From NCBI GenBank assembly GCA_013265495.1, contig MU058221.1, positions 4,758,066 through 4,822,065 of the forward strand: a DNA stretch of 64,000 nt, in the 5' to 3' direction. This stretch comes from Vicugna vicugna. Lineage: Eukaryota. Every line of letters starts with the position of its first letter. Position 1 is the stretch's first letter. Below are positions 1 to 64,000 of this stretch, piece by piece. The notes below the pieces were generated by a model. It had not been told where the DNA came from. It did not search any database and saw nothing but the letters and a program-made list of their open reading frames with translations. Both the position numbers and the translations under genes were made by a program.

Positions 1-330
1 GGACGGCGGCGGGGGACCGAGGAGCCGGCCGGGACCCGGCGGGCGCGTCCGGTCGCCGGGCGACGACGGCGAGCGCCCCTGCCTGCGGGCGACCGCACGG
101 CGGGCGGGAAGGCTCTGCGGCCGGGGAACGGGCAGACCCCGCCGCCCGCAGCCCGCCCCGGCCTCGCGGCTAGGCCTCGGCGCGTCCCTGAGCTCGGGTA
201 ACCAAGTTCCCGGGGCGGATCCGGCCCGGCCGGGCGAGCAAACTCCCTGCTCGGTCACCCGGTCGGAGGGGGCTCGCTCCCGGCCGGCCGTGGGCCCCTC
301 GCCCGGCGTGCACCGTCCACCTCAACCAGG
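1..330. promoter_or_regulatory. KCMF1: 3' part of the KCMF1 promoter CpG island (start of intron 1)
   Basis: Very GC-rich and CpG-dense with GC-box-like motifs, falling to AT-rich sequence after ~400. No ATG exon (MSRHE) is seen, so exon 1 should lie just upstream of the window. Confidence 0.85.
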
Positions 331-2216
331 TTTTGGTCAGTGACCATGGGGAGGTCTGTTAGTGGTCAGGGGGCGTTCTGGACTCAGTTTTGCGGTTTAA
401 AACATGATGGGGTTACAGCTGCAAATAAGCAGACAGCTCCAGCCCTGTCCCAGGGCACAAAGAGAGAAATATGTAGGGCCGATGTAAAGGCGTTGAGCTA
501 GTGAAAAATAAGTTAACTTCAATTTGCTGCCATATGGTTTAGAAAAGGGGGAGGGGGTTTGTTTTCTTTGTTTCACTACCACAGGTCTTTAAATGAAAAG
601 TATAATGAGACTTGACGAGAAGTTTATCCTGGTAAGGTTACAGCAAGACTGTAGAAGTGGCTTGAAGATACCATGTACTTTTTGGTGTTAAAATCCTGTA
701 TAGGTGATGTAGGCGTGGAGAAAGTTTAGTGAGTCACATTCGTGTGTGCATCACACCGTTGGAAGGGTATTAGGGGAACACAGGCCTTAGAATTTCGAGG
801 TTGAAAAACTCAGGCTGATCAGAATCACATTTAGGGCAACTTTCAGGATTTGCATTACTAATTGCAATGTTGAGATTGATTCAAAGAATGTATTGTGTTC
901 AAGGATTCTGTATTTTAAAAGTCACAAAACTGATACAAAATATGCTGTGTTTTCTTCATTTACTGTGTGCAAGTGTTGGACATTTTGAAGAAATAAGGTA
1001 CATAGGGTCATAGATCTATCTAGAGGCCATGCCTATTTTCCCATTTTTTCCTACTTAGTGGAAATATATTCCCTCTCATAATTTAAAATAAGTTGTAATT
1101 AAGGTTATAATCAAAGTTTAATTTGGGATAGTAAGGCTTATTTTAGACTGTAGTTGTGTGTATGTTGACCCCCTTTAAGACAAAATGAAAGATCAATGCG
1201 GCAGGCTCTTACCCATAAGAATTGGGAGAGTTAAAATGACAGAATCATAGCTATGGAGGAAAGCTGTTTGAGACCAGTTCTCCTTGCGTCAGGAAAACAT
1301 CCAGGTAGTTACAGACTGACTATTCTAGTTGAATGGTGTCCTGGAAAGATTCTTCACCCTCAGTAATCGTTTAGAGTAATTAAAATCCCACTGTGTGAGC
1401 ATTCTTGAATATATCACAAGTTCTGTAACTTCAGCCCGTTTCCCCCAGTTTGGTCCTGTGGAGAGGCATGTGGTCATGAAACTTAGTTACCTTTTAGTTA
1501 CTTGAATGTAACTGAACCTCAGCACATTAATAACACACCTCCTCTGGTAACTTACATAATGCCAGATGTTTCTGAAAAAGGAACATTCCTATAATATATC
1601 AGTTGAAGACTTACAGTATTTGACAAGTGATTACTTTTTAAGGATCTAGTTTGTGGCCTAAGGTGGGATTGGCAGTCTCATTAAGAATTACATTTGATTC
1701 ATTAGCTCTCTCTGTTTTGTGAAATTTTAGTTTAGGCTGCCAATTATTTTCATCTGTAGGAATTTCACCTATCAAAAAATGTAGAGTTGACACCCTCAGG
1801 ATTGTAGTTCTTTCTCTCACCTTTCTCTTCTTTGGGCCAACTAATCCCATTTTTGTAGTGGTGATTTTTGAGCTGTTTTAAGCATCTGTCCACCTCCAAA
1901 TTCTCTGTAGTTCTTGTTTACCTTTCAGTAGTGTGACCTAGAACTGTGTGTAGTAGTCTGCTAAAAGATTTGAACTGTGCTGCCTGTAATGTGCTTGCAT
2001 TGTGCTTCCTTTTCAGAGCCTTCTGTATACATGCAATTTGTTACTTTGTCTTTGGGCCCATCCTGATGAGTTGCACTATGTTATATGTAACGATGTAGCT
2101 TTGGACAATACAGCCCCAACATGGACATCTGTCAAGTTTAGCGTCTACCTTGGGAAGCAGTGGACTACCTCTGAGAAATGAGATGCAGCTGAGAGCACAG
2201 AGAAATGCTCTAGCCC

Positions 2217-2545
2217 AGGGGTCAGCGTGCTTTTTTCTGTAAAGGGCCAGATAGTGAATATCTTAGGCTTGGAGAGCTGTAAGGTCACTGGCGGCTGTGC
2301 CACTTAGTGTTAAAGCAACTGTAGACGACGTGTAATGAATGAGCACAACTATGTTCCAATGAAAACTTCCTTTATAGAACTGACATTTGAATTTCACCTG
2401 ATTTTCATGTGTTACGAGTGATGATTCTCCATTTCACCATTTGAAAATGTAAAAACCATCCTTAGCTTGCAGGCCATACAAACACAGGAGGTGGCCAGCT
2501 TTGGCCCGCTTTGGCCTGCGGGCTATAATTTGCCTATTTTGGTTC
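2217..2545. mobile_element. MER58-like hAT-Charlie non-autonomous DNA transposon
   Basis: Begins caggggtcagc...ttttctgtaaagggccagatagtgaatat and ends ...ggcctgcgggctataatttgcc; resembles the MER58 consensus as recalled. Confidence 0.75.
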
Positions 2546-5500
2546 TAGACTGGAGCTTGAGAGAGTTGTTGGAGCTGGAATTGAGAGAAGTCCAGAAAGG
2601 GCCCACCTTGCTTGGTATTCCATCATTTCCTTTGGGTAATGGGGAGTGAGCCCTTGGACTGAACCAGTTCCTGAGGGGGTGGGAAACAGCCTTCCCCCAG
2701 TCATGTCTGAGTGGAGAAGGTGGTACTCTGCCTTAACTAAGTCTCCTGCTTGCCCATTATGACTTTGCCAACCGGAATTCCAGGGCCTCTTTTAATTCAC
2801 TTTGTAGTGTTCTTGTCATTGTAACAAACATTTTACAGCATTAGTGCCTAGTTACGTTATGTTCACCATACCAGCACAATCTCATTCCGTGTTATACACA
2901 GCGAAACCAACTATTTTCTATTTTATTTGTAGGAGTATTTTTTTATGTTTCACTATATACTGTCTTTTAAGTGCATTTAAAATATAACTTGCTCAGAGCT
3001 TAAAATCCATTTAATAACTTTGCAGAGTTTTTAGAAAACATCAAATTACACAATGCTTGTTAGCTAAAATGAAATTATGAAAGTTCTTGCGTGAGTTGAC
3101 ACCTAATTGATTACATGGGGTTAGGAATACATTTATTGTCTTAAACCATTCAGCCTTTTTTCAGTCGCTACTATGTATAAGGCACTGGGCTAGGTACCAA
3201 GGATACAGGGATGAATGAATGAGACACAGCTTCTCACCTTAAGTGTGGTGGAGAAGATGCTCGTGTGCAGAGCTTCTGCAGCCCAGTGTGATACATGCCT
3301 AAAGAAGGGTAAACCCATCAATAACAAAATATACTACCAACTTTTTTTCTTAACTACTTTTGCCCAATTTCAGAGAGAGAATCTATTGTGATTTCTAACT
3401 CTTTTTTTTCTTGAGTGCCTGCTTAGATTTTTCATGGGCTACTCTTGATTTTGGGTAAAATCATTTGAGATCTCAAACAGAGTCCTTATGTGATTTATAT
3501 TTCCCCTAGCTTTTTGAGTATTTTCGTATGTAAAAATGATAGTGAATAAGTGAACAATTGATCATATTATGTTATTCTCAGAAGCATCTGATACTGTTTA
3601 TTTTCAAAATGTAAGATATAAAAGCAGGTAGGCCATTACTCAAGTTTTTAAAAGTTGTACCATTTTTTTTTGAAATTGTACCACTCTTGTTAGTAGATTT
3701 AAATTCTTTTCTAAAATTGCTTTCTGACACTAAGAATGCACATGCAGACAATCCCAGAGTGAATTGCAATGATTTTGTTTCCAGGATTTGGGGACTGCAA
3801 AATTAGGATTGGCAATTAGCATGTGATTTTAATGTGGTGCCTTTGGCCTTCCTGTGGCAAAGTGATTTCACTCCTCCTGTACCGATCTTTGCTGTCATGT
3901 TGGATAATTTATTATATTTTATGATCTGTTAAAAGATTGTGACATTCTTAAGACTTTTTTGATTTCAATAAATCATGAATTACATTTATCTTGACTTTCA
4001 ATAAAGGATAGATAACAATGTAAATAACTTCTGGGGTCTTTGCTTTCATGATTTTGTATAAAGTTGATTTTGAAACCCATTTTCCCCATATTTTGACATT
4101 TGTGTGAATGTTAAAATATAACAAAATATAACTTTCCTCTCATTTTAAGTTGGAAATTTTGTTTGGAAGAAATTCCTTTTAGTCTTAGAATTTTAAGATG
4201 CATTCGCAGCAATCTTGTTTAAAGATTGAAAACTTTTTTATAGCGGAAAATTTGGAAACTTCTGATGTGAAATGACCAAACAAATCCCTTCATATTAGAC
4301 TTACATTTCAAAAAAAAAGTCCATGTGCTTATGAGTCATAACTTAATTTTCAAAACATCAGCTTTATAATGTCTACCATATACATTTGCTGAAGTTTGGA
4401 TCTTTTTAGATTGGGGGGTTCCAAAAGTTGTTTTCAGTGAAGATTAAGGTATCATTGGATTACTCTAAAAATAGTGTGTTTTTCATTTCATTATAAATAT
4501 TGCTGTGGGGCTACTTTCATGAATATGGACTCAAAGGAAACATTTCCTACCCTTCGTACTCATAAAATTTAAAAGTAGTGCTGTTCATGATTAAAATCTT
4601 TGTTAATAAAAGTTTAATCTCACATTAATTTTAGTGTTGTGCTAGGAGCCATGATGTTTTTCATTTCCTTAAAATGATAAGGCATAGTTTTTTCAGTCAT
4701 TGTTGGTATTCATTAAAACTAAGGAAAGAGGTATACAGATCTGAGCATTTTTAAAATGTGGTAATTTTTTTTCTATTAGCTGTGTCTTGATTCATGTTGG
4801 AGATACTGGATAAGGCAGACAATCTCTTGAGGGAGCAGATTACCCAGATTCCACAGGAAGGGAGTGAGTGGTCAGGAAGAGGGAAGGTGTTTCGGAGATA
4901 ACTAGGGACAAGAGGCCGGGCAGGGTGGACATGGAGCTGGAAGGGTCTGTAGCCACAGGGAGTCAGAAACAGAAAACTCACTCTCATGCCTGATGAAGTG
5001 TCTTAAGAGCTGGATACCAGGAAGTGAAAACTCAGTGTCCTGTGAAACTGGCAAGAGATGAATTGCCTCGGTAGGTCCTTTCCAGGGTGCCGTGGCTGCC
5101 ACCTTTCTCACCGCCCTCCCAGGGTGTTTGTTAATCTGTGTTTTTAGCCCTGTCTCTCTGGATAGCAGGAGAGCAGAGTGTGGCTCCATCCAGTTCACAT
5201 ACATGGTCCCTTTATTTATTCATGGCCACAGCACCAACCAGCAGTCCAGCAGACTTTGCCAGTAGCCACAAGGGGTATCAGGGAGGAAGTGTGGATGGAT
5301 CCCTGGAAATTCATCACTGCTGTGAGAAAAAACCAACTGAAATGACAGGAGTGGGTCAGTCAAGTCACCTTCAGCTTGGAGGGACAGACAATAAGTGGGT
5401 GAAGCCTCTTGACATCATGACTAATTAGGTTTGTACATTATCTTCTGCTGAATTGTGTGTGTGTGTGTGTGTTCCTTCTCTTGCTAGTACTCAGTGCCAG

Positions 5501-7269
5501 TGTCATGAACTTCACGTTTTTCTAAAGTCAGAGGATCTTCATTAGGGGAATCACTTTGGAGTGCTAATTTGATGAGTTGACTGTTAGAACAGTCACAGGT
5601 ATGTTCATCTGTAATTTATTTTTTGGCTTTGACTTTTGTTCTTTTTGCTCCTCGAAGACTGTCACCCTTCCCCTGCATCCAGCAGTCTTCCCTCCGGTGG
5701 CACTCCTGCCTCATTCTCCAGGCATTTTTTTTTTAATGCTGTGATTGTTTACTTGTCTGCCTGCCCCCCAAGCTAGCTGAGGGGTGGGTATAGTGTTACA
5801 CTTACTTTTGTCCCTACCACCCAGCACAGCGACTGGCCTTTGGGAGGCCCAGTGAACATTTGTGGGTGATTGTTAGAGATGTCAATAATTGTCTAAAAAA
5901 TGGTGAGACTGGAAAATGCTCTCTTGTGTTTTATGTGGGAGAGCTGGCTGAGAGAGAGATTGTAGGAAAGAGAACTTGGAACTTTCATAAAAGTGAGAGG
6001 GGATGAATAAACTATGCACGTACAGTGAAAATGACTTAGGGTAGCCGACTCCTAGGGGAGCAGCCTGGAACTAGACTCCAGCTACTGCTTTGTTCTCCTT
6101 CTGGCTCTGGTTTCAGATTAACTGGCTGTGGGTTCTGCATATTAGTTGCACTGTGTGTGTGAGTTCTCTGGTTCATTCAGTCATTCATTCAGTGAGTATT
6201 TATGGACTGCCTACTCAAGTACCACTCGAAGTCATCTCCAGAGCTTGCCACCAGTTGTTGACCCTTGCTGCATGGTGATAATATTCAGTGGGTTTGAAAC
6301 ACATGTTTGGTAATTACATGCTTTTCTGTTGCATAGGTTGTGGCTCTTTTCCAGTGTGCTGGAATTAGTCCTTGAAGTTTATATTTTATGACAGGGTAAT
6401 TAAATCATGTAAGTGTTTTAATGTTTTGGCAATATTTGCACCCTCCCCTTTTTTTTTAAAGCTTATTTTCACAATCACTTCTAATTCTGTCCAGTGGTAC
6501 ATTTCTGTCTGTAACAGTCTTATGCTTAGACTGAAAGTCTCAACACATGTCTGCATATGTAAGTGTCTTTTTGATGCTTAGGAAAGAGCTCAAGGGATTG
6601 AACATTTGCTTTTTGTATTCAGTGTGGTTTTTTGCAAAGTCCTATGGTCATTTAGCAAGTGTTGGGGTGGATAACTTAGACCCTCCTTCCTCCTGTTATT
6701 CTCCCCCAGCGTTCCCCTTTGGTGTCCTCTGTGATGGTAGGGGTTTGGCAGTGCAAGCAAATGAGAAGCTTTCTAAATCAGGATGTAAGGACATTGAAGT
6801 AAAGTGGGCAGGGATTTACATAAAGGAGTTGTTACAGATGTGTCCTTTCTTCTCTGCAAGAATGAAATACGTGCCCGGAGCCTGTGGGCTGGCTGGGTGT
6901 TGGGGATCAGGTAGTTTTCATAATCAGAGATCTTACGATCATCCTTATTAACACTGTGAGGGGTTCTGACATAGTTAATTGCAGTTTGAAATGAATGTAA
7001 ACTGTTCATGTGTTTGTGTAGCTACAGATATGGGTATACAAAGTGGTCACAGAGGTGGGCTAGTCTCCCCTTCTCTAGGAAAAGTGATGATTAGAGCCTC
7101 AAGTTACAGTGAGCACCTGACCCATGTGGTCCTGAATTAGGCCAGGATCAAGGATCGTCACTCTGTGTCAGACATACTGCAGATCTTCATGCTCATTCAT
7201 TGCTCCATGTCATTTTTTACAAGCTTTTAAGAAATCAACCAAAGGAAGAAGAGATAGCAAATCTGCCTG

Positions 7270-7540
7270 CAGAACTGGGTAGACCATCACGCTGTGCAAT
7301 AGAAATCTGAGTTCTCTGGTAGCCACAGTAACAAAACTAAGGAGGTGAAATTAATTTTAATAATTTAGTGCTTTAACCCAATTTATACAAAATAACATTT
7401 CAAGATGTAATCCATATACATATTGTTGATGAGATATTTTTACATTTTTTTTCTTTACAATGCTATGAAAACCTAGTGTATATTTCACACTTACTTTTTA
7501 TTTCAGATGCTAAATTTTCATTAAAAAATACTTGGTCTTA
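7270..7540. mobile_element. MER3/MER33-like hAT-Charlie relic
   Basis: gctgtgcaatagaaat...tagccaca...gtgaaattaattttaataat...gtatatttcacactta motifs; boundaries approximate. Confidence 0.55.
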
Positions 7541-8481
7541 GCTGAGAAACACTTTAGACTCATACATTGGGGGTCTGCTAATTCATCTTTTGAACATATA
7601 CTGTCTCTTTGTGGAAGTACATGTTGATGCAGTATGGCCATTTACTTAATGATCCATTCATTAATATTCTCGATTTCTACTTCTTGAATTTCTCTCCTAA
7701 GGAGCTAGATTTTACCTTAACTTTTTTTTTACCTTACAGTTATTTTAAAACTACTTTAGCTACATGTAACCATCACAGTAGAAACCCACTTTATAAACAG
7801 CTACAAATGTATATAAATTCTAATCCCTTTGTTGGCTGTTAAGATTGATGAGGTGTAAATAATGGCTTTGGGGTGATTTTAATGTGAGTTTGGGGGGTTA
7901 TTTTAAAGCCCCCTGTGTTGACAAATGTAGAATTTATAAAAATTGTTACTAGCCCATTGCAAGTTCTGTTATGGTGAATTCATCATTTGAAGAAAGTGAC
8001 CCCTAGGCTTAGTAATTAATTGTAGATGTGTTTCATTGTAATGAGGCGCTAGTATCCATCTCCAAAAGGCTCTTGGCATCTAATAGCAGAGGCGTGGGTG
8101 GTTAGGGTTCTTCTCCAAAGTAACTTTCAGGAAACTGTGGAGCTAATACTCAGCTCACCATGTCAAGGTGAGCCACCCACTGTGACCTCTCTCTTTTACC
8201 TGTTTGGCTTATTGCTTTAGCCAGTGAAAACTAGATTTGCAGGTGAAAATAAAGTGTGGGGAAGACGGTCTGTTAAAAATTAAAGCCCTAGTGTTTTTCT
8301 GTCTTCATTTTACTGGAGCAGCAGTTTCTTGGAGCAGTCAGTTTTATGGTTCCTCCCCGCCCCCCGAAGCCTCCCTCCAGTCAGACCCCTGGAATATCAG
8401 GGATCTGTGGCGCTCTCTCTCTGTTTTTTTTTTTTTAATAGTATAAAAATGCCAGTACTGTCGCTTCTGGGTGCTGTCACC

Positions 8482-8745
8482 CAGTGGTTCTCCCAGTGGT
8501 TTAGGACCAGCAGTATCAGCAGCACCTGGGAACCTGCTAGAAATACAGATTCTAGGGGGAGGGTGTGGGCTGAGCATGCACGAGGTCCTGGGTTCAACCC
8601 CCGGTGCTTCCGTTAAAAACAAACAAACAAACCTGATTCCCCCCACCTGCCGCCAAAAACAAAAACCACCACAAAAAAGAAATGCACAGTCTTAGGCTCT
8701 GCCTTAGCGCTGCTGAGTCAGAACTTCTGGGTTTAACGCACTCCT
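8482..8745. mobile_element. MER5A-like DNA transposon interrupted by a SINE
   Basis: cagtggttctc...accagcagtatcagcagcacctgggaacctgctagaaatacagattct [SINE] ...ctgagtcagaact. Confidence 0.7.
8554..8677 (+). mobile_element. Camelid-type tRNA-derived SINE (Vic-1-like) with deleted A box
   Basis: ggggagggt...gcatgcacgaggtcctgggttcaaccccc (B box) and A-rich tail; degenerate TSD agaaatacagattct (8539-8553) / agaaatgcacagtct (8678-8692). Confidence 0.8.
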
Positions 8746-9479
8746 GCCAGTTAAAGCCAGAGGCATCTTTCGTGTGAGGTGGCCATTGCTGGTGACAGGC
8801 GTGCAGTGGCTGTGACACTTTGCAGTGTGCAACACTGACCCAGTGGGAATGGAGCCGATGACCTCGGTCTCATTCTTCTTGAACATCGTGCTGTTGTCAC
8901 CTGAGGATGGAAGAGGAGCGTAGCTCCCCACTCCAGACTAGGTCTTTTTACTTATTTACTCAACACATACTTAATGAAAGTGTGCTTGGGGCCAGGCACT
9001 ATTCTGGCCACGGGGAAACCATAGTGAGCAAAACGGAGACGCCTTCTGTCCCCCTGACACTCACACTGTTAGAAGGAACATGCTGGGGGTGCTTGGCCTG
9101 GGGCCAGTCCGGGCCGCCTGCCTGTTTTGGTAAATCAAGTTGCATTATCTCCTCACTTCCATGTCGCCTGAGCTGCTTTGGGGCCTGAGCTGCTTTGGGC
9201 AACGGTGGGGAGCTGAGTGGTGGGGACAGAGGAAGCTGAGCTGCTCACTGTGTGGCTCTTGATGGGAAGGGTTTGTGGATCCCTGGGAAAGGCCGGAGAA
9301 GAATAACTAGGGCATGGAGTGCTGGGAGGAGGTGACAGGCAGTGTGAGGAGCCACACAGCAGGCTAAGGGGACAGAGAACAGGGCCTGCTTTAGGTACGT
9401 GGTCAGGCAGGGCCTTTGCGAAGACGGAACATGAAGAAAATAAAGCTTGCATTAAGTGAAGGCTGTGTCGAGGGGGTTC

Positions 9480-9930
9480 AGCAGGTGTGGAGGCGCTGCC
9501 CCTTGCAGTGTGCTGGGACCAGCAGCGAGGCCGCCGTGGCTGGAGGACAGTGACGGGGGAGGGGGGGGAGGCGGGAAATGAAGTCGGTGTGGCCGGGCCC
9601 GATCCCGCCTGCCCCCGTGTCCTGGGCGGCGGCGAGGACTGTCTCCCTGTGGGCGCTCTGAGAAGTGCGCTTTAGCAGCCCTTCTTCCGGAGCGGGGTCT
9701 TTTTGGTAAACATGGCGGAAACGAAACACCTAATGTGGTGCGACCCAGCGCTTCCGAGAAACATTTCTTTACAGACCCCCCCCCGCCCCGCGTCACTCTG
9801 GGGATGTCCACCAAGCGAGGACGGGAGGGGCGGGGTGCGGAGCCAGGAGGACCTGGCCGTGCTGCGGGGAGGGGCTGGGCGGCACCAGGGAGACGGGCGC
9901 TTCTGGACACGGGACTCCGTGTGTCAGTCC
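9480..9930. promoter_or_regulatory. Intronic GC/CpG-rich promoter- or enhancer-like element
   Basis: Local CpG enrichment; ETS core CTTCCGG 9684-9690, YY1-like AAACATGGCGG 9708-9718, GC boxes near 9781 and 9827. Confidence 0.4.
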
Positions 9931-10899
9931 TGACCTGCAGTGCTGCAGGAAGGATGCTGATGCCTCTCTGGCCTCGTTCCCAGCATTGTGGAGGCTGATA
10001 CCAGAGCGTGCAGGAATGCTTTCTAAGTTAGATAAAACCCTGCACAACTGTAAAGTGATAGTATTTTTATTACGGGAGATAAGATTGGAGCAAGGTAGAC
10101 AGGGGAGGATTTCGATTGCCACCCTAAGGTCAGTCTTTTCCCTTTTCCATACAGATTATGGGATGAAATGGGGGTGGTGCACCAAAAGTTCTAAGCAGAA
10201 AAAGGACGTGATGGAAAGTTGTGTGTTTTATGAAGATCAGTGTGTGCTGTGTGTGGGACAGACTGGTGCCTGTGGCAGGGACCAGTTAGAGGCTCTTTGG
10301 TACAGCCTGAAGTTAAAAGGACCTGGACTAGCCACAGACAGTGGGAACAAAAAGAGAAAAGATGACTTGAGATGAAGTCTCACTGCAGGAGAGCAGGGAC
10401 TGACGTGTAACTTTAGGCCCAGCAGCCACGGTGCTGGGAGGGGAGCAGGTTCTTCTGGCGAGCAGGGGAGACAGGAAGGGAGAGATGGGCAAAGGTGGGG
10501 AGAGAGCAATCCCCAGCATTTGACATGGCGAGGATGAAGTGACGGCGGGCCACTAGGCAGAAATCAGGAGTTGAGAAAGACCATGTTAGGGCATCGGAGA
10601 GCGGCGTCTCGGCTAGAAAAAAGAATTTTAATTTTGTAGCCCCCTACACTGAAACCTGAGTGTGTCTAAGGGAGAAGCTTCTAGAGAAGGAAGGACCAGG
10701 GAGCCCAGACGAAAGCCAGGACTGTGATGTGACGTGGAAGCCGCAGAGACCGGTTCCTGCCCAGCCATCATCTCTAATAGCACTTGCATTGCGAGTATTG
10801 ACTTAAAACTCCTTCAGGTGTAGGCTTTGCATAGGGGTGAGAGGTGGGAGGGGGAGAAACTCCCACTAACCAAGCATCTGCCTTACTGACAGTGCCATT

Positions 10900-11265
10900 T
10901 ACTGAGTGCGTGCTGCCCGCGAGGCGCCGTGCTCGGCATTTCACAGGGACCAAACCGTTCAATTCTCACGGCAGACCTGTGAGGAATGTATATTATCCCA
11001 GTTCTGTAGATGAGGAAACGGAGACGTTAACTTCGTTGCCTGGGGTCACCCAGGCCTGGTTCTCAGCATTAAGCTGTGCTCTGTACTGTGCACTTTATGG
11101 ACTGGCTCCTGCGGCAAAGACCTCACTTAAAAGGCCTGGCAAAATTTCAGAACAACCCAGTGGGATACGTTAGCCTGTTGTACAAATGAGGAATTTGAGT
11201 CTCAGAGGTTAACTTACTTGTCCTGGGTCGTGCAGACAGTAAGTGGTAAAGCCAGACTTTGAACC
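10900..11265. mobile_element. MIR SINE fragments (two adjacent)
   Basis: catttactgagtgc...ctgtagatgaggaaacggagac and tacaaatgaggaatttgagtctcagaggttaac...ctttgaacccaag-type MIR core motifs. Confidence 0.65.
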
Positions 11266-11349
11266 AAGTTTTGTCAGAAACCAAAGTCCGTGATCATTTA
11301 TGTTTCCTCCAGAGCTCTGTGCACTTCTCTGTGCAGGCCGAGAGCAGGT

Positions 11350-11648
11350 GTGGCTTTGTGGGCCACGTGTTCTCAACTGCAGCTACGCCTGCCGACTGCC
11401 TTGGTGTGAGAGGAGCCATAAGACTGAACAGAAACAGATGAGCACGGCTCTCACCCTGCTCGTCTTTATTTGTGGACACTGAAATTTAAATTTCACGTAA
11501 CTTTCAGGCATCACTGAAAGATTATTCTTCTTAAAAATTTCTTTTCTAAACCTTTCAAAATGTGAAAACTATTCTTAGCACACAGGCTGTACAAAAACAG
11601 GTGGTGAGCCAGATTTGGCCCATGGGCCATGGTTTGCTGACTCCTGCT
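11350..11648. mobile_element. MER58-like hAT-Charlie DNA transposon
   Basis: ggctttgtgggccac...cactgaaatttaaatttcac...aaaactattcttagc...gatttggcccatgggccatggtttgctgactcctg; homologous to 2217-2545. Confidence 0.75.
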
Positions 11649-13639
11649 TTAATCCATTTATTTAATAAATATGTATTCAATGCCTTCTCTTTATGGAGAC
11701 ACTGTGTTGGGCACTGGGGACAAAAAACCAGTGGGAGTTCCAGCCTTCGAGGAGGAGACAGATAATTGTAATACAACATAGTGTGAACTATAATAAACTG
11801 ATACTCGCGTGGCGTCTAGAAAGAATAGATACGGGAGGCTTCTCAGTTTCGTGGACGAACTCATGAAGGCCTCCCAAAAGAAGTCATGTATTTAAGCTGC
11901 ATGTGATGTTGGGGAGAGTATCCTCACGGAAAGAGACATGAGCAGAAAGAGTTTTCCTTTGAGGGGGATTAAGAAGACGAGGAGACTGATCATTAAGCCC
12001 TTGGGAACACTGAACATTTAAGGAACAGGAGACTGGCTGAAGGGAGTCGCCTGGAGAGTGGGAGAACCAGGAGAGAGCGCTGTCACTGAGCAAGGTGGTT
12101 TTCTGGAAGGAGGACGTGCTCAGTGTTGCTGCAGAAAGGTCAGGAAGACAAGGAATGAAGTGCCCTTTGGCTGGGACTGCTGGAGCGGGGAAGGTTGCGA
12201 ACATCAGTGAGCGCTGTCAGGCATGGCTGGAGCCCGGACTGCAGTGTGTTCAGCCCTGAAGGAGCAGAAGTTAGGCACGCTACCGAAGGCGTGGCTGAGA
12301 CAGGGAGGGGACACGTCTGCAGCTAAAAGGCAGATACCAGCGACTGACACTGGAGCCTGGGAAGGTCACTCGTTCAGCAGATACTGTGCAGACACGGTTG
12401 TTGAGATGGGGGTAGAGTAATGAGAGACAAGGGTGGGGGTTCTCGTTGTAGACCTTGTGTTTTAATGAGGAGGGGCTCAGAAAAGAAACGTAACATTGGT
12501 TGGTGGTAAATACTCTGATGGAAATAAAGCAGAGTGAGGGATTGAGGATTGACTGTGATGGGAGCTGAATGCATGGTCTCTGTGTTTATTTATAAAAGAT
12601 TGGTCAAGAAAGCCTTTCGGAAGAGGTGACCCCTCTCTGAAGCAGGGGCTTCAGATATAGAAGCCCTGGGGTTAGAGTGCAGTGGGCCGTGTGCGGTGCA
12701 GGGTGGGTGGAGCCGGCCTGACACGGGGCAGTAGGGAAGAAGAGGTGGGGAGCACTGGTCCAGGTTGGGTGGGTGCAGTGGGTGATGGCGGGGCCTTGGG
12801 GTTTCATCCTTCGAGCGCGTAGCCAGCAGGACTTCGCGGTGTGGTGCAGGCGAGCCGAGTGGGTGAGGGGAGAGCCATTTACTGAGGTGGGGAGGGAGGA
12901 GCATTTTTGGAGGCGGAATCCGAGAGCTCTGTTTCAGACCTCCTGGGTAAGAGACATCAGTTAGATGCTCAAGTGGAGATGTGTGATGACTAAACTGGAC
13001 CTTAGTTGGTTGAATGAGTGTGAACAAATACACACTCAGCAACAGCATAGGGATGTTAAAGTCGAGACGTGATGTGATTCTGCTGCCCTTCTTTCTAGCT
13101 TATTGCGGCTTGAGTCCCCAACTCTTCTACTAGGTAAATGTCTGTCTAGAGGCCTGTGACCCTTGTTTTCCCCCAGAGTAGCAGGAAAGAGACAGCGCAG
13201 AGGTGGCGTGCCCAGGGTGTCTCCTGTGTTGCAGTGCTGCGGGCCCAGCAGGAGAGCTCGCTGTGGGAGCTGGGCCAGGCTGGCAGCTGGATAATGAATT
13301 GGTTTATTTTAGTTCTATTCTCTCCTATAAAATCAAGAGAAGATAGAATAATAGACCTTTTGGTCCAGATGGAAAACCAGCCTTCTCTTCTTTCCAAATG
13401 AAATTGCTATTTAGAAGGCTGAGTCATGTTACCTGGGATCACAGTCAGGACTCGAATTCAGATCCCGTGACTCTTATTCCAAGCTCATTTCCCACTGGGT
13501 TTGCTGCTGGGGTGAAGTGACCCAACGCTGTAGGCTCAGAGAGAGTTTATTAGTTTGTATATTCTCTGAGGCTAGACTTCTTCAGTGGATAAAATTTTCT
13601 CTTTACTCAGTTTTTTTCTGAGATGCTGAATAGTAAATT

Positions 13640-13840
13640 TATCAGTGGGACTTTGGAGCCAGACTGCCTGAGTTCAGACCCCAGCTTGGTCACTCACTCT
13701 ACTGTGACCTCGGGTAAGTTGTTTGTCTCTCTGTGTATCATTTCACAAGGTGGGCATAGTGCTTAGGGTGGTTGTATTTGGTGGCTGTTACATATAAAAT
13801 GTTTAGAATAGTGCTTGGCATATAATAAGCACTCATTGTT
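13640..13840. mobile_element. MIR SINE
   Basis: gactttggagccagactgcctgagttcagaccccagct...ctgtgacctcgggtaagtt...agaatagtgcttggcatataataagcactca. Confidence 0.7.
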
Positions 13841-16800
13841 TGAGCCATCTTCTTTATTTTCATCTTGGATGTAGAAAACAGTTGTCTACCATCCTTCTAA
13901 ATTCTGTGCCTATAATTCATGTGCTAACATTACATACAGTATGTAAGGCAAGTAAGATAAGATAAGGTATATAAGGTAAGATGTAGTCCCTGCCTTCAAG
14001 GAATTTGTATATAATGGGGAAAGCAGTATCAAAATACAGGAGGTACTAAAAGGCTAACCTACTTAAAATTATAGGACAGTGAAAGCTATGAATATTCTCT
14101 TTTCTGACATTCTGTGAACCTAAGTGTTCAGATGAAGGCAAAGGGCCTGAGGAGAAGAGGTCTGAGCAAGTTTTGTGGACAAGGGACTTGCCTGGCTGGA
14201 GTAGAAGCAGATAGACATTCAAGACCAGTGGCGTGGGCAGAGATGAATCTGGAATAAGAAAGCCAAGACAAGAAAACCCAAGGGAGAAGTTGTGAACAGT
14301 GAAAAGAACAGTTTTGCTGGGAAAAAGGCCCATGAAAGACAGTCGTGATCAGGATCCACTGAGCATATATCAGAAGCAGGTGCACCCAGCTTACCTCTTT
14401 CCCGACTGGGCTTCTAAGCTGGTGTATCAGAGCATCGCCATAGACAGTGTCTTTCCTTCACTGGGGCGTATCAGAGACTGTCATTGTCCTCGTGGACAGG
14501 ATAGCTGTATTGATGATGACGTCAGAGGAATTCATCGCCAGCTGAGTAGCTCACAGAGTGTTGACTCATGGGTTAGTGGCAATCTAGAGTAAAGAGAGAA
14601 CTAAGGAGGTGATTCTGTATTTTTTTTCTGTTCTAAGATCTTGGTTTTTTTTAATTGACTGAGATTAACGCATAGGTAATATATTCCTCTGTTCTGTTAC
14701 TCAGTTTCTGCACATCAGCATTTTGTCATTTTTATATCAGTTTCCTGCCCCCTTCCTTTTGGGGGGTTTAAAACATTTTTAAAGCAAATCCCAGACCTGT
14801 GTATTATTTTACCCATAAATATTTCAGTATTTATCTCTAGTTGATACATGCGTGCCACAGTATCATTATCACACCTCACAAAATTAAAGGTAATTCTTTA
14901 GTACTATCTAATACCCAGTTCACATTCAGTTTTCCCAATTGTCTCAGAAATGTCTTTTTAAAGTTTGTTAAAATCAGGATCTGAACAAGATCCATATAAT
15001 TACATTTGGTTGTTATGTCCTTTAAAATCTCTATTAATAGCAGCCCTCCCTACCTTTGAAAATGCTATTTATTTGTTGAAGAAACTGAATCTTTTCTTTG
15101 ATAGTATTTTGTACATTCTGGTTTGCATTTTTATGATGCTATTTTAGCATATTCTTTCATTCCCCATATTTCTTTTAAGTGGTAATAGATTCTAGAGGGT
15201 TGATTCAGATGTTTGTTTCATAGAGTGTTTCATAGGTGCTGAGTATTTCATAATGCTTTTCATTATATCACATTGAGAAACCTATAATGACTGGTTGTCT
15301 CGGGGGTTCAAATTGTCATCTGTCCCTCCAGTGGCAGTTACTGATGTAAGCTACCTGGATCTGTTTCATAGTGATTGCAAGATGTTGGTTTTTCCATGTT
15401 TATTTTTCCTGTGTTTATTAGAGGAAATACAGAAGAGGTTAGATACTTGTACCTATATAAGACTCACTGTCAATGTGATAGCTGCAAATGCAGATCCATT
15501 ACAGACATGTTCTGTTGGGCAATCTACCTTAAACATTGTTGCCATCAGTGCTGTTTCTTTTGAACACCTCCTTGTGTCAAATTTTAAACAATTTATCCAA
15601 ACAATTATATGATGGGTGATTTCAGAGTGTGTTAAAATCTTACAAAAGATACTTAGTATCTGTGTGTAAAATTGAGTTAGCTTCTAAGTTCAAATAATTA
15701 TAAACAGGTTTTTCTGTTGGGACCTTTGAAAGCTATGTGAAAGTTGGAACAGATCTTCACTGTGTAGTGTTGTCCGTCACACTGAAGATTTCTAGAATCC
15801 CTGGCACTGACCTCCCAGATGCCAGGGTGACACTCAGATTTTCAATGGCCCCTCAGAAGTAGTGTCATGCTGTTTACGAAAGACTAGTGGAGTGAACATA
15901 TTATTTAGGCAGGAAATCAAATAACCACTATAAATAAACGTTTGAAAATAAAAACCATCTTTTTTCCCCTAATATTACTTCTTACCTAGAAAAACCTGAA
16001 ACTTTAAAAAAAATTATTAGGATTATTGGGATGATTTAGTAAGTGGCTTGGTGTATAATACCTGGAAGTGGGAACTGCTGGGTCACAGGGTAGCTGTGCA
16101 ACTTAGTTTTCATTTAAAAATTTTTGTTATACTCACTTTTTTTCCCTCACAGAATTTCTTGTTTCTTCCTGATTTTTACCCATCTTAAGGGTACTAAAGC
16201 CTTGCTTATGTCGTAGGGCTTTTTCCCCAGTTGTATTGGCCTTGTATATGATGTCTTGGCTCCCCCAAAGATTTTCACTTTTATTGTAGAGATAGCTCTG
16301 CCTTTTCTTTATGCCTTCTGGATTTCATCATGCCTACAAAGGCTACTTTTTTTGCCTTTTGCCATGTCCACAGTTCTTTTGTTTATTTGCTTTTAAGACA
16401 GAAAAGGTAAAAAGAAAAAAGAGAGTGACTTGAAGGCATACATATGCGGAGTAGGGAAGGTGAGAACACCTTCTTGGGAGAGAGGAGGAAGACATGGAAG
16501 TGGGGAACAGACCCCAGAGTAGGGCTGAGAGCCCGGGAGGAGGGGACCTTTGTGGAGCAAGCAGCCAAACGTGAGGGACCTTGTAGGAGAATTCTTGGCC
16601 ACCGATCTGTTCAGTTACTGGGGGCCACTTTAACAGTGACCTGCAAGCTTATTAATAACTTTGCCTTATAGTCAAATACATTTTTACAGCACCAGAAAAC
16701 ACATATAAAATGGAAACAGAAGTTTCATGAAGAAATACCCTATTTGCAGTGCACTCTAAAAGTTTTCAATTCTGTTCTGTTCTCAAGAAATTCTGATTAA

Positions 16801-17061
16801 GATCCACTGAATTAGTGATTCTCAACTCTGTCAGACCTAGTGTCTCAGTTTATTTCTACAACACTATTTTATGACTGTTGATTATCCTGAAGTAAAGTTA
16901 ATAGATAGGTCATCAACTACCTTCGATGTTACAGTGAAGTAGTTGAGTACCTGTATCTACTCACAGTAAATACCTTTGGATTTAAAAGAAATAGGATCGA
17001 AAGATAGATCTTATAAAAGCTACAGGAAGATAGAAGAGCTGAGACATATGTAGGTACTAGA

Positions 17062-19299
17062 ATAAAAGCTGTTACACCAGTAAAATGGACAACCTAGAAG
17101 AAATGGACAAATTCTTAGGAAGATACAGTCTCCCAGGACTGAACCAGGAAGAAGTAGGACATGTGAAGAGACCAGTTACCAGCACTGAAATTGAGTCAGC
17201 GATCAAAACACTCTCAACAAACAAAACTCCAGGACCAGGTGGCTTCACAGGTGGATTCTACCAAACATTTAGAGAAGATCCAACACCTGTCCTTCTGCGA
17301 TTACTCCCAAAAATTACAGGCCAATATCACTTATGAACATACATGCAAAAATCAACAAAATACTAGCAGACTGACTCCAGCAATACATTAGAAGGATCGT
17401 GTACCATGCTCAGGTGAGATTTATCCCAAGGATGCAAGGATTTTTCAGTATCCACAAATCAACCAATGTGATACACCACAGTAACAGATTGAAGAATGAA
17501 AACCATATGGTCATCTCAATCGATTTAGAAAAAGCCTTTGATAACATTCAACATCCATTTATGATAAAAACTCTCCATCAACTGGGCATAGAGAGGACAT
17601 ACCTCAACCTAATAAAGGCCACATATGACAAACCCACAGTTAAAATCATACTCATTGGTGAAAAGCTGAAAGCATTTCCTCTAAGATCAGCAACAAGACA
17701 AGGATGCCCACTCCTGCCACTTTCATTCAACACAGTTTTGGAAGTCCTAGCCACAGCAATCAGAGAATAAAAAGAAATAAAAAGACTCCAATAAAATCCA
17801 ATAAAAAGAAGAAGTAAAACTGTGTCTGTTTGCAGATGACATGATACTATAAACAGAAAATCGTAAAAACACTACCAGAAAACTGCAGGAGCTTATTAAT
17901 GAATTTGGTAAAGTTGCAGGATAAAAAATTAACATGTGGGAATCTGTAGCATATCTGTACCCTACAACAGAATATCAGAAAAAGAAATCCAGGAAGCGAT
18001 TCCATTTACCATTGGATCAAAAAGAAGAAAATACCTAGGAATAAACCTCCCCAAGGAGGCAGAAGATGTGTGCTCCTAAAACTATTAAGATGCTGATGAA
18101 AAAATTGAAGATGATATAGATGGAAAGATGTACCATGTTCTTAGATTAGAAGAATCAGTAGTGTTAAAATGGCCATACTACCCAAGGCAGTCTACAAATT
18201 CAGTGCAATCCCTATCAAATTACCAGTGGCATTTCCCACAGAACTGGAACAAAAAAATTTTTTTTAGGTTTCTGTGGAAGCACAGAAGACCCCAAATAGC
18301 AAAAACAATCTTGAAAAAGAAGAACCGACCTGGAGAAATCATGCCCCCTGACTTCAGGTTATACTACAAGGCTAAAATAATCAAAACAGTATGGTACCGG
18401 CACAAAGACAGACACAGAACATGAAATTAGAACATTCTCTAACACCATATACAAAAATAAACTCCATATGGTTTAAAGATCTAAATGTAAGCCCAAAAGA
18501 ATAAAAATAAAATAAAATAAAATAAATGTAAGCCCAGATACTCTAAAACTCCGAGAGGAAAAACATAGGCAGAACACTCTGACAAAAATCACGGCAATAA
18601 TTTTTTAAATCTGTCTCCTAAAGTAGTGGAAATAAAGGCAAAAATAAGCAAATGAGACCCAATTAAACTTAAAGGCTTTTGCACAGCTAGGGAAACCATA
18701 AATAAAACGAAAAGACAACCTATGGAATGGGAGAAAATATTTGCAAATGATGTGACCAACAAAGAATGCATTTCAAAAAATACGCAAAGAGCTCTTACAG
18801 CTTAATGTCCAAAAAAAAAAAAAAAAAACCCAATCAAAAATGGACAGAAGGGAGTAGGGTATAGCTCAAGTGGTAGAGTGCATGCTTAGCACTTCAATCC
18901 CCAGTACCTCCTCCAAGAATAAATAAATCTAATTACCGTCCCCCACCCCACCCCAAATAGAAGACCTAAATGGACATTGCTCCAGAGAAGACATACAGAT
19001 GGCCAACATGCACAGGAAAAGATGCTCAACATCACTAATCATTAGAGAAATGAAAATCGAAACTACAATGAGGTATCACCTCACACCAGTCAGAATGGTC
19101 ATCATCAAAAGTCTACAAATAATAAATGCTGGAGAGGCTGTGGAGAAAAGGGAACCCTCCTGCACTGCTGGTGGCAATGTAAATTGGTGCTGCCGCAATG
19201 GAAAATAGTATGGAGAGGCCTTAAAAAAAATTAAAAGTAGAGTTCCTATATAATCTAGCCATTCCACTCCTGGGCATATATCCAGAGAAAATGCTAATT
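17062..19299 (+). mobile_element. 5'-truncated, decayed LINE-1 (ORF2 reverse transcriptase to 3' region)
   Basis: ORF fragments MDNLEEMDKFL..., ...[24 protein letters not shown]...RQGCPL..., [18 protein letters not shown]; many stops, frameshifts and internal deletions. Confidence 0.95.
18851..18955 (+). mobile_element. Vic-1-like SINE nested in L1
   Basis: gggtatagctcaagtggtagagtgcatgcttagca...ttcaatccccagtacctcc, internally deleted; L1 sequence resumes at agaagacctaaat. Confidence 0.85.
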
Positions 19300-19600
19300 A
19301 TAAATAAGTTCATTTGTATATATTTTTTAGATTCCACATATTAAATGATATCACATGGTATCTGTCTTTCTCTGTGTGACTTACTTCACTTAGTATGATA
19401 ATCTCTAGGTTCATCCACGTTGCTGCAGATGGCATTATTTCATTCTTTTTTATGCTGGAGTGATATCCCATTGTGCGTATATATCACAACTTGTTTATCC
19501 AGTCATCTGCCAATGGACATGTAGGTTGCTTCCACGTCCTGGCTATTGCAAATAGTGTTGCTATTAACACTGGGGTGCATGTATCTTTTCAAATTAGCAT
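19300..19600 (-). mobile_element. Inverted continuation of the same L1 (ORF2 end/3' UTR)
   Basis: Reverse complement starts atgctaatttgaaaagatacatgcacccc, continuing the + segment that ends ccagagaaaatgctaatt. Confidence 0.88.
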
Positions 19601-20546
19601 AGACCCCCAGTCATTGCAATGACCGAAAAATAATCTCCATCGATCCCCTTAGAATGGCACTCCTAGCTGAGAGCTACTGTGACTAACCTGATTATACTGA
19701 GCCATGAGCTGTAGTTTGAGAAACACTTTGGGGTCCTCCTTAAGACTAGTAGAAGAATCGCTTGCAACATTATTGCAAATATAAGATTGTTACTTCCCTA
19801 GTGTGGAGGGACCTTTCAGTTAGCTTCATTCTTTACATTCTGGTATTACAGACTCAGAAAAGATGTAGCAAGTACGTAACTGTATGAGGACGCTAAGGAA
19901 AATGTTAGCATAGGGTGAAGGCCTTGAGTCAGTCTTACTTACATGCTGGCTGAGGGTGTTGCCTAAGCTAGAACTCCTGCAGAATGAGACCAGATGAATT
20001 TTTTGGAGGAGGACTGATAGGCAGAGGGTCGATCTTACCTTAGGAAGGAGCCAGTATGATTCATAAGATCATTAAACTTATCTTTCATTTTACTGGTCAT
20101 GCCTGAAGCTTCTGCTCCAAGATTTTCCTGGGCCTTTCTTGAATTAGGCCTTTGCATGAATGGCACTGACAATTTTGGAGGGCTTTAGACACACTTCATT
20201 TTTATTACCAGGGATGTGTTTGAACGATACTTCCTTTTCAGTAATGCCTATTCATATATCATTTCCCATTTTTCTTGTTTTGTTTTTCCTGTTGGTCTTT
20301 TTCTTAATCTTTAAGAACCTATTGTTTGTTGTATATGTTGCAAGTATTCCTCTCCATTTGTTGTCGTTTGACTTTTTTGTGTATCTTGCCAATATTGAAG
20401 TTTTATACTTGCCTATTATTAAATTTACATTGTGCTTCTTGCCCTATTTATGGTTTCAAGTTCCCTGTGTTGCTTAGAAAGTTCTCACACTCTAAGAGGT
20501 AATAAAAGTATCCTCTTATAGTTTCTCTTAAGAAGTTTATAGCTTT

Positions 20547-20696
20547 TTTAAAAACTTTAAAAATTAAAAAAAGAATTTTGAGTGGGGAGAGGGAATTAGG
20601 TTTATTTATTTATTTTTAATGGAAGTACTAAGAATTACACCCAGGACCTCATGTGTGCTGAGCCTGCACTCTGCCACTGAGCTATACCCACCCCCC
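20547..20696 (-). mobile_element. Vic-1-like SINE
   Basis: Reverse complement ggggggtgggtatagctcagtggcagagtgcaggctcagc...gaggtcctggg; 17-bp TSD aagaagtttatagcttt at 20530-20546 and 20697-20713. Confidence 0.9.
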
Positions 20697-21453
20697 AAGA
20701 AGTTTATAGCTTTAAAAAAAAAAATTAAACGTATTTGACATTTTTAAGATATATATCAGTCAGTCCTATCCTTTGAGAATGGAATTTTTATGTATGTGTG
20801 AGAAATGTGTCATGCATTCCAAACAGTGTGCAAGATGTCTATGTTAAGTAAAAAGATAATAAAACAGAGGACCTTGTATCCATCTATATTAAAATATAGA
20901 CCACCTCACAGACATGTCCATAACCACTGCCTGGACCTTTTTCTGGATCATCCTCTTGCCTTTCTCTATAGTTCTCCACCTTACAAGTCTCTTCCCATCT
21001 AAGCAGCACATTGTTCAGCTATGAAGCCTCGGGTAGCAAGCTCAAAGCTCTGTGTGTGAGGAAAGGACGGTTTGTACTTTTGGATGCAAGCTCCTAGGAG
21101 AGGAGAAGCTGAACAAAGTCAGCTCTCAGCCTCCCTGGGAGTTCCCAGGGGTCCTTTGGAGAAGTCATGGGGAACCTTGAAAGGTCAGGGCTGCCACAGA
21201 GTGGAGATTTGGCTGGGCCTTCGAGTGGACCAGGGTGAATGTCCAGCAGAGATGTGGTCAGATCACTGTACCCTCCCCACCTCCCAGGAGCAGGTCAGAG
21301 CAGAACACTTGTGAGGTGAAATGAGGGTCCTCAGCTGAACCTCCGTCCTGGAGGGGAGAGCAGGAATTGTATCAGCCAAGTCCAGACAAGCAGCTGATCC
21401 TGGGTCAGACTCCCCAGGCATCACTGTGTCCTCGGGTCAGAAAAAGTATGTAA

Positions 21454-21494
21454 GTGTGTGTGTGTGTGTGTGCGTGTGTGTGTGTGTGTGTGTG
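21454..21494. repeat. (TG)n microsatellite
   Basis: About 20 GT units with one GC interruption. Confidence 0.95.
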
Positions 21495-22050
21495 GTTGAT
21501 TCCTGTTATTCTTGGTAGTTGTGTTCTATAAAGTTGCCGTGAACACTGAATTAGCAAACACTGAACCAGTGATACTAGGGGACATACAGGGCTAGGTTCG
21601 TGCGAGCCTCTGGTCACACTTTCATCAACAGATCAGTACGTAACCTTGTTTTCTGTGTGTTTCTATTGAAAGACACCTTATTTAATATACCCGTTGGCTC
21701 GTAAGCGTAGAACTCACAGCCAACAGCGCTGGAGCTCACGCCTGAACAGAGTTTGTCCAACACATGCTTTCTCCATAAGACACATCACAGCCTTGTGGTG
21801 CATGTGAACACCAGACGGCACTTCAGCACTACACTTAGGGCCTTTTTTAAAGAGTGAAATCACCTACGAACAGTACAAAAAGCTGAAAAACATGACAGTC
21901 CATAGACCCTGAAAAGGATGCTTGTTTATAAGATGAACTGAAACAAGAAGGCAGAGGGGCCACTTGTCTTAGTCCAGCTGGAATGTACACAGCGGGCGCC
22001 TCAGATGTGCGTGAGTGACCGTGAAAAAGCTCTGCAAGTGTTGCTGTGTT
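21495..22050. mobile_element. MER82-like TcMar-Tigger DNA transposon
   Basis: gttgattcctgttattc...ttctataaagttgccgtgaacactgaattagc...ggttcgtgcgagcctctggtcac...gaaacaagaaggcagag; resembles the MER82 consensus as recalled. Confidence 0.7.
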
Positions 22051-22193
22051 TGCATGTTGATATATATACACACACGAAACAGGGAAATCATGCCAGGATG
22101 TTAGCAATCAGGATCGTAACTCGGGTAGTGACTAGAAGGGGCATGAGGGAGACTTTCAGAGTTCTGTTAAGGTTCTGTTGCTTGATCTGGGTG

Positions 22194-22357
22194 AGTTTTT
22201 GTTTGCTTGTTTGTTTTTTCATTTTTTAAAAACTGAAGTATAGTCAACTTACAGTGTTGTGTAAAGGTGGTTTTTTAGTGCAGGTGCTGGGGGTTGAACC
22301 CAGGACTTCACGCATGCCAAGCATGCGCTCTCCCACTGAGCTCTTCCCGCCCCCCAC
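22194..22357 (-). mobile_element. Vic-1-like SINE head joined to an L1-like 3' tail
   Basis: tRNA-like part 22280-22355, then an L1-3'-end-like segment aactgaagtatagtcaacttacagtgttgtgtaa and a T-rich tail; TSD atctgggtg at 22185-22193 and 22358-22366. Confidence 0.75.
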
Positions 22358-22389
22358 ATCTGGGTGTTTATGATTTGTGCACTTTTCTC

Positions 22390-22535
22390 TTTTTTTGTTT
22401 TGTTTTCTTTCTGTGTGTGTGTGATTTCTTTCTTTCTTTCTTTCTTTTTTTAATAATCTTTTAAAATTGAAGTACAGTCAGTTACGATGTATCTCTCTCT
22501 GGTGTCCAGCCCAGTATCCCCGTCATGCATGCACA
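22390..22535 (-). mobile_element. Very short L1 3'-end insertion
   Basis: T-rich tail, then attgaagtacagtcagttacgatgt...ctggtgtccagc; degenerate TSD tgatttgtgcacttttct / tggtttgtgtatttttct. Confidence 0.6.
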
Positions 22536-23254
22536 TGGTTTGTGTATTTTTCTAAATGATGTTACACTTCAGTAAACAGCGTAATGCAGACAGTACCGTG
22601 GCCTCAGGGTCTGGGTCATGACCACTCGGTGTGTATGGATGGCTCTTGAGTGTCACTGCTGCAGGGTGGACTGGATGTCCTTGGTTACTGCACAGGGGTC
22701 GTCTTGGGGATTCTCACTTCACCATCTTCCTGGTGACTTTAGCTGCTTCTCTTAGGTTGGATCTCCTGTTTCCTAGAGTCCACCTCCACATTATTTCCTC
22801 CCCTCACTCTTCTGTAGGTTCTGGAGAAAGGGTGCACTGGGACCAACTTTTTAAAGAACTGAACACATCTGAAAACATCGTCAATACTCTCCTCATACTT
22901 GACTGATAACTTTCCAAAGTGTACGGTTCTAACTGGGAAATTGTCTCCCTCAGAATTCTGATGATTTTAGTGCATTACCTTTTCGAGTCCTGTGTTCCTG
23001 TTGAGCACATCAGAGTCTTGATCTTTGTGTGTGACCTCTATCCCCCTTCCCCTGTTCGCCCCCCTGGAAGCTAGTAGAATCTCCTTTGTGCCTGCTCTTT
23101 TCGAGCTGTGCTCAGGGGCTCTGTTTTTATCCATTGTGTTGGGTGCTCTCTGGGTCCTTTCAGTCTGGCAGTTCATACCCTCTTTTCTGGGAGGTTTTCT
23201 TGAATTACTCCTGTTGATTATTTTCTCCCCTCTGTTTTCTGACTTTCAGGGTTT

Positions 23255-26200
23255 TTTATTTTAAGAGCTCTTAGGGTTTACTCTCTTCGACAACTTCCGT
23301 GTGTAATACACACAGGTGTCAATTGTGTTTCTCAGATTGTGCATTTCATCCCTGGTACTTACGTATCTTGTAACTGGAAGATGTAATATTTGTCTTACGT
23401 GTCTTATAACTGGAAGATATTTCAACTGCCTTCATTCAGTCCGCTTCCTCACCCAGCTCCTTCCTCTGGTGACCACAAATCCAATCTCCTTTTTCTGTGA
23501 ATTTGTTCATTTGTTTTTGAAGTATAATTGACCTACAACACTTCGTTAGTTTCTGTTGCACAGCATAGTGACTCAATATTTCTGTGCATTTCAAAATGAT
23601 CACCACAAGTCTAGTTACTACCTGTTGCCGTACAAAGATACTACATAGTAATTGACTGTATTCCCCATACTGTACATTTCGTAGCCGTGACTCACTTATT
23701 TTGCAACTGGAAGTTGTGTCTCTTAATCTCCCTCACCTTTTCTCCCCTCACTCCTTTCTTTCTGGCAACCACCTGTTTGTTCTCTGTGTCTATAACTATG
23801 TTCAATTGTTTTGTTTTTTTAGATTACACATAAAAGTGAAATAATACAGTGTTTGTCTTTCCGTCTGACTTATTTCACTTAGCATAATACCTTCTAGGTC
23901 CATCCTTGTTGCAGTTGGCAAGATCTCATTCTTTTTCGTGGCTGGGGAGTCATCCGTTGTGTATTTGTACACGTCACGTCTTCTTCGCCAGTTCATTCAT
24001 CGATGAGCACTTAGCTTGCTTCTGTACCCAGGCTACTGTGAATAACGCCGTAGTGAACGTAGAGGTACATGCGTCTTTCCTAATTAGTGTTTTCATTTTC
24101 TTCATACAAATACTCGGGAGTGGAATTGCTGGATCATACGGTAGTTCTATTTTTAATTTTTTGAGGGATTTCGACTGTTTTCCATAGTGACTGCACCAGT
24201 TTACATTCCCACCAACAGGGTCTGAGGGTTCCCTTTTCTCCTCCGCACCCTCGCCAGCTCTTACTTGTTGTCTTTTTGGTAATAGCCATGCTGACAAATG
24301 TGAGGGGATATCTCTTTGTGGTTTTGATTTGCATCTCCCTGATGATTAGTGATGTTGAGCATTTTTTTCATGTACCTGTTGGCTGTCTATATATCTTCTT
24401 TGGGAAAATGTCTCTTCCAGTTTTAATGAGGTTTTTTTTGTTTTGTTTTTTTTTTTGATGAGTTTTGTGAGTCTTTTGTGTTTTGGATATTAACCCTTTA
24501 TTGGATTATCTTTTGCAGATATGCTCTCCTAGTCAGTAGGCAGCTTTTCCACTTTATTGATAGTTTCCTTCGTTGTGCAAAAGCTTTTTAGTTTGATGTA
24601 GTCTCATTTGTTTATTTTTTCATTTATCTCGATTGCCTGAGGAGACATATCTAAAGAAATGTTATTAGAACTAAAGTCAAAGAGCTTACTGCCTATGTTT
24701 TCTTTTAGAAGTCTTACTGTTTTAGATCTTAGATTTATGTCTTCAATTCATGTTTGAATTTATTTTTGTGTGTGGTGTGAGAGAGTGCTCAGTTTGATCC
24801 TTTTGCATGTAGCTGTCCGGTTTTCCCAACATTTACTGAAGAGGGTGTCTTTTCTCCACTGAATATTCTTACCTCCTTTGTCATAGATTAATTGCCCATG
24901 TAAGTACGGGTTCATTTCTAGGCTCCATGTTCTATTCCATTGATCTTTGGGTCTGTTTTTGTGCCAGTATCATACTGTTTTGATTACTGTAGCTTTGTAG
25001 CATAGTCTGAAGCCAGGGAGCGTGATTCCTCCAGCTTTGTTCTTCTTTCTCCAGATTGTCTTGACCATTCAGGGTCGTGTGTTTCAATACAAATTTTAGA
25101 ATTATTTTTGATCTGGTTCTATGACAAATGCCAATGGTATTTTGATAAGGACTGCACTGAATCTGTAGACTGTGTTGGGTAGTATGACCATTTTAACAAT
25201 ATTAACTCCATGTCCAATCCATGAACATGATACATCTTTCTATCTGTTTGTGGTGTCTTGAAATTCTTTCATCACTGTCTTACAGTCTCCTGAGTACAAG
25301 TTACCTCCTTAGACTGACTCTTAGGTATTTTGTTCTTTTTTGATGTGATTGTATGTGGGATTGTTTTCTTAATTTCTCTTTCTGATAGTTGTTAACGTAT
25401 AGAAATGCAGATTTCTCTATATTAATTTTGTATCCTGCAACTTTTCCAAATTCACTGATGAGTTCTGGTAGTTTTTTTGGTGGTGTCTTTAAGATTTTCT
25501 ATGTATAGTATCATATCATCTGCAAACAGTGAATTTTACTTCTTTCTTTCCAGTTGAGAATCCTGTTACTTCTTTTTCTTCTCTGATTGCTGTGGCTAGG
25601 CTTCCGATGCTGTATTGAATAAAGGCAGTGCGAGTGGGCATCCTTGTCTTGTTTGTGATCTTAGAGGAAATGCCTTCAACTTTTTACCATCGAATATGCT
25701 GCTAGCTGTGGGCTTGTCATATGTGGCCTTTTTAATGTTGGTATATGTTCCTTCTATACCCATTTTGTTGAGAGTTTTTATCATAAATGGAGGTTGAATT
25801 TTGTCAAAAGCTTTTGCTGTGTCTGTTGAGATTATCATACAGTTTTTATTCTTCGGTTTGTTAATGTGTATCACATTGCTTGATTTGTGGATGTCGAACC
25901 ATCCTTGTATCCCTGGGATAAGTTCCTTTTGATCACAGCATACAAGTATATGATCCTTGTGTTGATGCTGTTGATGTGTTGTTGGATATAACTTGCTAAT
26001 GTTTTGTTGCGGATTTTTGCTTTTATGTCATCGATGATATTGGTCTCTAATTCTCTCTTTTTTTGTGACATCTTTGTGTTATTTTGGTGTCAGGATGATG
26101 CTGGGCTTGTAGAATGACTTCAGAATTGTTGCTTCCTCTACAGTTTTTTGGAATAGTTTGAGAAGGACAGATGTTAATGTTTGGTAGAATTCATCTTTGA

Positions 26201-26660
26201 AACTAACTGTCTGGTCCTGGACTTTTTTTATGTTGAGAGTTTTTTGATTACTGATTCAGTTTCATTACTGGTAATTAATCTGTTCGTATTTTCTATTCTT
26301 CCTGATTCAATCTTTGCAGACTGTGCATTTCTAGGAACTTGTCCATTTATTCCAGGTTGTCAATTTTGTTGGCATATTATTGTAGTAATCTCTTATGATC
26401 TTTTATATTTCTGGTGTCAGTTGTAACTTCTCCTTTTTCATTTCTGATTTTATTGATTTTGGCCCTCTCCCTTTTTCCTTGATGAGGAAACCTTTAGCCA
26501 GCTTTTGTTTATCTTTTCAAAGAATTAGCTCTTAGTTTCATTGATCTTTTTTTCTTTAAGTCTCTATTTCATTTATTTCTGCTCTGATCTTTATGATATC
26601 TTTTCTTCTACTAACTTCGGGTTTTGTTTGTTCTTTTTCTAGTTCCTTTAAGTGTAAGAT
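23255..26660 (-). mobile_element. Decayed 5'-truncated LINE-1 (~3.4 kb, ORF2 plus 3' UTR)
   Basis: Minus-strand ORF fragments [23 protein letters not shown]...[34 protein letters not shown]. Confidence 0.95.
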
Positions 26661-27344
26661 CACTTTCAGAATATTGAAACTTCTAGACTTGTGTTCCAAT
26701 TTTCTTTTCTTTAATGCTATATTCTCTCTTTCCCTCCTCTACCTCCTTCTTCTGGAGTTGAGATTTAACTCCAACTTTTCTCTTTTCAATAAAATGTGCA
26801 CTTTACTCTGTTGTCTTGAGTGCCTTGATGTGCCTTAATGTGCCTTGAGTTCCCTAGGTCAGAGGTCCTCTGTTTTACCCTCTAATGAATACACTTCTTC
26901 TTTCCGCTTGAAGTACTGTATAATGTCAGAGAGACAACTTACAAATTTAACTTCTTCTCAGAGAGCTTTTACATATTGATCTTTCAACAGTTCTTCACCC
27001 TAACCCAGGTTCCAGCAATACCCAGAGCTGCCAGTCCTAGAAGTTTGGTTGAATCTGTATTGTAAATTGGGTGGTTTCTTTGCTTTCCCCTTTACCCATC
27101 CTAGGATTCAGCTTCCTCCAACCTCATGACTCAATTACCATTCATCTGCTTTATAGCCTCCAAAATTTTGTTGCTCTTGTTTACTCTTTTCTCCCTATCC
27201 TTACAACATTGTCTTTTTTTAAGTTCCAATTCTAAGTTTTAAGATTTTCAGGAAGAAAAAAAACCAAAATTAGATCTTCCCTTATTGTCTGTTCTAGACC
27301 TTATCTTCACAGAATTATGGTTCAGTCTCAAATGCCTTTGTCCA

Positions 27345-27490
27345 GTGCATTGTTGTCCAGCACAACAGCCACTAGCCTTGTGAGCCCTTGAAATGTGGAT
27401 AATGTGGGACTGAATTTTTAATTTTATTTGATTTTAATAAATTATGTTTAAGTAATATGTGGCTGGTGCGTACTGGACAGTGCATGTCCA
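27345..27490. mobile_element. MER3/MER33-like hAT-Charlie relic
   Basis: ttgtccagcacaacagccactagcc...cttgaaatgtgg...gactgaattttaattttattt...tgtggctggtg...ctggacagtgca with inverted ends. Confidence 0.6.
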
Positions 27491-28267
27491 GTGCTGGTGA
27501 AGTAGGAATTGAAATGTAAGTTCTAGTCAATGTATCTACTACATGGACTTTTTTTTTCATATTTCCTTCTCCTTGATTTATTTACTTATTTGTTTATATC
27601 AGTATGGACACATGGATTTTTGTAATATTCAGTGGACTTTTTTTTTTTTAATCACTGATTTTGGTGCTCTGACTATCCCAGGTTTGATCAGTGGAAACCC
27701 CATCAGTTTCTTCTGTGTCCTTTTGACAGGTACCCATTGGTCTTTCTGGGTCATTCATTCTAGAACTGGGTATTACAGGCTCCTTGTGTACGCAGCCTAC
27801 CCCAGCCTCTGGAATCATCCATTTCTCCAAGGAGCTCTGGTTCATCTTAGTGAAGGATGCTGTTTGGAAAACAAGATCTGGGTGCTTGGTGGATTCACTG
27901 CTTCTGAAACAACACTGCTTCTAGGCCCCTAGGCTGACAAAGCATTTTTAAAGACTGGTGGCTATTGCATTGTACAGTGCAGATAAATAGATGTTTCTGT
28001 TATTGCAAAAAGGGAAAAGATGGGGTTACTAGAATTTAGGAGTTTAGAGGCCTCTACTTCCCTGATCCCATCTCTGCAGAGTTGGTACTTGTCCTTCGAA
28101 CAGTATGACAGCTAGTTGGTGATGAGAAAGCCAGAAGAGGCTGGTGCTGGAACCCCTGTGCTTCTGGAGGGATGCTTTCTGTCTCCTCTGTGACCTCCCA
28201 TTGGCAGAATGTAAGCCAGAAGCCAGCTGCCAAGGGAATATGAATAATTGAGTTGGCAAACCCTAGA

Positions 28268-28458
28268 CCATCGTTTCTCGACCTTAGCACTGACATCTTG
28301 GGCCAGGAGGCTGTCCTCTGCTTTGTGGATGTTTAGTGACACCCCAGCCTCTACCCAGTTGATTCCCGTACCCACCCCATCCACAAATGTTTCCATACAG
28401 GGCCAGATGTCCCTTGTTAGGGGTGAGCAGTGCAGAATGGCCCCTGATTGAGGACAAC
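28268..28458. mobile_element. MER20-like hAT-Charlie relic
   Basis: tttctcgaccttagcactgacatcttgggccagg...gatgtttag...cctctaccca...aaatgtttcca...gattgaggacaac. Confidence 0.65.
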
Positions 28459-31400
28459 CTCCTCGACCAGCATTGCAGGGAATATAGAAGGGCAGGCTTG
28501 GAGCTGAGAAACAGTAGTGATAACCAGTACCCGCTTTACTTCACGTGACCTTGAAAGGTGAAGGGAGGGAAGAGGAATTAACATTCATGTGCCTGTTACA
28601 GCCCTGCAATTAGAGATTAGCGTAGGTCCCTTTAGTTTAAACTCAGTGAAGGAATGGAGCAGACATGCAAATAATGTAACAGTTGAAGGTTTTTGAAGAT
28701 CTGTTAGACTTGAAATTGGTTAGCCTAGAAAAGAGGAGGGAACAACTTGATTCTTGTCTTAAGCTGTGCGAGGGGTTCCTGTGAGTGGATTTAGAGTAAC
28801 TGCTCTCTGTGTAGGAAACGTGGAAGCAAAGGACCTGAAGTTGTATTTCAGTGATTTGAAGAGAAGGTACTTGGGACAAAGAGCTGTGTCAGGGTCAGGC
28901 TGACTGTGGGGCTCTGTTGGACCCTCCGAAGTGGACCAGTTCATCTTACACTGCTGTTACTTGTTGGCTGTGTCTCCGTAGTTCTCTGCCACTCACTCTT
29001 CACACTGTAATAGAGAGGGCTGTCATACACAGACTGGGAATTTATCAGGAGTAAATATGCAGGCATTTCTAGTTCAAATACCATTAAACTGTATGTTTTC
29101 TGCACCCTCCCTATTCATCTTGTGGTACATTAAGGACTTCCAGTTTTCTTTCCCTTTCCCTCAAACTGTTGCAGAAAATCAGTTGAAAGGTTTTTAAACC
29201 ATAGGCAGGACATTCCAATGGGAGCAAATCCCATTTAGTATGTTTCACCCCTTAGTTGTTCAAAATGACATTCTTCTCTCTCACAAATAAATGTAGGCTG
29301 TCATTCCAGGCAAGAAGTCCCCTCCTGCTCTTCGTGCTGCTTGGCCAAGTATAGGATGGGAAGGTACTGTAAACAGCAGCTTGATCCATGTCCCGGGGCC
29401 CTCTGGTACAGTCTTCACACTGTCTGCGGGTTATCTGGCTTAGCCAGGTGATCTGCTGTGCTTGGGAGAACTCATTCTGTGAACGCTTGGCTTGAAACTC
29501 GGTGACTAGTTTATACTTTAGCAAGAATTAACAAGCACGGATTATAGAATCCATCTCTGGGACCAAAAATGTTGGTTTTACTGGATAATTTCACTAGGTC
29601 AAGTACTTCACCCATTTATACCTCAGTGTGAAACCAGCCGTCCTGTCACCTTCCATGCTGCTTTACAAGTTGAGATGGATGGGGGAGTTTTGTCCACATT
29701 GGAGTTTTTTTTTTTTTTTAATGAAACATTTTAAACGTGTAGAAAGAAACAAGACTTTGCAAATATGGGCAGATTCCAGTTTGTACCCTTTCTTGATTCC
29801 ATTCTGTTCCCTTCCTTTTCTCCCTCCCTCCAGAGGCACCGCTTCTTGGAGCTGGTGTGTGTCCTTCCCGTCCACGTTTCAGTAGGCTTTCCACATGTGT
29901 ATGTGTCAATAAACTACAGAGGATTGTGTTGTGTACTTTAAAATTTACATAAGTGGTTCCATGTAGTGTGTATCCTTTCACAGCTTGTTTCCGTGGGGAC
30001 CACACGTGGTGACAGTGGTTTGTTGGAGCACGATGTTGTAGAGTTTCACCATGTGATTGTGTCGCGTGTCCTAGGTGGCTGATTCCCGTGTCTGAAGATG
30101 TACGTATGCCAGATTTCCTTATATGTTTAAAAAGACCAAAAATGAAAAATAAAGTATGTATTTGAGAGTCATATCAATATTCTGCTGTGATTTGAAAGAG
30201 TGAGGCCTGGCATGTGTCTAGCTTACTGAAATCTTAAATAAAGGTGATCGTAATGGTTTTAAACATTTCCTAATATAGGTATAGGACATGGATTTTCAAA
30301 AAGTTGAGAAAACACTACTCTAGAGTAAGAACTTGCGAAGGGAGTGACTTTGTAGAGATGTGTTTGATTATCAACCTCTGGAAATAAATAAATATATTAA
30401 CACCTGCCTTGAAAGTAATTCCTCAGCCTCAAGGTTTCATTTTAGAGAAGTTATATGATTGGTAAAATTAAGGTCTCTCATAAAGAGTTAAGGGAAGAAG
30501 AATAAACATGATGTTCGATGTATATTTCTATGCCTTAGTAAATAAAAAGTGGTAAAGACACCACTTCTGAACAAAACCCAAACCAGAGCTACTGCTTTTG
30601 GAAGGCTGCTTCAGTGGGTAACCCTCCTCCTCTGTCACTGTCACTTAGTAGCCGTGTGCCTTTGGGGCAGGTTGCTCAGCGCTCGGATGCCTCAGTTCAC
30701 TGTCTGTAGGAGAAGAGCAGCCGCTGGGTGACCAAGCCCTTAGCAGGTGCCTGGGCATCCAGGCCAGTTCCGCGAGAGCTGGTTATTGAGGGAACGTTGC
30801 TGCGCAGAGACGATCTGATGCAGTCTCCTGTCATTTTATACCTTTTTTAAGGGTTTTCATTTTTCAGGCCAGCCCCTGTAGGTTTGAAATGTAACTCTTT
30901 TTTTTTTTTTTTTTTAGTAGTATTCCCCTTTACGAGTCTCTGCCAAAAGGTCACGTGATGAGCAGATATTTTCGTAAAGGAGTCACCTTCTCTGGGGGCA
31001 CTTGTCTTTTGGGAGGGCCGGAGCTCTCTGCCTTGCCCTGTAGACCTGCCTGGAGGGTCTTCAAACAGAGCAGTGGTTTCGGCTTAGTATATGTTGTTTA
31101 AAGCAACGAAATGGAATTGCACACGTATTGAAAATACTGACATTTTAGGTTTGGTTTTTACATGTGAAACTGTTGACACAAAACTGGCTGACAAGAAGTC
31201 TGTTTCCCACCAATAACCCCCTCGTCCCACAGCTGGCGCCCTGCGCCCCGGGTGGATGTTGCCGGTGGGGACTGACGCCTGGAAGCACTCGCCGCGGCGT
31301 TCTCACTGACTCGGTTTTCTTTTCTTCTACAGGAAGCAAGCACCTGCTGTTCAGTCCCTTCTGAACACCCCTGCTTTCATCATTCAGTCATTCTTACATC

Positions 31401-33542
31401 AAGAAGTCTGTCCCAGACACACGTGAATCCCCGTTTCCCTGCTCCCTTTTGAGCTCTTACCTAATTACACTCATAAAGTGTCCTTTTCTCTTTTCATGCA
31501 CTCCCTTCATTCAGCAGATGCTCACTGAGTTCCTGCTCTGTCCCAGGCGTTCCTCGCGCACCTCCTCTTCCTTCGCTTAATGTGTGAGTCAGAAACAGTC
31601 CTAATCACGGCCGAGTGTGATGGTGGATTGAGTAATACAGAAGCTTCTCTACGTCCAGATAAGAGGTTCTGAAAGGCTGCTCCCGAGCTCATTCACGAGC
31701 AGGTCCATTGTTGCCGAGACAGGTTTCTGTGCCCAGGCCAGGCGTGTGTTTCTACGAACTAAGAGTTTGGGGCAGTTCTTTAAAACCAAGCAAAGCAACC
31801 AGTTGTTCCAAAATGGATGAAATCCCTCTACATTGATAACTTTTAGAGATGAACTAAACTTCCCTCTTCGACAAAATGCATAAATATAACGTCCCACCCG
31901 TGCCTTTCTGTTCACTTTTTTGGGCAAATATGAACTAGTTTTGAGTCATCCATAGCCATGAAATCAGTTTTATTGTAGTTTTCAGCTGCCTCATGACTCT
32001 GTTGTGACGATTAATAAGATAGATACGAAAGCTGTCTGGCGCACAGTAAGTAATGATGGACGTTGCTACTGTTACCTTTGGGGTATTAGCTCTGTGTAGC
32101 GGAGACCTTGGCTCATTCACTGCTGTGTCCTGGCACCTGGTAGGTTCTTCATAGTGAAAGCACAGATGGATGCTCTTTACTGTTACCAATCCCCAGACTT
32201 GTAGAATTCCAGTAGGAAACAATAAAAGTGGAAAGCGGAGTCCCAGTACAGAAAGTGTTGTTTTAGATTGCCGGAAGTGCATCGCAGGTTCAAGCCAAGT
32301 CTGCTAAGTGTGAAGACCAAACCTATTTGCCAGACTTCTTGTCCCCTCTACCCTCGTGTCCCTCTCCGTCACCCACGTCTCTTTCTTCTGATTCTTGCCC
32401 TTCCCGGCACTGCACCCTCACACCCTCGTCCTTGTTTCTGTTTCTCTGCCCCTGGAATCTCTTTAACTCTAGATCTTTTCCTGAACAGTATGTTTCTATG
32501 AGTCTGTCTACCCAGTTTGCTCCCTTCTGAGTCTCTTCCTTTCCCATATGGCGTAGGTTAAAAAAATAAACGTGCATAGAGTTACATGTGTATTTAATTG
32601 GGGGGGTCTGTTTCTAATTTTAAAAATATTGAAGTAGGGCTTTTTTTTTTTTTGAAGAATGACTCTTAGAGTTACTTTACCTTTGCGAGGCATGCTTGCT
32701 TGTGTTCTCCCTCTGTGTTTCCCTCATAGAAGCGGGGAAAGCTTTCTACTCCTGATCTAGGCCCCCAGCTTGTGACGCATTATTAAATTTCTTCAGTTCC
32801 AACGATTTTGCTTCTAGAAATATCTGTTGACCATCTTCTTCAATTCTGGCTACTTCTGCTTTTCATTGAGCAGTTCATTTCTTTAATTGCTTCTGTGTTC
32901 ATCTGAGATCCTCTTCCAAACGTTGCATGATTTTTCAGCCACCTAAATGCAAAAGCCTCTCTGGAAATTATCCTTATCACTGTGAGGTTATTCTGGTGGA
33001 TCAGTTCTCAACATTAAGATTTTTCTATAGCACGTACACACACACACACACTTCCTTTTGTTTTTAAAGTCACACTTATTTAGAGATACATGGGGCTGAC
33101 GAGATAGTTCACTGAAGTATAAAAAGAGGGCCTTTTCTCCAAATTACAGGGCAGCTAAAAGTCAAAATAGATTGTCAGTGGCGAATGCTGAGTAATCCCA
33201 GGGCTTCAAGTTCCAGGTGGAGCCTCTTCCTGTTGTGTTCTTTTCACTGTGTATCGGGACACATAGCTTTCCCTTTACTGACCTTCCCTTCCCACCGCCT
33301 CTCTGCTCCCCACCTAGAAATCCGTTGAAGCCGAAAGAAAAAGCTGTCACGGTACGTGAAGTAAGGATTAGGGGAAAAAAGAGAAAAGAAGAAAAAGCTG
33401 TATCAACCCTTGGATTTTTCTTTGAAAAGATATATAAATGTGTATGTAGCATGTAATGTTATATAAATAAACCTTTATTTTGGAATTAAGGGGGGAAAAG
33501 GACTTTTTACGTATTATTTCAGTGGCTTTTTAAACATCTGTT

Positions 33543-33557
33543 CCCACTAGAGGGCGT
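33543..33557 (+). promoter_or_regulatory. Candidate CTCF site
   Basis: CCACTAGAGGGCG fits the CTCF core CCASYAGRKGGCR. Confidence 0.45.
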
Positions 33558-35304
33558 TCTGTCCTTTGGTTTTAGCCCATGGCTTCTGTGTACTTATTCC
33601 ACCACACGGCTTAAGGCAGAGGTGAGCCTTGAGGGAGTGAGTGTGCTCAGGTGCACCTTCCGGAGACAGCTGTTGTCAGACACACTCCGTTCTTTTCCTG
33701 CCAGTTTCGCGTGTGCCAACGTCAAAATTGAGGTGAAACCATTTCGCAGCATTTCTGTTCCTCTTGTTAGGTGAACTCGATCAGATGGGGAATCACAAAC
33801 ATCCCGCCGTAACTTTGAGACGTCGCTTGTGCTCATTGCCGTTTCACGGCCTAGCGGTTGTCTGCGTTTATCTGTGGTGCTGTGTGGCTAGAGCTCGGCT
33901 GTTCAAAGACGAGTCACACATTTTGTTGTCTGGTTGACTCAGTTTTTGCAGGGGGCGTATGGTGTAGGGTAAATGAAACCTCCCAGTTTTTTAAGTCCAG
34001 GAGATCTTTGTGTTTTGAGTGGGAAATCTGGGGCCTTCTCAAAGCTGAATGAGACTGAGAAGTTCCTAGTGGGGGCAGGGGGCTGGGCTCGCTGCTGAGA
34101 AACTGGGAAAGCCCAGCCTGCCTCTGCTTTTATCCAGAGACCCTGAGCTGCTGTCGCAGACGGAGGCGGTGTGGACTCCGCTGCTGAATGAGGTGCTGGC
34201 TTCAGCTTATGATGCCAGGTTAGAGCTGTTCCAGGCTGCATGGGAAACTGCGTGGTAGGACGTTTCTGCTTCCCTCACTTCTCACTCACGGTACAGTGAT
34301 CACCAGAACCAGCCAGTCCTCTGGCACACTTGCCACCATGGATTGCTACAGAGTTACTCTTACTTACCTTGTAAGAAGCCCTGCTGAGAACTTACCTGAC
34401 GTAACGTTGAGTGGTATGTCTGAAGTATGTATCTGTGTTTGAAATAATGACCTTGAACCGTAAAAGATGAGGGTCTTTCAGTGTTGAAGAAGTTAGAAAA
34501 CATACATTTAAGAAGTGATTCCATCAACAGCAGTTCGTAATTTGTGGAAAGAACCCCAGTTTCTTAAAGGGCTGACAGTTGCTGAACTCCAGCTGATCTG
34601 GAGATGAAGACTGACACACTCCCATCCGCCCCTCAGCAGAGCCCTGAGCATTTAGATCAGGGCATCTTTGCCTTTTATCAGACAGGTGCAGCAGGCAAGG
34701 GCCGTCGCCGTCAGCAAGTCCCGCTGAGAGTCGCTGAGGATCCTGCGGTGTTGGGCAGTATCGCCGCCTGCAGTCCTCGGGCTCAGTTCATTTCGCCTTG
34801 TCGGTAGGCGTCCCCACCACAGAAAGCAGAGTGAGGCCCACAGAGTAACGTCAGGTGGGCCACGCCAGAAAGTGACTGTTCAAAGCTGAGCTTACCCTTC
34901 TGGCACCTTTCTGGCTCAGCTCACTGCTACGTGCTGTTTGACAAAGTTGCTGCACTCTGATACATTAAGCTTGCAATTGTGAATCTAAATGGATACTTCC
35001 CCCCTTTAATACTTTCAGTGCTGTGCTTAAAACATGGTCATGTTGGAAGCTATTTTGAATAAGTGAATTTTGAATCATTCCATCCTTCTGCTCAGGCACC
35101 ATGTTTTCAGTGGCACTTCCTTTGCCCGCACTGATTATCCTTTTCCGCTTTATTTGTCTCCATAGCACTTACCTGTATCAGTAACTTGTTTTATAGCTTT
35201 GTTTTTATTCCTGTCTTCACCCGCTGTTCTGGGCTATCATTCGTGCTTTGTTCATTCTGTAATGGACTGTTGACGGCCTTTGGGTTGTTAACAGCCTTTT
35301 TTAT

Positions 35305-37025
35305 TTTCAGTTGCAAAAGCTGCTGTGAACATTGTCTTACGTTCTTCTAATGCACACGGGCAAGAGTCCCCAGGAAATACATTCAAGGGTGAAACTGCGG
35401 AGTCGTAGGAGTTGCACATGTTTAACTTGACTAGAACGTGAACAGAATGTTCAAAGCGGTTGTGCTGAGGTGTGTTCCCGCCTGCTCCTTGTCTTCTCTG
35501 GCCCGTGACACCAGCAGACTTGTCGGACTTCGCCGCGTTGGCAGACGTGAAACGATACCTCCTGCAGGTTCCCTTTGCGCTTCTCTGACAGCCGATGAGA
35601 CTGAGCGTCTCTCCAGGCGTTTGTTGGTCTTTTGTGTTTGTTGCTCTTAGAGGCGCCCATCGAGGTGTTCGCTCATTTTTCTGTTGGCTGTTGGTCATCT
35701 TCTTACTGATTTGTGAGAGTTCCTTAATGCATTCTGTATACCTAACGTTTGTCTGCCACGTATGGCACATTTGTCACCAGTTTCTGGGCCTCTTCTTCCC
35801 ATCTCTCTAAGGCATTAATAAGTGAAGGAAAACTCTTAATTTTAATATCGTTGAATATTTCTCATTATGATTTGGGCCGTATGTGTGGTGTGTGTGTTTT
35901 AAAAAATTATTTCCTGTTCTGAGCTCATAAAAATATTCCCCTGTATTGTCTTAAGAGAATTTTTTCATTTTCCTTTTACGTTTGTCTTTAAATCATCTGG
36001 AGTTGATTTGGGGTGGGGAGGAATCTGGAAGAGATCCCGTTTTCTTTTCCCCGCATGTGGATGGTCACCTGTCCCAGCACCATGTATCACCTACTTCCTC
36101 CGCGTTTCCCCGCTGATCTCTAGTGACCTTGCTGTCGTGGAAGAGACTTCCCCGTGGGAGCATCTGTTTGGGGGCTTTCTATTCTGTTCCTTGGGTCAGT
36201 CTGTCTGTCCATGTGCCAGCACCACGCTGTCCTAATTACTGTAGCTTTATCACAGCGCTTGATGTGTGAAGCAAATCCTCCATCTCGTTATTCTTCAGGA
36301 ATATTCTGGTTATTCTTGGCCCTTTGCAAATTGCATAGAAATTTGAGTCAGCTTACCATGTTTCACAAAAAATTCTTCTGTTTTTTTTTTTTTAAATTAG
36401 ATTTGTATTGAATCCACAGATAAATTTGGGGGAGAATTGATCTTTTATTATGTTGAATCTTCTAGTCAGTGAGCCTGGCATTTTTATTTTTTTAAGCCCT
36501 GTGATGTCTTTGAATACATTTTTACTGATTTACTTCATAAAGGGCTTCCTGTCTTTGGTTAGATTTATTCATGGGCATTTTTTCAGAAATGTTGCATATG
36601 ACATAATTTTTTATTGTGGTAAAATATGCATAACATAAAATCTGTCATTTTAACCCTTTTGCACGTACAGCTCAGTGGCATTAGTGCACTCACTCTGCTG
36701 TGCCGTTATCACCACTGTCCAGCTCCAGAATTCTTCCATCGTCCCAGACTGACACTCCTTAAACAGTACCCTGCGTTCCGCCTTCCACCCCGTCTCTGGT
36801 AACCACTATGTTACTTTGTTTTTGTATGAATTTGGCTAATCTAAATACCTCATGTAAGTGGATCATAAATGGCATTTTTTAAAATAATACACTTGTGTAT
36901 TTTTTTTTGGAGTGAAGAAATCAATCAATATTTCATGAATATGGGTTTAGCAACCAAAATACTTAATTCTAATAATTTAGCTGTATTGGAGTTTTTTACA
37001 TGAACAAGCACATGACATGTCAATA
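35305..37025 (-). mobile_element. Old L1 (L1M-class) fragments
   Basis: gctgctgtgaacatt..., gtcccagcaccat..., ttactgtagcttta..., plus a separate L1 3' end at ~36605-36870; boundaries approximate. Confidence 0.7.
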
Positions 37026-37921
37026 AAAGGCTTTCCTATTACCAAACCTGCCCATTGAGTTTTAAATTTTAATTAATCTTTTACTATCTGGACATTTGGT
37101 TCATTTTCAGATCTGTTGGTTGCCCCGTCTTTTCAAGCTCCTCTTTTATTTCGTCTGAACTGTTAAGTATTATTTGATACTCAGTTCTGATGTAAACTCT
37201 TCGCCAGTCTGATTCTGCTATCTGTTTTCTGCTACTTCCTTCTGATGCTGTTTTGTGTTTTGTGTGTATTTTGTGTATGAATTCTCATTCCTTGGAATTT
37301 TATTTCTGCTTCATGCTTGGTGGCAATGCTCATTTAGGACCACTTGAAATTAAATTCTGGACCTGAGAACCATGTGGTAGTGTGAATTTGGGGTAGGCAG
37401 GGATAAATATATGAGGACAGTTTGGCAGTCTAAAGTGGGCTGTCCACTTACAGGAAGTCTGGGGTGGTGTGTGGCTCTGGCCCTTCAGGTGTGGGTATCG
37501 TGGCGTCTCGTGCGTGTTCAGACGCCCTGGCGTGGCAGACCTGGGTCCTTGCTCCCTGCGCTTTGCCCTGCAATGCTGTGAAGATCTAAGTTCAGGTTTT
37601 TCCGGACAGTACCCACCTCCTGTGTAGTGATTCCAGGTACCTGTTCTTCTGTCACTTGGTTTTTACTGTTTTGCTAAATTAAGACATTTAGAAAGTTGTT
37701 TTACATTTTATCAAACATTTTAAGTTATTTTCATTAGGAGTGTAAATCAGGGTAATAAATTCACCATATTGTTGGAAATTCTCATAGCATTTTATTATAT
37801 TATTTCTAGTCATTTTGGAAAGGAAATGTGGGGTTAAATGTACACCTTTAAAAATCTATAAAAATGAAAAGGAGAGGGGCCTCTTATAGTTGCTAATTAG
37901 TGATATTTCTTTTTTTCATAG

Positions 37922-38089
37922 GTGTCAGCTGTGATGCATGTTTAAAAGGAAATTTTCGAGGTCGCAGATATAAGTGTTTAATTTGCTACGACTACGACCT
38001 TTGTGCATCTTGTTATGAAAGTGGTGCAACGACGACAAGGCATACGACTGACCACCCGATGCAGTGCATATTAACAAGGGTAGATTTTG
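37922..38089 (+). CDS. KCMF1: KCMF1 coding exon 2 (ZZ-type zinc finger)
   Basis: ttttcatag|GT acceptor and TTTG|gtacgt donor; 168 nt encoding (G)[55 protein letters not shown], the KCMF1 ZZ domain. Confidence 0.98.
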
Positions 38090-38424
38090 GTACGTATTTA
38101 ATTAAACCTGTAGTGAACCCTCATTTAGAATTGTGTGTGTGTGTGTGTGTGAAGAAGTAGAGGCACAATGCTCTAAAATTGTCCCCAGTAACCGACACGA
38201 GGCTCCAGATTCATTAAAAATAACATGAACCTTTTGTAGTCTAAGAAATTATTTCTCTTAATCGTAGTTAATTTATGAAAGCCGTTCAGAAATAAACACA
38301 GCTGGCAAGGTGTGAAATGGAAGAGTGTCACACGCAGTAAAGAAGGAATAAAGTTTAAGCTGTTCTTGCCAGCAGTGCACACGGGCTGTCGCTCTGGCTG
38401 CCGGGAAGCAGAGTATTCCTGCAG

Positions 38425-38440
38425 CCCACTAGAGGGCGCC
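38425..38440 (+). promoter_or_regulatory. Candidate CTCF site
   Basis: CCACTAGAGGGCGC is a full match to the CTCF core, in a locally CpG-rich patch. Confidence 0.55.
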
Positions 38441-38499
38441 GTCAGCGCGTCAGAAAAGCTGCGACTCGTTCCTGCTGTGGCTTCGTGCCTGTTCAGCAC

Positions 38500-39277
38500 G
38501 AGTGACTACCTGTCGTTTTGATTGCAGCCGTCCTAGTGGGTGTGAAGTCGTGGTCTCTTGTGATTCGCATGTGCGTTTCTCTGATAGCCAGTGATGCGGA
38601 CCATCTTTTCTTGTGCTGACAAGCCGTTTGTAGACCTGCTTTGGAGAAATATCTGTTCAGGTCCTTTGCCCATTCTTTAATTGGGTAATACATCTTTTTA
38701 CTGTCATTATTATTATTTTGTGTATTCTGTGTACAAGTTCCTTACAAGTGGATGATTTGCAGAAATTTTCTCCCATTCCGTGGATTGCCTTTTCACTTTC
38801 TTAATGGTATGTTTTGAAGCACAAAGTTTTAATTTTGATAATGTCTAGTTTATTTTTTTTGTTGTGGTGGTGCTTTTGGGTGCCTAATCCAAGATTGTGA
38901 AGATTTAAAACTGTTTTTTTCTAAGAGCTTTGTAACTGTAGTATTTAGACTTAAATTTTTGATCCATTTTAGGTTAATTTTTGTATGTGGAATGAGGTAG
39001 AAGTCCAGCTCCATTCTTTGGCAGATGGATATCCAGTTGTCCCAGCATCATTTATTGAGAAGACTATTCTTTACCTAATGAATTGTCTTTGCATTCTCGT
39101 TGCAAATCAGTTGGGGGTGGGAGGTGGGGAGAAATTAGGGTGATTGTTGGTCCAAGGGTACAGAGTTTTGTTATGCAAGATGAATAAGTTCTAGAGATCA
39201 GAAGTACAGCATGGTGACCATAGTTAACAATATTGTATTGAATACTTAAAATTTTCAGAGAAGGTAGTCTTAAATAG

Positions 39278-39313
<36 letters not shown>

Positions 39314-40290
39314 GGTAACTATGTAGGGACGATAGAGATGTTAATTAGCTTGATTGTGGTCATCTTTTCACAGTGTGTACAAATATCAAAACTTCAAGTT
39401 TTATACCATAAATATATACATTTTTTATATGTCAAAGATGCATCAATAAAACTGTTCAAAAAGCAAATCAGTTGACATAAGTGTCAGTTTTTATTTCTGG
39501 ACTCTCATTCTGTTCTGTTGACTTATATGCCAATACCATAGTGTCTCAATTATGTAGTAAGCTTTGAAATCAAAAAGTGTGTGTCTTCCATCTTTGTTCT
39601 TTTTCAAGATTATTTGGGTGCTGTAGACCCCTTGAATTTCATGTGAATTTCAAGATCAGCTTGTCCAATTTCTGCAAAGGAGCCACCTGGGATTGTGGTA
39701 GGGATTGTTTTGTATCTGTAGGTGGGTTTGGAGAGCAACAATATTAAGTCTGCCAGCCTATGAACGTGGCCTGGCTTTCTGTGTATGTGGGTCGTTGTTA
39801 CTTCTTTCAGCGAAATTCTGTAGTTATCAGAGGGTAAGTTTGACGTTTCTTTCAGTAAATGTATTCCCAAGTTTTCTATTCTTTTGCTGTTGTAAATGGA
39901 ATTTTTGTTAAGTTTCACTTTGGATTATTCACTGCAAATTACACAAAAAGAATTGGTTTTTGTACACAGAGCTTAAATCTCGTGATGTTGCTGAACTCGT
40001 TTATGAGCTCTAGTTGCGTTTAGTGGGCTCCTTAGGACTTCCTACATAGGAGGTCATGTCATGTGCTCCTAGAGACAGTTTTACTTCTTTTCCATCTGGA
40101 TGTCTTTCATTTCGTTTTCTTGCCTGTTTACTCTGGTTAGATCGTCCAGTAAAGTACTGAATAGAAATAGCAGGAGTGGACAGTGTTGTCTGGTTCCTGG
40201 TCTTAGGGGGAGAGCATCCGTTCTCTCACCAGCAAGTATGGTGTTAGCCGGGGGCATTTGTAGATCCCCTTGTCAGGTAAAGAAATTCTT
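38500..40290 (-). mobile_element. Old L1 (L1M-class) ORF2 fragment
   Basis: Minus-strand ORF remnants PIKEWAKDLNRYFSK...DHDFTPTRTAAIK, ENLGIHL; ggacagtgttgtctggttcctggtcttaggggg. Confidence 0.85.
39114..39462 (+). mobile_element. L1 3'-UTR fragment (L1MA-like) nested in the older L1, containing (CA)n
   Basis: gatgaataagttctagagatc...tacagcatggtgaccatagttaacaata...caataaaactg; 12-bp TSD gcaaatcagttg at 39102-39113 and 39463-39474. Confidence 0.88.
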
Positions 40291-41262
40291 CCCCCTCTTT
40301 AAAAAAATATATATATTTAGCCCCACCTACCCCCAAATTCACCTGACAAGTCTTAAGCACATAATAAATGGTCATATATGTATGTAATAGGTAAGTATTT
40401 TCAAGATAGTCTGAATCTCCCTGAAAATGAATGTGAACAAACCTATCGTGTCATGAACACTTTCTTTCCTTTTCTCCTCTCACAAAAATGATCATATCCT
40501 CTTAAAATTAGGTATTTGTTTCATTTTAAATCGTGAGATAGTTCTTTGTAATGAAGTGACATAACATATTAAGTATATTTTCAATAGTATTTCCTTTTGT
40601 GCTACTAATGGAGAAAAATAGACTTGTTCCTTGAGATGTGATAATCAGGCTAACAGGTGATTCCCACAGACTCTCACTAACTAACTGCTCAGGTCTTCGG
40701 TAACCAAACTGGGCAGAGTATGTTGTGGTAGTTGGTACCCCATTCGGGTTAGCATTCACAAGAACTGAATGCCTAGGGTCCTTCCTGCGACAAGAGTGCT
40801 ATGTTCTACAGACAGGTGGCTGCATCTCGGAGTTGGCATATTGATCATTGTCATCTGAGCACCTGGGTTCTTGTCTGTGAAATAGCCTGCTGATTCTTTG
40901 CATTAACATTGGTGTTGCCACAGCATATACAGAGGTGAAAAAATAAATTACAATAACATTAGAACCAGATGTGAAATCAGAGATGTTTCAAAATTAAATG
41001 AAGGAATAAAAAGCCGTTTGCTTTATTTTTCTCCTAAGGCTAAATTAGCAAGTGGAGAAGAGTGCCACAGAGTCCCTGGGAGAAGGCAGGTGTTGCAGGT
41101 GGAAGCAGAGAGGTACCCCCGTCAGCACTTGGCAGTGAGGGTGGCGGGGGAGGTTTCAGGCACACCTCTTTTTCTACATTATTGTACCATGTGATTACAT
41201 TTCTGTATATTAAAAATGATAAAAATGACTGTTTCTCAGTGCAGCGCTCCTCTGTTTTTCAG

Positions 41263-41402
41263 ATTTGTACTATGGTGGGGAAGCTTTCTCTGTAGAGCAG
41301 CCGCAGGCCTTTACTTGCCCCTATTGTGGAAAGATGGGCTACACGGAGACGTCTCTGCAAGAACATGTCACTTCTGAACACGCAGAAACCTCGACAGAAG
41401 TG
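41263..41402 (+). CDS. KCMF1: KCMF1 coding exon 3 (C2H2/Di19-type zinc finger)
   Basis: tttttcag|AT acceptor and GTG|gtgagt donor; 140 nt encoding (D)LYYGGEAFSVEQPQAFTCPYCGKMGYTETSLQEHVTSEHAETSTEV; phase matches exon 2. Confidence 0.97.
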
Positions 41403-42396
41403 GTGAGTGAAGCAGCCTGGCGTCTAAAGTGACACGGTGCGAAGTGCATGATTTCTAACATAAGTAAAGCCATGTCACGGTCATCTGCCTCCTGCTAAGT
41501 GTGCTGCTGCTGTTTGCCTGATAATTGTTAAAGTTATCTTTTAACAGCAGATTTGCGCATCCTAGGAGGCTGCGTGTGCCCAGGATAATGCCCCCCATTT
41601 GTCCGTACTAGCCTTTCTTGCCTTGTTGCTAAAAGCACAACGTGGAATCTTGACCAAATTCAGGAGCCTTCAGTAAAGGCGCTGTGAAAAGTCTAAAAGC
41701 GCCTCAACCTGCAGCATGCCTCTTCGCAGTGTTCTTGTTAACCTGCTTGATTCTTCTGTGAGGAAGCCGTCACGAGGAAATGTTACAATCTTTGGTCATA
41801 CATTAAGCAGCAATCCATTGTCACATCTCACGGTTGCACATCACTGACCTTAACTTGACTTTCATCAGATCGAACCCCTTGCATCGCAGGTCAAAGCTCT
41901 GAGATCCCTGGAAGTTCCTCCTGCTCTGACCTTTTCCAGTGGCCAAAATCCAGGGACCTAGAACAATACACAAAGTCTTGCCTTGACAGCTTTTTGGATA
42001 TTTTACTTGACATCTGAGTCAGCATATATCCAACTTCAACGGATGATAAGTGCCCTGAAAGAGTCCCCTCCGCCTTCACGGTTGGTAGCGGTGGACGAAG
42101 TGAGCAGTGAGAGAGGAGGTGGAGGTGTGGGATGGGGGGAGCTTGGCCACAAGCAGTTGCACGTTGCTTCAACTCATAAACCCCTAAGTGCACTCAAAAC
42201 AAACTAACCAAAACTCAAGAGAAATGAAGTAGCAGCAGCGTGTCCGAGGACAGACGGCTGGTAAGGGGCAGAGCCTGGAGTCCGTGCCTCGCCGCTGTCC
42301 TGCTCCGTCCCCGCTGCAGCCCCGCTGCTAGCGCTGTGCTCCCCCCGACTCCCACCGCTAGTGTGAAGTTAGCCTGTGGTAAGACTGAATGGTTCA

Positions 42397-42527
42397 GTGC
42401 GGGAGGGTGCAGCTCAGCGGTAGAGCACATGCTTAGTGTGCATGAGGTCCTGGGTTCAATCCCCGGTACCTCCTCTAAAAATAAATATACCTAATTACCT
42501 CCCCCCACAAAAATAAATTTTAAAAAA
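42397..42527 (+). mobile_element. Vic-1-like SINE, full length
   Basis: gggagggtgcagctcagcggtagagcacatgcttagtgtgcatgaggtcctgggttcaatccccggtacctcc; TSD aagactgaatggttca (42381-42396) / aagacttaatagttca (42528-42543). Confidence 0.92.
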
Positions 42528-45500
42528 AAGACTTAATAGTTCAAACAGTTGGTAAATTCACCTTATGTCATCCTCAAGCCAAATTTTACCATCTGATGGC
42601 TCAAAACGCTCTCACCTTGCACTGGATTGCATCTTTATCCTGGTTGTCTTGGGAAAGTTGAAATAAGTTCTCTTTGATTTAATTCGTGTGAAGTGTGGGT
42701 GTTTATCTACCTAGATGTAATAAGGAGGCTTTCCCTGTAAGCCAGGCCTTCTTAGAGCCGTCCTCGTACCAGCCAGTGGGCCCTAGAGCAGTGCTTTCAT
42801 CGCCCCGCTAGGGCGGGGCGCTACTCGGCTTTCTGCATCTGAAGTGGGAGAATCCAGTGGAGCTTTACCTCCTTTCCATGAGTGAAAAGCTAATTATTCA
42901 CTTTTAAAAATGAGAATCAACCAGCAGCAGCCTTGCCTTTGTTTTTTCCAGCAAATAAATACTCAGAATTTATTTATTCCCTTTTATACCTGATACACAG
43001 TTTGGAAATGAAACACCGTCTACAGGTGGTCTTGTGGTCTGTCTCTTGCAAGTTGTGTTCAGTTACGTGCCTCATTTTAGTTCCTCAGCTTTTGGAACAT
43101 AGCTCACGGCAGTGGCCGCCCTGTTTTTCATATTGGTGTTTGTGCTATTTTAAGGATTTCTCCCTTTCATCAGCTCTTAGTCTGCATGAGCACTGCATCT
43201 GCCTCTGTCCCCACCCATAACACACCCGGACGTTTCAAAGTGAAAAACAACAAGCAGAAAGAACCTTGGATGTGAAGGTGCATGATTCTTCGAATCCTCT
43301 AGGTAATGTCCTGGATCCAGGGCTGGCATCCAGCAGGTGCACCACGCACGGTTCACTGACTGGTTTCCGTGCTGAAGGACTGGTGCCTGTGCCGTCCCAG
43401 TTGTTAGATACTTTTAATGCCTCTCGGTGTATCTGAGAAGCATGATATCAGCTCTGATGTGTTACAGTTGTATGTATCGTCATGTGTCCCCTCTCAGCAC
43501 CCTCCCCACTATGTTTTGTCAAGTCACAGTAGTTCAACCACTGTTCTGAATTCTGGAGTTCAAGAGGGACTCATGTCATTTTGGCAGAGAATTGTTCACA
43601 TAATAACTGACTGTATCTCCTTTTCTGTTCCTTCTTGCATTTTTCTTTCCAAATGCTCGATTTGCTATCTTACTTCGCCTCTGCATTTCCTGCACGTGTC
43701 CTCTATACCACCAGCTTGTCCCCTCCTCTAGGACTTAAGGATCTCACCCCTTTGGAAAACGTAGGGAAAGAGGACATAGCATGACACGCATTCCTGCCAC
43801 TACTGGTGAGCATTTACTGATCCCTGACGTAGCTAGTAGGAAAGTTGACTGAAGGTTGATTTTAAAACAAATGCTCGTCCTCGTCTGTATTTTTTGCCTC
43901 CTTTTTCATCTTGGGACTCTAAGGCCCCGGCTAAGAATTGTCTCCCTTCTTAAGGTTAATTGAAGATTGCCCAAGAGGCTTTTGATTTTGAGGGTATGCA
44001 GGACCCTTTAAAACTAGATATTATGAAAAACAACATCTGACATAGAATGCATAATTGAAGGTGATTAAACATTTTTAGAGTGGCTTGGGTAGTCTCAGGA
44101 GTCTTTTTATAAACACCAAATATGATGAACAGTGGGATTTTAAAGTTAAGCGCAAGTTCTTAAAACTGTCATCGTTATGAAATCTGGTAGACTGGGTCAG
44201 CTAACTGGATTTTGGTTGTGGGAGGAGTGAAGAGGGGAAGTGGCTCTGTATGTAATTATCAAAGTCCATCAAGCTGGTGGTGGAAGTGAGCTCGAAGGTC
44301 AGGCGGGACCGCAGACGGGAAGGGTCTGTCGAGGAGGTGCTCGGAATGGGGAGGACCATGGTGAGAAGACTTTTCTTTGAACATAAAAAACATGAAGAGT
44401 GACTCCTGCAGTTTTTATTAAATCTTATACTTGAGCTGACCTACGCTGCAGCTGTCTAGAAAGCCTTCAGGGATTTTTGTGGTCATTTTTAAATGAAATG
44501 TACCTTTACTTCTAATCAATGATACGTAATGAATCTCCTCTCATTTATAAATCTCGTGCAATTTATATGAAGAACATTATGCTTAAAAGGTAAAAGCACT
44601 GTTTGGTTCCAACATTGTCTTCTCACTCGTGGAAGTCTGTGTCATGGCGTATTACTCTGTTCCTCACTGCAGCAGCTCTCTGATGTTCACTGCTGGAAGC
44701 TTTTTGCTTCCTATTTTTCATATAGTTTACTTGCTCTTTGTTTTCTTTACTCTCCAGGAAAGGGGGTTAGGGGCCATCTCACGCTCGTAAGGGTACAGCC
44801 CCTCTGTTTTTAGTGAAGACCTAGATGTGTTTGTAACAAATGGAGTTTAATTTTGAAATAGCGTGGTTGTGTTGCATTCCATTTATACTCGTTTGGTAAG
44901 AAGTAAAAATCAAGGAGAAAGAATGATTTTAGAAATTTCCCGCAATCTGACTTTAGACAGTTTTATTCTTACGGAGAAACATGATGACATAAAAGTACTT
45001 TCAAAGCTTTTTGTAGTGATTCAGAATAATCTGTTTTAGCTGATAATTTATTTGATGGTTAAGCAGTTGTCTGAGTGTCAATTAAGAGGAGCTGTAGAGC
45101 ACAGAGTAGAAATGATCACCATCCTCATGGCATTTTGTGCATAAACAATTAGATGCATTAAACAGTCAGGAAAGTATATCAAATGTACTGCAGACCAAAA
45201 TAACCTGACAGGTAGGGTTTATACATGAAGGCTATGGAAAGTTACATATTTCTAAATTGTGTATAGGACTTTTAAATCTTGACCGTCAATATAGTGTCTG
45301 TATTTCACTGACAGACCGTTGTAATATGTAGATATTTAAAGTAACCTCCCAGCACATGTATTTCTTTAGAGGAGCAGTACTAGTGGAGTGAACAACCATT
45401 TTTACAGGTCTTCCAATCTAGTCTTGTATGTTTTCTGAAATACCATTACCTACCTGTTCACCCTTAGAATCAGATCATCAGGAAAGGTAAGCACTTAAAA

Positions 45501-47265
45501 GCCAAATACACATTTAAAAAAAAAAAACAGGCTTTGATTGAAAGATGAAGGTGCTGCCTGCTTTTCTGTGAGCTAACAGTGGGATTTTATTTAATAGCGG
45601 TGGGGGAATACATAGGATTTGAAAAATACGGTTGCTCCGGGCAGCGTGCTGCTGACGCTCAGCTAGCAGGGAGGTTACAGACGAGCGGGACCTGGTGCTT
45701 CTCCCATTTGTGCTTCTCATTCCTTTTGACTCTAAACACTTTCTATTTTATGAGTCGCTTTTTCTGTCTTAAGCATTTGGCTATCTTTGCATATAAATAA
45801 TGGTTATTTTGAGCACATTTACTTGTTTAAAATCAGGCAGTAATACTTCTGATTTTATGAGTGATACAGTCATTGGTGTCCCAGCAGATCTGTTAGTTGA
45901 CAGCAAAGAAGGAAGCCACAGGAGACACCTTGGGGGGTTCCAGATTGTTCTGGGATAATTCTGTGTATGTGTCATGATGTTTTAAAAGCTATTTCTGTAA
46001 GAAATCAGTTTCTTAAGGTGATATGAAAACCAGGAAGGGAATCCCTTAGAATATTATGAAAATGAGAGAACAGCTTTTCCAGGAAGGTGCGTGCCCAGCA
46101 TTTCAGACCGTGCTGCTGTCTCTGGGGAGGACTCATTGCCCTGTGTTGAATGGCACCCCTGTGGGGGAAGGGGGAAAGGGGAAGGCAGTTTTCAGAATGG
46201 GGAGAACACCCAGCATGCAGGGGTGCGCTGGGTAGGAGGGCAGCTGGGCTGGAGACATTCATTCCAAATTCTATTTCTTTGGCTGCTGGTTTGGTTTCTT
46301 CCTTGTGCTGTGAAATACTAGTTGGTCTAGTTCAGTGTTCAGACAGCTAATTTCAAGTCCGTGCATAGAAATGTTTTGCAGGGCTTGCAGAAGGATTTGT
46401 TGGGAGGGTGGTATAAATTAAAGATGGGAGCTCTGGCAACTGTGGCAAATTATAAGGCAGCTCAGAAGTCCTTTAAGCACTTCCCAGCCTCGTGTCTTCT
46501 CCTGCCTCCCCATCGTGCCCCTCAGGTTAAAACAAACTGGTTAAGAAAAGTATTTGAAGAGGCCCATCTCGGCATTCACAGCCGAGGTTTTTTTTTCTAG
46601 GAGGTTCTGCCCAATTCAGACCCACTGGACAAACTAGTTATGCTCTTGAGAAAGGAACGTACAAAGCTGCTTTCATTGCCAGATTCCAACTGAAACTCAT
46701 TAGAAACAACAGTTACTTAAATTGAGTCATTTCTGATTTTTCACTAAAATTGTTGCTGGCCTTGGGCTCTGCCTCCCTGCAAATTGCAGGTGCTTAGTGA
46801 CACCATTAAGCAGTAAGACGTCCCCGTTTCCTTTTGTTTCTCTAAGTCTGCAAATGAAATACATAGCTTCCCCCAGGACAGGTAGGAAAAGTAAAGCTCA
46901 CCCTGGGGTTTTTCTTCTAGGTAAACATGGGTGTGGGCACTCATGTCCAGACTGAACTGTGGACAAGATAAAGAAATGGGACAGTTCTGACTCCTTTGGA
47001 GTTATTTTTCCTTGTGGCTAAATTATGTTTCTTCAACTTCTGTGAATTCTCAGGACATCTGCATACACGTAATTTAAATTCCTGTCCAGGACGCATGTTT
47101 AAAACCAAAACATTAATTATTTAGTGCTTCTAAATCATCTATAAAAATGTAAGGAAAATTAAAATTTTTGCATATAACGAAAACTCCCTAATATTCTAAA
47201 TGCCTCCCTTTCAAAGCAGGTGCCAGTTCCAACCTCAACATTCAAATGTAGAGAATGGAACTGAG

Positions 47266-48456
47266 GAGAAAAATTCAATATGACGTAGCTCATACTTGAC
47301 TGTAAGTTAATTTCAGTGTTCCGCTGCAACAACAGAAGATGAGACTACAGTAGGGTCGAGCAGTGTGCTCACTCATCTTGAAAGAACCTGTATCTGTATT
47401 GGCAAAACAGATGACTAAGGTGCACCTCGCTACAGCGTAGATGGTTCTAGAAGGGCCGAGAGGGGTTTATTGACCATGGAGCATGGATTTTTCCACTAGT
47501 GCTTTATGTATGTTCTCAAAGCAAAATTTCAGTTTTATGTTGATTATATCTGCAGGTTTTAATAAGGTAAACTACTTTTAATTAGACAAGAGAACCCCAA
47601 ATCTGGAGTTATCAATTAGCCTTAGCAGTTGTTAGCTCAGTATTTTTTTAGTATGAGGATTAAAACATAACGCACGTAAGGGGGTTTTTGTGTCTTGGCT
47701 CCAAATTTTAATAACTCCTTTGGGATCATCACTCTTCAGTAAAAGAAACTTTGTTAGAAAACATCCCATTGTATGGCAGGTGATCAGAATATCTGCCTTA
47801 TAGAAGAACAATCCTAGGGTATTTCTAAAGCTTCATTTAGGAGTTTCTCAAAAGGAGAGAAGAGAAAAATTCAATATGACGTAGCTCATACTTGACTGTA
47901 AGTTAATTTCAGTGTTCCGCTGCAACAACAGAAGATGAGACTACAGTAGGGTCGAGCAGTGTGCTCACTCATCTTGAAAGAACCTGTATCTGTATTGGCA
48001 AAACAGATGACTAAGGTGCACCTCGCTACAGCGTAGATGGTTCTAGAAGGGCCGAGAGGGGTTTATTGACCATGGAGCATGGATTTTTCCACTAGTGCTT
48101 TATGTATGTTCTCAAAGCAAAATTTCAGTTTTATGTTGATTATATCTGCAGGTTTTAATAAGGTAAACTACTTTTAATTAGACAAGAGAACCCCAAATCT
48201 GGAGTTATCAATTAGCCTTAGCAGTTGTTAGCTCAGTATTTTTTTAGTATGAGGATTAAAACATAACGCACGTAAGGGGGTTTTTGTGTCTTGGCTCCAA
48301 ATTTTAATAACTCCTTTGGGATCATCACTCTTCAGTAAAAGAAACTTTGTTAGAAAACATCCCATTGTATGGCAGGTGATCAGAATATCTGCCTTATAGA
48401 AGAACAATCCTAGGGTATTTCTAAAGCTTCATTTAGGAGTTTCTCAAAAGGAGAGA
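47266..48456. repeat. Direct tandem duplication, 2 x 595 bp (period 596)
   Basis: 47266-47860 and 47862-48456 read as identical by eye (gagaaaaattcaatatgacgtagc...ctcaaaaggagaga), separated by one A. Confidence 0.95.
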
Positions 48457-51400
48457 CACAAATTGTGTCTCAGACATGAATCATACCCGAGTATTTACTC
48501 AGTAAATACTTAATGAATTAGTTAATCCATAGTAACAAGATTATACAGTGTAACAAACATAACTAGTGAGAACTTTACCCTTCCCAGTTGACCTGGACTT
48601 TATAATTTATAACATTAGTCCTTTAACTGAAAATTAAGATGCAATTGTAAAAAGTAGCACCAAGAAAAGGATGCGTGTCACACTTCGGAATATACCCCTA
48701 CCTTAAACAACACTCACAAGTTTTTACTTAACGTTTTTATTTGAAGTTACTATATAGCCTACATATACATCGTAAAAAGGAAGACCCCCCCCACACACAC
48801 ACACTGTAAAAAGGTGATTTTTGTAAATGTTCTTTGGCCGCCTGGTTTGGAACTCAGAGCCCGATAAGCACTTACATTGGCAGAACACACCATGTGCGGA
48901 ACTTTGACTTCAGAGCTGGCTGGGGAGACCTAGGGAGCCTGGTACAGGAAGGGCAGTGCATCGCTAAACAGCACAGGAAAATTATTTGACTTGAAATTGT
49001 GTCCTTATCTTTCTTGTGTTATTATTGGGGGAAAAAAGCAGGTTCACGTAAGGATGAAGAGCTAAGCAGTGCCTCCCTGAGGGCAGTGGGGCTGTGGCAG
49101 TGGGCGGGTTCTCATCACATCTTAATTTTGCTTTAGAACTTCTGACTCCTCAGACACCAGGGTAATACTTTTATTAATCATTTCAACTACGATTAACTTC
49201 ATAACTTGACTCACAGCTATAACCGAGTAAAGGCATGTGAGTGGAAACGGGGGAAGTTTTCCAGTAATAACTGGACAAAAAGCAAGGAAATACAGGAGCC
49301 TGGGGGCTGCAGAAGGGCTTTTGTGTGAGGAAGGGTGTGGGCGCCTGAGCAGAGATGAGCGGAGTTCTCAGCTAGGAAGGAGGAGAAGATGGAGGGGGCA
49401 CAGCATTTGCTTCACCCCACGTCTTCACCCTGAGATGGATAGTGTCAGAAGAAAGGCTATTCTGGGTCATTCCTGCGTCAGTTTTTAAGGATAGCCCAGA
49501 CAGGGAAACATTCGCTGGCCTTTCTCAAGACTTCATACAGTCATAACTTCTGGATGTCTCTCTCCAAGTATTAACCAAGAACATTACATTTAATGTGTAA
49601 AGTGTGAAGTAGTGCTTTCTGGAGCCACCAAATTCTTGGAGTTAAGTGCGGTGAATGTCAGCATAACAGAATTAAAACACGGACGGCCTTTCCCCACGCA
49701 AACCTTATGGCGGGTCTGAAAACCAGACTGGTTCTCACACAATTGGAGGACAAGGCAAGGAGTCAGAGAGGGCTCCGTGACTTGAGGTGGGCTTGAAAAA
49801 TGCGTGTTACTTCACAAAGGGGACAGAACGGGAAGGACTGGCATGACTCGGAGGGAAGAGACACAGCCAAGATGCACTGTTGAGAAGGAACGTACGGGGT
49901 GGGGGGGGTGGTAAAGCGCTGATTGCTGTGGGAAGTAGTGGGAAATAAAACTGAACCTGCCGAGTGAGGACAGATAATAGAGAACCCAAAAAACCAGAAT
50001 CTTCATCCACTTGGTTTGGTGGACAGTAAAGAGAAGTTTTGGCACCTTTACAGAGGAAAGGCATTTCGCCACCATCACACCGCGTAGGCTGTCATTTGGG
50101 AAGGGAAGGATGGTAGAGTTTGAGTGGTTCTGTAGCTCCTCTGAAATGGGATGAACCTAACCGTAATGATTATGTGGATGCGCATGGATCAAAAAAGGGG
50201 CAGAAATTACAAAGAAGCTGTGTTGCCTATTATAGCATCATGGTTGTCAGAGAAATGGTGCCTCAAACATCTGGTGTTACCAGAAAGCAACGACAGAAGA
50301 TGGTCACAGCCTTTGCACAGATAGTCTCAACAGCAAGGTGTTTCTCATGGATCTAAAATTAGATCAGAAAAGTAAATGAGTTTTATCAAGTCTGTGATCT
50401 AGAAACCCCATCAAGAAGTGCCCACCACCGGGGCATTTGCTCCACTGGAAGTGTTGTTAGGAGCAGCCTGGGCCCAGCATCTGAGCTCAAGGGGTCTGAG
50501 AAGACGCCGCATCGAGGTGGAGTGGCCTCGTGGCGAGGGACCAGCTAGCTCCTCGGCATCCGCTGAATGCCTTTGCTGCAAGGCCCGTCCCTCTATCATG
50601 CTGCGTTCTGGCTTCCGTTAAAGCCAAGTGATACGCTGGCTCAGATAGGCAGGTATGTGTGTGTTTTTCTGTGAACAAAAACGGGCAAGAAACCTATTGT
50701 GAAGCCTTTCCAAAAGAGAGGGGAAGAGAACTCATACATCACAGGAACGCCTCCTCTCTTGTGTTTAAAGCGCTGGGCAGTAGCCAGAGAGAGCCCCTGG
50801 GGTGGGTGGGTGTACAAGTTCAAGAAAGAGGCTGGGGGAGGTCCAGACTGGCTTTGGTCTGGTTGATAGTTGTACGGGGCTTCTTGCTTAAAAACAAAAC
50901 CCTAGCACACTGCTTTTAGATTATTTTTTCATGGACAGTAGCCTGTCACAGGGGAAAACATTTCGTGACTTCAGTAGTGACTTGGCATTTACACGTGGAA
51001 TAATGACATCAGAGGGTATGTTCTGGACATGGGTGACCAGCAGTGTTAAGAGCCTGCACTGACCGCTGGCTCACTGGCCAATCAAGCACTGGGACCATTT
51101 GGGAAAAATGGACACTCCGACATGGTTTTGGCATGAGATCTGTCTCAGTACATGGGTAAAGGCTTCTAAAAGGTGTGCAGATGAAATGCAGGACTGGTGG
51201 TGGCCGTCAGTGGCAAGAGGAAGCGGAAGGGGAAGACTCAAGCGGCAGCCGCGATACAGCTGAGCACGGCGAGGACGTTTGTGAATGAGGGTGTGGGGCG
51301 GGGTGGCCAGTAGCAGTTGGTGTTTCCTACAACAGGGTAAGTATTTATTATTTTTCAATACCATTGTCTGATCAGGCTATATGTACCAAACTTCCCAGTT

Positions 51401-54400
51401 GTAAATACCTGGGGCCTTTGTCAAAAACGTCAATACTCAGACCTCCTAGATTCACCTCCCAGGCACGGGGGTCTAGGGAGCTGTCTTTCAGCACGTGCCC
51501 CAGATGGATTACATCCTTAGCGAAGTTCAGGAAATGGTGACTTAAGCCAGTTCAGTGAGCCTTCGTGTTGACGAGCTGTCATCATTTTAAGCTCACGTGA
51601 GAGCTGAAAATTAATAGTTTTTTCTTGTTCGAGTGCTAGCAGTCTATCACGTGGCAGTGGAAGTACAATAAATATTAGTGTTGACAGACTCGTAGTTGTG
51701 GAGGTGAGCAGCTTCTCCTCCGTGTGGAACGTCCCTGTCCCGTAAAGGGAGTGAGGGACCTTCGCGTGGGGGTGAAGCCCGGGGTGCCAGCCTGGCGCCT
51801 GCCTCTCTGCCCTCCCACCTCCTCGGTCTTCCTCCTGCCCCACTCCGTTCCTGTCTTCCTTTCTTCCTCTTGTTCCCTCCACTGTCTCTCAGAGGTACAA
51901 CCCTGAGTTACCAAAGTTTCTGTCAGTCTGCTCAGTATAAGACAGAAAAACTTGCAAGGTGAGCAGGCTGCTGGCCCCGTGAGCACTTAGTTTTCCTTTC
52001 TGGGTCCTCGTCTGAATTAGCTTCACGTGGCCCGAGCGTGGCGTTGTCTTCCACTTGGTTCTCATCTGGCCTCGTGATCTGCCTGAGCTCCGCGATCCTC
52101 CCACCCCAGTGATGCCTTCTTCCTGGTCGTTCTTTACCCCTAGTCATCGGGAAGGGTTTGTTTTTGTGTTATTTCTCCCTGAACGATGCAGTCTGAGTAC
52201 CTTCATCCTGCCGTCAGCTCTCTCATCCCTGCGATGACATGTGAAGGACTCTGACTTACAAAAGTGAAGTTAATATACAGTATTGAAGGGTCTTGATTTT
52301 TCTTTTACGTCCCTATCTCAGAGGTGCTTTTCTGGTTTGCAGGAGACGATCAGTCTTTTCAGGACATTCTTAGTCGACTGGTATCTGTACTTTTCCATTC
52401 CGTCTTCCTTCCAGGAATGCGTGTTTTCAAGGAGACCTTTCGCATCTAAGTCTGCGCACCAGCATCCTCAGAGAACCGGAACTTCAGTGGCTACCTTTGG
52501 GCAGTTTAGGTTCTGCAGAGATTTTATCCAAAAGCCAGTGTGAAAGGAAGTATCTTAGAAGGACGATGCCTTTTCCTTTTCCAGCTGTTTTCCCTTCGGA
52601 TAAAAGTCTTACCCGTGCAGTCTTATGATATTGCAGTAAACCTGTACATAGTCCAGTGCCTGTTAATCATGGCAAAATGCTGCCTCAAAGATGTCTAAGC
52701 TGGCTGGTTTGTTTTGTTTTATTTTTCAACAATTGGAGGTAGTTTCTGCTTCTCCGAACCTTGCTGGTCTTTTTGCTTTAAAGCAAGCTTTAAGCAGTTC
52801 CCAGACAGGGAAGTCACACGGTCCTGGATTTCTCAGAGACTTCACAGTCTGGCTAGGGAAGACAGAAGCACGTGAAAGGTGAAGTACATGTGTCGGGCTC
52901 TACACGTATTCAGTGTCACGGCCCAGGAGTGGAGCGGACAGTAAAGCCTGCGTTCCTGGTAAAGAGTGTTGGTAACTAGTAAGCTTGTGAACGGCTACAA
53001 TTGCTTTTCTCTCTGACAAAGAAGAAAAAAGTCTGACCACCTTTCTGGCATCTTCTAAAAAAGCCACAGGCACGCCATCTACTTCTCTCTGTCCTTCGTC
53101 TCACAGGCGTGGCCCTTCGGGGCCTCCCTGCCTCTGCACATTGTCATGTGTAGATGTTACTTTTCATGAGCATCTGTAGGTTTTCTTGAGGTTGTTTGTC
53201 AGTCCCGAGGCCGGCAGTCAGGACAGCTGATTGTGTGTAAGAGGAACTGGGCTCACATCCGAGTCTCGGGGGGGCCTCCGCATTCTGGTCATGGAAGATG
53301 GGGTCCGTGTCCGTTCAGGCTCTAGGAATCAGAGTCGTTTGTTTCCCCTCCGTGCCCCTGTGTTGTCCCTCAAGTCTCACCTTCCTCCTGCGCCTCAGCT
53401 CCCCTCGCCTCTCCCACCTGCTCTGAGCCAGCAATAAGGTCAATCAAATGCCCGATTTTACTCCAGGTGAAGAACTGAGGCCCATGACACGTGTGTGGGC
53501 GAGTGACTCAGGGGCCTGGCCTCAGCTGCCCCGCCCCCGGGGAGGGGCCTTCAGCTCGACGGTTCCCGGGCCCCCTCTGGTTGTGCGCCTGTGCATCAGC
53601 CTTTCTTCTTGGCTCTGTTCTTTAAGGCTGAAGGTCTTCCTACTTCACGGCTTGGCTACCACTCTTAGACCGTCATCTGCCAGTTGGATTTCTGGAAGAA
53701 TAAGGGCCTTTCCTCTGAAAATTCCTCATTCTCTGTACCTTCTCCTTCTCCCTCCTGTTTCACCACTTCTGTTGAAACTCCTGTTTCAGAAACCGCGATC
53801 CCAAGATGTGAAGCCTCCTCTGCCTGTGGACACGGCGTTTTATTCCTGCTTTCTCCTCTGTCCCTTGCCCTCCGGCCCACAGGGAAGTGGTCTTCTCCTT
53901 GACCTTGATCTGACCACAGGCTTTTGTCCTACCTCCTGGCCCTTCTGGAAATAAGGTTCTAAAGATGGTCTCTCATCTTCCCTTTCCCCCTTTGGAAGTC
54001 CCATTCACGGCCTGGTAGAGCACATTTGCACAGAATCAGTAATCCCTGTCTGTCTTACGTCACACTTGAGGTACTTAAGCCTGTTCAGCTGTGTCTTAAT
54101 AAGAGCTTTGCGGTCTTGTTTGGTCCTCGAGTCCAGCTTCCTTTGAGGAAGCTTATGTCTCAGCCTTCGCCGTTCAAGACTGGACCTGGTCAGACGTGAA
54201 GGTGTCCTAAGCGGCACACTGAAACCGTTTTTCACGGAAGCTATTTTGCGAGACCATAAGAAGCCTCCGGCGGAGCTCGGGTCTGACTGCGTGTGGGATG
54301 CGGTGGCTGCCGGCGCGGCTCCGTGGAGGGTCGCAGCGCCGCTGCCCGCGGCTTGTTCGGCCCGCCGCCGTTCGCTAGTTCAGGCTCTGCGGTGCTTTTG

Positions 54401-54507
54401 CCACCGTAAGACTTGGTCCAGGTAAAATTCGCGTTAAAATACTCACCCGGAAAGGTGTCTGGTCAGTTTCATCTGTACGTAAATTGCTTTCTCCGCTTTC
54501 ATTTCAG

Positions 54508-54609
54508 ATTTGCCCGATATGCGCGGCCTTGCCCGGAGGCGACCCCAACCACGTCACGGACGACTTCGCAGCCCATCTCACACTTGAACACCGGGCCCCT
54601 AGAGATTTA
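54508..54609 (+). CDS. KCMF1: KCMF1 coding exon 4
   Basis: atttcag|ATT acceptor; 102 nt encoding ICPICAALPGGDPNHVTDDFAAHLTLEHRAPRDL; followed by the U12-type donor ATATCCTTT. Confidence 0.96.
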
Positions 54610-57264
54610 ATATCCTTTTACGAGGCACCGAGGGAAAGCGTTGTTTGTGATGTTGTCATTTTGATTATTTTTAAGGACTGTATTCCTGAAGAGAAAAACT
54701 AACCTCCCAGTTATGTTAGTTGATTTGACCTTTTTCTAAAAGTGACTCAGTACTGAGATACAATTTCTGATTTCTTTCTCTGCGCTTTGACTGTTACATG
54801 AACCGTGCTGAGTAAGTGAAAGCTGACTTGCTCACCATCTTTAGTTCATTACCATCTGATTTTTTGTTGTAAGACAGTTTAGCCAGGTTATAAGTCTTCG
54901 GGAGGGTGCTTTCATACAAAAGAGGAAAATGCGAATCCAGACTAAAATCTGATTCGTTAACCGTAAGGAGGCTGTGCCTGTTTGCCGGCCCTGCGCTCTG
55001 CTACCTCGCCCGGTAGTGGGTGCAGTGGTGGGGAGGTGCGCATCGCACGGCTCCCTTCCCTTCTGCAGTCTCCTTCTCCAGAGAGAGGCGTTTCCCGCCC
55101 AGTCTCTGAGTAGGATCGCCTAAGGTCAGGTCCAGCTCTGATTCCTTTCCCGCTTTCGTGTCTGCTCGCCCTCCCAAGCCACCCCCACGGCCATTCCTGG
55201 CAGTTTTCCCTGCAGTCTCCAGGCGGGTACTAGCCCACCAGAGTAAGTAATTTTGTACTCAGTGCTTCTGGTTTCAAGTTATGAGTCGTTTTTCTAATTG
55301 TTCTGTTCTCATGTAAAGATTTCTGTGTTCATTACAATTTGAAGCAATTCAAGAGCTAATGACAACTTTCCTCCCTGCCAGACTTCACTCTGATTCCTTT
55401 GCTGGCCTCCTGGCAATCATAATTCAGCCTGAGGCTTACTTGAGGAAGAAACTGGTCTGGTGGTTTTCTTGTCCTACAGCTCCCATCCCATGTTCACAGT
55501 TCTTAATTTTCTGTTCAGGAATGTGGCCCTTTAGAGTTAGGAAAAGTAGAAACTAATAGAAGGTGAAAGATATGGAACCATCCCGAGAAATCAGAGTATC
55601 AGCCTGGTCTGAGCCAGTCTGGGGCACGTGCTGAACGAACAGGAACCCACGCTCCTCTCTCCTAAATGCAGGGGACACTGAAAGCAAAATCAAGAATACA
55701 GTGCTTGTGCTTTGCTTTTTTTTTTAAACAGAATATGAGAACCCAAATGGGCCAAGAATACTTTAGCCTTTGAGTCACTTTGCGTTTTGTATAAAAGAAT
55801 CCTGCAACAATACCCAGAAGAGTTACGCTTGACCCACGCTTCTCCCCATCTTCACGCAGAAGCTACTAGGCAGCTCGTTTAAAACCACGCTGTTACCCTG
55901 CACGTTTTCAGCAAGGTCAAGGGCCTCTAGTGAAATTAGTATCCATTCAGTAGACTGTCTCACATCATCTACATCCGTTTTTGTGAGGTTTTTAGAAGTC
56001 TTTGGTTACCAGGAGATTAAATGAGGCAAAACACAAGAATGAGAGAAGGCATCTGTTGCATATTAGATTCCTAACAGGAATCACCATTAAGTTCTAGAAA
56101 GCAGAATGCTGACACAGCGGTTATCCTGGAAACACGTTGATTTTCCAGGTATTCCGAGTGCCGCTATGTGCTAATTCTGTTTGTCATGAGAGCCTCAAAA
56201 CCACCCCGCCTTTTTTTTTTTTAACTACTTTGATGGAATTCTTCCCAAAGTGCACTTTTCATAGCATCACTTTCTGTAGAACCTAAGCCACCGTCATGAA
56301 TCTGGGGGGCTTCCTGTCCCCACAGGACTCCTGAACCATCCTCTGAAGAACCAGGAAGCCAGCCCAAAATTCACCCGCCTCGTATAGCTGCTCTGTTGGC
56401 TGCTTTGAAAGAAAAGTCTCTCCTGCTGCAATATCTGGCCCCTCCTGCACACTCACACTCGCCTCTGAGGAGCAAACAATGTTGCCCTCGTGAGTTTGGG
56501 CAGCTGTTTGCTCCTCAGGACCGTCTTCAGTTTCACTCACGTGCAGGTGTTTTAAGATAATCGAGGCTGCTGGAAATTTGATTTCTTGATAAACATGCTG
56601 TTAACTCTGTCCATTTATACAAGAAATTCAAATCTGGTTTTCTGCTTAGCAGCAGCAGTTAAAAAAAAAAAAACTTGAGGACCGATTAAAACTGAAAGCC
56701 CAAAGGAGCCTTTTACTCCGGCATTTGAATTGTTTACAGTGTTCCCTTTCTCATCATAGATGGTCGGTGAGATTTGATTAGCCTGTATATTAGCACAGTG
56801 CTCACCAGATCTAAAAACTGATGCTTCTTATTTGTGGTTACTTCGACGTGAACGTATGTGGACTTCAGCTCTGAGATTAGGGCGAGGGACTGTCTGGCCC
56901 TGGGTGTCTGACCAGGCGAAGTCCCCGCCTCCACTGGGGACGCCCCTCTGGTCCTTGTAGCTGGAGCCCAGGAGGAAGCGCCTTTCCACCTGGAGAAGCT
57001 TTTTTTCTCTTTGAAAACACACACACGTTCACAAGATACACACGTACTATGCACACGCTCACACATGGCTTCATGTTTGAGTGTCTTTTTAAAGAGTTAA
57101 TAGCCATTATATGTACAGTTGTGACATTTGCATTCTAAATGAAATGTGCTATTTTAAAATGCTTATAATTTAGGAAACCTGCGTGCCTGTCTTGCCAGGG
57201 CTCAAGTGATTTTTTTTTTTCTTTCTGTGAAATACTTGAGTCCTTTTCTTAACTTTGGAGCCAT
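54610..57264 (+). other. KCMF1: U12-type (minor spliceosome) intron 4 with AT-AT termini
   Basis: 5' end ATATCCTTTT matches the U12 donor consensus RTATCCTTT; branch site TTTCTTAAC at 57245-57253; intron ends ...GGAGCCAT, 12 nt after the branch A; the join preserves the frame (RDL|DESSG). Confidence 0.92.
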
Positions 57265-57439
57265 GATGAATCGAGTGGTGTTCGACACGTACGTAGAATG
57301 TTCCACCCCGGCCGGGGCTTAGGAGGGCCCCGAGCTCGCAGGTCAAACATGCACTTTACCAGCAGCTCTGCTGGCGGCCTCTCTTCCTCTCAGAGCTCGT
57401 ATTCTCCAAGCAGCAGGGAAGCCATGGATCCTATAGCTG
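57265..57439 (+). CDS. KCMF1: KCMF1 coding exon 5
   Basis: 175 nt encoding DESSGVRHVRRMFHPGRGLGGPRARRSNMHFTSSSAGGLSSSQSSYSPSSREAMDPIA; GCTG|gtgagt donor. Not in the ORF track; translated by hand. Confidence 0.95.
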
Positions 57440-58168
57440 GTGAGTGAGTTTCGTGGCAGTGAAGGAGACGGCAGGGGGTGGGTGCTCCCTTTAGACAGTT
57501 TCGGTGGGATTTGTGTTCTCATCACGCTCCTGTGTTCCCTGACAGAATTCCCCTCAATTTTATAGGTATAAACCATGTTTACAGCAGGCCACATCAAGTG
57601 GTTCACAGCATCCTGGCATTTCTTTAAGTACTTTGAGGTGTAAGATAATAAGGGATGGCTCTATGTTCCATTGGTGGCCTCCAGAAACCCAAGAAACTCA
57701 TAAAAGATTTAAGAGTTAAAAGACCTCCAGAATTCCATGGTTCAGCCTCCCCACGTACACAGATGAGAAAACTAATCGACAGACTCATGGAAGAAAGTAA
57801 AGTAGGAACTTCTATCCTTGCCTCAATTTGAGAAGTTGATTGCTGTGGGACATACTGAAAAGTACATGTTTTAATAGCTTGGGGAAATCTTACTAAAGAA
57901 AACCGTCTGAACATGTAGTTCATAGCCAAGTCACTGGTCTAATGCATGGCCAACCTGGGAAGCCAGCAGCAGAGCACAAGGTTTGAGAGTCAAAATAAAA
58001 TGTCAGAAATCACGTTAGCTTGAGACTCTGAAAGACACACCAAGCACAGGCAGGCAGGAAGACTCCAGAAGCCCGTGCAGGTTCTGAAACACCCACAGTG
58101 CACCGTGTACCTGGAAGCCCTGAAAAGCTGATGAGTGTAAATCTGTGATGGAAAATAGGAACAGTGTT

Positions 58169-58299
58169 GAGGGGAGGGTATAGCTCAAGTGGTAGAGCAC
58201 ATGCTTAGCATGCATGAGGTCCTGGGTTCAATCCCCAGCACCTCGTCTAATAAATAAATAAATAAATAAACCTAATCTCCACCCCCCCCCAAAAGAAGG
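58169..58299 (+). mobile_element. Vic-1-like SINE, full length
   Basis: ggggagggtatagctcaagtggtagagcacatgcttagcatgcatgaggtcctgggttcaatccccagcacc, (TAAA)n; degenerate TSD taggaacagtgtt / taagaacaatgtt. Confidence 0.92.
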
Positions 58300-59483
58300 T
58301 AAGAACAATGTTAATCATAAAACCTCCCTTCAGATGTGAGGTACACATATAAAATCTTAATTCCAAATTCACTCTGGGTGTTTGCATGTGCAGTAAGCCT
58401 CAAAAAAACTGAGTTTTGGGAATTGGAAAAAATACTTCATCCAAAGGAAATATTTGCCTGCTGTCCTTTGTAGCAGGCTCTAAAAGTAATTTCTGGGAGC
58501 AAAATTCAAAACTGAGACGTTTTCTCTTTTTTTGTAAGTGAAGATCAGCTCGTGTTAGTGATGGACCGTATGAAAGAATGGTGTTAAGAACCCTGGGATG
58601 AAACAACAGTAGGCAGTAAAACAGAGACGTGTCCTGTTAATGAGTTTTAATGTGAAGTGTTTGCCAGCCTGGGAATGTCGGCGAGGTGACCGTCAGTTCC
58701 CTGTAAGCCAGGCAGACCTGCACCAGGGAGAAGGCGGTCACCGCACCTCACTTAGATGAGGGGCGGGGACAGGGATCCGCGGCCCCTGATGAGCCCAGCA
58801 TTATTCACACAGCAGAGTCTGGACTGTAACCGGCCACAGACGGGCTGTACAGGCAGGAGCCAGTCGGCCTCACTGGGCGTCACCAGCGGTCCTCCCTGCA
58901 GGCTGCTCTGGCGCTCAGGCAAAATACAAGAAAGCCCCAGAGAGAAGGCAGAGGGGGCGCTAGCATCACAGTTAGGAGTGATGCAGGCCTCCTGGGCTCG
59001 ATTCTGATAGTCGTTCAATCAGCAAATAAGTGTTGGAGCGTCTCCTACGTGTCAGGTGCTGTTCTAAGAACTGGGACTGTCCTAAACAGCAGGCTGGATC
59101 CCTGCTTTCAGGGAGCTCGTCTTGAGAGGGTTTATGTTCTGATTGGAGCGGCAGGTGAACCGCCGTAATCCACTAAAATACTCAGAGAAAGCGTATAGCT
59201 AAATTAGCTCATTAAGCAGACAACGTAAACAATTTGCTATGTTTTGCTTAAAAATAATTTATGTGAGCTAATATTCCTGAGTATTTGCCTTCCCCACCTG
59301 CAGCAGCGCCGGCCTCCAAGGGGGCGTTGTGAAGGGTGCTGCGCTCCGAGCCGAAAACTGAGCGTTGCCGCGGGCTACCTGCCCGTCGGTGATGGGTTTC
59401 GCGTCCCTCTGGTAGAAAGACCCGCGGCGTCTCGTCTTCCTCCTGCGCGAGCGGCCATTAACTGTCTCCGTTTCCGTTGGCAG

Positions 59484-59766
59484 AGCTTTTATCTCAGTTG
59501 TCAGGCGTGAGACGTTCTGCAGGAGGACAGCTTAACTCTTCTGGCCCTTCCGCTTCTCAGTTACAGCAGCTGCAGATGCAGCTGCAGCTGGAACGGCAGC
59601 ACGCCCAGGCCGCGCGCCAGCAGCTGGAGACCGCGCGCAACGCCACCCGGCGCTCCAACGCCAGCAGCGTCACCGCTGCGGTCACGCAGTCCACGGCGAC
59701 GGCCAGCACAGCCAACACGGACAGCAGTCAGCAGGCGCTGCAGAACTCCCAGTTCCTCTTAACAAG
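59484..59766 (+). CDS. KCMF1: KCMF1 coding exon 6 (Gln-rich coiled coil, Ser/Thr/Ala-rich)
   Basis: ttggcag|AG acceptor and ACAAG|gtagtc donor; 283 nt encoding (E)LLSQLSGVRRSAGGQLNSSGPSASQLQQLQMQLQLERQHAQAARQQLETARN...QNSQFLLT(R). Confidence 0.97.
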
Positions 59767-60192
59767 GTAGTCCGTTCGCGGGCGTAGCTCCGAGAAGCGC
59801 CGTGTGATGGGCACTGCGGCCGGGGCGGTCTCTTCTCTTTTGCGCTTACCGCTGTTCATCTGGGGTGAGCGGCTTGAGCAAAGATTTTGCCTTTGATTGA
59901 ACCACTAAAACTCACAGATCTCTAGTCAAAACTGCGTATTCAGTACTTCCTAAGAAATATGGAAAATAATCATTTATTTTAGGTAAGCTAGAAATGCTGA
60001 TGGCCCTGTTCTAACAATGTATCATCTTCTGATGTGAGTTTCTTTTTCCACGTGGCCTGTAAAACTTAAACACCCTATCATGCATACACGGGACATGTCT
60101 GTACATTTATTATCATAATCAACGTTGTCTTCTTATTGCCAGCTTCAGTCTGTGGTGGAATATTAAAAGATTTTATAACATGGTGGTGGGAC

Positions 60193-60362
60193 TTTTTTTT
60201 TAGGGTGAGATACTTTGTTCAATGTTAAATGTTATTTTTTTTTACCTTTTTTATTGAGTAATAGTCATTTTACAATGTGTCAAATTCTAGTGTAGAGCAC
60301 AATTTTTCAGTTATACGTGAACATACATATATTCATTGTCATTTTTTTTTTGCTGTGAGCTA
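60193..60362 (-). mobile_element. Short L1 3'-end insertion with two poly(A) tracts
   Basis: ttttattgagtaatagtcattttacaatgtgtcaaattctagtgtagagca...catacatatattcatt; TSD core ggtggtggg at 60182-60190 and 60363-60371. Confidence 0.7.
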
Positions 60363-63300
60363 GGTGGTGGGGTTTTAATTCCCAGGGTTAGCACACACCA
60401 AAGTAACGGTTTAAAAATGTGGTTCAGCACAGTGTGAAAAATATTTAGCACACACAGCAAGTGACCCTGGAGTAGAGTTCTTACTTCTGAAAGCTACCAT
60501 TAGCAACTGAATCTGATCCTCTGCTGAGACTTCATAGGCGTTTTATATGACTTTTAAAACTAAAAGCATTTTAGGAGGAGCAGGGGTGAGTAGACTTAGG
60601 TTTAATAGATAATGAATCTGGACTCATTTGAGCTTTTAATGGAATCGGAATATAAAGTAAAAACTGTAAAATGAAGAAGGAAATTGGTGTAATGTATCAG
60701 TTATCTCCAAAATGTAATGTGTGTGACAATTAGGAGGAAAGATTATTTCGATGTCTGTTTCTTTTGTCTCACACGTTGACGTGTCTCTGAGTGCAGTGGC
60801 ACGTGAGCATCGCTGTAAATAATGCTGTGGATGCAGAGTGACAGATGTCTGCAGACCCCACAGGCAGGACCCTTGTTGAGAGCCCCAGCCCTGCCACCTC
60901 CTAGTTGGGAGCTTAGGCACGTCACCGCACTGCCCCCGACCTCAGCCTTCTCGGGATCTCCCACGAGTTTTGCTGTTTGAGGAGGAAGTGGAACTCTGGT
61001 GTGCGTGTGGTCTGGCTGAGCTCCTGGCAGATGATGAAGGCCCTGTTAATGGTACTTATTGTCATTTGTCCTGGGTCTAAGGAGAAGGTTCAAGTGGGGG
61101 ATTTACCTTTGGATTACCTCTGCAGAGTGAGTAACTGTGACTGATTATTACCAGAAACTACTGCTTTGGCATAAATCACAGAGCCACAGGCGGACCCGCC
61201 CTTCTGCCACGTAACCTTACCTGTAGGGACTGGGCGGCAGCAGGCCTGGCGCTGGCCAGATCGGGGTGCCTGCCTCAGAAAGGAGCCCTGCCAGCTGTGT
61301 GCTGCGAGCTCACTGCCGTGTGGGTGCAGTGGATGTCTTGCCCCAGGGCCGTTTGGAAAAGACATCTTCCCAGCCTGCCCTGTTGTGGTTTTGTTTTTGT
61401 CTCCTGCACTCCAGACTTGGTGGGCCTCCTCTGGGACCTTTCCGTGTGCGGTTGTTCCACACCAGCCAGCAGCCAGCGGCCAGGGCCCAATGCGGCTGCC
61501 CTGAGCGCTTCCCTCGCATCCCGGCTTACCTCCTGGAAGGCTCCCTTCTGCCGTCCGGTGTCGTGCGTTGCACAGCACCTCGCAATTTGTAGACCCCTTT
61601 CCACATCTGCGTTGTATTCTTTGATCCTGACTCGTGGTTTTTCTAAGGCACTACTTCCCCCGAAATATTCCCTAGAACTTTATATATCCTAAGGAATATA
61701 GTTATTTACGTTCAGCTTTTTTTTTCCTCATGAATAAGTTGGGCAAAACTAAGTAACAAAAATAGTTTATTTACCCTGGGGCTTCTCAGAACTTCAGATA
61801 CATTATCGTGCGCGCTGTGAGTCCTCAAGGCAGCGAGGGCGGCTGCCATGTTTCCGAGGGAAGCCTTGCCCCGGCCGCACAGCTCTCCTGTGCGTTAAGC
61901 AGGCCTCAGGCTTCATCTTGGGGCTCCTCACCCAGGGCAACTCCTGTTCCTGTTGCCCTGGAACTGACGGTGGGACAGTTTCTTTGGGATCCAAAAATGG
62001 CTCCCCTTGTAGGAAGCAGTTGCATAAGCGCGTATGTCAGACTCCAGTCTTCAGGCAGCGGGGCCGGCTCGTTTCGCTGCCCAGTCTGGGGATCCTGACC
62101 GGCTTTGCTGCTACGCCTGGGTCCCGGGTGGAGTTTGGCCCTTCAGGAAGCCCAGCCCGAGTACCGATGTACCTGGTGGTACCTAGTACTGATCTGCCCC
62201 TCAGGAGGGAAACATTTTCTGTTATTTCCTAAAAATCAGAACAATAGTAGTAGAATTATGTGCTTTTCCAAAGGATGGGGGCCTCAGGCCGTGTGTCTCG
62301 GGTTTGCCTGCTGGCTGCAGACGGCCTTCTGCACTTCCTTTACAACAGGTGTGACTTCGGTTTGTTTCTCTTTTGGGGGCCTTTTCCAAAGCTCAGGACG
62401 TAGAATGCATTCATTTCTTAACACTTCGGAAGTTTTTGACTTGAGAATATTGCTCCGTCTCCTCTTTCATTAGAGACTCTCTTAAATTCTTAGTTTAGTT
62501 TCAATCATAAATGTCGTCAGTCACTTCCTTTGGCTTTTATGTCGTTACTTTCCAGATCCCTTTGGGTTCTTTCAGTTCTGAAACTTAGGTCTTTTGTTTT
62601 CCAGTCATAGATCTGGTCACTCCGTGGTTTTGAGCTCGATAGCTAGGCGATTCCTGAGCAAGTCCCTTAACCTCTCCCATTTCTTCTTCCTGTAAGTCAC
62701 TGATGATAATGAGCCGTAACTCGGAGGAGTCAAAAGAGAGAATCCACACAAAAGGCACTTAAAACAGAGCCTGGCCCATAGTGGGTGCCCAGTGTGCCTC
62801 TTCCCTTGTTGCTGTGGGACCCCGTGTCTTTCAGCACAGGGAGGGCAGCAGGGAACAGGTGCGGGCGGTGGGCGAGCGTGGGCTCCGCTGCCCCCGGCTC
62901 CTCTGGGAGAGGCACCTGTGGCGTTGCCTGCTGGGCCTCCTCCTGCTGTCACCGTCTTCTCCCTGTTTGTCACTTTTCCTGACCCCAGGGCTCCGACTAG
63001 TTTCCCTTTCTTTCTTTGCCACTAAAAATGTAGAGAAATAAAATTAGCACTGAAACTAAGTGGAATTTTGCGTCAGTCACTTAACAGGTTAGTAACAAGA
63101 ATTTAGCTCTTAACGTCTGTCTGGAATCTGCGGATGAACCGCTTCCCAGGGTGACACAGGCCTTGTACGTGCCTGTGTCAGACGAGCGAGCCGGTAAACC
63201 CTGGGTCACCCTGCTCCCGGGGTCCTTGGTGGGAGAAGGGCAGGCGTGTGAGTGTGCGCGCCCTCCCAGGCTTCTGGGCGTATCTTCATTTCACGAGGAA

Positions 63301-63731
63301 TTAGGTGGAAGTAACAGAGAAAAGCCAAAGGAAGAATGCTTTGCTTGCCTGTTCTAATCACTACAGATTTTGCTGCGATCGTGGCTGCTACTTTTCGGCT
63401 TTTTTCTATGCACCGCTGAGGTTCTGGTTCGAGAGACCGCTGCTCGCCCAGGCGTCTCATCTGGTAGAAATTCCGCTTTCCTTAGAAAAACTTTCACCAC
63501 GGTTTTCTCTAAAGAGAGTGTGAGAAGTGCAACTGTATTTTTTCTCACTGAATCTAACTAAAGCAGAGAGCACACCTCAGGGTAGCAGCACTGCTGCCAG
63601 TGTGGGGGACTCGTCCCGACGTAATTGAGGTGATAAATCAGAGCCTGAGTTCCGCCGCCTGTGAAGCAGCTGGCCGTGCCGTTGTTCACTGAAGTTTTAC
63701 CAATGAGGTCTTCTCTGCTTAATTCACGCAG

Positions 63732-63993
63732 GTTGAACGACCCTAAGCTGTCCGAAGCAGAGCGCCAGTGCATGGAGAGCGAGCGCGCGGACCGCAGCCT
63801 GTTCGTGCAGGAGCTGCTCCTGTCCACGCTGGTGCGCGAGGAGAGCTCGTCCTCGGACGAGGAGGAACGGGGGGAGATGGCAGATTTCGGTGCTATGGGC
63901 TGTGTAGATATTATGCCTTTAGATGTCGCTTTAGAAAACCTAAATCTGAAAGAGAGTAATAAAGGAAATGAGCCTCCACCACCTCCTCTTTGA
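63732..63993 (+). CDS. KCMF1: KCMF1 last coding exon 7 up to the stop codon
   Basis: cacgcag|G acceptor; encodes LNDPKLSEAERQCMESERADRSLFVQELLLSTL...KESNKGNEPPPPPL* with TGA at 63991-63993. Confidence 0.98.
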
Positions 63994-64000
63994 TGACACC

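What the first reader, a model, noticed from the sequence alone, without database searches (positions are those of the whole stretch)
54610..57264. KCMF1 intron 4 is a minor-spliceosome intron with rare AT-AT ends
Seen: there is no GT donor after exon 4, but ATATCCTTTT; a branch site TTTCTTAAC lies at 57245-57253; the frame-preserving acceptor is CCAT|GATGAA, and no AC occurs within the usual ~10-16 nt after the branch point. Established: U12 introns are rare and mostly GT-AG or AT-AC; AT-AT is an uncommon subtype, and 3' choice is set mainly by distance from the branch point. Inference: an ancestral AC|G junction would be a CpG, so deamination could have produced AT|G. Such an intron may be rate-limiting for KCMF1 expression and is easily mis-annotated by gene predictors. 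A U12 intron in KCMF1 is probably already catalogued in other species; whether the AT end is lineage-specific cannot be told from this window.
Basis: partly seen in the sequence, partly recalled or inferred. Interest (0 to 1): 0.7.

Follow-up and report, generated by a model that had tools for sequence, protein, structure and literature searches.

The report
Known AT-AT minor intron of KCMF1
This is ordinary: the fourth intron of the mammalian KCMF1 gene carries minor-spliceosome signals and ends in AT instead of the usual AC, as already catalogued for the human gene, and fish-like and invertebrate relatives keep AC, so the AT likely arose by a single C-to-T change.

Summary
Intron 54610-57264 has a U12 donor, a branch site at 57245-57253 and an in-frame AT acceptor 11 nt after it.

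It is already known. The human orthologue is listed as an AT-AT U12 intron, with the same branch site and spacing, in the de Wolf 2021 datasets. Its retention there rises from 0.04 to 0.42 on CENATAC depletion. So the AT end is not specific to this species, and an assembly error is unlikely.

Added here: 17 of 18 orthologous acceptors in metagenome loci end AC followed by G, including two teleost-like paralogues; none ends AT. The ancestral CpG premise therefore holds; deamination stays an inference. A retrocopy-like contig joins exon 4 to exon 5 in the 57264 register.

Against 'rate-limiting': human baseline retention is low (0.04-0.08), and the intron scored unresponsive to U6atac, U12 and U4atac morpholinos. 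Base 57264 and junction reads of this species were not checked. The scan noted the same AT end earlier in an elephant-shark-type gene (unchecked).

The parts
37922..38089 (+). KCMF1 exon 2 (ZZ zinc finger), AG/GT flanks
   Evidence: near-identical to named KCMF1 proteins with PF00569
41263..41402 (+). KCMF1 exon 3, AG/GT flanks
54508..54609 (+). KCMF1 exon 4, ends at RAPRDL, phase 0
   Evidence: an RNA-run contig covers 54507-54609 and stops there
54610..54619 (+). U12-type 5' splice site ATATCCTTTT
   Evidence: same as human and human/mouse MIDB entry
54610..57264 (+). Intron 4, U12-type, AT-AT, 2655 nt
   Evidence: orthologue of human chr2:85043666-85046103, listed AT-AT
54700..54702 (+). 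First in-frame stop codon if the intron is retained
57245..57253 (+). U12-type branch site TTTCTTAAC
   Evidence: identical 9-mer in human
57263..57264 (+). Main acceptor dinucleotide AT, 11 nt after the branch 9-mer
   Evidence: human register; retrocopy-like joint; 73 of 185 homologous proteins carry the matching RDL-DE junction
57266..57267 (+). Possible second in-frame AT acceptor (would drop one Asp); use not shown in this species
   Evidence: 3 of 185 protein models (two Bos mutus, one goat) lack this Asp
57265..57439 (+). KCMF1 exon 5, ordinary GT donor
59484..59766 (+). KCMF1 exon 6
63732..63993 (+). KCMF1 exon 7, coding part to the stop codon

Best explanation
This is the mammalian copy of the ancient minor intron of KCMF1, with a U12 donor at 54610, a branch site at 57245-57253 and an AT end at 57264, likely removed by the minor spliceosome as its human orthologue is. 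U11/U12 would read the donor and branch site, and the 3' end would be set by distance from the branch point, which tolerates a changed last base. The ancestral end was AC followed by G; a C-to-T change before the split of human and this mammal gave AT, likely by methyl-CpG deamination. The change looks tolerated rather than regulatory.
For: Shown in sequence: signals, frame and spacing. Human orthologue listed AT_AT; its last 40 intron bases align to 57225-57264 without a gap by eye. Human retention rises with CENATAC depletion (0.043 to 0.42 at 48 h), CENATAC mutation (0.051 to 0.28) and ZRSR2 mutation (0.081 to 0.45). Mouse and fly orthologues respond to U11, U12 or U6atac loss. Outgroups: 17 of 18 loci with a readable acceptor end AC then G, 1 is GT-AG, 0 are AT; these fall into 8 related groups (7 AC, 1 AG), two of them teleost-like at 90-99% protein identity. 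A contig in DNA-type run X1 joins exon 4 to exon 5 with 27 of 30 shown letters matching in the 57264 register (compared by eye).
Against: No junction read counts and no read-level check of base 57264 in this species. The X1 joint is one contig at depth about 5 from a probable retrocopy, and its first letter differs. CpG is neither needed nor sufficient for an AT end: among 17 human A-type rows seen, both other AT-AT introns (UBR3, ERCC5) are followed by A, and 3 of 12 AT-AC introns keep AC|G. The human intron was scored unresponsive in 5 of 9 datasets (three morpholinos, two MOPD1). No bird, reptile, amphibian, marsupial or rodent acceptor was seen, so the change is dated only loosely.
Confidence: 0.92

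Rival explanations
1. An ordinary AT-AC intron with an assembly error or private variant at 57264.
For: Base 57264 was not confirmed in reads of this species; AC is the state in 17 of 18 outgroup loci.
Against: Human has T at the same position in a gapless alignment and is annotated AT-AT; an error recreating the human state is unlikely.
Confidence: 0.02
2. The AT end is a selected brake that makes this intron rate-limiting for KCMF1, and so for the UBR4-KCMF1 ligase.
For: [quoted passage not shown]
Against: Baseline retention in human cells is 0.043, 0.051 and 0.081, at or below the 0.081 median of unaffected introns and below 0.115 for retained A-type introns. The mRNA column shows log2 change +0.30 and +0.05 on CENATAC loss (column definition not checked). 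AC/AT switches between human and mouse are common (ERCC5, Gpaa1, Zc3hdc6, Slc9a8), which fits near-neutrality.
Confidence: 0.1
3. The second AT at 57267 is a main or regulated acceptor, giving an isoform that lacks one Asp.
For: In frame and 15 nt from the branch A; minus-Asp models in Bos mutus (P0076, P0129) and goat (P0053); alternative acceptor use flagged in the ZRSR2 dataset, site not given.
Against: 73 of 185 proteins have the Asp and 3 lack it; human annotation and the retrocopy-like joint use the first AT; 15 nt is outside the 11-13 nt optimum; the goat model has a second, unrelated gap in exon 5.
Confidence: 0.08

Closest known systems
Human KCMF1 U12 intron chr2:85043666-85046103 (de Wolf et al. 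2021, PMC8280824, supplementary tables; Olthof 2019 PMC6717393 and Olthof 2024 PMC11347168 supplements)
   Same: Same gene and position, same donor, same branch 9-mer, same 11-nt spacer, AT-AT ends, same exon-5 start.
   Different: 2655 versus 2438 nt; the base before the terminal AT is C here and T in human; a few spacer substitutions.
Drosophila CG11984/Kcmf1 AT-AC U12 intron (Lin et al. 2010, PMC2831892, table passage)
   Same: Listed as U12 in fly and human; responds to U12 and U6atac knockout.
   Different: Ends AC in fly; that paper treats the human intron as the same subtype and does not mention AT-AT.
AT-AT U12 introns as a class (Sheth et al. 2006, PMC1557818: 6 human, 6 mouse; 8 in one de Wolf table: KCMF1, HNRNPLL, UBR3, IK, SMC3, SRSF12, TCTN1, ERCC5)
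   Same: Same termini; AC/AT switching between orthologues already described.
   Different: KCMF1 is not in Sheth's Table 3; the AC|G outgroup states shown here were not found in the papers searched.

Membership tests
U12-type (minor) intron | 5' splice site RTATCCTTT at the exon boundary | tested here: met
   ATATCCTTTT at 54610, directly after the conserved exon end
U12-type (minor) intron | U12 branch site near the 3' end | tested here: met
   TTTCTTAAC at 57245-57253, identical to human
U12-type (minor) intron | Short branch-to-acceptor distance (optimum 11-13 nt) | tested here: met
   12 nt from A57252; optimum from PMC3584512
U12-type (minor) intron | Orthologous position held by U12 introns in other animals | tested here: met
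   U12 donor within 36 nt of the exon-4 motif in 24 of 27 loci covering it; in 4 of these (L001, L003-L006 type, 5 loci) the donor-like bases are exonic; human, mouse and fly listings
U12-type (minor) intron | Removal depends on the minor spliceosome | not testable with these tools
   Shown only for orthologues in published tables: yes for CENATAC, ZRSR2/MDS and Roifman, no for morpholinos and MOPD1
AT-AT subtype | Spliced product joins 54609 to 57265 | tested here: inconclusive
   Indirect only: one retrocopy-like contig, protein junctions, human annotation; no junction reads of this species

The most novel reading that the evidence does not exclude
KCMF1 intron 4 records recurrent, methylation-driven subtype switching: a junction CpG conserved across animals decayed to AT independently in mammals and in cartilaginous fish while teleosts kept AC. 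Losing the AC advantage let the neighbouring AT compete, creating a NAGNAG-like tandem acceptor in a minor intron that yields a minus-Asp KCMF1 isoform.
Probability: 0.15. Interest if true: 0.35.

Novelty: already known. Interest (0 to 1): 0.12.

Why it matters
Little is new. The practical value is for annotation: 40 of 73 cluster-representative KCMF1 proteins that reach the end of exon 4 have a wrong junction (a biased sample, since odd models form their own clusters). The modest addition is the polarity, AC|G ancestral and AT derived, which makes this intron a usable test case for CpG decay as a source of AT-AT minor introns.

Tried and rejected
No own genome is held. Base 57264 and spliced junction counts in this species remain unchecked. 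In one search no joints were listed. One RNA contig (X15, depth 73) stops at 54609 without a loose end, but this is one study only, and a contig of the DNA-type run stops there too, so it is at most a weak hint. X17 holds an intron-side contig spanning the donor (unspliced RNA or DNA; cannot tell). The branch site was hardly covered in any run. Residues read through the intron end in bad gene models (16 H, 11 Y, 1 Q of 28) cannot separate AC from AT because the codons are synonymous. The AG at 57260 was rejected: 8 nt from the branch A and out of frame. Mouse and zebrafish terminal bases were sought in supplements: no hit in PMC2831892; unreadable for PMC8848931, PMC9501576 and PMC1557818, and these may list them; file 13 of PMC8280824 was not searched. 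No KCMF1 or AT-AT mention in the main text of PMC7367187, PMC3291851 or the m6A preprint 10.64898/2026.10.16.759739. Searches for the CpG explanation or a KCMF1 AT-AT discussion in main texts showed none by title or in the passages read; subscription papers, U12DB, IAOD and MIDB themselves were not searchable. Of 57 metagenome loci, 39 gave no intron acceptor (most do not cover it; 8 read through without an intron or could not be placed). No look-alike scan notes by place.

Full report
Observation. The window holds KCMF1 exons 2-7 on the + strand. Exon 4 (54508-54609) ends at RAPRDL and is followed by ATATCCTTTT, with no GT at the boundary. TTTCTTAAC lies at 57245-57253. The candidate 3' ends after it are AG 57260 (8 nt from A57252, out of frame), AT 57264 (12 nt, in frame), AT 57267 (15 nt, in frame) and the first AC at 57286 (34 nt, out of frame). 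Each motif alone is expected about 0.4-0.6 times in the window, so position, not rarity, carries the case. The other four introns seen are GT-AG.

Already catalogued. Supplementary tables of de Wolf et al. 2021 (PMC8280824; passages and supplement rows seen) list human KCMF1 chr2:85043666-85046103 as AT_AT. The donor and branch 9-mer are the same as here, and by eye the last 40 intron bases align to 57225-57264 without a gap. One table holds 8 human AT-AT introns. The intron is minor in human and mouse in MIDB (PMC6717393 supplement rows). Lin 2010 lists the fly orthologue as AT-AC and U12 in both species (PMC2831892 passages). Sheth 2006 counts 6 human and 6 mouse AT-AT introns and several AC/AT switches between them (PMC1557818 passages). 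The AT end is therefore not particular to this species.

Is the 57264 acceptor used? Evidence is indirect. In run X1 (DNA-type, library not on record) one contig joins the end of exon 3 to exon 4. Another joins exon 4 to a sequence matching the start of exon 5 at 27 of 30 shown letters, in the 57264 register and not the 57267 one (compared by eye). The scattered differences suggest a processed pseudogene, a fossil of the spliced mRNA. An RNA contig of run X15 covers 54507-54609 and stops at the donor, a weak hint from one study. Among 120 homologous cluster representatives, 47 lack the exon-4 end, 31 have the expected junction, 2 lack the Asp, 18 read through the donor as ISF and 22 are otherwise odd. 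Among 65 further cluster members the counts are 3, 42, 1, 14 and 5 (one cluster was picked for its read-through). No junction read counts and no read check of base 57264 were obtained.

Direction of change. A metagenome scan with a Xenopus KCMF1 protein gave 57 loci, of which 18 show the intron's acceptor. Seventeen end AC followed by G, one is the GT-AG subtype (L011) and none ends AT. They collapse to 8 related groups (7 AC, 1 AG); only 9 of the AC loci also contain the donor. L029 and L043 are teleost-like paralogues (best hits 90-99% identical); the rest are far from all vertebrate proteins held. Branch-to-end spacing is 10-13 nt, except L021 (16 or 23). That it came by methyl-CpG deamination is an inference from general vertebrate mutation bias (own knowledge). 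It is not a general rule: of 17 human A-type rows seen, both other AT-AT introns are followed by A, and 3 of 12 AT-AC introns keep AC|G. An earlier scan note (e1-9963878, not checked here) reports AT in an elephant-shark-type gene. If right, that means two independent changes or a reversal in teleosts.

Mechanism. Established: minor introns are defined by donor and branch site, lack a polypyrimidine tract and choose the 3' end at an optimum of 11-13 nt; non-canonical ends work, often less efficiently (PMC3584512 passages). Shown for the human orthologue in published tables: retention rises from 0.043 to 0.25 and 0.42 on CENATAC depletion, from 0.051 to 0.28 in CENATAC patients and from 0.081 to 0.45 with ZRSR2 mutation. 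It scores 'yes' in 4 of 9 human datasets and 'no' in the U12, U4atac and U6atac morpholino and two MOPD1 sets (PMC11347168 supplement row). The mouse intron responds in 2 of 6 U11-loss sets and the fly intron to U12 and U6atac knockout (fly passage in PMC7644725; PMC2952598 table passage). Inferred for this species: the same pathway, with retention giving a stop at 54700 and likely decay of the transcript. 'Rate-limiting' is not supported: baseline retention is below the 0.115 median for retained A-type introns, and the mRNA column barely moves on CENATAC loss.

Verdict. A real, correctly described AT-AT minor intron that is already tabulated as such in human. Novelty: already known; interest 0.12. 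The additions are the AC|G outgroup states, the retrocopy-like joint and a possible tandem acceptor. The most novel reading left open, repeated CpG-driven switching with a minus-Asp isoform, has about 15% probability.

Noticed in passing
L028, L030-L033, L047 (e.g. L047:3203-3228); L002:1963-1988; L007:1248-1273: In these invertebrate-like loci the U12 donor is doubled 12 nt apart (two ATATCCT in phase). In L002 and L007 the first copy has decayed synonymously into exonic ISFL codons and only the second remains: donor duplication and sliding of a minor intron.
   Followed up: partly
L003-L006, L015, L016, L001 (e.g. L004:1135-1146, L015:1432-1443): The intron is absent but the 12-nt ISFL/ISFV insert stays in the coding sequence, in L001 and L003-L006 still as a perfect donor-like ATATCCTT: a likely fossil donor left after intron loss. 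L001 may be an mRNA contig.
   Followed up: partly
L011:2228-2383: The orthologous intron is of the GT-AG U12 subtype (156 nt), a full subtype switch at the same position.
   Followed up: no
window 54508-54609, run X1 records 2 and 5: Contigs joining exon 3 to 4 and exon 4 to 5 in a DNA-type run point to a processed KCMF1 pseudogene in this species group.
   Followed up: partly
window 58170-58300: A short tRNA-like interspersed repeat with five further copies in the window; it resembles the camelid Vic-1 SINE (name recalled, not tested).
   Followed up: no
window 59620-59740 and 63732-63790: Exons 6-7 carry several substitutions at residues otherwise conserved in the mammalian proteins held (best identity 90% for exon 6), and exon 6 lies in a CpG-rich patch.
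   Followed up: no
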